Below are positions 1 to 64,000 of a stretch of 64,000 nt of DNA, one piece after another. The notes under the pieces are model-generated. The model ran no database searches and was not told the origin of the DNA. It saw only the letters and a program-made list of their open reading frames with translations. The stretch lies in the sequence record MK250017.1. One strand, given 5' to 3'. The translations under genes were made by a program, and so were the position numbers. The first letter of the stretch is position 1; every line of letters starts with the position of its first letter.

Positions 1-289
1 TTAGATTATTATCTGTTTTAATTACACTAATTATATTTGATATATTTGTACCTATTAGCATATCTTGACCATCAATTTTTAATGTTATATTATTATACAT
101 AATACCTTGATATGTATTATCATCATTTAAAAATGGTATTAATGCTTTACTATACTTATTTTCTTCTTTGTTTACAGTTTTCTGATAATTAATATATGCA
201 TTGCTTTCTAATTTAACAATCAATGCATCCTTATCACTTATATTGGTTCTTACTTTATCTCCTATATGTAAGTCTTCAATCTTTAACAT
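1..289 (-). CDS. Hypothetical protein, runs off the window start
   Basis: Manual translation: ATG at 289, MLKIEDLHIGDKVRTN..., open to position 1. Confidence 0.5.
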   Translation of the reverse strand, partial: MLKIEDLHIGDKVRTNISDKDALIVKLESNAYINYQKTVNKEENKYSKALIPFLNDDNTYQGIMYNNITLKIDGQDMLIGTNISNIISVIKTDNNL

Positions 290-1241
290 AATTTTTAATA
301 AAAATAATTTCTTTTAATAAAGATTCAGTTAAACATGAAATATATAATTCTTTATTTGAATCATCTAACCAATTTACTATAGCTTTATTTATATATGATA
401 TAATGTCTAATATTTTATCTTTATGTCGTTTATCATTTAAGTATTCTTTTAATACATTAAATATTACAGTATTATCATATTTGTAATTTTTACTGAATAC
501 GAAATCGATTAATGTTTCAAATGAATTAGTATCTGTAAATGTAGCAGTTTCTCCTAATATAAATTTAATAATTTCGTTAATATCATTTGTAATAAATTTA
601 TCATCTTCTTTTACAGTAACTGGATTCTTCAATAATCCTCTTTTTCCTTNNNNNNNNNNNNNNNNNNNNNNNNNACCTTTATCATATGTTAATGTATATT
701 TCCAGAAATCAGTTAATACATGATCATCATTATATACATCAGGTATATTAGTAGGAATAAAGCTTGCTAAATCAATTAACAAATTTGTTCTATATAAACC
801 TTTGAAGTTTGATTCGTTATTTCTGTAATCTGGTGAATGATACATGAATTTTGAATATTCTATATCATTAGAAAACATTAAATCTACCTGAATAACATCA
901 CTAACCCACTTAACACCAAAAGAAATAATATGGAAACCAGAACTAACCTTTATTTGAGGTTCATTATCAGAAAACGCTGGACAAATCTTATTACGAATAC
1001 AATTTTCTATTGCATTAATATTGTTATCAGAGAATTCAAGTTCAACNNNNNNNNNNNNNNNNNNNNNNNNCTCATCATCTTTTTTCTTCCCTGTTGAACC
1101 TAATGTGCATGCATTAAAATTCATTATATTTCCATCAGTATCTTTACAATTATGTGTTAAATTATCTATTACCATACTTGCTATATATACTGCATCAAAA
1201 TTTCTAACAGGCACAGAGCCTTTAATTGCCATACCACTCAT
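276..1241 (-). CDS. Probable Pol-beta-superfamily nucleotidyltransferase
   Basis: LGSTGKK motif followed by a masked segment where G-D-x-D is expected, then IQVDLM (third Asp strand); 321 aa. Confidence 0.5.
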   Translation of the reverse strand: MSGMAIKGSVPVRNFDAVYIASMVIDNLTHNCKDTDGNIMNFNACTLGSTGKKKDDEXXXXXXXXVELEFSDNNINAIENCIRNKICPAFSDNEPQIKVSSGFHIISFGVKWVSDVIQVDLMFSNDIEYSKFMYHSPDYRNNESNFKGLYRTNLLIDLASFIPTNIPDVYNDDHVLTDFWKYTLTYDKGXXXXXXXXXGKRGLLKNPVTVKEDDKFITNDINEIIKFILGETATFTDTNSFETLIDFVFSKNYKYDNTVIFNVLKEYLNDKRHKDKILDIISYINKAIVNWLDDSNKELYISCLTESLLKEIIFIKNYVKD

Positions 1242-1553
1242 ATTATAATTTAATTAAATATATTCATATTTTGTAATTTATAATAAACTTAATGCGAAAA
1301 GTCTTTTATAATAATAAAGAAAAAATAAATTTTAGCAAACTTATATNNNNNNNNNNNNNNNNNNNNNNNNNNNNNNNNNNNNNNNNNNNNNNNNNNNNNN
1401 NNNNNNNNNNNNNNNNNNNNNNNNNNNNNNNNNNNNNNNNNNNNNNNNNNNNNNNNNNNNNNNNNNNNNNNNNNNNNNNNNNNNNNNNNNNNNNNNNNNN
1501 NNNNNNNNNNNNNNNNNNNNNNNNNNNNNNNNNNNNNNNNNNNNNNNNNNNNN

Positions 1554-2897
1554 AAAGATATTGAAATTGATGGTTGTATAGTATGTCATTCTATTGAAGA
1601 TGCTATCAGTTATTCAAAAGAAATTAAAATGGATTCTGCATTCATTATTGGTGGTGGATCTATTTATAAAGAAGCAATTAACAAAGATCTTATTGATATT
1701 TTATATATTGATTTTTTAAATACAGGTTTATCTGATGAAGATTTTGATACTTATTTTGAATTTCCTCCTGTTGAACAAACATATCGTACATGTAAAAACT
1801 TAACTGATTATAATTCAAACGCAAATATTAATCCTGTTATTTCATACAGAGAACGTACATTTGTTACAACTGATTATGATTATTTGTCATTAATGAATAA
1901 AATTATTAAAAATGGAAAAACAAAACATACACGTGCAGGTGAAACATTATCTATTTTTGGTGAAATGCTTTCATTTGATTTAAGGAAAGGTTTGCCTATT
2001 CTCACAACAAAGAAAGTGTATTCAAAAGGTTGTATTCATGAATTGTTATGGATTTTACATGGTGATACAAATATAAAGTATCTTGTTGAAAATAATACTC
2101 ATATATGGGATGATGATGCATACAGATATTATTTACAGAAATTTGAATCTGATAAAGATGTAAAGACGACAAAAGAACAGTTTATTAACCGTGTAATTAA
2201 ACAGGATATTATTCATTATGTTGAAGATGGTGATATGAATAGCNNNNNNNNNNNNNNNNNNNNNCTTGGACCTGTATATGGAAAACAATGGGTTAATTGG
2301 AATGGTATTAATCAGGTTAAAGAACTTATTCATAAATTGAAAACAAATCCTGATGACAGACGTTTAATGATTTCTGCATGGAATGTCGGAGAAATTAAAG
2401 ATATGGCTTTACCTCCTTGTCATTACTTATCACAATGGTATGTAACTGAAATGAATAACTATGAAAGAAATGAAGAATATCATAAAAGATATAATATCAA
2501 TGTAGATGATAATAAACTTTTATCTGATGAAGAATTAGATAAATTAGGAATTCCGCATCAATATTTAAGCTGTATGTGGATGCAGAGATCTGTTGATACA
2601 TGTTTAGGATTACCATATGATTTATTGAGTTATTCTATATTAACTCATCTTATTGCACAGATTTGTAATATGGTTCCTTATGAAGTTAAATGTTCACTTG
2701 GTGATTGTCATATATATAAGAACCAGTTATCTGGTGCAATTAAACAAATTCAGAGAAATCCGTTTAAATATGAACCTGCACAACTTGTGCTTAATAAAGA
2801 AATTAGAGATATTAATGATTTTAAATATGATGATATTAAAATTGTAAATTATAATTCATATTCAACAGTTAAATATCCTCTTTCTGTTGGACTTTAA
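1554..2897 (+). CDS. thyA: Bifunctional dihydrofolate reductase-thymidylate synthase (start hidden in N gap 1347-1553)
   Basis: Frame is open upstream of the 1629 ATG (KDIEIDGCIVCHSIEDAI), then DHFR motif FIIGGGSIY; TS motifs FDLRKGLPILTTKKV, LGPVYGKQW, catalytic LPPCH, QRSVD. Confidence 0.9.
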   Translation, partial: KDIEIDGCIVCHSIEDAISYSKEIKMDSAFIIGGGSIYKEAINKDLIDILYIDFLNTGLSDEDFDTYFEFPPVEQTYRTCKNLTDYNSNANINPVISYRERTFVTTDYDYLSLMNKIIKNGKTKHTRAGETLSIFGEMLSFDLRKGLPILTTKKVYSKGCIHELLWILHGDTNIKYLVENNTHIWDDDAYRYYLQKFESDKDVKTTKEQFINRVIKQDIIHYVEDGDMNSXXXXXXXLGPVYGKQWVNWNGINQVKELIHKLKTNPDDRRLMISAWNVGEIKDMALPPCHYLSQWYVTEMNNYERNEEYHKRYNINVDDNKLLSDEELDKLGIPHQYLSCMWMQRSVDTCLGLPYDLLSYSILTHLIAQICNMVPYEVKCSLGDCHIYKNQLSGAIKQIQRNPFKYEPAQLVLNKEIRDINDFKYDDIKIVNYNSYSTVKYPLSVGL

Positions 2898-2903
2898 AAA
2901 AAT

Positions 2904-2937
2904 AAAGGTTGAAACATTCCAAAATGTTTCAACCTTT
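2904..2937. terminator. Perfect 15-bp hairpin between convergent genes (bidirectional terminator; possibly also a DGR target hairpin)
   Basis: aaaggttgaaacatt-ccaa-aatgtttcaaccttt. Confidence 0.75.
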
Positions 2938-2953
2938 TATATTTAAATATATA

Positions 2954-3847
2954 TTATACTTCTAAAGCTAAGAAACCTAAAGCACCGAGCTCGTAGTTCT
3001 TATTCTAGGTGGTGACCTGACCAGAATAGAAACTGACATAGTACTCATTATAACTCTAATACTAACTCTACCACTCTCTACTACTCCAATACTAGAAGTG
3101 ATCGAAACCTCTACCTTTTATAGCATTACGCTTTTCATTTATAGCTGCTTTATTTGCATAAATCTGATATAATTCACCTGGCATTGGTAAATACCAGTCA
3201 CCTGGTTTTGTACCAGGTGTTGAATAAACAACACAACAACATGCAGGTGCACAATAACCTTTACCTTTATTACTTGTCACACCATCACATATATTCTAAT
3301 CCTAATTTGTAGCATTAGATAAACATTGTTGTGTATTCCATTTACCTCCTATATATGATGCCTTATCTTCACTACCTTTTACATTACCTATTATTGTACC
3401 GTAATTACCAAAGTACATAACGTGATAAGCTTTATTTCCAGTTGTAGGTGTATCATAATCCATGTAATTTAAAGAAACGAATCTAGCTGTTTTAACAGCA
3501 CCTGTTGAATCATCGCCATTTTTAAAGTTTTCAGTAACCTCAGGAATTACACAAATAGCAATAGGTGTGTTATCAACACTATTAGTCTACGCATCAAGTG
3601 TAAGTTTACCATCAGCGGTTGAATAAAGAATATCTGCAACAGCAGGTTTCTTTTTACTAGATGAAGCATCCAATTTAACTGGTTCCATATTTACTGAACC
3701 TAACATCAAACAATTAGGTCCAGGATGTCTTTCATCTATAAATTTAGTCGTCTAAGACTGATATACAAATGCACCATCTTTATGATGAATCTATAAAGCA
3801 GCTTCATTCATTAATTCATCTGTTGCAAACTATTTAATGAATTTCAT
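2954..3847 (-). CDS. TAG-recoded C-type-lectin/DUF1566-like receptor-binding protein, probable DGR target (297 aa)
   Basis: ATG 3847 to TAA 2954 with 11 in-frame TAG; motifs TPIAICVIP, WYLPMPGELYQIYANK, YWSS.E, V.F.SG.V...K typical of Bacteroidetes-phage DGR targets. Confidence 0.8.
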
Positions 3848-3989
3848 AAATAATATAATTTTTTATTATATTTATACTGACAATTACTAACTTTTATGGA
3901 ATCTTATAACTTTATAAACATAACTAAATAGATATTTCATAATTAAGTTATATTTTCATAAAAACTTAAATAATTTTATCAATTTTCTA

Positions 3990-4493
3990 TTAATTTAATC
4001 CAATTTTCTTCAATTTTTCATATAAATTTTGATAAAATTTTTCAACCAGTATAATATATCTTGAATTACCTTTTTCATTTATAATTTCATTAAAATAATC
4101 AGAATATTTTTCAACAATTTGTTTTACATATTCACTTTCATTATTTTTATAAATTATATATTGAGCATCAATTTCTTGTTTTGCATTTCTTGGACAATTA
4201 GTCTTTGTATAATGAGAACATTCCCAATCAATAATAGTTGCTTCATAATCATAATTATCACATTTATGATATTTTCCCATTTGTAAAAAATAATATTCTG
4301 GATGATGTTTATTATGAAATCTATGAAATTTCTGTAATGTTTTATATGGTACTATTAATTTAAGAAATGGTTTTTCCATATCATGAAACAGATATTTAAA
4401 TTTCCAGCATTTTTGATTTAATGCAACCATATTAAATGAACACCAATGTGCAAACCAATATTTAAATGAACTTCTTTCTGCTTTATCAAACAT
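3990..4493 (-). CDS. HD-like protein (DUF5662-like)
   Basis: FHDMEK, HNKHHPEY and IIDW motifs. Confidence 0.5.
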   Translation of the reverse strand: MFDKAERSSFKYWFAHWCSFNMVALNQKCWKFKYLFHDMEKPFLKLIVPYKTLQKFHRFHNKHHPEYYFLQMGKYHKCDNYDYEATIIDWECSHYTKTNCPRNAKQEIDAQYIIYKNNESEYVKQIVEKYSDYFNEIINEKGNSRYIILVEKFYQNLYEKLKKIGLN

Positions 4494-4572
4494 AGTTTTA
4501 TATTTTATTTTTAAAAATTAAAAGGAAGATTCCAAATATATTACAATATTAGAATCTTCCTTTTATTATAAG

Positions 4573-4941
4573 TTAATAAACATTTTCATTTGTTATATCA
4601 GATAATTTAGCATCTGTTACAACAATATAAATTTTAGAATTAATTTCTTGTTCTGGATCCTCTATGAAATCATATCTAATTACCTTATATGGAATTAAAT
4701 TTGTTTGTGTTTCATTTGGACACCATATAATAGAATCTTGATTAGGAAGAGTATCAACATGGAAATCACAGATATGTATAATATCTGGTATATCATTATC
4801 TTCTGTTACTTTATATTTAATAATACATATATTTGTCTTATTTTGTAGACTTATATTATTATCAATAACTTCTTTTTCTATTTCTTCTTCCTGTTCTAAT
4901 TCAGTTTTTTTATTATTAAATAGTTGTTTAAAAATATTCAT
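4573..4941 (-). CDS. Hypothetical protein
   Basis: 122-aa ORF, co-oriented with neighbours. Confidence 0.55.
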   Translation of the reverse strand: MNIFKQLFNNKKTELEQEEEIEKEVIDNNISLQNKTNICIIKYKVTEDNDIPDIIHICDFHVDTLPNQDSIIWCPNETQTNLIPYKVIRYDFIEDPEQEINSKIYIVVTDAKLSDITNENVY

Positions 4942-4945
4942 TTAA

Positions 4946-5350
4946 TTAATCAACTGGTTCCCAAAGGATACTTTGTTTATTTTGATCTTCAATAATTTCC
5001 ATAAGAGGTCTTGCATGTTTGAAGTCAAGATTTGCAATAAATGAAACAATCTTATCCATTTCTTCAATAGGCATTCTATCGTACTTCTGTTCAATATATT
5101 TAACCAAATCAATAAGCTTAATCTGATCATTATTTGAATTCTTTAAAATAGTTGCATATGGAAGTGTATCAACAGTTTCATGGAAAAGTTGCATGAACTT
5201 ATTTGTACATTTGATAAGTTTTTCATATGACTTTGTTTCAGGTTCTGGCATATCTGAATCATCATCCATTACAATCATTTCTGGATCAATAGTATTATCT
5301 AATTTTGAAGGCTTTACTTCTTCTGCTTCAATGATTTTATCTTTACTCAT
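4946..5350 (-). CDS. Hypothetical protein
   Basis: 134-aa ORF, co-oriented with neighbours. Confidence 0.6.
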   Translation of the reverse strand: MSKDKIIEAEEVKPSKLDNTIDPEMIVMDDDSDMPEPETKSYEKLIKCTNKFMQLFHETVDTLPYATILKNSNNDQIKLIDLVKYIEQKYDRMPIEEMDKIVSFIANLDFKHARPLMEIIEDQNKQSILWEPVD

Positions 5351-5364
5351 TTTCTTTATATTAT

Positions 5365-5712
5365 TTAGATTTTTGGTATATTAAAATTTGGGGTTGGTAT
5401 ATTAGGTGGTTGATAACTATTTGTTAAACCTGATGGATTACTCATTTGATTTTTTAAATCATTCATGTTATAACGACTTTGCATATTATTCATTTGTTTT
5501 TCCATACGCTGATTTTCTTCTTTATTTTGTTTTTCTTGCTCTTCCATATTTTCTTTATAAACATCTAATATATCAAGAATTTCAAAAAAAGACATTTCTT
5601 TAATATCTTGAAAACTTAAATTCATTTCCTTTGAAAGAACATAAACAATATGCATTAAATCATCGTATGGAATTTTAAATAATCTGTGAATATCTGAGAA
5701 ATCCGTACATTC
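5365..5712 (-). CDS. Possible baseplate-hub/tail assembly chaperone C-terminal part (T4 gp51-like); 5' part in N gap
   Basis: Visible part LMHIVYVLSKEMNLSFQDIKEMSFFEILDIL resembles gp51-like helical repeat; adjacent to gp26-like gene. Confidence 0.4.
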   Translation of the reverse strand, partial: ECTDFSDIHRLFKIPYDDLMHIVYVLSKEMNLSFQDIKEMSFFEILDILDVYKENMEEQEKQNKEENQRMEKQMNNMQSRYNMNDLKNQMSNPSGLTNSYQPPNIPTPNFNIPKI

Positions 5713-6316
5713 NNNNNNNNNNNNNNNNNNNNNNNNNNNNNNNNNNNNNNNNNNNNNNNNNNNNNNNNNNNNNNNNNNNNNNNNNNNNNNNNNNNNNNNN
5801 NNNNNNNNNNNNNNNNNNNNNNNNNNNNNNNNNNNNNNNNNNNNNNNNNNNNNNNNNNNNNNNNNNNNNNNNNNNNNNNNNNNNNNNNNNNNNNNNNNNN
5901 NNNNNNNNNNNNNNNNNNNNNNNNNNNNNNNNNNNNNNNNNNNNNNNNNNNNNNNNNNNNNNNNNNNNNNNNNNNNNNNNNNNNNNNNNNNNNNNNNNNN
6001 NNNNNNNNNNNNNNNNNNNNNNNNNNNNNNNNNNNNNNNNNNNNNNNNNNNNNNNNNNNNNNNNNNNNNNNNNNNNNNNNNNNNNNNNNNNNNNNNNNNN
6101 NNNNNNNNNNNNNNNNNNNNNNNNNNNNNNNNNNNNNNNNNNNNNNNNNNNNNNNNNNNNNNNNNNNNNNNNNNNNNNNNNNNNNNNNNNNNNNNNNNNN
6201 NNNNNNNNNNNNNNNNNNNNNNNNNNNNNNNNNNNNNNNNNNNNNNNNNNNNNNNNNNNNNNNNNNNNNNNNNNNNNNNNNNNNNNNNNNNNNNNNNNNN
6301 NNNNNNNNNNNNNNNT

Positions 6317-6814
6317 ATAAAATCTGTCAATTTCTTTAAGGTCTTTCCATGTTGCCTGCCCAGTTGGAAATGAAATCTTCATACAACGTTCAATGATATA
6401 ACTTAATGCATCATCAATTGCACTTACATCTGTTTCATCTGTCATAGACCAGTGTCTAATATCACCACCTGATGCTGCACGTACAAAAATTCGTGTTCCT
6501 TCTGGATAGAAAATACCACCCGTTGGAAGAGACTCTAATGGTAATTCAAGAAATCCCATACCGCTGTCATGAATTTCTTTCTTCAATTCATCCTGACGTA
6601 TTGCATGTGCTTCTCTCATACTTGGACGCGCTTTTGCATCTGCAACTTGCTCTGCAAAATGTTCCTGAGCTGTTTGTACATTTTCTACACTTGGTGCTTT
6701 CTTTGTGTTTGCTTTTGTCTTTCCTTGTTCAATCTCTGCAAGATGTGCAGCGCCTTCTGCAGTCTATGCATACTGTGCAAGAACATCTTCTACTGTATGT
6801 TTCTAATCTGACAT
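6317..6814 (-). CDS. TAG-recoded T4 gp26-like baseplate hub assembly protein; 3' part in N gap
   Basis: ATG 6814, 2 in-frame TAG, joins track ORF at 6619; LPTGGIFYP motif. Confidence 0.5.
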
Positions 6815-6879
6815 AATTTCGAAATTATTGTTTGTTTTATTTTATACTAAATTATTTAACTTTTGTTTACTTTATTTTA

Positions 6880-9039
6880 TTAAGACTAGTATTCTACTTT
6901 TCCTTCATATAGAGTTGATTGNNNNNNNNNNNNNNNNNNNNNNNNNNNNNNNNNNNNNNNNNNNNNNNNNNNNNNNNNNNNNNNNNNNNNNNNNNNNNNN
7001 NNNNNNNNNNNNNNNNNNNNNNNNNNNNNNNNNNNNNNNNNNNNNNNNNNNNNNNNNNNNNNNNNNNNNNNNNNNNNNNNNNNNNNNNNNNNNNNNNNNN
7101 NNNNNNNNNNNNNNNNNNNNNNNNNNNNNNNNNNNNNNNNNNNNNNNNNNNNNNNNNNNNNNNNNNNNNNNNNNNNNNNNNNNNNNNNNNNNNNNNNNNN
7201 NNNNNNNNNNNNNNNNNNNNNNNNNNNNNNNNNNNNNNNNNNNNNNNNNNNNNNNNNNNNNNNNNNNNNNNNNNNNNNNNNNNNNNNNNNNNNNNNNNNN
7301 NNNNNNNNNNNNNNNNNNNNNNNNNNNNNNNNNNNNNNNNNNNNNNNNNNNNNNNNNNNNNNNNNNNNNNNNNNNNNNNNNNNNNNNNNNNNNNNNNNNN
7401 NNNNNNNNNNNNNNNNNNNNNNNNNNNNNNNNNNNNNNNNNNNNNNNNNNNNNNNNNNNNNNNNNNNNNNNNNNNNNNNNNNNNNNNNNNNNNNNNNNNN
7501 NNNNCAAATAGATTTACAATACATATTATTTCTTATTTGTGGTTTAGGTGTATATTTACATTTCCAAAATGAACCTTCTATATCTTTATTATGTTTTGAA
7601 TAATCGATTATATTAGTAAAACTTTCAATTGACTCTATTGCATCAGTTTCACCATCACTTTCTAATAATCTTGTATTTGGAACATAATTATATGTAACTG
7701 CAACTTCATTATAAATAATCCATTTTGCTGCATCATTNNNNNNNNNNNNNNNNNNNNNNNNNNNNNNNNTATTAGATAAATTATCATAAAATGCTTCAGA
7801 AACCAATGGAATCTCATTATTTTCTATTCTTCTCATAATGTCATCTGAAAGTTCAACTACATTATTTCCTTCACCATATACTGGATAATATACAATTTCT
7901 TTATTATCTGTATCTTCATATATTCTTACATTAAAGTAATCAGAATTCGACTTATATTTTATAGCAATCTAATTTATTGGATCTTGATGGAATGTACTTG
8001 CATATATATTAGGATCTGTTGATGTAAGATTACCTTCTGAAACTGTCGCAAAATTTACAATTAATGTTGGATCACTCAATATCTAATATTCTAATTTACG
8101 TTGTGTATTATCATTTGGTATTTTTCCATAATATTGAATATTAGTTTTCTGTACATCATTTTTATATGTAACAGTATTTTCTGTTCTGATTAATTCACCA
8201 TGTCCATATTTACTTTCTACTGATAAATTTAAATCACCATTTAATGACATATAATATGCAGATGGTACTAAAAATTCTATATATCTATCATAAAAACAAC
8301 CATTCTGATATATTGGAGATTTATGCCATTTAACAACATTATGAAGAATCAAACATTCTTTANNNNNNNNNNNNNNNNNNNNNNNNNNNNNNNNNNNNNN
8401 NAATGATAATTTTTCAACCTCAGTTTGTTTTGCATTGTTCTAATATGCAGACTATACTGCAGTTGGATTATCATTTGTAGTTGCAACATTATTATCATCT
8501 ATCAATATATATTCTGTTTCGAATATAGGATTATGATATTCATCATACATTTTATATGTATTACTATTAGGATACATTTTCTAAGAAGGTGTTAAATATC
8601 TTGCATTCGTTTTTACTTGTAATGTTATACCAGCTAATCTATCTAATGTAAAACCATATATAAAANNNNNNNNNNNNNNNNNNNNNNNNNNTTTACCACC
8701 TTTATGTTCTGTAAATGTATCAACATTATCTTTAATATTCAATAAAGATTCGTTACTATATACTTTACTACCATGTTTATCTATTACATGTTTATCTAAT
8801 ATTGAACTATCAACATTTAATGTATTTTGTTTTGTTAATCCAACAAATGTATATTCTGACATTGATTCATCTGGAAACTTAATAAAATACTAAGCATTAG
8901 AATATCTGTCATTATCTATATCCTATGGTTTTTCTGTATAATATACATTACCATCTTTACCTATATATACTGTATAATCTGTTGTTTTTTCATCAGGCGT
9001 ATCATTTGCATCATACTAATTAGCTACATATTCTAACAT
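6880..9039 (-). CDS. TAG-recoded 719-aa probable virion structural protein
   Basis: Track fragments 8581-8862, 8083-8352 and 6886-7836 are one frame from ATG 9039 to TAA 6880 with at least 9 TAG; ATG overlaps the upstream TAA by 1 nt. Confidence 0.7.
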
Positions 9040-9902
9040 TATCTGATTANNNNNNNNNNNNNNNNNNNNNNNNNNNNNNNNNNNNNNNNNNNNNNNNNNN
9101 NNNNNNNNNNNNNNNNNNNNNNNNNNNNNNNNNNNNNNNNNNNNNNNNNNNNNNNNNNNNNNNNNNNNNNNNNNNNNNNNNNNNNNNNNNNNNNNNNNNN
9201 NNNNNNNNNNNNNNNNNNNNTTGTAGGACCTATAGACCATTTTTTCTGTTTATAATATTTCTTCAAATATTTAGATTTTGACGGATCAAACATAACACCA
9301 TCCATATTACTGATAGAAATATATGGATTATCTGTTCTACCTATTAATCTAATTCCAGATTTATCTTCAATAATATCTAATGTTAAATTTGTATTCATAG
9401 TAAATTGATCTATATGTGTAGAAAATAATGAAAAGTCTTTTCTGACATCTGTTCCACCAGTAACTGCATAATATCCTTTTGGTTCATCAATATGCCATTT
9501 TAAATTATATATAGAATCACCATGTATAATTGTATCAGACTATGCATATACAGTATCAATTTTTGTATGCATCTTTGTCTATGTAATTACCAAAGGATTA
9601 TCTTTTAATGATTTTAATTCCTATGCTAATTCACAATTCTGATTTTGTAAATCTTTTATATTCTGTACATAGATTTTTTTTGATACATATAAATTCTTTA
9701 ATTTATTTTTGTAAATTTCCAATGAATCATTATCATATATTACCAATGGTGGTTCAATTGATTTTGATTCATAATGTCTATACTTCATATAACATACACA
9801 TGAAATCATTACAAATAAGATAATAACATAATCTTTAAATGTTAATTTTCTATNNNNNNNNNNNNNNNNNNNNNNNNNGGTATCTAATATCTTGGTTATC
9901 AT
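9039..9902 (-). CDS. TAG-recoded membrane-anchored coiled-coil protein (DUF6549/spanin-like)
   Basis: Fragments 9621-9902 and 9039-9398 join through 3 TAG; N-terminal TM segment, coiled coil, C-terminal KKWSIGP motif. Confidence 0.55.
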
Positions 9903-9906
9903 AATA

Positions 9907-10227
9907 TTATAAATTATTTTTTAAATTCATTAAAAATATTTCTCAAAAATGTAGACTTTTTCACAAAAGCCCAGTATAATAAATATCTTAGATGTTTAGG
10001 TTGAGATAGATATTATATATAATATGTAAAAAATTTAATTTTTAAGAAATAATTTTAAATATTTATTTTTGTTAAATATTATATATAATTTTTAATTAAT
10101 ATTCTTTTTAATTATTAATATTATTTAGAATTTGTATAAATTAATATATAAATAATATTGATTATCAAATAGTTATAAATTATTTTTAGTGTTTATTAAA
10201 AATAATTTGTAAAAATGTAGACTTTTT
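9907..10227. repeat. Degenerate ~55-bp direct repeat, 2 copies 266 bp apart
   Basis: ttataaattatttt-(n)-aaaaatgtagacttttt at 9907/9945 and 10173/10211, identical 38-nt internal offset. Confidence 0.6.
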
Positions 10228-11017
10228 TGAGAATANNNNNNNNNNNNNNNNNNNNNNNNNNNNNNNNNNNNNNNNNNNNNNNNNNNNNNNNNNNNNNNNN
10301 NNNNNNNNNNNNNNNNNNNNNNNNNNNNNNNNNNNNNNNNNNNNNNNNNNNNNNNNNNNNNNNNNNNNNNNNNNNNNNNNNNNNNNNNNNNNNNNNNNNN
10401 NNNNNNNNNNNNNNNNNNNNNNNNNNNNNNNNNNNNNNNNNNNNNNNNNNNNNNNNNNNNNNNNNNNNNNNNNNNNNNNNNNNNNNNNNNNNNNNNNNNN
10501 NNNNNNNNNNNNNNNNNNNNNNNNNNNNNNNNNNNNNNNNNNNNNNNNNNNNNNNNNNNNNNNNNNNNNNNNNNNNNNNNNNNNNNNNNNNNNNNNNNNN
10601 NNNNNNNNNNNNNNNNNNNNNNNNNNNNNNNNNNNNNNNNNNNNNNNNNNNNNNNNNNNNNNNNNNNNNNNNNNNNNNNNNNNNNNNNNNNNNNNNNNNN
10701 NNNNNNNNNNNNNNNNNNNNNNNNNNNNNNNNNNNNNNNNNNNNNNNNNNNNNNNNNNNNNNNNNNNNNNNNNNNNNNNNNNNNNNNNNNNNNNNNNNNN
10801 NNNNNNNNNNNNNNNNNNNNNNNNNNNNNNNNNNNNNNNNNNNNNNNNNNNNNNNNNNNNNNNNNNNNNNNNNNNNNNNNNNNNNNNNNNNNNNNNNNNN
10901 NNNNNNNNNNNNNNNNNNNNNNNNNNNNNNNNNNNNNNNNNNNNNNNNNNNNNNNNNNNNNNNNNNNNNNNNNNNNNNNNNNNNNNNNNNNNNNNNNNNN
11001 NNNNNNNNNNNNNNNNT

Positions 11018-11732
11018 TTGGAAATCTATAAATTCTATCAGGATTGAGTTTCTTTCTTGTATTAATTAAAAGTTCTCGATCTTCTGGATGTTCATTTAAA
11101 TGTCTTCCATAATCATAATAACAACCGTAAATATATTGCATATGACCTATATTACATAAACCGCAATATTCTGTATGCAAACCATAATCATTTAAAAATG
11201 TTAAAATATTAATTGAACCCTGACGTCTAAAAGTATATGTAAAATCAAGCGGTGTTTTTCTTTCTTTAATAGGATTTACAATTTTCTTATTAAGACCGCG
11301 TGCTTTATAGATTTGANNNNNNNNNNNNNNNNNNNNNNNNNNNNNNNNNNNNNNNNNNNNNNNNNNNNNNNNNNNNNNNNNNNNNNNNNNNNNNNNNNNN
11401 NNNNCTTCACCTATAATAAAATTATCATCTACAAATAACGCTTCTAAAATATTAGGATTTGCCTTTACAAGTAATGATATAAATTTATTAAGTTCATACC
11501 ATTTATTATCATTTTTTGAATCTGCGATTTCTTCTTTGTATGTATTATAACCAAGAAGTTCTTTAATTGAACAAATATAAATTCCACCTGAATCTTTATC
11601 ACTTTCTGGAGTATCTAGCCCATATGAAACCGAACCCCTGATATATTCAATAAGGAGTCTTCCATCTTTTCTGATTTTATCAAATTCAGGAATTCCAACT
11701 GTTTCTGTTTTAAAATTCTTATATGATTTCAT
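11018..11732 (-). CDS. PF10127-type (Pol-beta family) nucleotidyltransferase; 3' end hidden in N gap
   Basis: RGSVSYGLDTPESDKDSGGIY matches GSxxYGxxxxxSDxD; ANPNILEALF. Confidence 0.75.
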
Positions 11733-11743
11733 ATTTTATAATT

Positions 11744-12370
11744 TTATTTCTTTTCTCTATCTCTGACTGCTTTAAATAATGCTGTTGCCCATGTTTCAAG
11801 ATCTGATGGAACAACTGGAATAATATCTCTTGTTAACCATTGTTCTTCTGACATTCCTTCAATATTAATAAAATTATCATGCTTCAGATTTTTAACAACA
11901 TCTTCTGAATGTGTAATAACAAGAATACCATAATTATTTTTCAATATATCAGGAAATTTTTCATTCAGCATGTTACATACACCTGTTTGAACTTCACGAG
12001 ACATTCCGATTTCTAATTCATCTATAACTATGAATTTATTTTTAGCATGTGATAACATACCATTCAAAAGATTTATAGTTGAATCAGACGTTGAGCACCA
12101 AGGAAGATCATGGTTCATTTCAGAAAGTGCACTATATTCTGGTCTACTTTCTGTTCTTGTCTGCATAGAAACACTAATAACAGCTTTATTAACAGGAATA
12201 TCTTTTTTATTTGAGATATAAAAAGCCAACTGCTTTCTGATAAGAGATTTTCCTAATGCATTACCACCAGTTAAAATAGTTATTTTATCTACTGGAATAC
12301 TATCACATATATCAAGTATATGATTTATATGTTTATTTAATGTTTCTTTTGATGTATCTTTATAATCCAT
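11744..12370 (-). CDS. Small ABC-type/AAA ATPase
   Basis: Walker A GGNALGKS, Walker B IVIDE, H-loop VITHS. Confidence 0.75.
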   Translation of the reverse strand: MDYKDTSKETLNKHINHILDICDSIPVDKITILTGGNALGKSLIRKQLAFYISNKKDIPVNKAVISVSMQTRTESRPEYSALSEMNHDLPWCSTSDSTINLLNGMLSHAKNKFIVIDELEIGMSREVQTGVCNMLNEKFPDILKNNYGILVITHSEDVVKNLKHDNFINIEGMSEEQWLTRDIIPVVPSDLETWATALFKAVRDREKK

Positions 12371-12381
12371 ATAATTATTTG

Positions 12382-12579
12382 TTAATCATCATTATTATCT
12401 TTATTAAAAAATTTTCTCAATACATTGAAATAACAGTTAGTATCGATAAAATCTAATGCATCTTCATATTCTTTATCAGGCGTTGCTATTACTTCACATT
12501 CTCTACCACATTCTCTTTCAATAATTTCTTGAATTGCTGTGGTTGGTTCTTCACCATTCATATAAATTACATACTTCAT
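12382..12579 (-). CDS. Hypothetical protein
   Basis: 65-aa ORF in tight operon. Confidence 0.5.
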   Translation of the reverse strand: MKYVIYMNGEEPTTAIQEIIERECGRECEVIATPDKEYEDALDFIDTNCYFNVLRKFFNKDNNDD

Positions 12580-12597
12580 ATTTGTGATTATTTAGTT

Positions 12598-13197
12598 TTA
12601 TTGAACATAAAGCAGAGTAATTCCATCACTATGAATGTCTATAGATTTGAATGTCTTTCTAAATTCATTCATATCAAAACCGGTTGTTAATAGATGACAA
12701 CCATTTTTTGTAGGAACACTCATACGTACTTTTCTAAGTACATATGTTGGCTGAAGATTATTAATTGTAGAAACTACATCATTATAATCATCTGAACCAA
12801 TATCAATACCATCAAGATCTACAAGATATAGTTTATCATTACCATCTTGCTTTCCACATACGCCACATGCTGAATTAAGAGATTTTGACATATGTTTCCA
12901 ATTACCCTTTCTGATTTCCTGTGTAATAAGAGAAATCTGTTCAAGCATAACAGATTGTGCATCAAGACAATTCATCTTAATATATGCACGTGCATTATGC
13001 ATATTACACAATTCAATAATACGTTTTTCGAGTTTCTCATATTGTTCAATACTGAAAACATAAAAGCTTTCAATAGGAATTGAATATGCTTTCATTTCCG
13101 GGTTTTCCTTCTTTCTCTTCAAAATCTGAATGAAATAAAATGAGCGTTCATTTTGAAACTCAAGATGATTCTTAATAAGTTCGAAATTGTTTACCAT
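12598..13197 (-). CDS. Conserved phage protein, possibly AEP/primase-like fold
   Basis: LVDLDG and PTKNGCHL motifs resemble DxD and H motifs of archaeo-eukaryotic primase-like proteins. Confidence 0.35.
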   Translation of the reverse strand: MVNNFELIKNHLEFQNERSFYFIQILKRKKENPEMKAYSIPIESFYVFSIEQYEKLEKRIIELCNMHNARAYIKMNCLDAQSVMLEQISLITQEIRKGNWKHMSKSLNSACGVCGKQDGNDKLYLVDLDGIDIGSDDYNDVVSTINNLQPTYVLRKVRMSVPTKNGCHLLTTGFDMNEFRKTFKSIDIHSDGITLLYVQ

Positions 13198-13198
13198 A

Positions 13199-13489
13199 TT
13201 ATTTTTTATATTTAGAAAGTTCTTCTTTTAATCTGTTAATCTCATTTACCATATTATAGTATTCCTTATATGGTATAATTTTAAGTTTACCTTGATTTGA
13301 CTTTGTTGTAAATTTCTCTGTTTCAAGTCTGAAATGACTATTCACACGTTCTGCTTCTGCTGATGCATCTCTCTCATTTTCATTTAAAAATAAGCGGACT
13401 TTTTTTACATCTGCAACAGCTGTACTTTGATAATCGGTATCCCAATCATTATGAATGTAAGTATCGATTGCTACATATCCATATACCAT
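13199..13489 (-). CDS. Hypothetical protein
   Basis: 96-aa ORF just downstream of a TGTATCTTTG promoter. Confidence 0.6.
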   Translation of the reverse strand: MVYGYVAIDTYIHNDWDTDYQSTAVADVKKVRLFLNENERDASAEAERVNSHFRLETEKFTTKSNQGKLKIIPYKEYYNMVNEINRLKEELSKYKK

Positions 13490-13527
13490 ATTATTTCTTA
13501 TTTAATTATTATTGTTATTAACTAATA

Positions 13528-13537
13528 CAAAGATACA
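13528..13537 (-). promoter_or_regulatory. Bacteroidetes primary-sigma -7 promoter element (TGTATCTTTG)
   Basis: Matches TAnnTTTG; one of 9 intergenic copies of the same 10-mer. Confidence 0.7.
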
Positions 13538-13672
13538 TATTTTCCATGAAATAAAAAAAATAATATATATAAAAAATAAATATTTCTCCTGTATCGCATT
13601 ATTTTTAACTTACCTTAATACTTTACTATATAAGATATTTGGATGCGATACAGAAGAAATATGATATGAAAT

Positions 13673-13984
13673 TTAAGATTCTATGTCATCATCGTCATCA
13701 TCTACTTTAGATGTATCAACTAATTTGACATTATCAGTATTCATAATTGCAATAGTGTGAGGTTCTCTAAAATTACGACCTTTATAATTTGAATCATATT
13801 CACAAATAACAGGTTCTGTATTTTTATCTCGTGTGAATCTATTAGGCATAAAACATGGATCAATTCGTACTTTACCTGATGGCATAAATCCAACTACAAC
13901 TCCTACACGAGCCTCTGCATAACCTGGGTCACCATATGCCACAAAATCTCCAATTTTAATTTCTCTATCTAAAATATCCTTCAT
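13673..13984 (-). CDS. Hypothetical protein (SH3/KOW-like N-terminus)
   Basis: MKDILDREIKIGDFVAY, typical small phage beta-barrel start. Confidence 0.5.
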   Translation of the reverse strand: MKDILDREIKIGDFVAYGDPGYAEARVGVVVGFMPSGKVRIDPCFMPNRFTRDKNTEPVICEYDSNYKGRNFREPHTIAIMNTDNVKLVDTSKVDDDDDDIES

Positions 13985-14112
13985 ATAAAAATAATTTAAA
14001 AAATATTAAAAAATACAAACAAACACTGTGCTTTTCCCATATAATTAATGTTTGTTTGTATTAAATGTTTCTAATCTAAAAATATAATATTAAATTTAAG
14101 GTAATAAGGTAT

Positions 14113-14475
14113 TTATGAAATTTCATATTTATATTCTACCGTAAACTCAGATGATTCATAATCATTATCTAGTTTATCCCAACAATAAGGATTATCTGCA
14201 AAATCATCTGCTAAATGATGTTTACAATATGAATCTTTTAATGTTTCATTTGGAAGAATAATATTAATTCTTACATCATTTTCATCATCTGTATGTTGTA
14301 CATACAAATATGAACCAGTTTCTTTATGCATATAAAGAAGATTATTATACCATGATATATTATCACAATATACAAGTTCCTTTCGATTAATGATAATATT
14401 TGTACCTGCAGGATAATCATTACCATTAATTAATGCTCTAAGTAACTTAGCTAATGTTATAGTATTCATAATCAA
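14113..14475 (-). CDS. Hypothetical protein
   Basis: 120-aa ORF. Confidence 0.55.
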   Translation of the reverse strand: MIMNTITLAKLLRALINGNDYPAGTNIIINRKELVYCDNISWYNNLLYMHKETGSYLYVQHTDDENDVRINIILPNETLKDSYCKHHLADDFADNPYCWDKLDNDYESSEFTVEYKYEIS

Positions 14476-14483
14476 TTATTATT

Positions 14484-14702
14484 TTAACAATATTCAGATG
14501 CTTCATGTTCAGCATTATCATAACCATCATTATATGCTAAACCATAAATTTCAGAAACAATATTTGCTATTTTATCAATATCTGTTTCTTTAATTTTTAA
14601 TTTAGATAACAATGGTAACATCTCTTTATGAAACTTATCAGATGCTTCACATTTACCAAAGAAGTCACCAGAACCGATATAATATGTTTTATTTTTATTC
14701 AT
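14484..14702 (-). CDS. Hypothetical protein
   Basis: 72-aa ORF downstream of TGTATCTTTG. Confidence 0.55.
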   Translation of the reverse strand: MNKNKTYYIGSGDFFGKCEASDKFHKEMLPLLSKLKIKETDIDKIANIVSEIYGLAYNDGYDNAEHEASEYC

Positions 14703-14732
14703 AATTTATTTTATCTTTATTAATTTATATAA

Positions 14733-14742
14733 CAAAGATACA
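14733..14742 (-). promoter_or_regulatory. Bacteroidetes-type -7 promoter element
   Basis: TGTATCTTTG on minus strand. Confidence 0.7.
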
Positions 14743-14764
14743 CATATTTTATGAAATAAAAAAA

Positions 14765-14977
14765 TTAAATGATAGAATCATCTTCATCTTGTTCAACTTT
14801 ATATGTATATCTTGGGTCAAAAGGTTCTGCATAATTAAGATCTACACACATTGCATATATCATAATAAATGGAAATGGAATAATTAAACCGAGATAAAAT
14901 AATATCTGTTGTAAACGGTAAATCAATACATCATTCCATTTGTACTTTTGTTTGTTCTTTGTTTTTATTAGTCTCAT
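14765..14977 (-). CDS. Small membrane protein
   Basis: 70 aa, one hydrophobic segment. Confidence 0.5.
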   Translation of the reverse strand: MRLIKTKNKQKYKWNDVLIYRLQQILFYLGLIIPFPFIMIYAMCVDLNYAEPFDPRYTYKVEQDEDDSII

Positions 14978-15281
14978 TTTCTTCTTTCATCTTTTTCATT
15001 GCTACAAATATCTCACATAATGATGCAAGTTGATTTTCATGATCATGTTCAAATGATATAAATTCTCGGCATTCTTTTTCTTTAATATCAGGAAACATAT
15101 AAGAAGGTATTTCACCACCTAATTGTCTGGAAAGTTCCCATTTCCCTGTTGAATTATTAAATATAGGAGTATCATAAAATACATGAAGTTTCCCATATAG
15201 TTCTAATTCATCATGAAATTTAGGATGTTCACCTCGTTCATCACGTGCTAAATAAATTGATAGAACTTTATTTTTACTCAT
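14931..15281 (-). CDS. Hypothetical protein
   Basis: 116-aa ORF, IYLARDE start. Confidence 0.55.
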   Translation of the reverse strand: MSKNKVLSIYLARDERGEHPKFHDELELYGKLHVFYDTPIFNNSTGKWELSRQLGGEIPSYMFPDIKEKECREFISFEHDHENQLASLCEIFVAMKKMKEENETNKNKEQTKVQME

Positions 15282-15288
15282 AATTGTA

Positions 15289-15555
15289 TTATTTTAGTTT
15301 ACGACCACAAATTGGACAATAATTGATATTTAATTCAACATCAAAATCATAACTATATGCATTTGAATCATGGTGCATTATTAATGTATTTGTATCTGTA
15401 TTGATATGCATAGATGAAAAATCGTCATCACAAATTGTATCAAGTTGTATTACATCTATATTATCAACCATCTTATATTTTGGTAATCCTCTTCGACTAT
15501 AACCATCAAATACTTCTTTAAGACCAATCTTAGTCTTTTCACAATATTTACACAT
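15289..15555 (-). CDS. Small zinc-ribbon protein
   Basis: MCKYC ... INYCPICGRKL. Confidence 0.6.
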   Translation of the reverse strand: MCKYCEKTKIGLKEVFDGYSRRGLPKYKMVDNIDVIQLDTICDDDFSSMHINTDTNTLIMHHDSNAYSYDFDVELNINYCPICGRKLK

Positions 15556-15565
15556 TACTTATAAA

Positions 15566-15937
15566 TTATTTAGTCCAATTATTAATATATCCATATGTAT
15601 TTCTACATACATTTGAATATTTCTCATCTATATTTTTATGATGATTAATAAATTCATCTTCTGATAGAAATTCTGTTTCATACCAAAAATTACAATCATT
15701 TCCATCACTACACTGATAATGATGTTCAATCATATTTTTATCTGAATTCCATTTTAATGTATCACCATAATTATATAATGTTTTATTTGTTTTCTTTAAA
15801 TAAGAAACAATTTCTTCCCATGTTTTGAAACCTTTTGTTTTCCAAAACATTTCTTCTTCTTTTTTCTGCTGAATCTTTACTTTCTCTTCTTCACGATCAA
15901 AAGATTCCTTAAGCTGTGATAAAATAATATTATCCAT
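15566..15937 (-). CDS. Hypothetical protein
   Basis: 123-aa ORF. Confidence 0.55.
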   Translation of the reverse strand: MDNIILSQLKESFDREEEKVKIQQKKEEEMFWKTKGFKTWEEIVSYLKKTNKTLYNYGDTLKWNSDKNMIEHHYQCSDGNDCNFWYETEFLSEDEFINHHKNIDEKYSNVCRNTYGYINNWTK

Positions 15938-16139
15938 TTGTTACATTTTTAGATTCAACAATAAAACCGTTTCCGATTTCTCTTGCAACACGAGATGCAT
16001 ACTCAATGTTATTATATACGCCATAATACCAGTTACCATCAGGACATTCCCTTGCAACTGTATATCTATAATCATTAATATATTCAGAAAATCTTGCTGG
16101 AAGATTCTTAATAATATGTCTTGGATCAATATTTGCCAT
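15930..16139 (-). CDS. Hypothetical protein
   Basis: 69-aa ORF downstream of TGTATCTTTG. Confidence 0.55.
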   Translation of the reverse strand: MANIDPRHIIKNLPARFSEYINDYRYTVARECPDGNWYYGVYNNIEYASRVAREIGNGFIVESKNVTNG

Positions 16140-16168
16140 AATTTTATATTTTTAAATTTTTTATATTA

Positions 16169-16178
16169 CAAAGATACA
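16169..16178 (-). promoter_or_regulatory. Bacteroidetes-type -7 promoter element
   Basis: TGTATCTTTG on minus strand. Confidence 0.7.
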
Positions 16179-16200
16179 CATTTGTTTTTAAATAAAAAAA

Positions 16201-17142
16201 TTATTCTGGAAAAACTTCTATATTTTTTAAATTCCTAAAATCTGATACATTATATTTTAATGTTAACTTAATCACATTTCCATATAATACACAGTTACCT
16301 CTTGATATTTCTACATTTCTTGAACTTTGACAAAATATTCCAGCTCCATCATTATATCGTTCACATCTAATTAATCTTGCATGTTCACGTAATGCTTTAT
16401 CAGAATATAAACAATTTACAGTATTACCTAAATTATCTCTTAATATAAATGAGAAATAACCTAATCTTGTAATTGTGTTTACTGCTTCATTAAATTTATT
16501 AATCTGAAATTTAACATACTCATTTGACATATCATAATGTTTGTATGCATCGGACAACGCTTTATTATATACATTTTGAAATGTATTTTGCTGTATAATA
16601 TTATCTGTACATTTAATACTAATATTAAGAATTACTTTATTTCCATATATAACCGGTTCATCAACATCCAATTTATAATTATAACATTTTGTTGAAATAT
16701 CTGTAAGCTTTTCTAATATATGATTAAATGAAATATGTACACTTTCATTATTAGAACCTGTTACTTCATTATTTGCTATTAATGAAGAACCATTTATGGA
16801 AACAGATGAACCATGATTATTAACATATTTGTTTAACTTATCAACTGATACAATAACATTCAGTTTAATTGTTTTTGTTGATTCATTATATTCTATTTCT
16901 TTATATGACTTAATATAACCATTTGTGATCATTACAGTTTCATCTGTAAATAAGTCTTCTGTATTAATTGATGAACGTGATGATATATAAGTTCCATATG
17001 CATCTGCAAGAGCAAATCTCAATGCAGATAAAGTAGCTTCTTGTTTATTCTTACCAGTACCACAAGATTTTACCAAAACATCATTACAATAACAATTAAT
17101 ACATGTTATATAAAGAAATAAAAATATAATGAATCGTTTCAT
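16201..17142 (-). CDS. Exported protein, LPP20-like N-terminal domain
   Basis: Signal peptide MKRFIIFLFLYITC; GTGKNKQEATLSALRFAL motif. Confidence 0.5.
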   Translation of the reverse strand: MKRFIIFLFLYITCINCYCNDVLVKSCGTGKNKQEATLSALRFALADAYGTYISSRSSINTEDLFTDETVMITNGYIKSYKEIEYNESTKTIKLNVIVSVDKLNKYVNNHGSSVSINGSSLIANNEVTGSNNESVHISFNHILEKLTDISTKCYNYKLDVDEPVIYGNKVILNISIKCTDNIIQQNTFQNVYNKALSDAYKHYDMSNEYVKFQINKFNEAVNTITRLGYFSFILRDNLGNTVNCLYSDKALREHARLIRCERYNDGAGIFCQSSRNVEISRGNCVLYGNVIKLTLKYNVSDFRNLKNIEVFPE

Positions 17143-17146
17143 AACT

Positions 17147-17692
17147 TTACTTTTTTAATTTAATAAAATATATATAAATATCAGAATTTTTAGCTGATAC
17201 TTTCTTTAACATCTGCAAATGACTAACTTCACCCATTGATGTTTGAACAATTTCATCTGTAAATATATAATTATCAGAATTATGTGAATTTTCATTCATA
17301 TTAACTGATGTTACTGCATCAATATCAGAATTATCTGAATTATTATCATCGTTAGAATCTTCTGTATAGAAATTTGATTCCATATTTTCTATATTATATG
17401 TAGAATAAGATCTGTTTCTTGCTCCACGTAAAAATTCAATAACAGATCTTGTTGCTTTCATATGTGCAATACGATCACAATATTCAGGATTTCTGCTATT
17501 TGCAATTTTAACGACTGATACCAAAACAGGACCATTAGATGTTTTATATACAGAACAACCAGTTACATTATTTTCAACATATTCTGTTACTACTTTATTT
17601 CGTAGTAGAATTTTATTCTTTTCAGATAGAACTTGAGAAAAACTAAATGTAAAAGAAAATAAACAAATTAGAAATGATATAATATATTTCAT
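17147..17692 (-). CDS. Exported protein (LPP20-related)
   Basis: Signal peptide MKYIISFLICLFSFTFSFS; RIAHMKATRSVIEFL. Confidence 0.5.
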   Translation of the reverse strand: MKYIISFLICLFSFTFSFSQVLSEKNKILLRNKVVTEYVENNVTGCSVYKTSNGPVLVSVVKIANSRNPEYCDRIAHMKATRSVIEFLRGARNRSYSTYNIENMESNFYTEDSNDDNNSDNSDIDAVTSVNMNENSHNSDNYIFTDEIVQTSMGEVSHLQMLKKVSAKNSDIYIYFIKLKK

Positions 17693-17744
17693 AATCTTAA
17701 TTATAATTAATGTTATACTATGTTTTACTTAATTTTATTTAATG

Positions 17745-18422
17745 TTACTCATCATGATTAGGTTCCAAAGGAATTTCTACATTCTCTGATTTCTTCTTAT
17801 CAGACTGATACTTATCAAGTTCATCCCATGCATCTATCATATCTCGCTCAAATTCTTTTTCTTTCTTAAGAAGCTGTCTATCCTGTGATTTAATATTACT
17901 AATAATATTTTCTTTATCATATTTTACACAAACTTCATAACGATACATTTGCTTATATCGATTATAATACTTTTGACACTTTATAACATTGATACCTTCT
18001 ACAATACCCTTACATGCATTGACAACCTGTTCACGTGTCTTATTACTGATAGATGAACCATCATCTGTTTCAAGTTCATCATTATACATGTCAATACCAT
18101 AACGAATATACAACTCCATCTTTTTACGAAGATTAGCAGTTGCATGTGTTACTGCTTTATTATATGCAAACATCTCATTTCGAGATTCTGAAATACCATA
18201 TGCACGGATTTCACCTGTTCCTGTTTCAAGAGACAATTGCATAATAGGAGAAATATCTTCTACACTATAACCGTCTGATTGAGGACCATATTCCTCAATA
18301 TACTTCTGCAATCTCTGATTCTCTACACGAAGATTGTGAATCTCTGTTGTATCCTTCTTACTAGCATATGTAGTAAGTGTAACAGCAAACATTGTAACTA
18401 ATACAAAAATAAACTTTTTCAT
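17745..18422 (-). CDS. Exported LPP20-like protein
   Basis: Signal peptide MKKFIFVLVTMFAVTLTTYA; RAYGISESRNEMFAYNKAVTHA. Confidence 0.55.
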   Translation of the reverse strand: MKKFIFVLVTMFAVTLTTYASKKDTTEIHNLRVENQRLQKYIEEYGPQSDGYSVEDISPIMQLSLETGTGEIRAYGISESRNEMFAYNKAVTHATANLRKKMELYIRYGIDMYNDELETDDGSSISNKTREQVVNACKGIVEGINVIKCQKYYNRYKQMYRYEVCVKYDKENIISNIKSQDRQLLKKEKEFERDMIDAWDELDKYQSDKKKSENVEIPLEPNHDE

Positions 18423-18502
18423 AATTTTTAATAATTTTAATTAATATTCTTAATATACTCTTTTATATAATCTAATCTTTTTATCTTAATTTAGGTCTAA
18501 CA

Positions 18503-18512
18503 CAAAGATACA
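18503..18512 (-). promoter_or_regulatory. Bacteroidetes-type -7 promoter element
   Basis: TGTATCTTTG upstream of the exported-protein operon. Confidence 0.7.
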
Positions 18513-18583
18513 CCTAAAAATTTAAATAAAAAAATATATTCTATATAAATTTAATATAAATAAGAAAAATATTTTTTTGATGC

Positions 18584-19540
18584 ATGGAACGATTATATAA
18601 TAATTTAATTAAATGTATATCAATATCAGTAAAGTAGGCAATAGAAGAATCGATAGGAACATTACAAATAGATAATAACATTGATAAAATTTATAATGAT
18701 ATAGAAAATCATATATATAAAAATAATAAAATAAACTATAATGATTATAAAAATATTATATAGTTTAATGAACATGATAATTTATATATGTTAACATATA
18801 ATGATATATGTAATATAAAGAATTTATAGATTATTATATGTGAAAATCCAGATATTATGTATACAGAAGCAGCAGCATTAATAGATAATAAAGAATATAC
18901 AATTTTAGGTTCAGATGAAATTATATTAGCAACATTAATTATATATAATCCAGATGAATTACGGTTCTTAAAGAATCATTTATATCATGAAATAAGACAT
19001 TATTATGATACATTTAAACATATAAATTCATATAGCGGTTATGATAGGGGTATTAATTATCTATTAAATAAAGAACAGAAAGATAATAAAACATATAATA
19101 TTAATTTTTTGCAATTTAAAAAGATGTTAATGAATAATAATATACCATATCCTTTATTATAGCAAGCTATATTATCTCAATTATATTATCTAGATGAATC
19201 AGAAATTCGAGCACATACAGAAAATATGTTTGGTGAAATAGATGAGTATTTTAAACATAATAATATAGTAAATAATTCTTTAGAAAATATATCAGAAACA
19301 TATAATTTTTATAAATCAATAAAAGATGTTTTTACATATTACAAAGATAATTTATCAGAAACATATATTAACTGGTTAGTTAAAAATTTTGGTGATGATT
19401 TTTATGAAATATATTATGGTAAAATAGGACATCCTAAAAGTTTTAATTTTGTGTTTAAAAAAATTATTTATAATTGTAATAAGTTTTTTAAACATGCAGA
19501 GCAAATGAAAATATATTGTAAAAATAAGTATGAAAAGTAA
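18584..19540 (+). CDS. TAG-recoded putative zinc metallopeptidase (318 aa)
   Basis: ATG 18584; 4 in-frame TAG join fragments 18857-19162 and 19226-19540; HEIRH plus downstream ESEIRAH; TATAAATA at 18555. Confidence 0.65.
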
Positions 19541-19877
19541 TTCAATTATCATTGACTTTATAGGTGATGATTATATAGAATATTCAGATTTTTGGGAAAA
19601 TACATATTAGAATTTATCTATAGATTCTCAAATATTATATGATTCATTGCATAGTAATGTTATATACAATATATTTGATGAAATAAAATTATATATAAGA
19701 GAAAATATTGATCACCTTGATTTAACAATATATGATTATTATCTTTTACATTATTTGATTCCAGATAAAGAATCATTGAAGAAATATGTATTAAATAAAA
19801 TGGAAAATATAACAGATAATGTTATTGATGATGTATTTAATAAAATAGAAGAACTTAAAAATAAACAAGAAAATTAA
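19530..19877 (+). CDS. TAG-recoded hypothetical protein
   Basis: ATG 19530, one TAG, joins track ORF 19647-19877. Confidence 0.55.
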
Positions 19878-19932
19878 GCAATTTAATAATTAAGATATAT
19901 AATAAAAAGTAATTTTTGATTAAATAAGATTT

Positions 19933-21849
19933 ATGACAACAAAGAAATTAACGATTGAACAGAAGTATAAAAGTATGACAGAAGTTGAACATATCCTCCA
20001 GAAATCTGGTATGTGGATCGGTTCAATTAATAAAGAAGATAAGAATTTATATGTTTATGACAATGATAATTGTAAGATGATTATGAAAACAGTCTCATAT
20101 ATTCCAGCGGTTTTAAAGTTAGTAGATGAGATTATTTCAAATTCAGTAGACGAATATAGAAGAATTGATAATTTAGGACTTACAAACCTTGATGTGAAAA
20201 TTGATACAAACGGTTTTATTACTATTAGAGATAATGGTGGTATTCCTGTTGTAAAACATAAAGAAGCTGGTATTTATGTACCTACCTTTTTGTTTGGTTC
20301 TCTGCGAACTTCATCAAATTATAATGATGATGATTCACGAGATGGTGTAGGAACAAATGGTGTAGGTTCTGCTATTACAAACGTATGGTCAACACAATAT
20401 GAAGTAAGTACAGCAGACGGAAAGAATTCATATCATCAAACATGGTCTAATAATATGAATATAAATGATGATCTAGAAATAAAGAAATGTTCGAAGAAAG
20501 ATCATTATACAGAAACAAAGTTTAAGTTAGATTTTAAGAGACTTCATGAAACAGTAGATACATGTTTCTCTGAAGATTTTATTAATATCATAGAGAAAAG
20601 ATGTATTGATGCTGCTGCTGCAAATGTTGGATTAAATGTACATTTTTCATATACAGATAATGACAAGGTTATCAGAGAATCAGAATGGCATTTCAAAACA
20701 TTTGATGAATATATTGAATTATTTACTGATTATGTAGATACAGAACAAATGTTGAAATTCTCTGATTCTATTATGCAAGTATGGGTATTTCCTGATAATG
20801 GAATTAATGTCGGATTTGTAAATGGTGCTGAATGTTCAAGAGGAACACATATCAGAGCCGTTAGAAATGAGATTAACAATGCTATTTCTGCTTATCTTTT
20901 ATCTAAAGAAAAGATTGACATTACACCAAAGAATGTAGATGGAAAGTATTCAATGTTCTGTACATTCCATGTTAATAATCCATCATATGATTCACAGACA
21001 AAGGAATGTTTGACAACTGTTGTTGAGAAATTCAGTAATGATTCTAAATATACATTTAAAGTTCCTGATGCATTTATTAAGAATGTATTAAAATCTGAGA
21101 TTGTTGATATAGTAATTGATTGGTATAAGCAAAAATGTGAAGTTGAAGATCAGAAAACACTTCGAAAACTTAATAGGCAAGCAAAGACTAAGATTAGAAA
21201 TAACGATAAATTCATTGATGCAAATTCAAAACGAACAGCAGATAGAGAACTTTGGATATTTGAGGGTGATTCTGCACGTGCAGGATTCAGAGGTGCTCGT
21301 GACCCACAAACACAAGCGGCATATATGTTGAGAGGTGTTATTTTGAATGTTATCGGATTACCGCCAACAAAAATTATGGCAAATAAAGAGTTATCTGATT
21401 TGTTTAATATTATCGGTTTACAATGGGGTGAACCAATCGATGTAAAGAAACTTAATTTCAGTAAATTAGTTATTGCAACAGATGCTGATTTTGATGGTAG
21501 TAAAATTGCTGGATTGCTTTTAACATTCTTTAATTTATGGCCAGAATTATTTGAAGCAGGAATTGTATGTAGAAGTATTACACATATTATTACTGCAACT
21601 AAAGGTAATGATGTACAAGGGTTCTTTACAATGGAAGACTTCAAAAAGAAAGAAGATAAATTAAAGGGTTATAAGATCACATATAATAAAGGTCTTGGTG
21701 GATTAACAGCAACAGAATATAAAGAGATGATGCGTAATCCTATTTTACATTATTATACTAAAGATGATTTAGCAGATATGACTATTAAATCATGGTTTGG
21801 TAAAGGTATTGCAAAAACTCGTAAAGATATGCTTAAAAATGAAGTTTAA
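19933..21849 (+). CDS. DNA topoisomerase II, ATPase/TOPRIM subunit (T4 gp39+60-like, GyrB-like)
   Basis: GHKL motifs EIISNSVDE, DNGGIP, GTNGVG; TOPRIM IFEGDSA, TDADFDG, YNKGLG. Confidence 0.95.
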   Translation: MTTKKLTIEQKYKSMTEVEHILQKSGMWIGSINKEDKNLYVYDNDNCKMIMKTVSYIPAVLKLVDEIISNSVDEYRRIDNLGLTNLDVKIDTNGFITIRDNGGIPVVKHKEAGIYVPTFLFGSLRTSSNYNDDDSRDGVGTNGVGSAITNVWSTQYEVSTADGKNSYHQTWSNNMNINDDLEIKKCSKKDHYTETKFKLDFKRLHETVDTCFSEDFINIIEKRCIDAAAANVGLNVHFSYTDNDKVIRESEWHFKTFDEYIELFTDYVDTEQMLKFSDSIMQVWVFPDNGINVGFVNGAECSRGTHIRAVRNEINNAISAYLLSKEKIDITPKNVDGKYSMFCTFHVNNPSYDSQTKECLTTVVEKFSNDSKYTFKVPDAFIKNVLKSEIVDIVIDWYKQKCEVEDQKTLRKLNRQAKTKIRNNDKFIDANSKRTADRELWIFEGDSARAGFRGARDPQTQAAYMLRGVILNVIGLPPTKIMANKELSDLFNIIGLQWGEPIDVKKLNFSKLVIATDADFDGSKIAGLLLTFFNLWPELFEAGIVCRSITHIITATKGNDVQGFFTMEDFKKKEDKLKGYKITYNKGLGGLTATEYKEMMRNPILHYYTKDDLADMTIKSWFGKGIAKTRKDMLKNEV

Positions 21850-21917
21850 TAACAATATTGAAATTCCATATGTTAAATATAAAAAACATATGGAATTTTT
21901 AATTATAAAAATAAAAA

Positions 21918-21927
21918 TGTATCTTTG
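21918..21927 (+). promoter_or_regulatory. Bacteroidetes-type -7 promoter element
   Basis: TGTATCTTTG upstream of folD. Confidence 0.7.
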
Positions 21928-21948
21928 TAAAAATAATTTAGGAATAAA

Positions 21949-22824
21949 ATGAAGTTAATAGATGGAAAACAAGTATCTACGGAAATTAAACAAAATATAA
22001 AAGTAAAAGTAGATAATATTATTAAAAATGGTGGTAGACCACCACATCTTGTTGCGATTCTTGTAGGATATGATGGTGGTTCTGAAACATATGTTAAAAA
22101 TAAAGTTAAAGCATGTGAAACATGTGGATTTAAAAGTACAGTATTGAGATTTGATTCAACTATTACAGAAGATGATTTACTTAATGAAATTCATAAATTA
22201 AATAATGATTCTGCAGTAGATGGTTTTATTGTACAACTTCCATTACCTAAACATATATCAGAAGATAAGATAACAGAAGCAATTGATTATAAAAAAGATG
22301 TAGATGGTTTTCATCCAGTTAATGTAGGACGATTAAATATAGGATTACCTTGTTTTATTTCTGCAACACCATATGGTATTATGGAATTGTTAAAATATTA
22401 TAATATTGAAACAAAAGGTAAACATTGTGTTATTATCGGACGTAGTAATATAGTGGGAAAACCAATGTCTACATTAATGGTTCAGAAGAATTTTGGTGAT
22501 GCAACAGTTACAGTTTGTCACAGTCATTCTGAAAATCTTAAAGATATATGTAAACAGGCAGATATATTAATCGCTGCTGTTGGTAAACCAGAATTTGTGA
22601 CAGCCGATATGGTAAAAGATAATGCAGTTGTTATTGATGTTGGTACAACAAGAATACCTGATAATAATAAGAAGTCAGGTTTCAGATTATGCGGAGATGT
22701 TAAATTTGATGAAGTATCACCAAAATGCAGTTATATAACACCTGTACCTGGTGGAGTAGGACCAATGACAATTTGTATGCTTATGAAAAATACGTTATTG
22801 GCAGCAAAGCATGAAATTTATTAA
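21949..22824 (+). CDS. folD: Methylenetetrahydrofolate dehydrogenase/cyclohydrolase
   Basis: [41 protein letters not shown]. Confidence 0.97.
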
Positions 22825-22840
22825 TTAAAAATAATACATT

Positions 22841-23407
22841 ATGACAATTATATTTTCAAATATGTTAGATTCTGATTGTCAGGTTCTTAGATGTACATGG
22901 CAAAATATATCTGATGTTAATATAGTAGAAATTACACCAGATATGAATATAGATGAAGTAGAAACTTCTGTTAATAATGCAATTATAGCAGAAGATGATA
23001 CTATTATATTTTTAGGTCATGGAACTGAATATGGTTTATTATTTCCTGATTTCTATAAAGGACTATATATTTTGCATGATGAAAATGTAAATTTAATTCA
23101 TGCTAAAAATGTGATTTGTTGTTGGTGTCATGCATCTTCTTTTGTAAATAGACATAGTGATCATTTACATAATACATTTGCTACATCTATGTATATTTCA
23201 AATGAGCATGAAGCATATGATAATGCAATATATGATTATTCACAGAATGATATTGATTTAAATGGTATACGTTTTTATGCAAATATAAATCAATTACTGA
23301 TTGATAAAATACCGTTAGATCAATGGGTAATGATTTTAGGAGCAAAAATGGATATTGAAAATGAAATAGATGTTTTTAATAGACAAGGTCTATTTTATCA
23401 AGAATAA
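22841..23407 (+). CDS. Hypothetical protein, possible caspase-fold (CHAT-like) cysteine protease
   Basis: IIFLGHG and ICCWCHA resemble the His-Gly / Cys dyad context. Confidence 0.35.
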   Translation: MTIIFSNMLDSDCQVLRCTWQNISDVNIVEITPDMNIDEVETSVNNAIIAEDDTIIFLGHGTEYGLLFPDFYKGLYILHDENVNLIHAKNVICCWCHASSFVNRHSDHLHNTFATSMYISNEHEAYDNAIYDYSQNDIDLNGIRFYANINQLLIDKIPLDQWVMILGAKMDIENEIDVFNRQGLFYQE

Positions 23408-23447
23408 AAAAATAAAGGATAAGAATTTTAATTCTTATCCTTTTTAA

Positions 23448-24908
23448 TTATACTAATTTTCCTTTTTGTATATCTTCTTTTATAATATTAAATACTTTTT
23501 CTGCAAATGTATCCAAATCTGATACAACACAACTATAATATGCATCTTCATGATAACCAGAATATGTTCTGTCTGTATATGTAAATTCATATTCATCTGA
23601 AGCAGATAATGAAGTAAGATGGTTTAATGTATCTGTACTGTCTCTATCAGAACTTCCTGACTGCATATATACATGTATAAAACATTTACCATTTGAACTA
23701 TTATAATATAAATCTTTAATAGCACCACTCCAGTCATTATAATTACAATATATTTTCTTATCTGGATTATTTTCCAAAATTGTTTTTATCTATGATTTAA
23801 ACCATTGGAAATAATTAGATGGATTTGTTTCCATCTTATATTTTAATAATGTTTTTTCACTATTAGCTGCATTTTCAGATTCATTACCATTTAATTTATA
23901 TAAAATATATGGTTTAACAATATAAAGATAAACACCTTCACATAATACTTTAAATAAATTAGGTTTTTCATTAAAATATGAATATGATGTTAATGAATAC
24001 TTAAATAAGTTTGTCAATTCAAAATCTCTCTTAAAATCTCGTCTTCTTGCATCAGGTGCAAATGAAGCGGCTTCATATTCAACAAAACAATTATATGAAT
24101 CTGGATCAATTTCAAGATTAAAATATTGATCATAACCGTCATAACCTCTTCTGACATAACCTACATTTTTCCTAATAGCAAATAAATGTTTATCAGAAAA
24201 ACCAGTTAACTTATTAAAATTAATTATATCATCTCTTAATAAATCAACGAATTTAATAGCATCATTATGACATTTCTTTAATAAGCTATTAACATATGAC
24301 TCAATATCACTTTGACATTTTTTATATACTTTATTATATTCGCTTACATATGAAGCTGATTTTACATCAAAATCATCATATAATGAAGTAGGTATATGTT
24401 GTATTAATATTTCAAGTTTTGTAATATATTTTTTACTTACTTTGCTTCTTGTTGATGTTGTACGAGTTTTTCTAACAGGTTTAACAATATCTGGTTCAGA
24501 CTATACTACAGGTATTGACTATATAGGTTTAGTATTAGATGTAATACCCATATTTATATTATATAAGTCTTGTATTTCTGATATAGTTCCACCTAATTCT
24601 AATATTCGATGACCAAATAAATTAAATACCTTAATTTTATCCATATCTCTTTCTGTTTTTGGACATGGTTTCTTCATAATAATAAGAGCTGCAACATATC
24701 TTTCAATTAAATCCTATTTTGTTAATTTTTTCATAGGTTTAACGAATTCACATTCAGTCACTTTATTTCTTGAACAAACTGATGCAACACTTAACCATAA
24801 TTTTCTATCTAATGTTCTGTGATCTATTTTCTTTGCCATCTCATTTAAAATATTTCTGACAGAATATGTATATAGTTTTTTATTTATTGCTTTATCAAAT
24901 AATGACAT
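23448..24908 (-). CDS. TAG-recoded 486-aa hypothetical protein with RYVA-domain
   Basis: Fragments 24714-24908, 23790-24017 and 23448-23777 are one frame joined by 4 TAG. Confidence 0.65.
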
Positions 24909-24949
24909 AATAATATTATTCTTTTTTATAATATATTTATTAAAAATAA

Positions 24950-25708
24950 TTAACTATTAAAGACTGGTCTTATTGTGAATGCATAAAAACGTGGTTCCTA
25001 TATTATATGTGGTACTTCACTTTCATATTTTATATCATTTGAAAAATATAAACTTTGTGCATATGCTTTAATGTTATTTCTATATGTATTCATATATTTA
25101 GGATCTGATGTATTATAAGAAGTCCAGTAATTACCGTATCCATAACCAGAAAAACCTTCAGTAACACTTCCAGCAGCAGGTAAATATATAAATTCTTTAT
25201 TACCTCGTTTTTTAGATGTTATTTTATAACCAGGTATTATATTACCATTAGTATCACACCATTTCCAATTACAATATTTAATTAATTCTTCAAACTATTC
25301 CGGTGTTGGTATTTTATAATTTCCATTTGTTTCCTAATAAGCAGCATCATCTATATCTTCTAATTGGTAATGAACTTTATTCTTAGAATATTTTATAAAT
25401 GTTTTATTATTTCCAGATGGATTAAATTTTGTATAATCTGTTTTAAATATACGCTTAGCATGTACTGGTTCTGTATATCCCCATTGATAGTAATTACCTG
25501 GATCTGTTTCAGTTTCTGCACCTAGATTTTTAGTACACCATAATGTTCCAGAAGGTAAACCTAAATTTACAAATTTATAATTATTTGATATATTATCTAT
25601 TATTGTAGTATTATCATCTAATATAATATCATCGTCTATATCATCAAATAAACTTTCATATATTGCGGTTTTAATAGACTCTATTAATTTATTATATAAT
25701 AATGACAT
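24950..25708 (-). CDS. TAG-recoded protein with Bacteroidetes LGLPSGTLW domain (252 aa)
   Basis: VNLGLPSGTLWCTKNLGA, IPTPE(TAG)FEEL, IYLPAAG, YWTS, IRPV; 3 TAG. Confidence 0.7.
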
Positions 25709-25767
25709 AAAAATATAAAAACTTTTATTATTTATTTTATTATAATATGTGATTAATTATATTGAAT

Positions 25768-26640
25768 ATGAAGAAAATATTTAAGTTAAATAATAATATT
25801 TGTGATCAGATACTTAATGAAGCACAAATACATTTTACTAAAAATTGTTCAAACAGATGTCCTTTCTGTATTGATGCATTTAATAATGGTGTTGGAAATA
25901 AAAAACCAGATATAGATAAGATCTTTTTATCAGTATTAAACATAAAAGATAAAATAGATGATATTGCAATATCAGGTGGTGAACCAATGCTTTATATTGA
26001 TGAACTGTTACAATTAGTCAGAAATATAAAAAGATTTGCAAAATTAAATGTTACTGTTATTACATCAATGCCTATTACATGTTGGACACATAAAGAAACA
26101 TTTTTCGAAATAATAAAGATAATAGATCATCTTATTATTTCACCACAACATTATGATCAGGAAATTGGTGATAAAATCAGAGGTTGTAATTCATTTTATA
26201 ATAGAGAAAAATTATTCAGTGAAATACCATATAAAAATAAAGTTTCATTAACTATTAATATTATAAAAGGTTATTTCAATGATAAACAAGATATTATAGA
26301 TAATATAAAGTTTTTTGAAAAATTAGGTTATTCTAATTTCAAATTAGCAGAAATATTTGAACATGATGAACTTTATGTTTCCATAGAGGATTTATTAGGT
26401 TTTAAATTACCTTCTCCTTTTTCATATGGATGTTCAACAAAACATTTTGATCTATCTCCATATTTAGGATATAATTCAAATTCTGATTTTACTATTAAAC
26501 GATGCTGTTTTTATAAGACTCATAAACAACATGCGTCTATTAATGATTTATTGAAAATATTAATCAGACCATTTTTTGCAAAAAAATATTTTTTCTGTAT
26601 TATATATGAAGATGGAAAAATTGTCAGAAGATGGTTCTAA
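25768..26640 (+). CDS. Radical SAM protein
   Basis: CSNRCPFC (CxxxCxxC), ISGGEP. Confidence 0.85.
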   Translation: MKKIFKLNNNICDQILNEAQIHFTKNCSNRCPFCIDAFNNGVGNKKPDIDKIFLSVLNIKDKIDDIAISGGEPMLYIDELLQLVRNIKRFAKLNVTVITSMPITCWTHKETFFEIIKIIDHLIISPQHYDQEIGDKIRGCNSFYNREKLFSEIPYKNKVSLTINIIKGYFNDKQDIIDNIKFFEKLGYSNFKLAEIFEHDELYVSIEDLLGFKLPSPFSYGCSTKHFDLSPYLGYNSNSDFTIKRCCFYKTHKQHASINDLLKILIRPFFAKKYFFCIIYEDGKIVRRWF

Positions 26641-26661
26641 AAATAAAATTAGTTAATAATT

Positions 26662-27123
26662 ATGGATGTTAGAAAAATATTAGATAATATTACCAAATAT
26701 ATAGGTGATTATATTGCATCACATGCAGATAGAAATGAACTATTGAATAGTTATAATACTATAACAAAAATTGATAGTGCAATTAAAAATATTGATAGTA
26801 CATTGGAAACAATAGATGATAATGAATTATCAGATCGATTAAAAGAATATAAACATAAGAAGGAAGAAGAAAAAGAAAAGATAATGGATGAATTACTGTA
26901 TAAAGTATTACCTAAACCTTCTGTTATTGATATTAATGATTATTCAACAGATGGAAGTAATTATTATACATTAAATAGTAAGGAAAAAAATACACTAAAT
27001 TTTAAAGAAGTAATTAAAGAAAAACCAAAAGAAAAACCAATAACTACCAGAGATTATTATGAAACATATTCAGGTGGATGTGGAAATACATATGGTGGTT
27101 TTTCTCGTTCTGGAGGATGTTAA
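26662..27123 (+). CDS. Hypothetical coiled-coil protein with Gly/Cys C-terminal tail
   Basis: Ends SGGCGNTYGGFSRSGGC; adjacent to radical SAM gene. Confidence 0.55.
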   Translation: MDVRKILDNITKYIGDYIASHADRNELLNSYNTITKIDSAIKNIDSTLETIDDNELSDRLKEYKHKKEEEKEKIMDELLYKVLPKPSVIDINDYSTDGSNYYTLNSKEKNTLNFKEVIKEKPKEKPITTRDYYETYSGGCGNTYGGFSRSGGC

Positions 27124-27278
27124 ATAATAAATTCAATAAATTAATAAACTAATAAATTATGAAATTTTTATTTTTTATATTTTTTATGTACATTATTATA
27201 AAGTTATTTAATAACAATAATAATAATTCAAATTTAAGTTTAAATTAAATGAGTATACTATTTTAAATAAAGCACATT

Positions 27279-28214
27279 ATGACAAAAGATGATTTAATAA
27301 AGAAATTTCCTATACCACAATTTAGTAAGTTTCCTGATAACAAAATAAATGAATTAATAGATTTATGCCTTGATACAGCAAAATCATATCATCAGATAAA
27401 TGAGATAATTTATAATTATATCAAATATAATTTTGCACATTCAACATATTTGATATATGAAAGTGATACAGTTGATGGAGAACTGTCAAAAGATGAATTT
27501 GAAAATAATTTCAATTATGAAAGTTTTAATGCATGGTATTATGGATATTTGTCTAAAGATAATTATAATACATTGTTAAAGTATGGTGAATATTTAAATG
27601 GAAGAACAATAGATATTCCTACATATTCAATACAAGATTGGATTAAAGATGTTGAAATTTATTTTAAGTTAACACATAAATCTCATAGAACATTATTTGA
27701 TGCATGTAAACTTATTTCTGATATTGTATATAAAGATGTTTTTGATGAGAATTACCAAAGTCTTAGAACAAAGTATCATACTAAACAAACATTAATGCTT
27801 CAGGGATTGGGTATTCTGTTGAAACAGAATTCAATGTCGAAAGTAACAAATGAAAATAAAGAAAAGTTTTATAAAGAATTAATGAAATATTTCATGTATC
27901 CTAAATATTTTGGTTATATGAAAGAAAATTACAGATATTCATTATCAAAGAAAAAACTTCCAAAGAAGACAAAGAAATTTTTACATAATCCTATGGTAAA
28001 CAATATATCCGGTCGAAATAGATTTAATAAGATTAAACAGAATCTTTTTTATAATCGTATATATTCTGATTATGGACCATATGGAGAATTTCTTAATATA
28101 TTCAGAAACGCAGGAATATCAGATGAGATTGCAAGAAAAATTTGTCCTTGGAAAGAATCTGCTATGATTAATTTTGAGGATATGTCAGTTGTTGTAAATG
28201 GTATATATTATTAA
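27279..28214 (+). CDS. Hypothetical protein
   Basis: 311-aa ORF. Confidence 0.6.
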   Translation: MTKDDLIKKFPIPQFSKFPDNKINELIDLCLDTAKSYHQINEIIYNYIKYNFAHSTYLIYESDTVDGELSKDEFENNFNYESFNAWYYGYLSKDNYNTLLKYGEYLNGRTIDIPTYSIQDWIKDVEIYFKLTHKSHRTLFDACKLISDIVYKDVFDENYQSLRTKYHTKQTLMLQGLGILLKQNSMSKVTNENKEKFYKELMKYFMYPKYFGYMKENYRYSLSKKKLPKKTKKFLHNPMVNNISGRNRFNKIKQNLFYNRIYSDYGPYGEFLNIFRNAGISDEIARKICPWKESAMINFEDMSVVVNGIYY

Positions 28215-28215
28215 T

Positions 28216-29382
28216 ATGAATGATAATCAATAGATAAATGATGATTATATAGTTTCTTTATTTTTTACAAGTAAAACAAATCCAAATAGAATAAGGAAAA
28301 CAACATCATACATTATAGATAATAATGATGATATAAAAAATTATCTTATAAATAGGTTTCCTGATTTCAGAAATGATTTTAAAGAAGTTTTACACAGAAT
28401 AAAATATAACATAGAAGAAATACCAAAATGCCCTATATGTGGCAACCCATTAAAGTATTATGGTCTTTCTTCTATGTTATATGGTAAAACATGTTCTCGA
28501 AAATGTCAATATGAATATATGAAAACAGAAGAGTTTCAAAGTAAAATGGATTATACATCGTACATGAGTAATCCAGAAAATATTAAGCGAATACAAGAAA
28601 AAAGGAAACAGAAAATTGATGGAATAAAAGAAAAAACAAAAAGAACTCTTCTTGAACGATATGGTGATTCACACTATAATAATCGAAATAAATGTAGACA
28701 AACATGTTTAGAAAAATATGGTGTTGATAGTCCCATGTTATTAGATTCAGTAAAAAATAAAATTAAAGAAACTAATATTAAACGATATGGTGTCGAATGG
28801 TCTGCACAAAATAAAGAAATAAATCAAAAAACAATTAATACACAAATTAAAAAATATGGTGGTGTTTTCAATCCTGAAAAAGTAAAGAAAACGAATATAG
28901 AGAAATATGGTGTAGAAAAACCATTTATGTCATCTGATATACAAAATAAAGTTAGGAGTAAAATAGATATTATTTTACAAAAAGTAAATAATACTAAACG
29001 TATAAATGGAACATTTAATTCATCTAATACAGAGAAAATTTCTAAAACATTATTAATCGAAAAATTTGGTGTGAATAATGTAATTGAACAATATAAATCA
29101 GATTTATATCCATTTTATTGTGATTTCTATATTAAAAATTTAGATTTATATATTGAATGTAACTATCATTGGACACATGGTGGACATATATTTAATAAAG
29201 ATAATATAAATGATATTGAAAAATTAAATAAATGGAAGCAAAAGAATACAAAATTTTATAATAATGCTATAGAAGTATGGACTAAACGAGATCAATTAAA
29301 AATAAAAACAGCAAAAGATAATAATTTAAATTATAAAGCATTTTATTCATTAGACGAATTAAAACAATATTTAGAAATTTAA
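28216..29382 (+). CDS. Free-standing homing-endonuclease-like protein (zinc ribbon, KYGV repeats, C-terminal PD-(D/E)xK/Vsr-like nuclease)
   Basis: ATG 28216 with one TAG extends the track ORF; IPKCPICG...KTCSRKC; repeated KYGV; FYCDFYIKNLDLYIECNYHWTH. Confidence 0.75.
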
Positions 29383-29416
29383 TTATAAATATAAGAAATA
29401 AAATTTTAATTATTAA

Positions 29417-30841
29417 ATGAAAGTAACAACAAAGAAAGCTAAAGGTTTAGATGCACATATTATTAATGATAGTAATAAAAAAATAGTAAGAACTATAACA
29501 GATTTTTTAAATACAGATTATAAAGATTATACAAAGTATGTAATTGCAACACGAGCATTACCTAGTTTACTAGACGGCTTTAAAGTAGGCGCAAGAAAAA
29601 TTATGCATGCAGCTTTCCACGGAGGAATGAAAAACGGAAAGGAAATTAAGAATTTAAATCTTGTAGGTGATGTTTATAATTTAACTCTGTACATGCATGG
29701 TGACGCTAGTTTAACAAACACTATATTCACCCTTGCAGCAGAATTTCGTGATAATCTTAATCCTATTACTATAACAGGTCAGCATGGTTCATTACGAGAT
29801 GAAAAAGCCGTTTCTGCTCCTCGTTATCTTTTCTGTAAGTTATCACCATATGCAAATTTATATAAAGCAGATGAGGATCTTTTGGAATATGTGTTTGATG
29901 AAGGTACATATCTTGAGCCTGTAAATTATTGGCCAATTATTCCTACTGTAATTACATCTAGATCAGAAGGTATGGCACCTGGTTATAAATTCAGTTCATT
30001 TTCATATAATCCTGTTGATGTTATTGATGCATGTATTGAAATGTTGAATACTGGTGATATTAAAGAAACTGTGATTAGACCATATGTTAGAGGTATTAGT
30101 GAAGATAGGTTTACATTTGATACAGACGTAAATAAATGGTTAAATTCTGGTGTATATAAAGTAGATATTAAGAATGATATATTTCAGGTAACTGATTTGC
30201 CATATGATACAGGTTTTGATAAGTTTGAGAAACGTCTTAATGATATGGTTGAAAAAGGATTTCTTAAAGATTGGAAGAATTATTCACAGGATGATAAGTT
30301 GAATTATTGGTTAATTTTCCCTAAGAAACAACTTGAGCGTGAGATGAAACCAGATCGAAAAGATAAACTTTTTAAGAAAATAGGACTATATACATATGTA
30401 CCAGATGATTTGTTATATGTTCTTGATGAAAATAAGAAGGTAAAACATTTCATTAATAAAGAAGAACTTATAAAGTATTTTGTTAATATTCGTCTTAATA
30501 AGTATAATGATCGAAAAGATCGGTTAGTTACTGTTATGGAGAAACGATATGAAGATAACAACAATCTTTGTAGATTCATTGAATTGGTTAATAATGGAGA
30601 TTTGATTATTTCTAACAGAAAGAGAAAGGATGTTGTAGCAGATTTGAAGAAATATGATTTACCTGATTCTGTTTTACAAATTCAAATTTCTAAGTTAACT
30701 GATGAAGAGAAAAAAGAATTAATTAAGAAAAACAAAGAGATAGAAAAAGAGCTTAAGTATATTAAGAAAACAACCATAAAGGATATGTATCTTGATGATT
30801 TGAGGAATTTAAGAAAGACTCTTGAAACTGAATTTTGTTAA
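29417..30841 (+). CDS. DNA topoisomerase II, breakage-reunion subunit (T4 gp52-like, GyrA-like)
   Basis: RALPSLLDGFK, YMHGDASL, catalytic SAPRYL. Confidence 0.93.
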   Translation: MKVTTKKAKGLDAHIINDSNKKIVRTITDFLNTDYKDYTKYVIATRALPSLLDGFKVGARKIMHAAFHGGMKNGKEIKNLNLVGDVYNLTLYMHGDASLTNTIFTLAAEFRDNLNPITITGQHGSLRDEKAVSAPRYLFCKLSPYANLYKADEDLLEYVFDEGTYLEPVNYWPIIPTVITSRSEGMAPGYKFSSFSYNPVDVIDACIEMLNTGDIKETVIRPYVRGISEDRFTFDTDVNKWLNSGVYKVDIKNDIFQVTDLPYDTGFDKFEKRLNDMVEKGFLKDWKNYSQDDKLNYWLIFPKKQLEREMKPDRKDKLFKKIGLYTYVPDDLLYVLDENKKVKHFINKEELIKYFVNIRLNKYNDRKDRLVTVMEKRYEDNNNLCRFIELVNNGDLIISNRKRKDVVADLKKYDLPDSVLQIQISKLTDEEKKELIKKNKEIEKELKYIKKTTIKDMYLDDLRNLRKTLETEFC

Positions 30842-31644
30842 TGGAAAATTTATTTGATGACGATATTTTATTAAATGATGATAATGATGTTACTTCAGTG
30901 TTTGGTGATACTGCGGTAACATCATTATCTAATTTAGTTAATGATAATTTGAATTATCTTAAATTCAATAGTTATATAAATAATGATATTTATAAACGAC
31001 ATAATGCTTTTTATGCTTATATGGATTCATTTGAAGGCTATGGACAATATAAAAATTATTTTGACGTTGTGACATTTGATGTTAATAGTCCTTATAGTAT
31101 TTCATTGAATATAAAGGGATTATTAGGTGAAAAATATCACTGTAGACATTATAAGAATTGTTTATTAGGTGTTATAGATACTAATATAATTAAAGCTATA
31201 CCACATATTACAAATATTAATATAGAACCTTTATATGATTTTTATGAAGTAAATGAAAAATGTACGAAATTTTTAATATTCATGACATTATCAAAATATC
31301 GTGATAAAAATAAAAGTAATTTAATAGATGATGAATTTATTGAGAATATAAAAGAGTTTATATTAAATTTTAAAGATAATAACATATATTATGAATTAGT
31401 ATTTGAAAATGTAGTATTTGAATTTGAATCAATTAAAAAATTTAATAATTTATTACCATCTAATATAAAAATTCAAATAACAGGAGATTGTAAAATACAT
31501 CTACCAGATGATATTATTGCTAAATATAAACAAGTTCAACAAGATATGCAAATTTCATTATTTGCTAATACATATCCTGACTTTGATGATTGTGATAATA
31601 TTACATTTAATATATTTTCAGTACTTAAAGATTTGAGATATTAA
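30835..31644 (+). CDS. Hypothetical protein with LFDD leader
   Basis: MLMENLFDDDILLNDD start. Confidence 0.6.
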   Translation: MLMENLFDDDILLNDDNDVTSVFGDTAVTSLSNLVNDNLNYLKFNSYINNDIYKRHNAFYAYMDSFEGYGQYKNYFDVVTFDVNSPYSISLNIKGLLGEKYHCRHYKNCLLGVIDTNIIKAIPHITNINIEPLYDFYEVNEKCTKFLIFMTLSKYRDKNKSNLIDDEFIENIKEFILNFKDNNIYYELVFENVVFEFESIKKFNNLLPSNIKIQITGDCKIHLPDDIIAKYKQVQQDMQISLFANTYPDFDDCDNITFNIFSVLKDLRY

Positions 31645-31943
31645 AATAAAGAATTCGAATTAACATTATCATCAACAATTTCATATGCATGAGAAATAAA
31701 TGAATCAATATCAGTATCTTCTTTAAGGATAACTTTTGTTTGTAACATATCTAAATATCCTTTATTAATATTTTCATAAATAGGAATTTTATTTTTCTCA
31801 AAATCTTTATGAATAATAATATAAGGACAAAAGCTAAATTCTGATAAGTATGATTCTTGATAACCTATGTTATGGAGTTTAGATAATAGTTTATTTAAGT
31901 CAGATACATTATTAATATGAATATAGTATATTTTATAAAACAT
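31641..31943 (-). CDS. Hypothetical protein
   Basis: 100-aa ORF. Confidence 0.45.
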   Translation of the reverse strand: MFYKIYYIHINNVSDLNKLLSKLHNIGYQESYLSEFSFCPYIIIHKDFEKNKIPIYENINKGYLDMLQTKVILKEDTDIDSFISHAYEIVDDNVNSNSLF

Positions 31944-32001
31944 TTTATTTAAATTATTTATAAATTATATAGTTAAATTAACGAAAAGATTATAAAAAGT
32001 A

Positions 32002-32355
32002 ATGAAAAAAGACAAAACTCGACAATTATATAATACATATGCAGGAAAAGAGAAAATAGAATTATTTAATCGTTATTATGGGAAAATATATTTAGAACCG
32101 ATTTCAGAAGATTCATATCAATTAATTGGTCCAGAAAATATTTATACATTTATGAGAGTTGGATTTAAGGATTTAGGTAAAGCTCGTACAGATTATACTA
32201 ATATAGAGTTTATAGATCCAGATGGAGGTCCATATATTTCAGTTGGAAGTATTATAGGTACTCGTAATGAAGTTATAACAAATATTATATGTGTTAAAGT
32301 AGAAAAGAAAGCAGTTTATATTATAGAAGTAAAAAAGGAAGATCAAAAAGATTGA
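32002..32355 (+). CDS. Hypothetical protein
   Basis: 117-aa ORF; FIDPDGGPYISVG. Confidence 0.6.
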   Translation: MKKDKTRQLYNTYAGKEKIELFNRYYGKIYLEPISEDSYQLIGPENIYTFMRVGFKDLGKARTDYTNIEFIDPDGGPYISVGSIIGTRNEVITNIICVKVEKKAVYIIEVKKEDQKD

Positions 32356-32371
32356 TCTTCCTTTTATTATT

Positions 32372-33520
32372 TTAATCAAAAATATCATGAAAATGTTCTA
32401 ATGTTTCATCTGTTAACCTAACAATTACACATGAATCAATTTTATTACCTATACTATATCTATCAGTATTTTCATTATTACATTTACTAAGAATCTCAGA
32501 ATTAATATTTTTATAGAAATAAAATGTTAACCCATTTTTTGTTAATTCATATACAGCATTATTATTATCTTTTTCTATATCGTTTAACGGATATATATTT
32601 TTCTGTAATAACCAAATTAAAAACGTAGGTATATTATATTCTTTTGAATTTTTACATAAATTTACTTGACGTTTCCAATTAAAATAAACTATACCATATG
32701 GTTCATTTTTATCATCAATATAAAAACTATTATCTTTAATAACATTTAAAGTTCCTAGTTTTTTATAACGTGATTTTAAAAATGATATACGTTTATTTAT
32801 ATCTTTTGTTTTAATAATAATATCTTTCTAGTTATTATCATCTTTTTCTTCATATATAACTTTACCTGTTAATTTAAGAATTGCAGTAAATGTTGATTCA
32901 TTATAATTATATGGAATACCACATCCAGAAGGTGACTGATATGATAACATTATACCTTCATCTTCAGATAATAAAATCGTTTTATATGTTGGATCATTTC
33001 TAAAACACTCTTGAACAATTTCAGGCATTGCAGGAAATATTTTATTAACCCAATTGTCATATTCATGTTCTAATTTTAAATAACCACAATTTGCATATAA
33101 CTCACTATCTTTAGGTGGTAATCCTCGTGTAAGTCCAAGTGATTCCTTTTCTTTACATTTACCATCATAAAATGATAAATTATTAACAAATGCATAAGGA
33201 CAATTTGATACTCTATATACATTAAATTTTTTCTTTTTTAATGCATCCATCATATCTTCTAATGCTTTATCTGGATATAAAGAACCCTTTCTGCCTCTAT
33301 GTATAAGAACCTCTTTGTTATTAATCTTTTCATATTTCCAACTACGTGGTTTATCGATACCGAGAAGATCTACCACAATTGGTTTTAAATCATTTTCTGC
33401 GAATCGAGCAGATAAATCGGTATCGATTGAACCTGTAGTTTCATCGGATAATATATCATCATCAAATAAGTCTGAAAATGATTCAAATAATTTCAATAAA
33501 TTATATATATTCTTTTTCAT
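32372..33520 (-). CDS. TAG-recoded 382-aa protein with LFDD leader
   Basis: Track ORF ends at TAG 32828 but frame stays open to TAA 32372. Confidence 0.65.
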
Positions 33521-33550
33521 ATTTTTAATTATTCTATTATGATATATTTA

Positions 33551-36500
33551 TTATGCAAGAACTAACAAGATAGGAGTTAATGTAGCTGATTTCCATGTTG
33601 CATAATAAGTGACTGAACTATTTATAGTAACTGTACTTGTAGAACCACTTGTTGCAGTACTGCTTGTAGACCATCCGTTAAAAATATAATTATTGCGTGT
33701 AGGTACATAACTTCCTATATTAAATGTTCCTTTTGTATATGTAATATATGGATTTGATGTTGTATATTCTTTACCACTTACTGTTAATGTACCATTATTA
33801 GGGTTAAGAACAACTTTATAACTTGCTATTGTTAACTATAAATATACATTTGTTGGATTAGATGTTACAGTTGCTGTTGAATTAGATAATAAAGTACCAC
33901 CAGATGCTGCAGTATACCATGCACCCGTATATCTTATCGTATTATCAACTTTTCTAATAGGATTTGCTAATGGTATAGGAGCAGTTAGAGAACTATATTT
34001 TGTTCCATAAGCTACAGATGAACTTTTTGCTAATGTTACATCATCTGACCAAATAATAACCATTGAATCTGTATTATTCCAATTAATTGTACATGTATTA
34101 GCTGAACTTGTATATATAGCATAAAAATTAAAAGTTGAGATTGTTGTAGTTAATGTATATGGAAATGTAACTACATTTCCATTTGTTGTTAAAGACCAAC
34201 CTTTAAATTTATAAATCGTTGAGGTAGTTGCTGTTTTTGATGGACTTGATGAATATGCAGAAATAGAATCTCCATAATTTTTCTTTTCTGATTTCTATGT
34301 AGAACCATCACTGAAAGTACCACCGTTTGAATTCCAATATACAGTTTTTTGAGTAACTGTATACATTGCATTAAATAGTATAGGTGTCGTACCTAATGTA
34401 ATACTTACAGGAAATTTTGTATAATATGTACTATTATAATACCAACCAAGAAATGTATTACCTGTTTTACTAGGAGTATTTTTATAACCTATATCAGATG
34501 GCTAACATTTAATCGATCCAGGATTATGATAATCATATATTGCATTACTTGTTGATGTTCCGCCTGATGCTGGTGAAAGTTGTCCACCATTTGGATCCCA
34601 AGAAACTTTTACATAACCAGTAGAAGCGGTGCTCCAACGAGCATATAAATTTATATCACCAGTTAATAAAGATCCACTTGTTACTGCATTACCTGTTGTT
34701 GTTGTTGAATAGTTACCAAGGAATACATATTTTAAATTACTACCTTCTACCCATGTAGGTGTTTCATCTGGTATTAATCCTGTATATGGTGTATCTTTAC
34801 TAAATTTCTTTGTAATTGATTCATTACCAGTAGTTTTACTCCATTTCGCGTATGTATTGTTTTTATGAAATGTTACTGTATATAATGTTGTATTACCTGT
34901 TTGTGATGCTATTGCAGTATCTGAATAACTACTATATTTTCCAGTAAATGTATATGTTCTATTGGTTTTACTTGACTATATATTTGGTATTGTCGGTTTG
35001 TTACCTGTAAACGAAAATGTGTTCTGTTGTGTTTGTCCATATTCTCTATATGTACCAGAAAATGTTGTTGAACTTGTTACATTTGTATTTGTAGGATTTG
35101 TACTTGTAGCACCGGATGTCCATGTTACATTAAATTTTTTTATTAATGTTGCGGTTAAAGTAGCAGAACCACCTTTATAGTCAAATGAAGTTGGACTTAC
35201 TGAAACAGATAAGTTTGTACTTGTTGGATTTGATGCTTGTGTACCACTATTTCCCTATCTTGTTAATGTAACTTTTGATGATGCTTCTAAAAACTTACCA
35301 CTTGCATTTTTAACGTCATGCTATTTTCCATTATATGTATGCTTTAAATTTTTAATATCAACTGTAAAATTTGTATACTAAATATCTGCAGCTTTTGGCG
35401 TAGTTCCTAATGAATTTGCAGTAAAAGATGTTGGTGTAAATGTATACATGGCAGCAGTTAAATCATTAAATGTCCATGTAACTGTTTCTGTTACTGTCTT
35501 ATTTTCCATAGACGTATAAGTCCAGTCATAAGTACCTTTCAATGTACAGTCTGTTGCAGTTATAGTTTTACCAGATGCAGGAAAATGATAACCAGATTTA
35601 TCTTTAGTATAGCTATATTCTGTTATTTTCAGATTAGAATATATAAATGCTTTTGATTCATTTGGACCATCTAATTTCTATGAAACTGATACTTCATTTG
35701 ATGTTATACCATCATACGTTGTTTTGAACTTTATTGTTCTTGCTGAAGTAGATGCAGGAATTTTATATGATGTTCCTTTAGTTGATGAAACACCAGTTAT
35801 TCCAGTTATTGTATATGTCTAATTAGCATTAACTGCTTCAGGACCTTGATTTGCATCACTTCCACCACCAGATGTTGAACCAGATGTATACTAATAAACA
35901 ACTTTATTTAATGTATACTTTCTCTATAATGTAAATGTTACAGTTCCTCCTGAACTATATACTGTTGTAGGACTTACAGATAATATTACGCTGGTGGTTT
36001 TCTTTGATTCTGGTGTTTTAATTGTCTTAGTGTTTGCTGCTTGCTTAACTGTAAAACTAGGATGTGTTAATGTAACTCCATCAATTGTTGTTTGTTTCTG
36101 TGTTGTACCTCCTGCTGCTATAGTTTTAACATCAGTGACACCAGATTCTGTAGTGCCTTTTGTTGTAGCACTTACTGTAGAAAAGGTTATATTTTCTGTT
36201 ACATTTTCTGTTTCACCTGTATTATATGTTTTCCTAAAAGTTAATGTACCCGAACTTATATTTCCTCCGCTTGCAGGAATTAAATTTGTAGTAATACTTG
36301 CATTATCTAATTTAGTTACATACTTATTACGTTTTGTTTGCGTTACAGTAACTGTTATAGAATAGCTTCCAGTTTCATCTGTATATTGTGCAGTATCTGT
36401 ATATGTTCTGTCAGATGTTGCATTATCACGTTTTCCAAAAGTAAATGTAAATCCATCTTCTTTATTTCCTGTTGTATTTACTCTACAATCAGATGCTATT

Positions 36501-36778
36501 CCGCTAAATGATGGTATCAAATAATGTTTTTCAGTAACAGGTGATATAACAAATCCTTCTCTAACTGTATTAGTTCTTTCAACCCAACATTTACAGTTGA
36601 CTGTTGTTCCACCTTCCCATGATATAGATGGTATTGTTTGAGGCTCTTTATGTGTAGTCCATTTTCCATAGGAAACTGTTTTCTTTACATAGAAACGTCT
36701 GGAAGTTTTCTGTCCTTCCCAACACACATGTTGTTTTTTCTATACATCAACTGCTTTATTATTATTTTTTATAATCAT
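33551..36778 (-). CDS. TAG-recoded 1075-aa Ser/Thr-rich adhesin/fibre with Ig-like and InlB B-repeat (Listeria-Bacteroides repeat) domains
   Basis: Manual translation ATG 36778 to TAA 33551 with 12 TAG; repeated V.W(D/N)PNGG...P.KTG.TFLGWY and FNGWSTS...YYATW units. Confidence 0.8.
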
Positions 36779-36801
36779 GTTTATTAATAAATAATCAATT
36801 T

Positions 36802-37818
36802 TTAGAACTAATCTTTATAAGCATTGTATGTTGCTATAATATCTTTCAAATGAATAGTTGGGAATTTTTGTAGTTTTCTTAATATATTAATAAAATCTTC
36901 TTTACTACTCATATTAATACGATAACTACCATATCTTCCATATTGACGTGTATAAGTTTTATTATATATTTTACGTCCTAATATAATAGTTAATAATATG
37001 TCATCATTAAACTATAATTGTAAATCTTTTATATTTCTATTCTTCGCACATATAAATAAAGCTGCTAATCGTGCAACCATCTTATCTGCCTTTGTAATCT
37101 TATCAAAACCACTGAAATTTCTTGTATCTATACATTTATTCATACGGTCAATATCTTTCTGAACTACTTTATATACTTTTCCTGTACATGTTAATTCATC
37201 TGTAATTCTCTATGTATTAAATACTTGTTCAACAGATTCCATTAATACTTCACCTATCTATTTTTGATACTCATTAATATCAAAATATGTCTTATTATAA
37301 GATTCAATAAATTTATTAACTGGTGCAGTATAAGAAGAACTTTGATTAATACGTAAAACTATTTTATCATTAACATCAGGAAATTTAACACACCATGCAC
37401 GAAATTCTCTAGATTTATTTCTATATACTGCTTCGTATGGAATTATATAAATTTCAAATGTGAAACTACCACCAATAACACATTTAAAATAACAACTGTT
37501 CGCCCTTTGAACTGATATATTACGTTGTTCATTATTAAACTAATCACAATCAATAGTAAAAGGAAGTTCGCTATGTTTCTGAACAGCATACATTATATCA
37601 GTAATTGTATCCAATACATTATTAACAAGATTGTATTTATTGATGAAATATTCATTTACTTCATCTATATTATCACATTGTGCTAATGATGTAATTTTGA
37701 CATTATCATTAATCATTTGAGAAACTTCCTATGTATCAGAATCTGTATCATCAACATATATATCATTGAAATCATCATCAAATAAACTTTCGAGTAATTT
37801 CTTTATATTCTTATTCAT
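36802..37818 (-). CDS. TAG-recoded 338-aa protein with LFDD leader (absent from the ORF track)
   Basis: MNKNIKKLLESLFDDDFND; 6 TAG; TAA 36802. Confidence 0.7.
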
Positions 37819-37893
37819 ATAATAATTAAAATGTATTTTATTATTTATTTTAGATAATAATTCATGAAATATTTTTTTAATTAAAATATTATA

Positions 37894-37903
37894 TGTATCT
37901 TTG
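37894..37903 (+). promoter_or_regulatory. Bacteroidetes-type -7 promoter element
   Basis: TGTATCTTTG. Confidence 0.7.
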
Positions 37904-37933
37904 AGTCACATAATAATTAATGAATAATATAAT

Positions 37934-38308
37934 ATGGTATTAAATATAGACGATTTTGAAGTATTGAAATTTTATGGGTATACAAGTCTAATACCTATAA
38001 ATGCTCGTATTAATGAAGTGTCATCAATAGATGATAATCCTCGTGAACAGCTTCGTTATAAAAAGTTAGAATCCTTTTATAATAAGGTAATTGAAAAAGC
38101 AAAGGAAAAATGTACAAATAAAAGTTTTAAGTATTGCCATTTTGAAGATAATAAATGTGTATTTTGTTTATCACATATTAAAACAGGTCATATTATCTAT
38201 ATAGGTAAATATGATTTTGAAATATCGATTGGCCTTGATTTTAAACAGCGTTTTGGTCCATCATATAATTTTTTATTTAATAAAGAATCATATAAGAATG
38301 AAGAGTAA
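37934..38308 (+). CDS. Hypothetical protein
   Basis: 124-aa ORF. Confidence 0.55.
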   Translation: MVLNIDDFEVLKFYGYTSLIPINARINEVSSIDDNPREQLRYKKLESFYNKVIEKAKEKCTNKSFKYCHFEDNKCVFCLSHIKTGHIIYIGKYDFEISIGLDFKQRFGPSYNFLFNKESYKNEE

Positions 38309-38438
38309 AAAATTTTTATCTAATTTAAATAATATAGAAAATTGTAAGAATTCATTGTTATTTCTTGCTATCGTGTTTCTTATTATTTTAACATATGTAG
38401 GTATCATATGGTTTTCAGATTATTTGAATAATTATTAA
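38298..38438 (+). CDS. Small membrane protein
   Basis: ATG 38298, one TM segment. Confidence 0.45.
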   Translation: MKSKKFLSNLNNIENCKNSLLFLAIVFLIILTYVGIIWFSDYLNNY

Positions 38439-38450
38439 AATTAAATACGT

Positions 38451-38783
38451 ATGGTTATACATAAAGCAGAAAAATGTAATATTAATAATGTATCAGAAAA
38501 TAAAATACATGATAGTACATCAGGTTATAATAGTTTAATTATATTTTTTATCATTACTGTAATTACGACAGTTGTATATGCAATAACAGTTTATCCTGCT
38601 GCATGTTCAAGAGAATCTGTAATTACAAATAAAGATACAGAAACAAAATTTAAAATGATATTGAGAGACAAATATATTGATAATGTATTTCTTGAAAATA
38701 TTAGTCAAAATTCATGGAATTCAATAGAAGTATATGATTCAAATATGAAATCTCATAAAATTATTTGGAAAGAAGTAAAATAA
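38451..38783 (+). CDS. Small membrane protein
   Basis: 110 aa, one TM segment. Confidence 0.5.
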   Translation: MVIHKAEKCNINNVSENKIHDSTSGYNSLIIFFIITVITTVVYAITVYPAACSRESVITNKDTETKFKMILRDKYIDNVFLENISQNSWNSIEVYDSNMKSHKIIWKEVK

Positions 38784-38837
38784 TAAAGTAAAAAGAAAAT
38801 ATATTTAATAGTTATTAATTTTAATAAAAAATAAAAA

Positions 38838-40907
38838 ATGAAGAATTTTATTTTGTGTTTGCTCATTTCATTTGTGAGCGTTTTTAATTCTTATGCAGAC
38901 ACTGTAAATGATACATTGACTGCATTGAAGTTGAAGGAAGTTACCGTAACTTCTTTGTATCGAAATAATGTACAGACTGGTAGTATGATTAATACATCTA
39001 CTATTAAGATGATGAATCATGGTCAGGGTACAGATTATGTACTTTCTACATTGCCTAATATTTATGCATATAATGACAATGGTACGCAAATGGGTTATTG
39101 TTATTTCCGTATGCGTGGTATGGGTCAGGAACGTATGAATGTTACATTGGATGGAATGCCATGGAATGAAGCTGAAGATTTCGGATGTTATTTCAGTAAT
39201 TCTCCTGATCTTATGTCTAGTTTGCATTCTATTAAGGTAGAAAAGGGTGCATCAGTAACTAATAACGGTACAGCTGCATATGCTGGTAATGTTTCTCTGG
39301 AATCAGTAGATTTGAGAAAAGATACAGATTCGTGGTTTGACCTTGGTTATGGATCTTTTAATTCATCACGTGTGAGTGGAGTGTATAATATGGGTTTGAA
39401 GAACCATTGGGGATTGCATGTTCGTGCAACATCACAGCAAACTGATGGTTATAAGGAAAATACATATAATAATTCAAAGTCAATTACACTTAAGACTGGT
39501 TATTTCTTTAATGATAAGCATTCACTCGATTTCTTGACAATGACTGGTTATCATCGTAATGGTCAAGGTTTTATGGGTCTTACAGAAGATATGATTCCTA
39601 AGCATCCTACACCATTTAAGCAAATGAAGTCTGGTAATCGTCAACAGGAAACAGATGATTTCTTGACAACTTATAATAGATTTCAATATAAGGGAATTCT
39701 ATCAGATAAGGTCTTCTTGTCATCATCATTGTATTGGCAACATCAGACTGGTAATTATCGTATTGGATGGGATGATCCTTCACGACCTACTGGAAGTGTA
39801 TTGAATAATTATCATCTTAATTATAATCTTACAGGATTTAACACAGTAATTAAGTATTATCCAGCTAATAATCTTTCACTTACAACTGGTGTAAATGCAT
39901 ATGTTTATCATAGACGTCATAAGGGATATGATATTGCAAACTCTGATAGTATTATTACAGCATGGAAGAATCCAGGACTTACTCCTTATTATGATAATGC
40001 AGGAACAAAACCAGATGTAAATGTATTTGCAAATGTAAAGTATCAACCAATTAATAAGTTTACTATTGATGCTGCACTTCAATATCGTTATACATCACTT
40101 CATTATCGTGTAAATACACCAGCTATTGGTATTAATGGTGATTCTGATTTTAATCATGACTGGAATTTTATGAATTACAGTTTTGGACTTACATATGATA
40201 TTGATAAGTATTCAAAGGTATATGCACGTTATGCAGTCACAAACCGTGAACCTTCCAGAACTGATATGTTCGGCGGTGAATATCGTACAGATGAATCTGA
40301 AATGAATACAAAGTCAGAGCGCGTACATGATGTTGAACTTGGTTATGAAATTCGTAATAATAAGATTAATTTCAATATTAACGGTTTTTATATGAATTTC
40401 AGTAATGAACTTGTTGCAACAGGTGAACTTTCATCAATGAATGGTCTTCCTCTCCATAAGCAGCATGATTCATATCGACTTGGTTTGGAACTTGCGATGG
40501 ATTATAATCCTGTTAATACATTGCATCTTATTGCAAATGCTTCATGGTCAGAGAATAAGTTGAAGAACATTAATGGAAAGGAAATGAATCATACATTCTC
40601 ACCATCATCTACATTGTTTGCTGAAGCAAATTATTCTGTTAATAAGATTAAGTTCGGTGTAAATACGAATTTCCGTTCATCTATGTATATGGATATTTAT
40701 AATAATCATCAGCTTAAGGAAAACCTTACACTTAATGCATATGTTAATGCACGAGTATCAAAGATTGTAGAACTTAGTTTGAATCTTAATAATATTACGA
40801 ATCGTTTGAATTTCTCTAACGGATCAGTTGATATTCCATCAGATATAGCATATTATTTGGTTGATTCACCATTTAATATGTTTGCGACAGCTAAGTTTCA
40901 CTTTTAA
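38838..40907 (+). CDS. TonB-dependent outer-membrane receptor (vitamin/pyridine-nucleoside type)
   Basis: Signal peptide, TonB-box-like LKEVTVT, plug motif RMRGMGQERMNVTLDGMPWNEAED..VEKGA, barrel strands, C-terminal AKFHF; 689 aa. Confidence 0.9.
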   Translation: MKNFILCLLISFVSVFNSYADTVNDTLTALKLKEVTVTSLYRNNVQTGSMINTSTIKMMNHGQGTDYVLSTLPNIYAYNDNGTQMGYCYFRMRGMGQERMNVTLDGMPWNEAEDFGCYFSNSPDLMSSLHSIKVEKGASVTNNGTAAYAGNVSLESVDLRKDTDSWFDLGYGSFNSSRVSGVYNMGLKNHWGLHVRATSQQTDGYKENTYNNSKSITLKTGYFFNDKHSLDFLTMTGYHRNGQGFMGLTEDMIPKHPTPFKQMKSGNRQQETDDFLTTYNRFQYKGILSDKVFLSSSLYWQHQTGNYRIGWDDPSRPTGSVLNNYHLNYNLTGFNTVIKYYPANNLSLTTGVNAYVYHRRHKGYDIANSDSIITAWKNPGLTPYYDNAGTKPDVNVFANVKYQPINKFTIDAALQYRYTSLHYRVNTPAIGINGDSDFNHDWNFMNYSFGLTYDIDKYSKVYARYAVTNREPSRTDMFGGEYRTDESEMNTKSERVHDVELGYEIRNNKINFNINGFYMNFSNELVATGELSSMNGLPLHKQHDSYRLGLELAMDYNPVNTLHLIANASWSENKLKNINGKEMNHTFSPSSTLFAEANYSVNKIKFGVNTNFRSSMYMDIYNNHQLKENLTLNAYVNARVSKIVELSLNLNNITNRLNFSNGSVDIPSDIAYYLVDSPFNMFATAKFHF

Positions 40908-40912
40908 ATAAA

Positions 40913-40951
40913 AATGGGTGATTAAATATTCCTGATATTTAATCACCCATT
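40913..40951. terminator. Long hairpin terminator after TBDR
   Basis: aatgggtgattaaatat ... atatttaatcacccatt. Confidence 0.7.
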
Positions 40952-41014
40952 AATTATTTCATATTTATCAATAATTATAAATTAATTATAAATAAGATAA
41001 TGAAAATATAAAGA

Positions 41015-42307
41015 ATGATTTATTTAGAAAAAATGAGTAAATGGAAATTAAATGAAAATAGTATAAACGAATTTTTATGGACATGTGCAGGTGTTAATAA
41101 GAATATATTAAGATTATATCCGAGTGAATATGCAAAATATGCAGGTAGTGGAGGAACTATTTTATTTACTGCTATGATGGCATTTATATCAGGTAGTTAT
41201 GCAATGTTTTTTGTATTCAGTAATGCTATATTATCACTGATCTTTGGTATATTCTGGGCATTACTTATATTTAACCTTGACAGATTTATTGTTAATTCCA
41301 TGCATACTGATGGTAAAGACACATTAAGTTGGAAAAAGATTCAAACGGCAATGCCACGTATAATTATGGCTATATTTTTAGGTATTGTTATTTCAACACC
41401 ACTTGAAATGAAGATATTTAATGATAGAATAGAATCATAGTTACTAAAAGATAATATAGAACGAATAAATTCAGCAAAGAATGAATCATCAGATTATAAA
41501 ACAATATCATTATTACAAGCAGAATAGAACCAATTGACAAAAGATCGAAAACAACTGGTAGATGATTTACAGAAAGCATAGAAAGAACTGAAAGAAGAAG
41601 CAGAAGGAAATGCATTATCTGGTATTGCTGGGCATGGGACTATATATAGAGATAAAGAAACATATGTTAATCAATGTAAACAATCATTATAGGAATGGGA
41701 TCTTCTTCATAAAGAACGGTTGACAACTGTATAGAAACGTATTGATGAAGTTAATAAGCATATTGAAAAATTTGAAGGTAAAATAGATGGTTTAAGAGAA
41801 GATGGTTTCAGCGCAAGGTATGAAGCTTTTTCAAATCTTAAAGAAGCAAATAATTCATTAGCGATGGTATCATTCATGATAACAATGTTGTTCATTATTA
41901 TTGAAGTTACACCTACATTTTTTAAACTTATTATGACATCAGGGCCATATGAAGAACATTTATAGATAGAAAATTATAAAATAACCGCATATGTTACTAA
42001 AGAGAAAAATGGTATTGATACAGAATTAAAAATAGATGATTATAATAATAAAGAAAAATTAAAAGCTGTTATTAAACAAGATGAACCTATTATTGATGTA
42101 ACAGATGTATCAGTAAAACCTATTGTATATTCAGCTATATAGTCATTAACATTAGAATCAGAACAAGAACCTGAAGAAGTTCCATATATAAAGTCTAATA
42201 CATCTATTATAACAACACCTGTTGCAACAAAGAAATTAGAATTTAAGAAAAATGAGAAAGGACAAATTATGTTAGATTTCTCATCAAGACCTAAAAAATT
42301 AAATAAA
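41015..42307 (+). CDS. TAG-recoded DUF4407-like membrane coiled-coil protein (430 aa)
   Basis: FLWTCAG, IFNLDRFIV, PRIIMA..GIVISTPLEMKIF, IEVTPTFFKL; 7 TAG. Confidence 0.75.
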
Positions 42308-42372
42308 TGAAATAAAAATAATATCCATTAAGAAAAAAACTTAGTGGATATTTTTTTATATAAAGAATTATA

Positions 42373-42382
42373 TGTATCTTTG
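42373..42382 (+). promoter_or_regulatory. Bacteroidetes-type -7 promoter element
   Basis: TGTATCTTTG. Confidence 0.7.
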
Positions 42383-42418
42383 TATTGTAATTAAATAATA
42401 ATTTAAATAATAAAGAAT

Positions 42419-43426
42419 ATGAGTGAATTAATGTTTAAGAGTAAGAATGTAACACCACAGTTGAATACTTATGTTATTAAGGTAACAGGTAAGTATAATG
42501 ATCATCTACCATGGGAAACAAATATTATTAATGTAGAAGCAGATCGCATGAATAATTTTGTGTTGTTATTTCTTGCATATGTTGGTAACAGAAATTGGCA
42601 GCATAAATGGAAGAATTCTACATTCGGCGAGAATTTTAAGAAGGGACCACTGCAGACATATCTAGGTGCTTTTACCGAAGATACACATTATCCATGTATG
42701 GACCTTATGTGGAATGATGTTGTTTCAGTCAACATTAATTATGTTAATAATAATGGTACATACATTTTGTGTGAACTTCCTGATGTAGAAGAGCTGTATG
42801 ATACTGAGGAGGATTTCCTCAAGGAACTTAAGTCACAGTTTGATGAATTTAATAAGAATGATCCTCGTGATGTTTATGAAGATGAAGGAATTGAGATTGT
42901 TGATTCATATGAGCTTGAGCTTGTAAGAAATGTTCTTCGTTCTACTGGTAAGTGGGATAATGATGAAATTGATAATCTGTTTTGGGTTGATCGTGAGATT
43001 GGTTTTAGTTCATTGGTTGCACGTACTTCTACAGATGAAAATATTCTTAAAGTATGTAAGCAGGAACATGCTAAGAGTGCAACAGGTGTTGAGTATAATG
43101 GATTTAAACCAGAAACACTCGAAAAGATTAAGACCGCTATTAGTGGAACAAATCTTCCAGAGGAAACTAAGACATTTGTAATTGACATTTGTTCTAAGTA
43201 TAATTCAAAGAATATGTTGAGTGAATCTGAGAAGGAAGATCTTAAGAATATCATGGAAACATATAATTTGGTAAATTATTCATATGGATGGATTGGCCCA
43301 GATGGTTGGAGTGGTATTTACCTTGAGCATGTGATAGATCCAGAGATGATTGATTTCGATGATTATTCAGAGAATTCAGTTATTAAGTATGAGGGTGAAA
43401 CATATATTATTCATGAAGGAGATTAA
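42419..43426 (+). CDS. Hypothetical protein
   Basis: 335 aa, AAG/CTT-rich codon usage like the highly expressed genes. Confidence 0.65.
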   Translation: MSELMFKSKNVTPQLNTYVIKVTGKYNDHLPWETNIINVEADRMNNFVLLFLAYVGNRNWQHKWKNSTFGENFKKGPLQTYLGAFTEDTHYPCMDLMWNDVVSVNINYVNNNGTYILCELPDVEELYDTEEDFLKELKSQFDEFNKNDPRDVYEDEGIEIVDSYELELVRNVLRSTGKWDNDEIDNLFWVDREIGFSSLVARTSTDENILKVCKQEHAKSATGVEYNGFKPETLEKIKTAISGTNLPEETKTFVIDICSKYNSKNMLSESEKEDLKNIMETYNLVNYSYGWIGPDGWSGIYLEHVIDPEMIDFDDYSENSVIKYEGETYIIHEGD

Positions 43427-43429
43427 TTT

Positions 43430-43852
43430 ATGTTAATTATTCTATCAATAGTATTAATTATTGTAGGATTATTTCTTGGAATTTTAATAGGTACTTTAGG
43501 ATCATTTGGTGATTCTGAAATACCTATTAAAGAAGATAAAATAATCAAGAGATGTTTGTTATTTAATATAGCATCTCGGTGTGATAAAATTATACTTGTA
43601 TGTTGTACACCATTCGGATGGTTAGGAATTCTTTTATTATTTGTATGTTGTTTTGTATTTCAACATATTATAGGAATTATGTTTATTAGTCCTTTACCTA
43701 TGATGGAATTTCTTAATACATTTGAAGACAAAATATATAGTTTTGCACTACTATATTTAGTACCTATGTTTGGTGGTTATTTTATAGGTTATAATTATAT
43801 GAATAATTTTATTAAACGAATAGAAAAAGAAGAACATGAAGAAAGGAACTAA
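43430..43852 (+). CDS. Membrane protein (about 3 TM)
   Basis: Hydrophobic segments. Confidence 0.55.
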   Translation: MLIILSIVLIIVGLFLGILIGTLGSFGDSEIPIKEDKIIKRCLLFNIASRCDKIILVCCTPFGWLGILLLFVCCFVFQHIIGIMFISPLPMMEFLNTFEDKIYSFALLYLVPMFGGYFIGYNYMNNFIKRIEKEEHEERN

Positions 43853-44330
43853 ATTTTATGTTATATTAGGTTATAATACAGAAACAGAAGCCTGGTATGG
43901 ATATGTAGAAAATTCTTTTTCTATGGGTGCAGATAAAAATAGAATTAGAACATTTTCTACATGTAGAGCAGATTATCCTTGGAAAGATAGATCATTTTCA
44001 GAGAGAAAACGAATAGCGAAAGCATATTTGAAGAAACATGGTTATAGATGTAATTATGCTCGTGATTATATTATAGATGCAAAGATGAATCCTAATTCAC
44101 CAAATCAATGGATTTATTTTTATTTGCGAGATATTGTAGACAATCTTAATAAAAAACATTATAATAATTGTTATTGGAAAGTATATAGAGTAAATTCTAA
44201 GTTTTGTCCTATTAATGTAAATATGAATGAATATTACAAAACATTAGTAAATAAGAAATTTAGGAAGTCTCTTGACAAATTTCAATTAAGAAATCAAGAA
44301 TTTTCTGTAAAGGAAGTTTCAAAAGATTAA
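43836..44330 (+). CDS. Hypothetical basic protein
   Basis: 164-aa ORF. Confidence 0.55.
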   Translation: MKKGTKFYVILGYNTETEAWYGYVENSFSMGADKNRIRTFSTCRADYPWKDRSFSERKRIAKAYLKKHGYRCNYARDYIIDAKMNPNSPNQWIYFYLRDIVDNLNKKHYNNCYWKVYRVNSKFCPINVNMNEYYKTLVNKKFRKSLDKFQLRNQEFSVKEVSKD

Positions 44331-44337
44331 AAATATA

Positions 44338-44592
44338 TCGGTATGGCTCTAAAGGAGAGAGCATCATTTATGACTAATGATGACGAAGATTTGTTCGTAA
44401 GTTAATCTTTACTAAGAGAATATACAATATTTAGTTATATAGAAGTAATTTAATTGTTATAATGCGAAGACAATTTTATATGAAACTATATATGTCATTT
44501 ATGAGATTATAGTGAAGAATAGCATTTACAGTAACTATAATAAGATGATATAAACAATATAACTTCTGTGGTTCGATTCCACACGTACTGAC
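44338..44592 (+). ncRNA. tRNA-like RNA with 186-nt insert in the variable region (TGA at anticodon position)
   Basis: Acceptor tcggtatg/cgtactga, D stem gctc/gagc, stem tcatt/aatga with loop tatgact, T arm tgtgg-ttcgatt-ccaca. Confidence 0.65.
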
Positions 44593-44610
44593 TAATAAAC
44601 ATATAACATT

Positions 44611-44829
44611 ATGAAAGAAGAAATTAAATTCTTAGGTAAAACACCGAGAGAAATTGCAGAACGTTACTTCAATAAATCATATGAAGGTAAAGAACGATAT
44701 GATATTTTAGTTGAAGGCTTTATTGAGGGATTTAATTATCTATTTCCTCATTATGATATAGCTAATACTTTGGTTGAAACATTTGAACGAATTAAAGAAT
44801 TAGAGAATAAAGAGAAAAAAGATTCATAA
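44611..44829 (+). CDS. Hypothetical protein
   Basis: 72-aa ORF. Confidence 0.5.
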   Translation: MKEEIKFLGKTPREIAERYFNKSYEGKERYDILVEGFIEGFNYLFPHYDIANTLVETFERIKELENKEKKDS

Positions 44830-44854
44830 TTATTTTTTTAATTGAAATAAAATA

Positions 44855-44864
44855 TGTATCTTTG
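44855..44864 (+). promoter_or_regulatory. Bacteroidetes-type -7 promoter element driving the ncRNA island
   Basis: TGTATCTTTG; no ORF downstream. Confidence 0.7.
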
Positions 44865-44870
44865 TATTGT

Positions 44871-44974
44871 AAATAATGAACACCTATAAGTGTTAAGTAA
44901 CATAGGTATGGAAACCCTACGGTTCGTAAGTAGTAATATCGAATAGTCCGCATAATAGGAACATGTCATTATTT
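44871..44974 (+). ncRNA. Candidate ~104-nt structured small RNA
   Basis: 9-bp terminal stem aaataatga/tcattattt starting at the expected +1; internal cctat/atagg and ttcg/cgaa stems. Confidence 0.4.
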
Positions 44975-45014
44975 TAACATTTATATAAGAATATACTACA
45001 TGTCTTATATGAGC

Positions 45015-45355
45015 GTCAGGAGTATTGTAACAGAGTCGACGTGTTTACATTTTTAGAGGCGCAGTTTTTAAATCTGACTATTCTATGTAAAGTAGTGAAG
45101 TGCAAGATACGGCGTCAGTACAAGTCTATATAATAAGTTGCAAATAAAAATAGAAACTGTTAAAATTCGTATCTAAATTTGTCTGTATTTCACAATGGTC
45201 AATGAGGTACATGAAAAGTGATTTGGAAGAATCATTATAGACATATTATGATTAAGATAACGTTCAACTAAGCTATAGAATAATAGTAAGTATAGCGCTG
45301 AAAATATATGTTTATATGTATTGCGGTTGTGGTTCGAATCCACATACAGACACGA
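45015..45355 (+). ncRNA. ssrA: Atypical tmRNA
   Basis: gagtcgac (cf. GAUUCGAC), helix-2 pairing tattctat/atagaata, actaagctataga (cf. ACUAAGCAUGUAG), resume context taagttGCA, T arm tgtgg-ttcgaat-ccaca; about 340 nt. Confidence 0.7.
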
Positions 45356-45360
45356 CTTAT

Positions 45361-45860
45361 TAATGATGAAAAGTCTGCACTTAACAAAATATAAAAAACA
45401 TTTTAATGTACTGTTGATTATATGTTTTAATTTTGTTAAATAAGAGATTATTGTAAATTATAGAAATTTACAAATCGAGGGGAACGCATAACGGCAATTA
45501 TGTTAGTACTTGGCGTTTAATGAAATGAATATGTATATTTGCCGATATGCATATGAGTGACATTAAATGATAAAATTATAATAGTGTAGCGGTTCGCACG
45601 CCCGTTGGTAAAACGGGAAGGGTTTATGTTTGAAAGCATATTAGGGGTTCGACTCCCGCTTATAAACAATTAAATTACATAATGTTCTCACGAAGAGCGA
45701 GCATCGGAAGGTGAGCAATTTAGAAAGATGTTTAAGAGTGATCATATTAAATTGATTTCTAACAGAAATACGGTGACGTAGGAGCTGAAAAAGAACAAAC
45801 GTATGGTAATGTTAGCATTATGTATTTAAAAAATATTAGTCCTCACAGACTTTACATTTT
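45361..45860 (+). ncRNA. Candidate large ornate ncRNA with kissing loop and embedded cloverleaf
   Basis: Closing helix aaagtctg/cagacttt plus aatg/catt; at least 8 internal stems; loop-loop cggcaa/ttgccg; terminator follows. Confidence 0.6.
45575..45667 (+). tRNA. Degenerate class-II tRNA-like cloverleaf, Tyr(GTA) by loop centre
   Basis: Acceptor ttataa/ttataa, D arm gtgt/gcac, cccgt-tggtaaa-acggg, long variable arm, T loop ttcgact with only 3-bp stem. Confidence 0.45.
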
Positions 45861-45891
45861 TTATAACTTTAAAATTTTGAATTTAATATTA

Positions 45892-45925
45892 AATCCGATG
45901 CTTGTGGTAAGTATCGGATTTTTTT
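45892..45925 (+). terminator. Intrinsic terminator closing the ncRNA island
   Basis: aatccgatgctt-gtggt-aagtatcggatt followed by a T run. Confidence 0.8.
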
Positions 45926-45940
45926 AATTCATAAAAAATA

Positions 45941-45950
45941 TGTATCTTTG
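45941..45950 (+). promoter_or_regulatory. Bacteroidetes-type -7 promoter element
   Basis: TGTATCTTTG upstream of nadR. Confidence 0.7.
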
Positions 45951-45980
45951 TAATATATTAAATAATAATTAAATAATTAA

Positions 45981-47141
45981 ATGATTAAGAATATAGGAAT
46001 TTGTTTTGGTGGTTATTGTCCTATGCATCAGGGACATCTTGACCTTATAATGAAAGCAAAGAAAGAAAATGATATTTGTTATGTGGTTGTTTGTGGTTAT
46101 ACAGATGAACCACGAGGTAATGAATTAGGTCTTAATATTAATAATAGAAAAAGACTTATTAAAGAGTTTTTTAAAAATGATGAACTTATTCGAGTTCTTA
46201 CTGTAAATGATACAGAATTAGGTATTGATGAAAGTATGTCTGAACATAATTGGAAAGTATGGACAGATTATGTAAAATATCAAATTACAGATGATCTTCT
46301 AGGTGGAGGTCCGACATTTCCATTTAGTCCAGATGAAAGGATTAAAGCGCATGAATTGAAACTTACATTCTATGTTGGTGAAAAGTTCTATGTTGAATCA
46401 TTGAATAAATTAAATATTAATGCAGTGTTAGTTGGTTACGATGAGAATTCTCCATCTAATAGAAGTAATGATATATCAGCAACATATATTAGACAAAATC
46501 CTCAATATTATTGGGATAAGATTGTATCAACATTTAAACCTGCATTAACAAAGAAAATTCTTGTATTAGGTACAGCATCAGAAGGGAAATCAACACTTGT
46601 TAAAGATATTGGTAATTATTTTAATATACCATATACAACAGAATTCGGTAGGGATTATATGGAGAAACATTGTATGTTAGATCCTGATATTACTGTAAAT
46701 GATTTTGTTGAATTCCTTATTGGACAGAGACAATACTATTTTGATGCTTTGAATGATAAAGGAAATAAGGGCGTTATCATTTCAGATACAGATAATCTCG
46801 TTACACTTATGTATGCAAAAGCATATGTATCTGATAATAATATGCAAATTACTGAAGATGAATATAACAATATATTGAAACCACTTGCAAAATCATTACA
46901 AACAGGTGTTTCATGGGATGTAATTTATCTTATCAAACCGCATAATAAATTTGTTGATGATGGAACACGTTACATGAATCAATCTTCAATAGATGAGAGA
47001 ATGAAGAATTATAAAATTCTTTTATCATTACTTGAAGAGTTTGGTTTACTTGATAAAGTAATTGAATTGAATGGTTCTTATATGGATCATTTTAATTATG
47101 TTAAGGATTATATCACAAAATTATATGATAAAGAAAATTAA
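45981..47141 (+). CDS. nadR: NadR-type NMN adenylyltransferase / ribosylnicotinamide kinase
   Basis: FGGYCPMHQGH (HxGH), then Walker A GTASEGKST, EFGRDY, DTDNLVT, FVDDGTR. Confidence 0.88.
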   Translation: MIKNIGICFGGYCPMHQGHLDLIMKAKKENDICYVVVCGYTDEPRGNELGLNINNRKRLIKEFFKNDELIRVLTVNDTELGIDESMSEHNWKVWTDYVKYQITDDLLGGGPTFPFSPDERIKAHELKLTFYVGEKFYVESLNKLNINAVLVGYDENSPSNRSNDISATYIRQNPQYYWDKIVSTFKPALTKKILVLGTASEGKSTLVKDIGNYFNIPYTTEFGRDYMEKHCMLDPDITVNDFVEFLIGQRQYYFDALNDKGNKGVIISDTDNLVTLMYAKAYVSDNNMQITEDEYNNILKPLAKSLQTGVSWDVIYLIKPHNKFVDDGTRYMNQSSIDERMKNYKILLSLLEEFGLLDKVIELNGSYMDHFNYVKDYITKLYDKEN

Positions 47142-47790
47142 TAATATATTATATTCAGAGTTTATAGAAGGAAGAAATATTAATGAACATTTGTTTATGC
47201 TCATTGGTATTTTCCTTCAATTAATTGCATGGTATATAACTAAAGATTCATTAATTTCTTTAATATCGGGTGTAACTGGTATTATATCTGTTATATTATG
47301 TTCACAAAGAAAGATTTCATTTTATTTCTTTGGCTTTATACAGTTAGGAACATATATGTATCTTGCATGGCAGCAAAGATTTTATGGTGAATTAATAGAG
47401 AATGTATTTTATATTATTACTATGTTAATAGGTATTGTAGTATGGTTAAAAAATTATAATACTGAAGAACAAATAGTAGAATCTAAAAGACTTTCTGATA
47501 GGTTATTCTATATAATATGTAGTATAATGGTGTTTATCTGTGTATTATTTGGTTATTATATGAAATACTTTACAGATAATACACAACCATTTATGGATTC
47601 ATTTTCAACAGTACCTGCATTTATAGCGCAGACATTGTTAATGTTACGATATAGAGAACAATGGATATTCTGGATTATAATTGATGTTGTTTCTATATTC
47701 ATGTGGATGTTTGCTGATAATTGGATAATGGTTATTCAATTTATATTTTGGACAATGAATTGCATATATGGTTATAGAAAATGGAAATAA
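47125..47790 (+). CDS. pnuC: PnuC-family nicotinamide riboside transporter
   Basis: Multi-TM; SGVTGIISVILCSQRK, FMDSFST, REQWIFWIIIDVVSI; overlaps nadR. Confidence 0.9.
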   Translation: MIKKINNILYSEFIEGRNINEHLFMLIGIFLQLIAWYITKDSLISLISGVTGIISVILCSQRKISFYFFGFIQLGTYMYLAWQQRFYGELIENVFYIITMLIGIVVWLKNYNTEEQIVESKRLSDRLFYIICSIMVFICVLFGYYMKYFTDNTQPFMDSFSTVPAFIAQTLLMLRYREQWIFWIIIDVVSIFMWMFADNWIMVIQFIFWTMNCIYGYRKWK

Positions 47791-47805
47791 TAAAAATAAA
47801 ATAAT

Positions 47806-48051
47806 ATGACATTTGTTATTATAGTAATAGTTATTTGCTTAACTGTATATGGTATTATGGCATCTAAACATAATGCAGAAGAAAGTAAAGCATTTTGGGG
47901 TGATCATTCAGATTCATCTGATGTTAAGAAATTAAAGTCAAGAATGAAACTTTTGATTGATAGAGTAGATTTACTTGAGGAACGAATTAATAAGTTAGAT
48001 GGACAGAGTTTAAAATCAAGAATTGATAGAAAAACATTTAATAGCAATTAA
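47806..48051 (+). CDS. Small membrane-anchored coiled-coil protein
   Basis: N-terminal TM, heptad pattern. Confidence 0.5.
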   Translation: MTFVIIVIVICLTVYGIMASKHNAEESKAFWGDHSDSSDVKKLKSRMKLLIDRVDLLEERINKLDGQSLKSRIDRKTFNSN

Positions 48052-48054
48052 TAT

Positions 48055-48522
48055 ATGAAAGCAGAAAGAACAAATTTTGAAGTTTTTGATTGGATGAAAG
48101 AACATCAAAAAGAGTATAATTATAGTGATGAATTTATTAATGTATATAAGGACTGTTATTTTTTGAAACGTCTCGAAGGAAAAGTATTTAAAGGTGAATT
48201 TTGTGGATATAAAGTAACACCTGATAATTCAGATAAATCTTATTTTGTAGAAGAAGGAATTAGAGGATGTGAACGAGGATTTTTTACTGTACTTGATAAT
48301 AAACTTATTAAACTTGAATTTGATTCAGTACAGGATGAATTGTGGTTTAGTAATAAGTATAAGAAAAATGAGAATTCAATTATAGAAAAGTATATCAATC
48401 CTAAATTGAAATATCTTACAGAATTCTTGAAACTTGAAACACTTACAGATAATGAAAGAATGATGATTAATGATCATATTCAATCATTAGAGTTTATTAT
48501 TAATTCACTTTATAAAATTTAA
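48055..48522 (+). CDS. Hypothetical protein
   Basis: 155-aa ORF. Confidence 0.55.
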   Translation: MKAERTNFEVFDWMKEHQKEYNYSDEFINVYKDCYFLKRLEGKVFKGEFCGYKVTPDNSDKSYFVEEGIRGCERGFFTVLDNKLIKLEFDSVQDELWFSNKYKKNENSIIEKYINPKLKYLTEFLKLETLTDNERMMINDHIQSLEFIINSLYKI

Positions 48523-48720
48523 TTTTATTTAATATGAGTTTTCTTACATATTTTTTAATTGCTTATGGTATTATTTCAACCATTTCTATTTGTGTATTTG
48601 CATATGAAATAAAACATGCACGTAATATTGATTCTAATGCATGTTTTTTAAGAGGTGATATATCAAAAGATGCATTTAATAATAAAACAAAGTAATTAAT
48701 ATATTAAAATTATAAGATTC

Positions 48721-49482
48721 ATGGCGTATATAGATAAAACCTATATAGTTGATTATCAGCAGTTTAAAGAAGTTCGAGACTGGTGTAAAGGTAAGATTGT
48801 CGAACTTCCTAATGGCCTTAAATATCATGCAGAGAATTTTTTGAATGATAAAGATATGTCAGAAGAGTATTTCAATAATTGGAAGAATGAAATTATTGAA
48901 AATCGAATGAGGACTTATGGAGAGACATATGAAAAGGCATATAAAAATGCAGAAATTCCATTATGGAATACACCATATTACTTTGATATATGGCTTATAA
49001 AGAATTGTCCTATACAATTTATACAGGATCGACTTAAATATCAATATGATGATGAATATGAGCAGATTAAAAATGGGACATCATCATATGATACATATAA
49101 GAGAAATGGTCTTGGAAAGAATTTTCATTATAAAGTAATTCGCAAACCAAATTGGAACCCACGTTATAAATTCACTTATGTTGATCGACTCGGTAATGAT
49201 AAGTGTTATAAGGAAAATCAAAAACCGTGGTGGCTTATCACTATTGAAGATACTAAAACAGTAAATCCAATTTCATGGTGGGTAAATACTGAACATAATT
49301 ATTGGACATGTTCAGAAGAAGGACTTCCATTTAATAGTAATATGCTGGATATAAAGAGGAAGAATCTTAATATTCATGCTATCATCAGAATGATTAAGAA
49401 ATGGGATTTACCTGTCGGCTCACAAGTTAAGGTATTAAATAGATATTTCAATTACGGTTGGATTATTAATATTAAAAAATAA
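48721..49482 (+). CDS. Conserved hypothetical phage protein
   Basis: MAYIDKTY...LWNTPYYFDIWLIKNCPIQFIQDRLKYQY. Confidence 0.6.
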   Translation: MAYIDKTYIVDYQQFKEVRDWCKGKIVELPNGLKYHAENFLNDKDMSEEYFNNWKNEIIENRMRTYGETYEKAYKNAEIPLWNTPYYFDIWLIKNCPIQFIQDRLKYQYDDEYEQIKNGTSSYDTYKRNGLGKNFHYKVIRKPNWNPRYKFTYVDRLGNDKCYKENQKPWWLITIEDTKTVNPISWWVNTEHNYWTCSEEGLPFNSNMLDIKRKNLNIHAIIRMIKKWDLPVGSQVKVLNRYFNYGWIINIKK

Positions 49483-49562
49483 AATTAGAAGGATGTTATT
49501 TAGACGGTTAAATAACATCCTTCTTTTATTATAAATATAAAAAATGGGATTAATACTTATAT

Positions 49563-50612
49563 ATGAATAAACAAATCAAGCAATTGTTAGAAAATTTATT
49601 TGATGATTATGATGACTTAATATAGGATGATAATGATAATATTGAAAAAGATTCCATAGGTAAGAAAATAACTGATGAAGATATAAAGAAAAAAGTAAAA
49701 GAATGGTTGCGTTATAATATTGCATCAAGTCCAGAAAATAATAATATAGATAGAAATCTTACTTTTGAATATATTGATGACATACTTTATTGTAATTTAC
49801 ATTTTAATGGTTATATGACAGTATTTATGAGTGAAATACCTGATTATGTAAAGATTAATAAAATTACATGTAAAGATATTAAATTTAATAGTTTATATAA
49901 TTTACCGAAGGAAATAGATGGAGATATGCTTATAGATGGTTATAATCATACGAAATTAATTGGTAATTTCCCCGAAAAAATAGGTTGTTTAAAGATATGG
50001 AATTCAAAAATAAAATCATTGGAAGGACTCAATGATAATTGTGGTTCTATTGAATCATTAGAGATTGAGGCATGCAATAATTTCCAATATTTTATGGGTA
50101 TTCCAGAAAATGTAGGACGTGTTTCTATACAAGAATGTAATAAACTTCAAAATTTAATAGGATTACCAGAATCTGTTGATGATATAGAGTTAACAGATTT
50201 AAGGAAATTTTCAAGTTTAGAAGGATGTCCAAAAGAGTTAAAAGGAGATTTACGTATAACAGATTGTAAAAAATTATTATCATTAAAATATATTTCATCT
50301 TTAATCATAGGAGATTGTTCTGTTACGTATACAGGTATAGAACATCTTGATATGACTGAATCAAATACAAGAGTTATAGGAGACTTTAATGTTTCTAATA
50401 ATAAGTTAGTTGATTTAAGTAATGGACCAGAAGATGTAAGAGGTAATTATGATTGTGCATATAACTCAAAATTGACATGTTTAAATGCGCAAGATACACT
50501 TATGTCTGGATATAAGAAAACATTTGATTGTACGAAAAATAGAAGACTAAAAACATTATAGGGATTACCTATGATGATTAAAGGAGATATAATAGTAAAT
50601 ACAGATTTATAA
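49563..50612 (+). CDS. TAG-recoded leucine-rich-repeat protein 1 (349 aa) with LFDD leader
   Basis: Repeats IKSLEGL, LQNLIGLPE, FSSLEGCPKEL, LVDLSNGP; 2 TAG. Confidence 0.8.
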
Positions 50613-50699
50613 AAATTAAATACGTCATACAAATAATATATATGTTATAAGTAAACTATTTGATAAATATAAAAATTATATTAAACAATTTATATATGA

Positions 50700-51731
50700 A
50701 TAAACTTATTAGAAAATCTATTTGATGATTATGACGATATAATATAGAATGATAATGATGATATTGGAGATGATCTTATAGCTAAAAAGTTAAAAGAGGA
50801 AGAGTAGTAGAAAGTAAAAGAATGGCTTTGTAATAATATCTCAACTAACAAATATGAAGTGTTTCTTAATAATATAGATAAATACGTTACATTTGAATAT
50901 ATTGACGGTATACTTTATTGCAATTTAGAGTTTATTGATTCTATAACAAAATTTAAAAGTCCAATACCAGATTATGTAAAGATTAATAAAATTAAAGGTC
51001 ACGGTCACATTACATTTAAGAGTTCATATAATTTACCAAAAGAAATAGAAGGAACTATGTGTATAAAAAGTAATGAGACAAAAATTATTGGTCCTTTCCC
51101 ACAAAAAATTAAAGTCTTATGTATAAAGTGCCCAAAATTAAAGTCATTAAAAGGCCTTAATGATAATTGTGTTTCTATTGGTAAATTATATATAGATAAT
51201 AGTTTGAATTTACAAGATTTAACAGGTTTACCAGATTCTGTCAACTATTTATAGTTGACTTATTGCAATTTTCCAAATTTAAAAGGATGTCCAAAACAAT
51301 TAAATGTTTTAAACATACAAGAATGTAATAAACTTGAAAACCTTATAGGATGTCCAGAAACTATTGAAAAAATAGATTTGTTAAATTTAGAAAATTTTTC
51401 AAGTTTAGAAGGATGTCCAAAACAATTAGATGGATTGGATATATGTGGTTGTGAAAAATTAAAATCATTAAAATATATTTCTCCTTTAATAGGGAAAGGT
51501 GGATTAGGTGTTTCACGCTCAGGCTTAGTTGATTTAAGTAATGGTCCAAAAGAGATAGAAGGTAATTATTATTGCAATACTAATCCAAATTTGAAACGTT
51601 TAAATGCACAAGATACAGTTATGACGGGACATGAGACTGCATTTCATTGTTATAATAATGATAGCTTAAAAAGATTAAAGGGATTACCTAAGATGAAATA
51701 CAAAGATATAAAAATAAAGACTGATTTATAA
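50700..51731 (+). CDS. TAG-recoded leucine-rich-repeat protein 2, paralog of LRR1; ATG out of frame
   Basis: Same leader and repeats; 4 TAG; 11-nt deletion after ATGAATAAAC relative to LRR1. Confidence 0.7.
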
Positions 51732-51798
51732 AAAGAAATGAGGAATTAAACATTTTTGAAGTGTTTAATTCCTCATTATTATTTTGTTAATATATTAA

Positions 51799-52599
51799 TT
51801 ACTTTCCATAGTGGATGTAATCAATAAGTGCATTTGTATCAAGATTAGACTCAATTGCCTCCTGATCGTTAACTTCCTTAAGAGCTGCAATAACAGCCTT
51901 AAGCAACTTACTACGACGAGCAAGAAGGTCTGCACGCTGCTTCTGTGACCACTCACCAGTAAAACGCTGATGTGTATAATCACCAACCTCAACTGTCTTC
52001 TTACGCTGAACAACTGCTGCACGATAGTTTGCAGGAATATTAGCAGGGTCGATATTAGGATCTCGAAGAATTTCCTCAGTTGTTTCTGTTGTACGAGAAA
52101 CACCCTTTACAAGTTCATTCTCAAGAATTTCACGATTACCATATTCTGCATTATTTGTAGGTTTCCAAATTTCAGAATCTGAATAAACAGGGATTCTCTC
52201 ATACATTGTTACGAGTTCTTTTGATGTAAGAATACTCTTAAGACGCATAAGATCAAGAGCCGTCAACTCACCGAATGAATGACCATCTACAACAAGCTCA
52301 ACCTTACGAGCACCCATAGAGTTTGTAGCCTCAACAGAGAATACCTCATTAAGATAATTTGTTGCAATATTCTTAAACCAATCAAGCTGTTCTGATACAG
52401 TTGTCTGAACTGCTGTTACACCCTTCTTTGTAGGATCATCTGGATAACCCTCACGTGGGATATATGTCTTCTTCTCTCCGCGGAATGCGCCCTGTGCATT
52501 CTTAAAATACTGTGCATACTCATTTACCTCTTTTGCATACACTGATGCAGAATGGTCGACCTTTGCAAGGACGACATTCATCTTTTCTACTTTTGCCAT
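51799..52599 (-). CDS. Conserved phage helical protein (possibly DUF7873-like)
   Basis: FRGEKKTYIPREG, ELTALDLMRL, RRSKLLKAVIAAL; highly biased codons. Confidence 0.5.
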   Translation of the reverse strand: MAKVEKMNVVLAKVDHSASVYAKEVNEYAQYFKNAQGAFRGEKKTYIPREGYPDDPTKKGVTAVQTTVSEQLDWFKNIATNYLNEVFSVEATNSMGARKVELVVDGHSFGELTALDLMRLKSILTSKELVTMYERIPVYSDSEIWKPTNNAEYGNREILENELVKGVSRTTETTEEILRDPNIDPANIPANYRAAVVQRKKTVEVGDYTHQRFTGEWSQKQRADLLARRSKLLKAVIAALKEVNDQEAIESNLDTNALIDYIHYGK

Positions 52600-52702
52600 A
52601 ATTTACTAAAATTAAATGTTAATGTTAAAACTAAATTTATTATATATACATGTGTTATAGAGAAAAGTCTAATTATAAATAGAATAAAATTATATCTTAT
52701 AT

Positions 52703-53737
52703 ATGAATATAGATGAGTTATTACAGGAATTAACAAATAATTTATTATATGAAGTAAATGAATATGAAAAACATAAAGAATATAGAAAAGATTATCGTAG
52801 TAGACTAAGGTATTATTTTACATTAGAAGAACAATTAGGATTATATGTATATAATTATTATAAAGGATGTATATCATCAAGAAAATTAGTAAATATATCT
52901 GAATTAATTAATGATAATATATCAAATTTAAATGTAGATATATTCACACATTATTATATGAAAGTAGATTATAATAATAACATACCACATTATATAATAT
53001 ATCAAGAAAATAATGGTATACCTATTTATATACAATTATATAATAATTCAGAGCAACATAAAGAAGATTTTATAAGTAATAATAAGATTATAATTTATAT
53101 AGAGTTAAATGAGTTAAAAGAAAGTAAAGATACATTTATATATTATGCAATTAAATACCATTTTAAATATGTAATTAATAAAGTTTGTAAATATAATATT
53201 AATTATGTATTACAAAGAAATGAATTAAATAATATTTTAACATTATATAAAAATATTGAAACTAATAATTATAAAGATTTAAAAGAATATTTGCAAAATT
53301 TAAATAATAATGAAATAATAAAATATTGTGAGTATAAAGTATATTAGGATTTTATGATATATTATAATTATAATAATATTTTAAATACTTATCATATATT
53401 TGAATTTTATGTATATAAAATTAATAGATTATATGATAATTAGGATTATTTATCTATATTTCTATTAGGTAAATTATTATAGAAACAGTATTTAATATAT
53501 AATAAAGTAACAATAAATGATCAATTTATAAATCATTATATTGAATGTTGTAAAAAATCTGATAGAAAATCAAATAGTTATAAACATAAATATCAATTAA
53601 TAGCATTATATATTTGTGATATTCTATATATGAAAGCAAGCAAATATCGTACATATATCTATAATACAGTAAGTGATGTATTAACTAAAAAACATATAAA
53701 TTTTAATCCATTTAAATATTATGATAACAGTAAATAA
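52703..53737 (+). CDS. TAG-recoded hypothetical protein (344 aa)
   Basis: Frame open through 3 TAG to TAA 53737; TATAAATA at 52674. Confidence 0.55.
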
Positions 53738-54245
53738 GTCTATAGATATAAATAAGGAATCATATCCGAAATGTCCATACAGTAAAGAATTATGTGATCC
53801 AAATATATTGTTTAATGATTATGCTATTAATAAGAAAGATAAATGTATATCATGTAAATATTGGAGATCTAATTATGATTATATAGTTAATAAACATTTA
53901 GAAGATGTAAAGAAGAATCCTAATTCAAATTATAATATTATTGTTAATGAAGTAAACAGAAATGGAGGAAAGTATATAAAATTTGATAATGATGATATTG
54001 GGTTTTTGATTTGTGCGACATCTACAATAGAAGATTATTACTATATGTATATGGATAAAGACAGAAATATTAAAATGTCATCATGTGTCGGTGGATATGA
54101 AATTATAGAATCTCCAGAAACAATACAGAATCTCTCTGTATTGAGTTATATTCGCAAACATGATAAAATGTATATCAAAGAAAAAATAACGCGATACATA
54201 AAGAATTTGAAATATGATAAAGTAATAACTAATATATTTTATTAA
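53721..54245 (+). CDS. Hypothetical protein
   Basis: 174-aa ORF. Confidence 0.55.
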   Translation: MITVNKSIDINKESYPKCPYSKELCDPNILFNDYAINKKDKCISCKYWRSNYDYIVNKHLEDVKKNPNSNYNIIVNEVNRNGGKYIKFDNDDIGFLICATSTIEDYYYMYMDKDRNIKMSSCVGGYEIIESPETIQNLSVLSYIRKHDKMYIKEKITRYIKNLKYDKVITNIFY

Positions 54246-54322
54246 TAAATATTTAAATGATTAAATATAAGTTTTATATTTAAATAAATATAACAAATAA
54301 AAATATATTTTTAATTGTAAAG

Positions 54323-54769
54323 ATGAAAGTTAAAGATAAGAAAGCATTATATGAATCCATCATGATGAATGTATCAAAGATGGTTAAGAAAGCCATAAAT
54401 GAATATGGTGACGGTATTGATGCAGAAGATGAAATCGTTGATGACGAACCAATGGATGATGATATTACTGTATATGTCCCATTGGTTGGTTGTGAGTGTA
54501 AATGTATTCTTTGTAATGATGAGGATGGAAATTCATATTATGAGGTTCATGATGATAATGATGATTATGTATGTGAAGTTCATGATGATGTTGATCCAGA
54601 GGATGAAGATGCATTGGTTTCTGCTATTGAAGATAATTATCAGTGGGAAACACAGTCTGGTGATTATGAGGATGTAGATCCATTGGGACCTTCAGATGAT
54701 GATGAAGATTCTGATGATATGGATGATGCATTTGATGATTATGAGGATGAAGAAGATTATGATGTTTAA
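54323..54769 (+). CDS. Very acidic protein with KALYESIM..VSKMVKKAINE leader
   Basis: Asp/Glu-rich after INE. Confidence 0.6.
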   Translation: MKVKDKKALYESIMMNVSKMVKKAINEYGDGIDAEDEIVDDEPMDDDITVYVPLVGCECKCILCNDEDGNSYYEVHDDNDDYVCEVHDDVDPEDEDALVSAIEDNYQWETQSGDYEDVDPLGPSDDDEDSDDMDDAFDDYEDEEDYDV

Positions 54770-54773
54770 ATAA

Positions 54774-55133
54774 ATGAAACGGATTATTAATATAAGACCT
54801 TTATCAGAAGAAACTATGCGAAAATCTTTTGGTGCTTCAATGGAAGATAAGTTGAGGGAATTGAAAGATGAGATTAAAGACAGCAGGTTATTGGAAGATA
54901 CATTGTCATTTCCTATTGGGCGTGAAGTTTATGTTGATCCGACCGCGGGTATGCGATATAAGATGTTGGGTGGACATTTATCATATGCCGGTATGAGTCT
55001 CAATCAGTTGGATTAGCAGTTATATTCTGATTTGGTTTCCGGTAGACAAACTGTTGATGCAGTATTAGATACCTGGAAAAATAAAAGGGTTAAAAAAATG
55101 AACTTTTCTTCAGGAAAAATGAAGAAAAAGTAA
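54774..55133 (+). CDS. TAG-recoded hypothetical protein (119 aa)
   Basis: One TAG at 55014, TAA 55133. Confidence 0.55.
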
Positions 55134-55215
55134 GATAAAACTATAAAAAATTAAATAAAAATGAGAATTAATAAAATATACGAAATTTTATTAATTCTCA
55201 TTTTTTAATTATTAT

Positions 55216-56172
55216 TCAGAATAATGCATCACATTTATTCTCTTTTATCGGACACCAATTCTCGTTATAATTCCAATAACTATTTTCGTATATAGTATTG
55301 TTTTTAATAGCCATTTTTATAGCTAATTCTGTATATTGTTTAGTTTTCACACAAGCATGAATACTATTCCATATTTTTATTACTTTATAATCTTCATTAA
55401 ACTAATATATTTTTCTTGTACATTTTATTTTAGTTTTGTCTACATGTTCGAATTTATATACAGATGCTAATGTTTTACCACCACGATTATGCAATAATCG
55501 CTATATTGATGCGCTAGATATTTCATCTTTTAAATCATCATAACATTCCTTTAATGATTCATATTGTTTCATAAACACTCCATGCTTGTAATAGTTTATT
55601 TTTCTTAGATTCGCTTTTACTGCATTTAAATTATCTCTATGAATTCCTTTTTGTTTTGATTCATAATGTGTACCTATATACAAATTATGTAGTTTCTATT
55701 TATGATTATTTGATACTTTATGTCCTGGTGTACCGTCACCACCTATAGTTATATTATAGCCTTTTTCTCTATCTACTGTATTATATTTTTTAATAAAAAA
55801 TTGTTCTTTATCATTAAGTGTTTTTTTAATTAATCTTTTATTTTCTTTAGTATCTTCAAATAATTCACTTCTATATAAAACTTCATAATCAAAATTATCT
55901 TTTCCATATTTTGATATAGCCGCATAAATAATAGGTGTATTAGTCTGTAACAATTCTTCTTTAGAAAATGTCTGTCCTTTATGAATTTTATCCAATTCAG
56001 ACTACATACCTAAATGATTCTGATAATCATTATTTAATATATCATCAGAATCATTGTCTGTATCAGATTCATCATTAGTCTAATCATTATTCTAATTTAA
56101 TTCATCCTATTTCTATCTGATACTTTCATCAAAATTATTTGACATATCTTCATTTAATGATATAATATCCAT
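55216..56172 (-). CDS. TAG-recoded GIY-YIG/NUMOD homing-endonuclease derivative lacking the GIY-YIG motif
   Basis: ATG 56172 to TGA 55216, 8 TAG; AISKYGKDNF, EQFFIKKYNT, GYNITIGGDG, NUMOD1-like repeats. Confidence 0.7.
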
Positions 56173-56210
56173 ATATGTCTATATAAGTTTAACTATATAA
56201 CTCTTCATAT

Positions 56211-56678
56211 TTAAAGGAATATTTTTACAATATCACATGCTAATCCTTCTCTATCTTCAACAGGAATATAATTATAAATGATATAATTAAACATTACACT
56301 TTTAGAATATTCTTTCTTTTTCTTACTCTTATACATCATCAAATCATAAACCTGATTTTCATTCAGATAATCATCAATAAGCCAATCAACAACATTATCT
56401 ATATCATCTTTCTTAAGAAAAGTAACAATAATATCAAAATATGTTCCGTTCAACTCAATAGCTCTATTTGCAAATGAACTAAATCTCCCGAAATTCTTTT
56501 TCCTATAATCTTCAATAGATAAAGCTCCTTCACCTGTTAATATCCTACCTGCAACATATCTTCTAATAGCCTTACTGGAATCTTTAATAAGCTTGCACAT
56601 CGTTGAACCATCATCATTGGTATCGATAAGTTTCTGAACCCTCTTAAAATCCTTATTCTCAACTTCTGTATAAACCAT
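56211..56678 (-). CDS. Hypothetical protein with RYVA-domain
   Basis: KAIRRYVAGRIL...FANRAIELNGT. Confidence 0.55.
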   Translation of the reverse strand: MVYTEVENKDFKRVQKLIDTNDDGSTMCKLIKDSSKAIRRYVAGRILTGEGALSIEDYRKKNFGRFSSFANRAIELNGTYFDIIVTFLKKDDIDNVVDWLIDDYLNENQVYDLMMYKSKKKKEYSKSVMFNYIIYNYIPVEDREGLACDIVKIFL

Positions 56679-57002
56679 AATTATAAAATCTTTATTAGTT
56701 AAACAAAAATTAGCATATGAAAATTCATATTATTTATTAATAGAATTTTATATGTCTAATATATCATTATTTTATATAATATAATAATTAAAAAGTCAAT
56801 ATATAAATAAAGAAAATAATATTTCATATATGATAAAGAAATATCCTACAGAATTTTGCTTAAAATATTTAGTACCACATAATATACGAAGAGATAATAT
56901 TAAATATACTGTTCAAGATAGAAAATATCTACACATGTTATTAAATAAAATGAATAATAAAAAAGGTTGAATATTATATGTAATATTCAACCTTCATATA
57001 TA

Positions 57003-58907
57003 TTATAACTTCTCTATAATTTTATCTCTCTCTTCTTTCGTTATTATAATAACAAATTCCTTATTAGAACCAAAATGAGATCTGTTTGTCAATGTTTCTT
57101 TAATATATGGAACATATTTAGTAATCAAATCATCAGTCACAAATAAATATTTCTCACAATCATAATTCTTCAAACAAATATCTATCCAACCATCACAATC
57201 CCTATTAACAGACTCAACACCAGGCCAATTCTCAATATTCCCATATGGTGAACATGTCAATAAACACTGATACTTACCTGTATTCGTACAACAATCAGCA
57301 ATATCTAAATCACATGTAACATTACATAATAAATCAGAATCAATAACAGGTTTCAAGAATTCATATATTTCTTTACTTTCCTTCACACTCGATTCACATA
57401 AATCCCGACCTATATATGATTTACAACATGCCAATGTTCCTATCATTCTACCGCTATATCCAGAAAACGGATCAAATATTGTATCAAACTCATTAAGATA
57501 TTTCTTTATAAGATATTTTGCAAGATCAGGTTTAAAATAAGTAACAGTCTGAAACATCCTTGATGCATTCAATCCTATTCCATAAATAAAATCAGGAACA
57601 TAACATTCATCAATAAAATGTTTCCTTCCTTCTGATTTATACCAATCTGCAAACTTCAATCTGTTAACAAGAAGTTTCCTAAATAATTCCTTATCTGACT
57701 TGATTTTATTCCATCCTTCATATGGTGATATACTGTTATCAATATGTGCATATATAATAGACTTATGAAACTTCTTTATAATTTTAGAAGGTGTTCGCAA
57801 ATCTCTATCCTTTGATTTAATATATTCAAATTCTTTAATACATTCTTCATCAGTAACAGGATGTACAGTAGAAGGTGGAAAATATATATCCTGAATCTTT
57901 TCAAACTCTCTGTCTAAATACTTATCAACAACTTCATTACAATGTGCTGTCGTGCAATTCGCGCTCTTACATAAATTATCTTCTGTCTCTTCTTCACCGT
58001 TTACAATAACCGGTTTATATTTAGGTTTACTTAATAAGTCAGAAATATTAGTATATTTGTTAACCGATTTCTCTTTCTCTTTCTTATTTTCTTCAGATTT
58101 ATCTTCTTTTTTAACCTCTTTATGTTTAGTCTCTTTAACTTTCTTTTGTTCTTTAACTGGAAATACTTCTTGAATACTGGTTTCTACTAAATCCTGTTTT
58201 TCAATGATTTCATTTATATTATCATCAACAGTATATTTAACTAACAAAACAGGTTTATATTTAAAACGCGGTGCTTTACTGGCACAACTTGTAGAACAAT
58301 ATTTCGTATACAATTTTGTATTCTTTCCAATCCAAATAACAGGTTTTCCGCAAACAGGACATTTAGGTTTCTCATAAACACCTTTCCTTATTCGCTGAAC
58401 AGTCTCAAGAATAGAAGATGAATCATCAAATCTATTATTCAAATAATCTAATATAATAGGATTATCTATAAGTTCAACATACTTGTCATATATAATATGA
58501 TTAATAACAACATAATCATTCATATATTCAGAATTATCTATAGACTTCTGCCATTCCTTAAATCTATCATCTCGATGTTCTGCAATTTTAAAACTGTCTT
58601 TATATTGTTCTCTACATAATGAATTATACTTTGACTTACATATAGATGAATCACATGTTTCTTTATAACCGTTTCCTATTCTTCCACTCCATCTTGCTTT
58701 TTTACCACAAAACTTACATGTTACAACAGAATGCAAATCATGAATAACATAATATAACCTCTCTAATATATCTTCATGATGTGTTAAAAAATCCGTGAAA
58801 TCATAAACTTCTTTATTTACATCTTCATTATTTTTAACTATATAAATTAACTGTCTTAAACTTATTTCTTTATTATTATATTGTTTTAAATAATCATTTA
58901 ATTGCAT
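57003..58907 (-). CDS. Zinc-ribbon repeat protein fused to a DNA amino-methyltransferase-like domain
   Basis: CKFCG and KPKCPVCG..YCSTSC repeats; FDPFSGYSGR (motif I), YIGRD, TCSPY (degenerate motif IV). Confidence 0.7.
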   Translation of the reverse strand: MQLNDYLKQYNNKEISLRQLIYIVKNNEDVNKEVYDFTDFLTHHEDILERLYYVIHDLHSVVTCKFCGKKARWSGRIGNGYKETCDSSICKSKYNSLCREQYKDSFKIAEHRDDRFKEWQKSIDNSEYMNDYVVINHIIYDKYVELIDNPIILDYLNNRFDDSSSILETVQRIRKGVYEKPKCPVCGKPVIWIGKNTKLYTKYCSTSCASKAPRFKYKPVLLVKYTVDDNINEIIEKQDLVETSIQEVFPVKEQKKVKETKHKEVKKEDKSEENKKEKEKSVNKYTNISDLLSKPKYKPVIVNGEEETEDNLCKSANCTTAHCNEVVDKYLDREFEKIQDIYFPPSTVHPVTDEECIKEFEYIKSKDRDLRTPSKIIKKFHKSIIYAHIDNSISPYEGWNKIKSDKELFRKLLVNRLKFADWYKSEGRKHFIDECYVPDFIYGIGLNASRMFQTVTYFKPDLAKYLIKKYLNEFDTIFDPFSGYSGRMIGTLACCKSYIGRDLCESSVKESKEIYEFLKPVIDSDLLCNVTCDLDIADCCTNTGKYQCLLTCSPYGNIENWPGVESVNRDCDGWIDICLKNYDCEKYLFVTDDLITKYVPYIKETLTNRSHFGSNKEFVIIITKEERDKIIEKL

Positions 58908-59074
58908 AATAATACTTTATTATTTCTAATAATATTTATATGTTAAAAAAACTCATTTGTTTTATAATGTTAATGGATTTGTTTTCAAAGACTTTCATAT
59001 TAAACATATATATAATAAATAAGATGTAATCTTTATAATTTAGATATATATTATAAATTAAATAATTTAGACAA

Positions 59075-59680
59075 ATGAAATATGTAAGTGCAAAAGAAGC
59101 AAAGAAATATTTTTAGATTTCAGGTTAGACATTGAAGGTATGGAAAGATACTAATAAAATTTTAACTAAACAATTTTCATAGAAAAAAATTTTATATGAT
59201 ATTGATTCAGTAAATAATGATAATAATATTACAAATACCAGGAAGAATGTAATATATGCAAGAGTTTCATGTAGTAATTAGAAATAGTCATTAGATAATT
59301 AGATTGAATTAATTAAATCATATATGATTTCTAATGGTATTAAAGTAGATGATATATATTCAGAAATATCATCAGGTTTAAATGAAGATAGAAAAGAATT
59401 AGCTAGATTAATTCATGATATAGATAATGAATAGATTAATAAAGTGTATATATCATTTAAAGATAGATTAACACGATTTGGATTTAATTATTTTAAAACC
59501 ATGTTTGAAAATCATGGTACAGAAATTATTGTATTAGATGATAATGAAGATACAAATAAAGACTATAAAACAGAATTAGTTGAAGATTTAATTTCTATTA
59601 TACACAATTATTATACTAAATTATATTCTAATAGAAGAAAAGAATTAAAAGAAATAGAAAAAATTTTAAAAAATGAGTAA
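59075..59680 (+). CDS. tnpA: IS607 serine-recombinase transposase (201 aa)
   Basis: MerR-like HTH, IYARVS..N(TAG)K(TAG)SLDN(TAG), SEISSG, FKDRLTRFG; 8 TAG. Confidence 0.9.
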
Positions 59681-59731
59681 TTTTTTAAAATAATTTAGAT
59701 AAATATTATAAAGATTACAAAAGTTACAAAA

Positions 59732-61081
59732 ATGCAAGTATTGAAGATTAAATATCAAACAGATAAAGAATCATTAGATATTATACGGAATTATATGAGA
59801 CAATATAGTTCTGTATAGCATTTTGTATATAATAGGATATAGGAAGGTAAATTATAGAAAGATATAAAACAATAGATTAAGTTATTAAATAATGTAGATT
59901 TATTAGATAGTTGGTTTGTTTAGTGTAGTTTTTATAATATACCTAAAGTTGATAAAGTAATATTTGGTGGAAAGAAGAATTATTTTTAGAGATTAAAAAA
60001 TAATATATCTAAAGAACAGTTTAAATAGAAACGTTTATCCCCTATATATTCAATAGGTGAAGTTATAAACAAATCTGTTAAAGGAAATAGAAAATTTCAT
60101 ATAGAACAAGACTTAGAAAATATTATCTTTAAACCTAATAAATTAACTAAAATAAATTTACAACTTATTGGTTTAAATAAACGAAAGTAGATGTTATCTA
60201 AATTATATTAGAAACAAGAAAGAAAAGAAATAAAAATAGCTTATAAATTAGATTTAGAATATATCTATATAATATTTGAAGAAACTGATATTTATAATTA
60301 TGAAACAAAATTTATAAAAAATAGAGTTCTTGCATTAGATTTAAATCCAAATTATATTGGATGGTCTATAGTTGATTGGAAATCTGAGAGTGAATTTGAT
60401 GTTATTAAATCAGGTGTTTATTCAATTAAAAAATTGAATGACATAGATTTTGGTTTAAAAAATAAAGGATATAGTTCAGAATCTAATGAAAGAAAATATA
60501 TTTCTGTTAAAAGAAATTATGAGACTTTACAAATTGTAAAGAATATAGTGAATAAATCTATATATTACAAATGTCAGATTATATCTATTGAAGATTTAAA
60601 TATTAAATCAAGTGATAAAGAATTAGGTAAACGATTTAATAAGTTAGTAAATAATTCATGGTGTAGAAATGCATTTGTGAATAATTTAACTAAAAGATGT
60701 AATATTCATAATATTAAATTATTGAAAGTGAAACCTGAATATTCTAGTTTTATAGGAAATTTCTTATATAGAAGTTTAAATTTACCGGATATGATATTAG
60801 CTTCAATAGAAATAGGAAGACGCGGATATGAGTTTTATAATCAATATATAAGTAAAGTAAAAGAAATTAAAAAGAATATAGTAAGACCGAATTTAAGTAT
60901 ATTTCAAAAGTTGTATCTTAAGTCGTTGGAAGAATTTAATTTACAGCCGATATACAAGGATTTGATTGAATTATATTACTTCTTCAAAAAGTCGAAACTT
61001 AAATATCGACTTTCTATAGATTCATTCAATCTATAGTTTTCTAGCTTTTATTCGAATACAAGTTTAATTGTATTTATATAA
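59732..61081 (+). CDS. tnpB: TnpB RuvC nuclease (449 aa)
   Basis: RuvC I ALDLNP, II SIEDL, III LPDMILAS; 10 TAG; no CxxC zinc finger. Confidence 0.8.
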
Positions 61082-61097
61082 ATTATAATGTTTATAA

Positions 61098-62123
61098 TTT
61101 ATTATAATAAAAGTATTTAATAAATGTGGACATATAAATGAAATTACAAGACAAGCAATAAACTATTACTATAGGAATAGTAATCATATATATTGTAATA
61201 AGTGTGAATATAAAGAATTAACATATAGGAGTAATTTTGAAAAAGATGTTGTTAAAGAAATAGGAAATATTATAAAAGAAACTAACTATTCTATTATAAC
61301 AAATAAACATATTTATAATGGTAAAGAACATTTTGAAGTTGATATATTAATTCCTGAATTAAATTTAGCAATAGACTGNNNNNNNNNNNNNNNNNNNNNN
61401 NNNNNNNNNNNNNNNNNNNNNNNNNNNNNNNNNNNNNNNNNNNNNNNNNNNNNNNNNNNNNNNNNNNNNNNNNNNNNNNNNNNNNNNNNNNNNNNNNATG
61501 ATATTTATAAGAAAGACATTATATTAAGCCGTTTATCTAGTAAATTAAAATTAAATAAACATATATATGCAAGAAAATGTTTAATTAAAGAATTGACTCC
61601 TAAATTATATAGGGATTTCTGTAATGAAAATCATTTACATGGATCTGTTAATGCTTCAATAAAAGTAGGATTATTTTTTAATGATGAGTTAGTTGAAGTA
61701 ATAGGTTTAGGTAAATCTCGTAAATTAATAGGTAATAATAAAGAAGAAGTTTCATATGAATTATTACGTTTATGTACAAAGAAATATATTAACGTTATAG
61801 GTGGTTTTTCTAAATTAATGAATTATGTTATTAATAAGTTTAATATAAATTTAATATATAGTTATGCAGATTTATCATGGATAGATTTAAAAGGAACATC
61901 ATACATTAATAGTGGATTTTATATAGATAAAGTTATTGATAATGAATATTGGTGGGTTGTAAACAATATACGAGAGAATCGATTGAATTATACAAAGAGT
62001 AAATTGGTATCATTAGGGTATGATAAGCATTTAACAGAAATTGAAATAATGCATTCTTTAAAGTATTATAGAATATTTGGTCCTGGAAATTTAAAATTTA
62101 TATATAAAAAGAAAAGTCTCTAA
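61098..62123 (+). pseudogene. Hef-like homing endonuclease, apparently 5'-truncated (no ATG; partly masked)
   Basis: Open frame KCGH..CNKC..EVDILIPELNLAID in frame with FCNENHLHG, YELLRLC, GGFSKL, SYADL. Confidence 0.6.
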
Positions 62124-62145
62124 GAAATAAATCTTAGAGACTTTA
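62115..62145. terminator. Hairpin terminator between convergent hef-like and capsid genes
   Basis: aaagtctctaaga-aataaa-tcttagagacttt. Confidence 0.7.
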
Positions 62146-62172
62146 TTATATAATATTGTTTTGATAAAATTA

Positions 62173-64000
62173 TCAAAGTCCAGCAACGTCAACACAGAAT
62201 GTAATATACTGAGTTTCAGGATAGAAACCTGCGTCAACAAGAGCATATCTTGATTTTATCATCAACTTAGGGGACATTGTACCCTCTGCGATAATCTGTA
62301 CAGACTCAGCCATTACGTATGGACAGAAATGAACACCTGGCTCATCTTTACCACCCTTACGACCAACAAGTACACGGTTATCAGAACCACCCATGAGAGG
62401 ATCTACATAGATTGTTAAACCGAACATTCCACCGATAGGATAAAGTGAACCACCATTCTGTGAAATTGTGTTAGCAACAGGAGAGAATGTATAGTTAGCA
62501 TTGCTCTGAAGAAGAGTTGCAATTGTAATGTTAGTTACTGCGAATGTAGCTGCACCATAACGACCTCTCTGAAGAATCCAGTTAGAAGCTGCAAGGAAGT
62601 TAACTGCTAATCTCTTAAGAAGAGTATCACGGTTTTCGAAAGCAGCACCAGAAGGAATATACATTGGTTTGTAAGGAAGTGCAACGTTTACATAGCTCTT
62701 ATAAGCAACACCAGTAGGATCATTCTGTTCTGACTGAGGAATTGCAAGAGCAGGAGTCATACGAACACCAGAAGTTGCAGTATAAGATGGGTCAAAACTC
62801 AAGTTCAAGTTAGCTGCAGGACCTTCAACCTCAACGAGCTTGTAGTGGTTCTTCCAACCAAGAGCGAACAAACGAGATGTGATATGACGGTTAATAGTTG
62901 CAGAAAGCTCATTGATACCAGCATTTTCTACCATCTTAATAACATCAATACCCCACTGTTTCTGAAGGTCTGTTACCTGTTCCTGAGTTACAGCGCAACC
63001 AACCATGATTGTACCAACCTATACATGCTTTGTAAACAACTGAAGTGAAAGTTGACGAGCCATTGTCTGCTCACCAGTACCACGACTCATTGGTTCATAA
63101 AGTGTAGTACCATCCTGATATGTACCATACCATGCATCACGATCACGTTCACCAGCACCAGTGAATCCCTGGATCTGATCCTCAAGCATTGAGATAAGAC
63201 GAGGAGCGTGAAGTGTAAGAACTACATTTACTTCTTCAGCAGAACCTACAGGAGTATAAACTGCTTCAAAATCAAGTGCACCACCGTTGAAATATGCACC
63301 GAGTGACTGTGAACCAGAAACAACCTTGAACATAGGATCACCATCAATACGAGACCAACCAACGAACTCAACAACAAGTTTGGCTGCATTATGAGCATCA
63401 TCATCAAGTGCATCCATCTTTGATACAAGAGTTGTACCAGCAGGCATTGCAGAAGCACCCTTTAACATACGCTTAATCTGTGCAGGAGAAAGCTTAACAG
63501 CAGCAGATGAATCAGTTGTAGAACCATCAACAATTGTAGCCTCGCCAGGAGCGATAGAAGCCTTGAATGCATGAGGAAGACCATACATCTCAAAAGGAGC
63601 ATTTGACTGTGAATTTGCCATAGGATTCTGAGTTTTAGCAGAATATGCAGGTGTAGCACCAAATGGCTGCTTTGAACCAGAATATACATAATCCATATAA
63701 GGAAGAACACCAGTAGGACCATCAAGTGGAGTTGTATTTACAAGTTCGAAACCGATAGTCTTAGCAGCAACCTTAAGAGCAAGAGGTAACAAAGTAGGAT
63801 ACTTATCACCAGAACCAAGGTTCTTATTATCTGCGTAGTCAGCACCAGTTAAAGCAGGTTTGCCAGCAGGAACTGGATCACCAACACCAAGTGTGTTATA
63901 AAGGTTATTATATGGTTGATATGTTCCACCGAACTGTGAATATGCATTAGATGGCATTACAAATGCATCCTCATTCAACTTAGCTGTATTATGTGCAAGC
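62173..64000 (-). CDS. Major capsid protein (T4 gp23-like), single internal TAG, 5' end beyond window
   Basis: LPLALKVAAKTIGFELV..PLDGPTG, GRYGAATFAVTN, FCPYVMA, SRYALV; two track ORFs joined by TAG at 63019 (KHV-Q-VGTIMV). Confidence 0.92.

What the first reader, a model, noticed from the sequence alone, without database searches (positions are those of the whole stretch)
45361..45860. Candidate ~500-nt ornate non-coding RNA with a perfect kissing loop
Seen: an ORF-free stretch closed by a long-range helix (aaagtctg 45370-77 / cagacttt 45846-53, plus aatg/catt). It contains a 9-bp ttaacaaaa/ttttgttaa stem and a 9-bp ttgtaaatt/aatttacaa hairpin. Hairpin cataa-CGGCAA-ttatg (45487-45502) and the 10-bp hairpin with loop TTGCCG (45529-45554) have exactly complementary loops. 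Also present are an embedded cloverleaf and an 11-bp tacataatgtt/agcattatgta domain holding ctcac/gtgag, ttagaaa/tttctaa and tacg/cgta stems. An intrinsic terminator follows. Established: phage tRNA regions host large ornate RNAs such as GOLLD and ROOL. I cannot match it to either from memory, so it may be a new class.
Basis: partly seen in the sequence, partly recalled or inferred. Interest (0 to 1): 0.85.

Follow-up and report, generated by a model that had tools for sequence, protein, structure and literature searches.

The report
Modular phage non-coding RNAs, not one
The flagged 500 bases of this Prevotella megaphage (Lak-A1) are real structured non-coding RNA, but they are three separate modules (a kissing-hairpin domain, a degenerate tRNA-shaped element and a 155-nt pseudoknotted RNA) rather than one closed 500-nt RNA, and the 155-nt module belongs to an undescribed RNA family that sits inside tRNA arrays of other huge phages.

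Summary
The window is Prevotella phage Lak-A1. Comparison with the B clade of Lak phages (about 75% identical) supports most helices by compensatory changes. This includes the loop-loop pairing CGGCAA/UUGCCG, which reads CUGCAA/UUGCAG or UUGUAG in the B clade.

The long-range closing helix is confined to the A clade. It competes with a local hairpin that does covary. The tacg/cgta hairpin is not kept and is replaced by a strongly covarying pseudoknot.

The interval is the 3' part of a roughly 1.05-kb non-coding unit running from a promoter box at 44857-64 to a terminator at 45891-45925. The unit is built of separable modules divided by tRNA-shaped elements.

The "cloverleaf" is a degenerate tRNA-Tyr look-alike with G33 and sub-threshold model scores. 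A canonical tRNA-Tyr lies elsewhere in the genome.

The last module (45669-45830) matches no Rfam family. It has homologues in four other huge-phage contigs, each abutting tRNAs inside a tRNA array.

Best model: host RNase P and RNase Z cut at the tRNA-shaped elements and release the modules, whose loops mediate RNA-RNA pairing. Function remains unknown. It is a new RNA family of the GOLLD/ROOL kind, not a member of either.

The parts
44857..44864 (+). Promoter -7 box TATCTTTG (Bacteroidetes type TAnnTTTG), part of a ~45-nt repeat. It is the likely start of the non-coding transcription unit, with transcription beginning near 44870.
   Evidence: The repeat occurs at least 10 times in the window ahead of genes. 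It is conserved in A and B clades. RNA contigs from other loci diverge from this one at 44870-74. The consensus is from established knowledge of Bacteroides sigma-A promoters.
44873..45104 (+). 5' module: several covarying hairpins. It is optional, being absent in some natural variants, and has the highest RNA contig depth.
   Evidence: Covariation over 44868-45180: 46 pairs, 97.4% paired, 8 pairs changed on both sides against 0-2 in slid controls. The module is deleted in L031 and in an RNA contig of run X9. Depth in X14 is 677-1507 against about 30 in flanks.
45181..45352 (+). tRNA-shaped element 2. It has an acceptor stem (45181-87 / 45345-51), a GG-containing D-like loop and a T arm (TGTGGTTCGAATCCACA). 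The anticodon arm is replaced by a branched insertion. The element is 172 nt in the A clade and 99 nt in the B clade.
   Evidence: The acceptor helix has 8 bp with 4 pairs changed on both sides between clades. ARAGORN calls the B version 'tRNA-Ile', 99 nt. The Rfam tRNA model gives 19.2 bits on the T arm and acceptor only.
45354..45375 (+). Local hairpin Pa (GACUU 45354-58 / AAGUC 45371-75).
   Evidence: The B clade has UCCUU/AAGGA, so two pairs are changed on both sides.
45370..45853 (+). It is present in the A clade only.
   Evidence: It appears in the minimum-free-energy fold of A1. It is kept in all A-type variants, and L030 has CAGATTTT. The B clade has no partner.
45381..45439 (+). Variable hairpin Pb (UUAACAAAA / UUUUGUUAA). 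Its interior is not alignable between clades.
   Evidence: The base of the helix is kept: UUAAC/GUUAA becomes UUAUC/GAUAA, one pair changed on both sides.
45451..45473 (+). Hairpin Pc (UUGUAAAUU / AAUUUACAA).
   Evidence: The B clade has a different sequence that still pairs, GUAACUA/UAGUUAC. It is in the minimum-free-energy fold.
45486..45503 (+). Hairpin Pd, with 6-nt loop L1 CGGCAA (45492-97).
   Evidence: Stem pair C-G becomes U-A in the B clade. The helix is 100% paired.
45514..45569 (+). Long hairpin Pe/Pf, with 6-nt loop L2 UUGCCG (45539-44). L2 is complementary to L1.
   Evidence: Pf has 5 pairs changed on both sides. For the loop-loop pairs, 45493:45543 changes from G-C to U-A, and 45494:45542 from G-C to G-U in L007/L024. 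Only the six loop positions stay complementary in all clades.
45575..45667 (+). tRNA-shaped element 3, a degenerate type-II tRNA-Tyr look-alike. Its anticodon loop is U-G-(G/A)-U-A-A-A, so it has G33. It has an A1:A72 mismatch, an all-A/U acceptor stem and a T stem of 3-4 bp.
   Evidence: ARAGORN calls it tRNA-Tyr(gta). The best Rfam hit in the tRNA clan is 18.6 bits against a cut-off of 47. It is not found by RF00005 in the whole Lak-A2 genome, where 33 tRNAs score 30-75 bits. A canonical tRNA-Tyr lies elsewhere. The anticodon and variable stems covary.
45669..45830 (+). A ~155-nt pseudoknotted RNA, member of a family found in tRNA arrays of huge phages. Helices: P1 45676-86/45814-24; P2 45687-91/45711-15; pseudoknot 45702-06/45771-75; P3 45720-26/45756-62; P3a 45731-35/45747-51; P5 45794-97/45810-13.
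   Evidence: Within Lak: 35 pairs, 12 changed on both sides. Family-wide: 22 of 30 pairs changed on both sides. The pseudoknot is complementary in 7 different sequence versions. Homologues score 35.8-52.3 bits. No Rfam family matches.
45736..45746 (+). 11-nt apical loop GAGUGAUCAUA, holding the palindromic hexamer UGAUCA (45739-44). It is a candidate site for self-pairing between two RNA molecules.
   Evidence: Equivalent loops hold UGUACA (G007), UCGCGA (G006) and GUGCAC (G008). L079 has none in the loop.
45798..45809 (+). Invariant 12-nt loop AACGUAUGGUAA of P5.
   Evidence: It is identical in all family members, whose local G+C runs from 0.29 to 0.54 (sequences).
45891..45925 (+). Intrinsic terminator: a 14-bp stem, a 3-nt loop and a T run.
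   Evidence: Found by the terminator scan. The B clade has a different stem-loop plus T run at the same place.
45943..45950 (+). The next promoter -7 box TATCTTTG, serving the nadR-like gene (45981-47141).
   Evidence: Promoter repeat; gene annotation.

Best explanation
**What it is.** The interval is the 3' two-thirds of a roughly 1.05-kb non-coding transcription unit of phage Lak-A1. The unit is a string of independently folding RNA modules separated by tRNA-shaped elements. In order:
1. an optional 5' module;
2. tRNA-shaped element 2;
3. a Lak-specific array of hairpins ending in two hairpins whose 6-nt loops pair;
4. tRNA-shaped element 3, a decayed tRNA-Tyr;
5. a 155-nt pseudoknotted RNA;
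6. the terminator.

**How it most likely works.** The tRNA-shaped elements keep an acceptor stem, T arm and elbow, but not a normal anticodon arm. I infer that they serve as cutting marks for host RNase P (5' side) and RNase Z or other 3' processing (3' side). The modules would then be released as separate stable RNAs, just as the homologous 155-nt RNA is excised from between genuine tRNAs in other huge phages. I further infer that the released RNAs act through RNA-RNA pairing:
- L1/L2 kissing, either within one molecule or between molecules;
- a palindromic apical loop that could join two copies of the 155-nt RNA.

**Shown:** the structures and their covariation, the modularity, the promoter and terminator, presence in RNA libraries, and the wider family with its tRNA-array context.

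**Inferred:** the cleavages, any oligomerisation, and any downstream role, for example on the host tRNA or translation apparatus.
For: **Identity and transcription unit.**
- The window is 100% identical to Lak-A1.
- The unit is bounded by a promoter repeat and a terminator, both conserved in the two clades.
- Lak intergenic regions were reported as highly expressed (preprint 10.1101/356790).

**Structures.** Covariation supports each module.

**Modularity.**
- The 5' module is deleted in natural variants.
- tRNA-shaped element 2 is 172 nt in the A clade and 99 nt in the B clade.
- The kissing domain has no homologue outside Lak.
- The 155-nt RNA occurs alone in four other huge-phage contigs, abutting tRNAs:
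  - tRNA-Tyr | RNA;
  - tRNA-Trp | RNA | tRNA-Met;
  - tRNA-Pro | RNA | tRNA-Asn;
  - tRNA-Ile | RNA.

**The tRNA-shaped elements are not decoding tRNAs.**
- They score below model thresholds, and element 3 has G33.
- A canonical tRNA-Tyr with loop CUGUAAA lies elsewhere in the genome.
- Their stems nevertheless covary.

**Hints of processing.**
- RNA contig depth differs 20-50 fold between modules.
- Contigs of run X14 start at 45185 and 45670, within 2-4 nt of the predicted 5' end of element 2 and 3' end of element 3.

**RNA-RNA pairing.**
- The loop pairs covary.
- Only the loops remain complementary across clades.
- The apical loop is palindromic in 4 of 5 lineages.
- In ROOL, a covarying kissing loop proved to be intermolecular (PMC12286853).
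Against: - No read-end data are available. The RNA runs were held only as assembled contigs, which cannot show RNA ends. Their depth is a poor measure of abundance, and DNA carry-over is possible.
- Contig breaks in the other runs do not coincide with the predicted cut sites.
- Within Lak, covariation rests essentially on one A-to-B divergence plus minor variants.
- The closing helix is conserved within the A clade. In that clade a larger fold could therefore exist.
- The palindromic loop is absent in L079. In G008 it has a competing local hairpin.
- No function is demonstrated.
Confidence: 0.55

Rival explanations
1. One discrete ornate RNA of about 500 nt (45361-45860) is closed by the helix AAAGUCUG/CAGACUUU. 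It has an embedded cloverleaf and an internal kissing loop.
For: - The helix is in the minimum-free-energy fold of A1 (z -3.69).
- Its 3' arm is a conserved island in all A-type variants. One variant has a G-U-compatible change.
- The kissing loops covary.
Against: - The B clade has no partner for the 5' arm.
- The 5' arm lies in a local hairpin with two compensatory pairs.
- The promoter lies about 490 nt upstream of the proposed start, and none is seen at 45361.
- The 3' domain is a free-standing RNA in other phages.
- The kissing domain is absent from those phages.
Confidence: 0.08
2. The whole transcript of about 1.05 kb works unprocessed, as one giant GOLLD-like RNA. The tRNA-shaped elements would sit in linker regions, and the kissing and palindromic loops would build a multimeric assembly.
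For: - All modules are co-transcribed from one promoter to one terminator.
- GOLLD exceeds 800 nt and has a variable 5' part and a conserved 3' part. It sometimes carries tRNAs in its linker and assembles through kissing loops (PMC12286853).
- The length of the 45332-45832 segment is the same, 501 nt, in both clades.
Against: - The 5' module is dispensable in nature.
- Depth differs strongly between modules in RNA contigs.
- The 155-nt module stands alone between tRNAs elsewhere.
- No covarying helix links the modules in the all-against-all scan.
- No GOLLD or ROOL match appears even at E<=10.
Confidence: 0.17
3. The cloverleaf is a working tRNA-Tyr whose altered anticodon loop (G33; A34 in the B clade) lets it escape host anticodon nucleases. 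The flanking domains would merely be its structured leader and trailer.
For: - The cloverleaf, with a long variable arm and anticodon GUA, is maintained by compensatory changes.
- From my own knowledge, not tested here: phage tRNAs with altered anticodon loops are reported to evade tRNA-targeting defences, and tRNA-Tyr is among the targets.
Against: - Its scores are far below tRNA thresholds.
- It has a non-U33, an A1:A72 mismatch, a T stem of 3-4 bp and a C discriminator.
- The anticodon differs between clades, GUA against AUA.
- The genome already holds a canonical tRNA-Tyr.
- The 'trailer' is a conserved RNA family in its own right.
Confidence: 0.12
4. It is a cis-regulatory leader, such as a riboswitch or attenuator, for the downstream nadR-pnuC genes.
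For: It lies directly upstream of NAD-salvage genes on the same strand.
Against: - A strong terminator and then a separate promoter box lie between it and nadR.
- No NAD riboswitch match was found.
- More distant nadR-bearing relatives lack it upstream.
- Homologues of the 155-nt RNA lie in tRNA arrays, not near nadR.
Confidence: 0.03

Closest known systems
GOLLD RNA (phage and prophage giant ornate RNA)
   Same: It is phage-encoded, of unknown function and associated with tRNAs, which sometimes sit inside its linker. It has a variable 5' part and a conserved 3' part, and kissing loops supported by covariation (PMC12286853).
   Different: The Rfam GOLLD model gives no match, even at E<=10. Here the modules are separable, and the conserved 3' module is only about 155 nt and stands alone in other phages.
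ROOL RNA
   Same: It is a phage RNA found near tRNA islands, with pseudoknots. One covarying loop-loop pairing was later shown to be intermolecular.
   Different: There is no Rfam match. The size and architecture differ, and no evidence of a cage-like assembly exists here.
Stable RNAs in the phage T4 tRNA gene cluster (species 1 and 2, rnaC/rnaD). Recalled from my own knowledge, not tested here.
   Same: They are small stable RNAs of unknown function, encoded among phage tRNA genes and matured with them.
   Different: No sequence was available for comparison. The present family was found only in huge-phage contigs from metagenomes.
tRNA-like processing signals: plant mitochondrial t-elements (PMC1920247, listed) and MALAT1/mascRNA (from my own knowledge)
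   Same: These are tRNA-shaped elements that do not decode but recruit RNase P or RNase Z to define the ends of neighbouring RNAs. That is the role proposed here for the two tRNA-shaped elements.
   Different: Those examples are eukaryotic or organellar. Cleavage has not been shown here.
Loop-loop dimerisation or ring formation: the palindromic DIS loop of HIV-1 and the complementary loops of phi29 pRNA (from my own knowledge)
   Same: In each, a palindromic hexamer in an apical loop, or two complementary loops in one RNA, changes sequence between lineages while staying complementary.
   Different: There is no homology, and oligomerisation has not been tested here.
tmRNA
   Same: It is a tRNA-like acceptor and T arm with a large insertion, as in tRNA-shaped elements 1 and 2.
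   Different: There is no G3:U70 pair, no conserved tag reading frame and no Rfam or default ARAGORN tmRNA call. Only relaxed ARAGORN settings give a doubtful call.

Membership tests
GOLLD (Rfam model) | A match to the curated covariance model of the conserved 3' region | tested here: not met
   No hit at the gathering score on the 64-kb window. No hit at E<=10 on 44500-46200.
ROOL (Rfam model) | A match to the curated covariance model | tested here: not met
   No hit.
tRNA (RF00005), for the cloverleaf 45575-45667 | A covariance-model score at or above 29 bits | tested here: not met
   Not listed at E<=10. The best clan hit is tRNA-Sec at 18.6 bits against a cut-off of 47. It is not found in the whole Lak-A2 genome, where 33 tRNAs score 30-75 bits.
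tRNA, for the cloverleaf 45575-45667 | A four-arm cloverleaf maintained in evolution | tested here: met
   ARAGORN call. 24 pairs, 96.4% paired, with the anticodon and variable stems covarying.
tRNA, for the cloverleaf 45575-45667 | U33, a 7-bp acceptor stem and a 5-bp T stem | tested here: not met
   The loop is U-G-(G/A)-U-A-A-A. There is an A1:A72 mismatch. T-stem pair 71:85 pairs in 3 of 7 sequences.
tmRNA | A tRNA-like domain plus a tag reading frame, and a match to the model | tested here: not met
   Rfam gives 10.5 bits on 13 nt only. Default ARAGORN finds none.
NAD+ riboswitches and other cis-regulators of nadR/pnuC | A match to the model and continuity with the regulated gene | tested here: not met
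   No Rfam hit. A terminator and a separate promoter intervene.
New family: 155-nt RNA of huge-phage tRNA arrays (defined here) | P1 closing helix; motif CGAAGAGC followed by the pseudoknot 5' arm; pseudoknot 3' arm followed by CGUAG; P5 hairpin with loop AACGUAUGGUAA | tested here: met
   Window 45669-45827 scores 196 bits because the model was built from it. Independent members score 35.8-52.3 bits. The pseudoknot and P5 are complementary in every member.
New family: 155-nt RNA of huge-phage tRNA arrays | Location abutting tRNA genes | tested here: inconclusive
   In the four other phages it abuts canonical tRNAs. In Lak it abuts only the degenerate tRNA-Tyr-like element and lies outside the tRNA clusters.

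The most novel reading that the evidence does not exclude
The 155-nt module defines a previously undescribed class of structured RNA that huge phages carry inside their tRNA arrays. It has cloverleaf-like topology, an invariant 12-nt loop, a pseudoknot and a self-complementary apical loop. Under this reading it is excised by the tRNA-processing machinery, pairs with a second copy of itself, and acts on the host tRNA or translation apparatus or is itself catalytic. In Lak it has been joined to further lineage-specific kissing-loop RNAs, using decayed tRNAs as processing punctuation.
Probability: 0.35. Interest if true: 0.8.

Novelty: new variant of a known kind. Interest (0 to 1): 0.66.

Why it matters
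Lak megaphages were reported to have large, highly expressed intergenic regions and "enigmatic" oversized tRNAs, with no explanation given (PMC6784885; preprint 10.1101/356790). This locus now has a concrete anatomy: structured RNA modules punctuated by tRNA-shaped elements.

One module links Lak to four other huge phages through a strongly covarying RNA fold of about 155 nt that no curated library holds. It adds a compact, tractable member to the small set of phage RNAs associated with tRNA islands (GOLLD, ROOL), whose function is a long-standing open question.

The model makes simple predictions that can be tested:
- cleavage by RNase P and RNase Z at the tRNA-shaped elements;
- self-pairing of two copies of the 155-nt RNA through the palindromic loop;
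- kissing of L1 and L2.

Tried and rejected
**Hidden protein gene.** No ORF of 70 aa or more appears, even with TAG read as sense. No ORF is conserved in length between clades.

**Known RNA families.** I searched Rfam at the gathering threshold and then permissively. Only chance-level hits appeared: rteR, SNORA50, DUF2693 and freshwater-2.

**RNase P RNA, SRP RNA and tmRNA.** I considered these by eye because of motifs such as GAAUAGUCC, ACAGAA and AAUAGUC. I dropped them because:
- there is no model match;
- the motifs are not conserved in the other phages;
- the pairings do not fit.

**Repeat family.** The 12-15 'places' per Lak genome seen in BLAST are only the promoter repeat.

**More distant homologues of the whole locus.**
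- None lies upstream of nadR in relatives at 42-50% identity.
- Covariance-model hits of 16-22 bits in those contigs lie inside ORFs.

**Motif scans.**
- The metagenome scan gave only A- and B-type Lak plus three chance hits.
- Bacterial and archaeal genome scans gave no hit with the first pattern. The 11 hits with the relaxed pattern are coding-sequence chance matches.
- Two further viral scans added no members.
- The 5' module motif is found only in Lak.

**Other leads.**
- GenBank phages hold no homologue other than Lak.
- Neighbouring proteins gave no functional clue.
- An extended L1/L2 duplex, instead of loop kissing, is possible in A1 (16 of 18 positions) but is not conserved (12 of 18 in the B clade).
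- An alternative helix P1b (GUUCU/AGAAC) overlaps the better-supported P5 and P1.

**Technical limit.** Structure-aware MAFFT modes were not installed.
Full report
**Identity and setting.**
- Window 44300-46000 is 100% identical to Prevotella phage Lak-A1. It is 96.6-97.3% identical to Lak-A2 and Lak-C1 and about 75% identical, in blocks, to the nine baboon B-clade genomes.
- G+C content is about 25%.
- Under the standard code, and with TAG read as sense (the code reported for Lak), 45344-45980 is one of only two ORF-free stretches of 450 nt or more in the window.
- The downstream genes are NadR-like and PnuC-like.
- The Lak paper reported large, highly expressed intergenic regions and oversized 'tRNAs with introns', including a tRNA-Tyr(GTA), without further analysis (PMC6784885; preprint 10.1101/356790).

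**Checking the observation.**
- The 500 nt fold better than shuffles (z -3.69), and the minimum-free-energy fold of A1 contains the proposed closing helix.
- Complementary hairpin loops of 6 nt or more arise in 20 of 300 shuffles. The loop match alone is therefore weak evidence, and comparative data decide.

**Homologues.** Protein-anchored and motif scans of IMG/VR and of metagenome contigs gave 16 distinct versions of the locus. All are A-type (94.5-100% identical) or B-type.

**What covaries in the first part of the interval.**
GACUU/AAGUC becomes UCCUU/AAGGA in the B clade.
- The 9-bp ttaacaaaa stem keeps its base, with one compensatory pair.
- The ttgtaaatt hairpin is replaced in the B clade by GUAACUA/UAGUUAC.
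- For hairpin Pd, the long hairpin Pe/Pf and the loop-loop pairing, 31 pairs are 96.4% paired. Eight pairs are changed on both sides, against 0-2 when partners are slid.
- The loop pairing itself changes from G-C to U-A at 45493:45543 and from G-C to G-U at 45494:45542.
- Only the six loop positions stay complementary in all clades. An extended duplex is possible in A1 (16 of 18 positions) but not in the B clade (12 of 18).
- The closing helix has no B-clade counterpart. Its 3' arm is, however, a conserved island in all A-type variants.

**The cloverleaf (45575-45667).**
- ARAGORN calls it tRNA-Tyr.
- Rfam's tRNA model does not report it. The best hit in the tRNA clan is 18.6 bits against a cut-off of 47.
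- RF00005 over the whole Lak-A2 genome finds 33 tRNAs above its 29-bit cut-off, at 30-75 bits, and none at this locus.
- Among them is a canonical, GC-rich tRNA-Tyr with loop CUGUAAA.
- The element here has G33, GUA in the A clade but AUA in the B clade, an A1:A72 mismatch and a T stem of 3-4 bp.
- Its anticodon and variable stems covary.
- It is therefore a maintained tRNA shape without the marks of a decoder.
- A second such element lies at 45181-45352. Its acceptor stem has four compensatory pairs. Its 'anticodon arm' is 73 nt longer in the A clade.
- A third lies at 44339-44590.

**The 3' domain (45669-45830).**
- Helices P1, P3, P3a and P5 covary. P2 is invariant.
- The tacg/cgta hairpin is not kept.
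- An all-against-all scan found a pseudoknot between the P2 loop (45702-06) and 45771-75, with four of five pairs changed on both sides.
- With the pseudoknot included, there are 35 pairs, 98.3% paired. Twelve are changed on both sides, against 0-2 in slid controls.

**A wider family.**
- A covariance model of this domain found nothing credible in nadR-bearing relatives.
- Motif scans of IMG/VR followed by model scoring gave four further members in contigs of 35-228 kb, with local G+C of 0.40-0.54. They score 52.3, 48.8, 41 and 35.8 bits.
- In each contig the RNA sits inside a tRNA array and abuts tRNAs:
  - tRNA-Tyr | RNA;
  - tRNA-Trp | RNA | tRNA-Met;
  - tRNA-Pro | RNA | tRNA-Asn;
  - tRNA-Ile | RNA.
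- The pseudoknot arms lie directly after GAAGAGCNNN and directly before NCGUAG. They are complementary in seven different versions.
- P5 and P1 also change in step. Family-wide, 22 of 30 pairs are changed on both sides. That alignment was fitted to the model, so the count leans towards it.
- Loop AACGUAUGGUAA is invariant.
- The apical loop of the P3 arm carries a palindromic hexamer in four of five lineages. UGAUCA, UGUACA and UCGCGA sit in an 11-nt loop of the same design, and GUGCAC is the fourth.
- No Rfam family matches these loci apart from the tRNAs.
- Bacterial and archaeal genomes gave only coding-sequence chance hits.
- GenBank phages gave only Lak.
- The kissing-domain model found nothing outside Lak.

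**Transcription unit and RNA evidence.**
- A repeat of about 45 nt with a Bacteroidetes -7 box (TATCTTTG) precedes many genes in the window. It occurs at 44857-64 and again at 45943-50.
- With the terminator (the B clade has a different one at the same place), this delimits a non-coding unit of about 1.05 kb.
- Its first 232 nt (44873-45104) form a further covarying module. That module is missing from some natural variants.
- Animal-gut metatranscriptome runs hold the locus, but only as contigs:
  - depth peaks 20-50 fold over the 5' module;
  - two contigs of one run begin 2-4 nt from the predicted borders of the tRNA-shaped elements.
- These are hints, not proof.

**Interpretation.**
- The interval is a composite, not one closed RNA.
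- The most economical mechanism is tRNA-punctuated processing. Decayed tRNAs are retained for their shape. Host RNase P and RNase Z cut at them and release the modules. The homologous 155-nt RNA would be released in the same way from genuine tRNA arrays elsewhere.
- The pairing potential of the loops suggests RNA-RNA assembly. As ROOL showed, a covarying loop pairing can be intermolecular.
- Function is unknown.
- Confidence:
  - the structural and modular part is well supported, about 0.85;
  - processing is inferred, about 0.55;
  - oligomerisation and any role are speculative.

**Novelty.** This is a new RNA family, with lineage-specific additions, of the known kind 'phage structured RNAs associated with tRNA islands'. 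It is not a member of GOLLD or ROOL.

Noticed in passing
window 44331-44610: A third tRNA-shaped element lies here. It has an acceptor stem (CGGTATG 44339-45 / CGTACTG 44584-90), a D-like arm and a T arm (GGTTCGATTCC 44570-80), with an insertion of about 170 nt. RNA contig depth is raised in one run.
   Followed up: partly
window 44873-45104: The structured 5' module has the highest RNA contig depth. It is absent from variant L031 and from an RNA contig, so it is a present/absent polymorphism directly after the promoter.
   Followed up: partly
window 44611-44829: A 72-aa ORF between two non-coding regions is missing from B-clade Lak genomes.
   Followed up: no
window, e.g. 13498-13559, 14690-14765, 16156-16208, 37860-37933, 42331-42414, 44813-44877, 45918-45993: A promoter-like repeat of about 45-60 nt, with the Bacteroidetes -7 box TAnnTTTG, recurs at least 10 times on both strands.
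   Followed up: partly
window 45080 (A2, C1, L006 and others): A 17-nt tandem duplication, TTCTACGTAAAGTAGTG, occurs inside the 5' region in some A-type variants. It duplicates a small hairpin.
   Followed up: no
window 38838-40907, 45981-47141, 47071-47790: The phage encodes a TonB-dependent-receptor-like protein, a NadR-like NMN adenylyltransferase/kinase and a PnuC-like transporter.
   Followed up: no
window 61082-61592: This is the only other ORF-free stretch of 450 nt or more. Its G+C content is 14%.
   Followed up: no
L041 (Lak-A2 396000-420000): The main tRNA cluster holds unusually long or odd tRNAs by ARAGORN (His-atg 82 nt, Trp 92 nt). This fits the published 'tRNAs with introns'.
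   Followed up: no
L066 1660-1965 (IMGVR_UViG_3300028591_000081): Directly after the 155-nt RNA the sequence starts like a tRNA (GGCGGTGTAGCTCAG...), but no tRNA is called. About 300 nt separate it from the next tRNA.
   Followed up: no
window 45676-45824: The 155-nt RNA has the helix order of a cloverleaf: a closing helix, then hairpins in the D, anticodon and T positions. P1 and P5 together stack to 12-15 bp, close to the 12 bp of the acceptor and T stems of a tRNA.
   Followed up: no

Follow-up and report, generated by a model that had tools for sequence, protein, structure and literature searches.

An IS607-family element in a TAG-recoded megaphage

The DNA analyzed here (the window, 64,000 nucleotides of sequence record MK250017.1) belongs, at 100% identity, to the Prevotella megaphage Lak-A1, in which TAG is decoded as glutamine (genetic code 15). 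Positions 59005–61120 of the window hold an intact IS607-family element made up of tnpA, a TnpB-like gene, and an omega-RNA-like 3′ end. The features referred to below, in window coordinates, are as follows.

59005–59074, plus strand: left end (LE) of the element, located to within about 15–40 nt
59075–59680, plus strand: tnpA, IS607-family serine recombinase, 201 aa
59663–59731, plus strand: tnpA-tnpB spacer, also the conserved 5′ end of TnpB-only derivative elements
59732–61081, plus strand: tnpB-like gene, 449 aa RuvC nuclease with predicted TnpB/Cas12f architecture
60957–61120, plus strand: candidate omega (right-end) RNA scaffold, overlapping the tnpB 3′ end
61120–61121, no strand: right end (RE) boundary, where similarity among copies at different loci stops at ...ATTTAA
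61121–62123, plus strand: flanking homing-endonuclease-like gene, outside the element (phrog_3339 'homing endonuclease', E = 1.3e-44)
25740–25747, no strand: empty target site of a Lak-C1 TnpB-only insertion, from alignment of the Lak-C1 flanks

TAG recoding has already been published for the Lak phages (Borges et al., bioRxiv 10.1101/2021.08.26.457843). In the Lak-A1 genome (541 kb, the window being joined to the rest of the record for all genome-wide counts) there are two tRNA(CTA) genes, and in-frame TAG occurs in 199 of 465 ORFs (43%). At this locus TAG falls on conserved glutamines of TnpA (Gln69 and Gln76), with the cognate suppressor tRNA encoded in the same genome. Both ORFs of the element lie on the plus strand where the earlier note on this sequence placed them, and they are open only with TAG readthrough; TAG is the sole interruption, and frameshifts, TAA, and TGA are absent from all 650 codons.

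TnpA comprises an N-terminal HTH followed by a resolvase catalytic domain and matches the NF033518 equivalog model (168.7 bits, cut-off 110, residues 7–190), PF00239 (E = 2.4e-24, residues 59–192), and phrog_6620 'transposase' (E = 3e-45); the combination of HTH and serine recombinase with a TnpA model match identifies it as an IS607 transposase. Its catalytic motifs, the YARVS serine (Ser65) and DRLTR, are intact, with Ser65, Asp130, Arg131, and Arg134 invariant. The gene contains seven in-frame TAG codons (14, 18, 36, 69, 71, 76, and 120), one fewer than the eight first reported; these encode seven of its eight glutamines (the eighth is CAA, and CAG is not used), all eight within the first 120 codons. 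The TAG-encoded Gln69 and Gln76 are invariant in a 17-sequence TnpA family alignment, and Gln69 is likewise TAG in relatives of 59% and 67% identity on other TAG-recoded contigs. This is the sole tnpA in Lak-A1, and it shows a dN/dS of 0.09 against the copy in Lak-B9.

The tnpB-like gene starts at 59732, directly after the end of tnpA at 59680 and on the same strand, which is the IS607 gene order; the same tnpA-then-tnpB order recurs in Lak-B9 and in five further relatives (L031, L081, L082, L093, and L111). On the left, the Lak-B9 copy, an independent insertion, is homologous from about window position 59005 onward, Lak-B3, with other genes there, is homologous up to 58963, and contigs from RNA libraries increase from the bin starting at 58972. 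On the right, Lak-A2 and Lak-C1 part from Lak-A1 exactly at 61120/61121, and the RNA-library contigs end at 61121. A AATTTAGACAAAT motif lies just upstream of tnpA, within LE, and the AATTTAGATAAAT motif recurs in the spacer; TnpB-only copies in Lak-A1, A2, B3, and C1 match the window from about 59663–59683 onward. Across the 541 kb of Lak-A1 the AATTTAGAYAAAT motif has seven sites, only two of which, those of tnpA and tnpB, precede a gene start on the same strand by 120 nt or less. A role for AATTTAGAYAAAT as a general Lak promoter was rejected because of this small number of genomic sites. A sigma-70 scan returned fewer promoter-like sites than in shuffled sequences and no terminator, and was therefore uninformative.

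The flanking homing-endonuclease-like gene represents the 3′ two-thirds of a longer gene, the first ~0.6 kb being absent in Lak-A1 beside RE. Lak-A2 and Lak-C1 have about 628 additional bases between RE and this gene, where the ORF reaches 538 aa, and Lak-B3 has two tandem paralogues (551 and 565 aa). The Lak-A1 gene is TAG-free and contains a stretch of N at 61379–61497. Elements of this kind break Lak metagenome assemblies and cause local deletions, of which the truncated neighboring gene is an example.

A zinc-finger-less TnpB-like protein and its candidate guide RNA

Curated sequence models do not recognize the second protein as a TnpB: Pfam-A (including OrfB_IS605 and OrfB_Zn_ribbon) gave only noise, even with E relaxed to 10, PHROGs likewise returned nothing, and the score against TIGR01766 was 18.9 bits, under the cut-off of 32. 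A profile match to Cas12f chains was marginal (E = 0.001). The AlphaFold2 model (pLDDT 90.1, pTM 0.80) matched Cas12f in Foldseek (E = 2e-8), and in VIA-align superimposed on AsCas12f (Z = 18.3, 313 residues aligned), ISDra2 TnpB (Z = 16.6, 286 residues aligned, model residues 1–370), and mimivirus Fanzor2 (PDB 9b0l; Z = 12.0), with the RuvC core alone aligning to Thermus RuvC (Z = 12.2). The predicted model thus has the WED-REC-RuvC architecture of TnpB/Cas12f. Residues Asp203, Glu287, and Asp353 form the split RuvC D-E-D triad, in line with the intact catalytic motifs of the earlier note; they are invariant in a 47-sequence alignment and present in 98/98, 97/98, and 98/98 relatives, respectively.

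A C4 zinc finger is absent: no CxxC pair was found between Glu287 and Asp353 in either the window sequence or the family consensus, and the AlphaFold2 model shows merely a short helix between these residues. The second gene is a divergent, zinc-finger-less TnpB-type RuvC nuclease, with predicted cleavage activity. The earlier assignment of the locus to an IS607-type element is borne out by the NF033518 match of TnpA and by the TnpB/Cas12f fold of its partner. Some large TnpB branches have lost the C4 zinc finger, and one of them, RIIIr-4, is represented in viruses (Altae-Tran et al. 2023, PMC10691335). The family to which the Lak protein belongs comprises 1028 clusters at 50% identity without a Pfam hit and is very large in big phages.

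Compared with ISDra2 TnpB and AsCas12f, the Lak protein shares the whole-length fold and the split triad but has marginal sequence similarity, lacks CxxC pairs from RuvC-II to RuvC-III, and has a C-terminal tail of about 75 aa that overlaps the RNA scaffold, for which there is no Rfam match. Fanzor2 and the IS607-type TnpB of giant eukaryotic viruses offer a further parallel, an IS607-associated TnpB relative in a very large virus; in contrast, the Lak host is a bacteriophage, the fold match to Fanzor2 is weaker than that to bacterial TnpB/Cas12f, and the kinship shown is at the level of the general family. These zinc-finger-less proteins of about 450 aa constitute a large unannotated RuvC nuclease family with a new candidate guide-RNA scaffold, missed by standard gene callers and Pfam, and after rewriting of their TAG codons they could yield small genome-editing enzymes.

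The guide (omega) RNAs of TnpB overlap the tnpB 3′ end and stop at the transposon boundary. In the Lak element a predicted structured RNA likewise spans the 3′ end of the gene and stops at the element boundary, with a flank that differs in each copy. Predicted helices lie at 60957–60984, 60988–61013, and 61014–61036 (the last holding TAG codon 435), followed by a long-range helix pairing 61044–61052 with 61106–61114, which encloses two hairpins, and by a conserved terminal ATTTAA at 61115–61120. The RNAalifold consensus of 11 copies has four helices and 35 pairs, seven of them with compensatory changes; 95% of cells are paired versus 31–45% with slid partners, and the covariation score is 0.19 versus 0.04–0.06. 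Folded by itself, the window sequence reaches −32.6 kcal/mol (z = −3.98), and the TAG within the scaffold helix is kept in 19 of 20 copies. No Rfam family matches 60957–61120. The RNA structure is conserved, and its compensatory changes support 60957–61120 as a candidate omega-RNA scaffold; guidance by it would be expected by analogy with characterized TnpB systems. The element was found in four metatranscriptome libraries, with contig cover falling at both ends, but as these are assembled contigs, possibly DNA carry-over, they do not prove transcription and do not map the ends of any RNA.

Copies, empty sites, and derivatives among Lak genomes

Copies and empty sites in related phages, a check proposed in the earlier note, were found in comparisons of Lak-B9 with Lak-B3 and of Lak-C1 with Lak-A1. 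Full copies occupy another locus in Lak-B7, Lak-B8, and Lak-B9, and that site is empty in Lak-B3; the sites corresponding to two TnpB-only insertions of Lak-C1 are empty in Lak-A1. At one of these, the Lak-C1 flanks align to window positions 24332–25746 and 25740–27188 (98.7–99.2% identity) around a Lak-C1-only insert of about 1.58 kb that carries a 462-aa TnpB-like gene with 12 TAG codons. ATTATA is found on both sides of this insert, which in 26% GC DNA is indistinguishable from chance. In Lak-A2 an internal deletion with its breakpoint at 59020/59021 has removed TnpA together with 185 N-terminal codons of TnpB, leaving the surrounding genes intact. Copy number and position thus vary, through empty sites, deletion, and TnpB-only derivatives, among Lak genomes of 97–99% identity, and metagenomes contain many contigs of 1.4–2.6 kb that consist of the element alone.

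Neither terminal inverted repeats nor a clear target duplication was seen. Junctions on the LE side are blurred, with 24–40 nt of the empty site replaced in two of three filled/empty comparisons, and the exact ends of the element are therefore approximate. The two full copies, those of the window and of Lak-B9, have TTCATATTA on their left side, a sequence not common to the TnpB-only copies; no shared motif that might represent a TAM or target could be discerned in the few LE flanks compared.

The TnpB-only copies raise the question of whether TnpB-like genes have been domesticated as RNA-guided nucleases or regulators, acting against competitor phages or in genome maintenance, with the IS607 context vestigial. 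Such copies retain intact ORFs of 449–462 aa, the invariant D-E-D triad, and low dN/dS; one of them (Lak-A1 record positions 290755–292218) is common to Lak-A1, A2, and C1 with identical TAG positions, and the size of the family in big phages would also fit a useful function. We nevertheless regard domestication, which the earlier note had offered as one outcome, as improbable, and at the present locus it is contradicted by the Lak-A2 deletion and by clean presence/absence at two loci in near-identical genomes. Moreover, one Lak-C1 TnpB-only copy yields only a 124-aa ORF, tnpA is itself under purifying selection, and a scaffold that ends at the boundary next to a flank differing per copy fits a guide carried by a transposon better than one with a fixed target.

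Judging from the families involved, mobility as an autonomous element would probably proceed as follows. TnpA would excise and insert the element, and TnpB with the right-end RNA, the 3′ extension of which would read flanking DNA as guide, would cut element-free copies of the site, so that recombination between co-replicating phage genomes could restore or spread the element by homing. The TnpB-only derivatives would depend on the single tnpA. IS607 of Helicobacter and IS1535 of Mycobacterium exemplify the IS607 family, which combines a serine-recombinase TnpA with TnpB. The Lak element resembles this family in having tnpA followed by tnpB on one strand, an HTH plus resolvase TnpA, mobility between near-identical genomes, and TnpB-only (IS1341-like) derivatives, and apparently, as far as the blurred junctions show, in having no terminal inverted repeats or clear target duplication. 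It differs in that it is written in code 15, that its near clade is confined to TAG-recoded phages, that its TnpB is far from the Pfam/TIGRFAM models and without a zinc finger, and that its replicon is a 541-kb lytic-type megaphage, not a bacterial chromosome.

Code dependence and the probable source of the TAG load

Neither protein can be made under table 11, as the earlier note had claimed, because TAG read as stop fragments both frames: the longest table-11 ORFs are 78 aa for TnpA, without the catalytic serine, and 200 aa for TnpB, without RuvC-I. Such fragmentation, together with the failure of Pfam to recognize the second gene, is what a standard-code IS607 element decaying in the phage would display, its TAG codons being true nonsense mutations. 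That the element is a dead relic of this kind is, however, extremely improbable; the reading is refuted by frames that are open with TAG as glutamine, by TAG on invariant glutamines, and by purifying selection. The dN/dS of tnpB is 0.12–0.14, and 0.10–0.12 in its TAG-rich N-terminal half, giving 0.09–0.14 for the two genes, which rules against a relic and against the relaxed selection that the earlier note had named, beside frameshifts, as a possible refutation. In addition, TAG is the only interruption of either frame, more than 20 diverged copies remain open under TAG = Gln, and the tRNA(CTA) genes and the TAG pattern of the 199 ORFs show that the codon is read as sense in this genome.

Relatives, sampled by one peptide pattern, are all TAG-rich and all in TAG-recoded phage contigs down to about 58% identity. 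Three loci of the Lak-A1 record itself (L004, L005, and L058) contributed solely their transposon genes. In bacterial genomes no relative exceeded about 53–56% identity, those present are TAG-free, and none carries the label of Prevotella, the genus in which the earlier note suggested looking for code-11 relatives. In a 98-row tree the TAG-rich copies, 25 in number, all group together within a set of TAG-free relatives that come from standard-code contigs, a pattern that a single change of state can explain. The main TAG-rich clade (22 copies; moderate support, SH-aLRT 84) has no TAG-free row inside it, and the near-identical TAG-free copies that would have spoken against code dependence are thus lacking there. 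A second small TAG-rich group (L120, L121, and L140) lies in a polytomy, so that a single TAG-rich origin is allowed, short of proof. Reading TAG as sense raises ORF cover in the flanks from 0.73 to 0.87 for the TAG-rich copies and from 0.90 to 0.93 for the TAG-free relatives. The proposal that the element is phage-restricted is supported for the TAG-rich branch, which has apparently diversified only within TAG-recoded phages; escape to standard-code hosts would presumably be precluded.

The ten TAG codons of TnpB (29, 37, 42, 48, 64, 86, 99, 153, 160, and 435) agree with the earlier count. The statement that TAG occupies conserved glutamines holds for TnpA, as described above, and is weaker for TnpB, where TAG-free relatives most often have glutamine at only three of the ten sites (37, 64, and 86). 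The 5′ clustering of TAG is likewise correct as a description (seven of seven within the first 120 codons of TnpA; nine of ten before Asp203 of TnpB), but does not stand as a designed feature of the element, since it arises mostly because the glutamine codons themselves lie 5′: in TnpB, 16 of 23 fall within the first 160 codons, and given these positions the bias of TAG relative to CAA/CAG is not significant (Fisher p = 0.09). TnpB spells its glutamines with ten TAG, ten CAA, and three CAG codons; this TAG share of 43% is what an ordinary Lak gene with TAG shows (38% over all such genes in Lak-A1), and passive drift therefore suffices.

Taken with the mobility data, these observations make it quite probable that ~59005–61120 is an autonomous IS607 element, in the TAG-to-glutamine recoded Lak-A1, that is live or was so until very recently, and that its TAG load is a by-product. 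The load would be explained most simply by long residence in an AT-rich, TAG-decoding genome, with CAG drifting to TAG. Because TAG begins at codon 14 of TnpA and codon 29 of TnpB, translation would terminate early wherever TAG is a stop, that is, in standard-code bacteria and presumably in the infected cell before the phage tRNA(CTA) acts. The load need not be a device, yet its consequence would be a ratchet.

TnpA, with seven of eight glutamines as TAG, and the extreme 5′ skew in both genes leave room for selection on TAG. In a timing-gate model, which we hold only tentatively and think somewhat unlikely, TAG codons are selected so that neither transposase nor nuclease is made until suppressor tRNAs are available, confining breakage and transposition to late infection, when there are many genome copies. 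TnpB and TnpA rank first and fourth for 5′ TAG skew among the 82 Lak-A1 genes with at least six TAG codons, and the genome as a whole has a weak 5′ bias, TAG making up 53% of glutamine codons in codons 1–50 versus 32–37% past codon 150. This trend persists after the first 30 or 60 codons are skipped (p = 1e-5 and 0.004, respectively), although ORF starts called too far upstream may be part of its source. Borges et al. proposed equal logic for a strongly recoded intron homing endonuclease of Agate phages and for lysis genes (bioRxiv 10.1101/2021.08.26.457843), and the late expression put forward in the earlier note would follow from this published model for recoded phages. The model fits less well with the non-significant position bias and average TAG share of TnpB, with the distant family members L031 and C1_516k, in which TAG is spread along the gene, and with the neighboring homing-endonuclease-like genes, which look equally selfish and carry no TAG.

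The Agate gene in question (Borges et al., bioRxiv 10.1101/2021.08.26.457843) encodes a homing endonuclease of a group I intron, carries an excess of TGA, and resembles the Lak genes in being a selfish DNA-cutting gene, rich in a reassigned stop, that would not be made before the code switch. The Lak case differs in being a two-gene transposon with a candidate guide RNA, and in that its recoded state marks a clade that is deep and diversified, not a single gene family of one phage group. Transposases are not mentioned in that preprint (bioRxiv 10.1101/2021.08.26.457843), nor in the Lak taxonomy paper.

A stronger version, which we consider unlikely as a whole, is that of an RNA-guided IS607 clade behind a natural genetic firewall, spreading only among TAG-recoded phages, with early TAG codons selected to gate transposase and nuclease to late infection. 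It invokes TAG at catalytic-domain glutamines, the scaffold-helix TAG, the genome-wide 5′ TAG gradient, and late homing between replicating genomes. On the favored by-product reading, too, the element is a naturally occurring example of a reassigned codon restricting where mobile DNA can work, a principle that synthetic biologists deliberately build as a "genetic firewall", and it hints at a private mobilome in recoded phages. Together with the genome-wide 5′ TAG gradient, the element opens a test of whether reassigned stops time expression in infection.

Genome code and the two transposon genes

The window matches Prevotella phage Lak-A1 (MK250015, 541,664 bp; from human faeces) at 100% identity, the related phages Lak-A2 and Lak-C1 at 98–99%, and the baboon Lak-B phages at about 81–89%. 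The literature assigns code 15 (TAG = Gln) to Lak phages (including Borges et al., bioRxiv 10.1101/2021.08.26.457843). We analysed the Lak-A1 genome as the window plus the other 477.6 kb of the record, with masked stretches kept as N (26% G+C). With TAG as sense, 199 of its 465 ORFs of at least 100 codons contain at least one TAG and 266 contain none; together they hold 1266 TAG, 2481 CAA, and 1024 CAG codons. Two of the 32 tRNA genes have a CTA anticodon, able to read TAG, and another has TTA. The genome thus itself displays the code and justifies reading TAG as Gln in both genes of the IS607-family element:

59075–59680, + strand: tnpA ORF, 201 aa with TAG read through
59732–61081, + strand: tnpB-like ORF, 449 aa with TAG read through

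Under table 11, only fragments of 78 aa (first ORF) and 200 aa (second ORF) are obtained; neither frame is interrupted by TAA, TGA, or a frameshift. The earlier note gave eight TAG codons for TnpA, which we correct to seven (codons 14, 18, 36, 69, 71, 76, and 120), the other Gln codons being one CAA and no CAG. Its count of ten for TnpB stands (codons 29, 37, 42, 48, 64, 86, 99, 153, 160, and 435), beside 10 CAA and 3 CAG. In TAG density, these genes come 10th and 46th among the 465 ORFs.

The same note described the TAG codons as clustered in the 5′ portions of both genes. This is accurate as a description, but the pattern mostly reflects the protein sequences, because the Gln codons themselves are placed 5′: all eight in TnpA lie within the first 120 codons, and 16 of 23 in TnpB within the first 160. 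Given these positions, the 5′ excess of TAG in TnpB is not significant (9/16 versus 1/7, Fisher p = 0.09). Genome-wide, TAG accounts for 53% of Gln codons at codons 1–50 of TAG-containing genes versus 32–37% past codon 150, a trend that survives when 30 or 60 initial codons are omitted (p = 1e-5 and 0.004), and the transposon genes rank 1 and 4 in 5′ skew among the 82 genes with at least six TAG. This gradient could act as a translational gate; ORF starts misplaced upstream could be a partial source of it.

The transposon forms a TAG-rich island with TAG-poor genes on either side: the major capsid protein gene (62173–63978, − strand; phrog_138 and phrog_28442) has one TAG in 601 codons, and a 634-aa gene at 57003–58907 has none, so TAG load in Lak-A1 is not simply a structural or late-gene trait. 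The two tRNA(CTA) genes are separated by ~830 bp (about 225329–226308 of the Lak-A1 record, outside the window), and a 256-aa ORF between them contains 11 TAG, the fourth-highest density in the genome. About 0.5 kb separates the tRNA-like gene whose TTA anticodon would read TAA (about 290204–290276 of the record, also outside the window) from the right end of a TnpB-only copy (a derivative without tnpA) at 290755–292218.

The recombinase, the nuclease, and a predicted right-end RNA

TnpA scores 168.7 bits against the NCBI IS607 transposase equivalog (cut-off 110) and also passes Pfam Resolvase. Alignment of the window protein with 16 relatives (58–90% identity) shows S65 (in YARVS), D130, R131, and R134 to be invariant, in agreement with the proposal that its catalytic motifs are intact. 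Q69 and Q76 are likewise invariant and each is TAG in the window, as had been claimed for conserved Gln residues; Q69 is also TAG in relatives of only 59% and 67% identity, located on other AT-rich contigs with genes requiring TAG = Gln.

Neither Pfam nor PHROGs recognises the second protein, for which there are only sub-threshold hits (TIGR01766, 18.9 bits; Cas12b, E = 0.0045). The TnpB catalytic residues, previously described as intact, are D203, E287, and D353, invariant across 47 aligned sequences (33–55% identity). An AlphaFold2 model from this alignment (pLDDT 90.1) has as its best Foldseek matches Cas12f, Cas12k, the ISDra2 and ISFba1 TnpBs, and mimivirus Fanzor2; a second structural aligner gave Z = 18.3 for AsCas12f (313 residues), 16.6 for ISDra2 TnpB (286 residues), and 12.0 for Fanzor2. 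There is no CxxC pair between RuvC-II and RuvC-III, and hence the usual zinc finger is absent; its loss is reported for some large branches of TnpB, including one enriched in viruses (Altae-Tran et al., PMC10691335). The family comprises at least 3264 proteins at E ≤ 0.001 among 8000 candidates scored in a 90%-clustered set, and 1028 matching clusters, 304 below 1e-30, in a 50%-clustered set.

From ~120 nt before the end of tnpB to ~40 nt past it, conservation of the DNA exceeds what the protein divergence would predict. An RNAalifold consensus from 11 copies predicts:

60957–60984: helix 1
60988–61013: helix 2
61014–61036: helix 3
61044–61052 with 61106–61114: long-range helix

A conserved ATTTAA at 61115–61120 closes the structure, and the copies diverge beyond it. 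Compensatory changes occur at seven pairs, five of those in the long-range helix; 95% of alignment cells are paired versus 31–45% with slid partners, and the covariation score is 0.19 versus 0.04–0.06. Folded by itself, the copy of this region in the window gives −32.6 kcal/mol (z = −3.98). Rfam has no match to this region. Codon 435, TAG in 19 of 20 TAG-rich copies, falls within the 3′ arm of the third helix. The place and layout are those expected for the omega (right-end guide) RNA of a TnpB, and the region is a predicted RNA of this kind.

Selection, mobility, and locus history

dN/dS, a check proposed in the earlier note, is 0.09–0.14 across both genes (pairwise Nei-Gojobori, TAG scored as Gln): 0.09 for TnpA (window versus Lak-B9) and 0.12–0.14 for TnpB (versus four copies at about 85% DNA identity), with 0.10–0.12 for its TAG-rich N-terminal 185 codons.

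The Lak-A1 genome holds a single tnpA beside three genes of the tnpB family, and copy number varies among close genomes. A search for other copies and empty sites, also suggested previously, found a full copy elsewhere in Lak-B7/8/9 (86% identical), with Lak-B3 showing the unoccupied site; in Lak-A1, the sites of two TnpB-only copies of Lak-C1 are likewise empty. Two features of the window bear on this history:

25740–25747: empty site, at which a 1.58-kb TnpB-only element is inserted in Lak-C1, ATTATA on both sides
61121–62123: right-end-adjoining gene, TAG-free, homing-endonuclease-like/Mom-like, 5′-truncated exactly at the transposon end, with the masked stretch 61379–61497 inside it

At the transposon locus, the element is intact in Lak-C1; Lak-A2 has lost window 59021–60287, i.e. 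tnpA and the first 185 tnpB codons; and Lak-B3 has no element and two tandem paralogues of the neighbour gene (551 and 565 aa). Lak-A1 is without ~628 bp adjoining the right end; in Lak-A2 and Lak-C1 these bases make up the 5′ part of a 538-aa homing-endonuclease-like neighbour. Another indel between these near-identical genomes lies directly upstream of the 634-aa gene, where Lak-A2 and Lak-C1 have ~0.9–1.0 kb more than Lak-A1 (window 56846–57000 versus 845–1830 and 845–1729 of the fetched loci L001 and L002). Short solo matches at 246562–246621, 475154–475221, and 177455–177637 of the Lak-A1 record, corresponding to the right-end RNA region, the tnpB-upstream region, and part of tnpB, are probably leftovers of older insertions.

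In metagenomes, many contigs of 1.4–2.6 kb contain nothing but the element, as with repeats in assemblies. Left-end junctions replace 24–40 nt of the empty site in two cases; given these unclean junctions, the element ends are approximate, and no target motif stands out from the AT-rich DNA. Family fragments occur in four metatranscriptome libraries (wastewater, animal gut). Contig cover there falls at about 58972 and at 61121; these being assembled contigs, possibly DNA-derived, the drops confirm the unit boundaries as a repeat and not transcription. Late expression of the element may be inferred from the model of Borges et al. (bioRxiv 10.1101/2021.08.26.457843), who make the same timing argument for a recoded intron homing endonuclease.

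The apparent code lock among relatives

A conserved peptide pattern identified 26 relatives in bacterial/archaeal genome records and 79 in viral contigs. Among those gathered, each relative of at least 58% identity carries 7–15 in-frame TAG, and nearly all below 56% are TAG-free; the TAG-free set includes full IS607 units, with TAG-free tnpA 58% (contigs L111/L112) or 47–51% identical (L081/L082). A maximum-likelihood tree of 98 rows groups 22 TAG-rich rows in a single clade (SH-aLRT 84), nested among TAG-free rows and with none inside it; three further TAG-rich rows (L120, L121, and L140) lie beside it in a polytomy, and a single change of TAG state suffices. Reading TAG as sense raises ORF cover of the flanks from 0.73 to 0.87 at TAG-rich loci and hardly alters it at TAG-free loci (0.90 to 0.93). 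None of the 26 genome-record relatives is labelled Prevotella, where a search for code-11 relatives had been suggested, and true isolates (Mesorhizobium, Acetobacter) reach only 21–24% identity. The relatives' TAG content, tree, and flanks together indicate that the TAG-rich branch diversified within TAG-recoded phages, to about 60% protein identity, with no return detected.

TAG makes up 43% of TnpB Gln codons versus 38% in TAG-containing Lak genes overall, a match for which AT-driven CAG-to-TAG drift is cause enough. The TAG load may have accumulated by such drift, in which case the lock would be a by-product acting as a ratchet.

The searchable literature yielded nothing on transposases or TnpB in Lak phages, nor on transposons spelled with a reassigned stop. 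Recoded phages, IS607, TnpB, and TnpB branches without a zinc finger were known before; what is new is an IS607 clade that depends on TAG and is confined to recoded phages, a nuclease family lacking annotation with a (predicted) RNA scaffold of its own, and evidence of recent movement within megaphage genomes.

Other large AT-rich replicons carry TAG-free members of the nuclease family, several per contig, among them a 360-kb contig binned as Bacilli (JBGVNW010000068; loci L063/L064) and viral contigs of 127–191 kb (L103–L107, L111, L112, L119, L125, and L147); big phages seem generally favourable ground for this element family.
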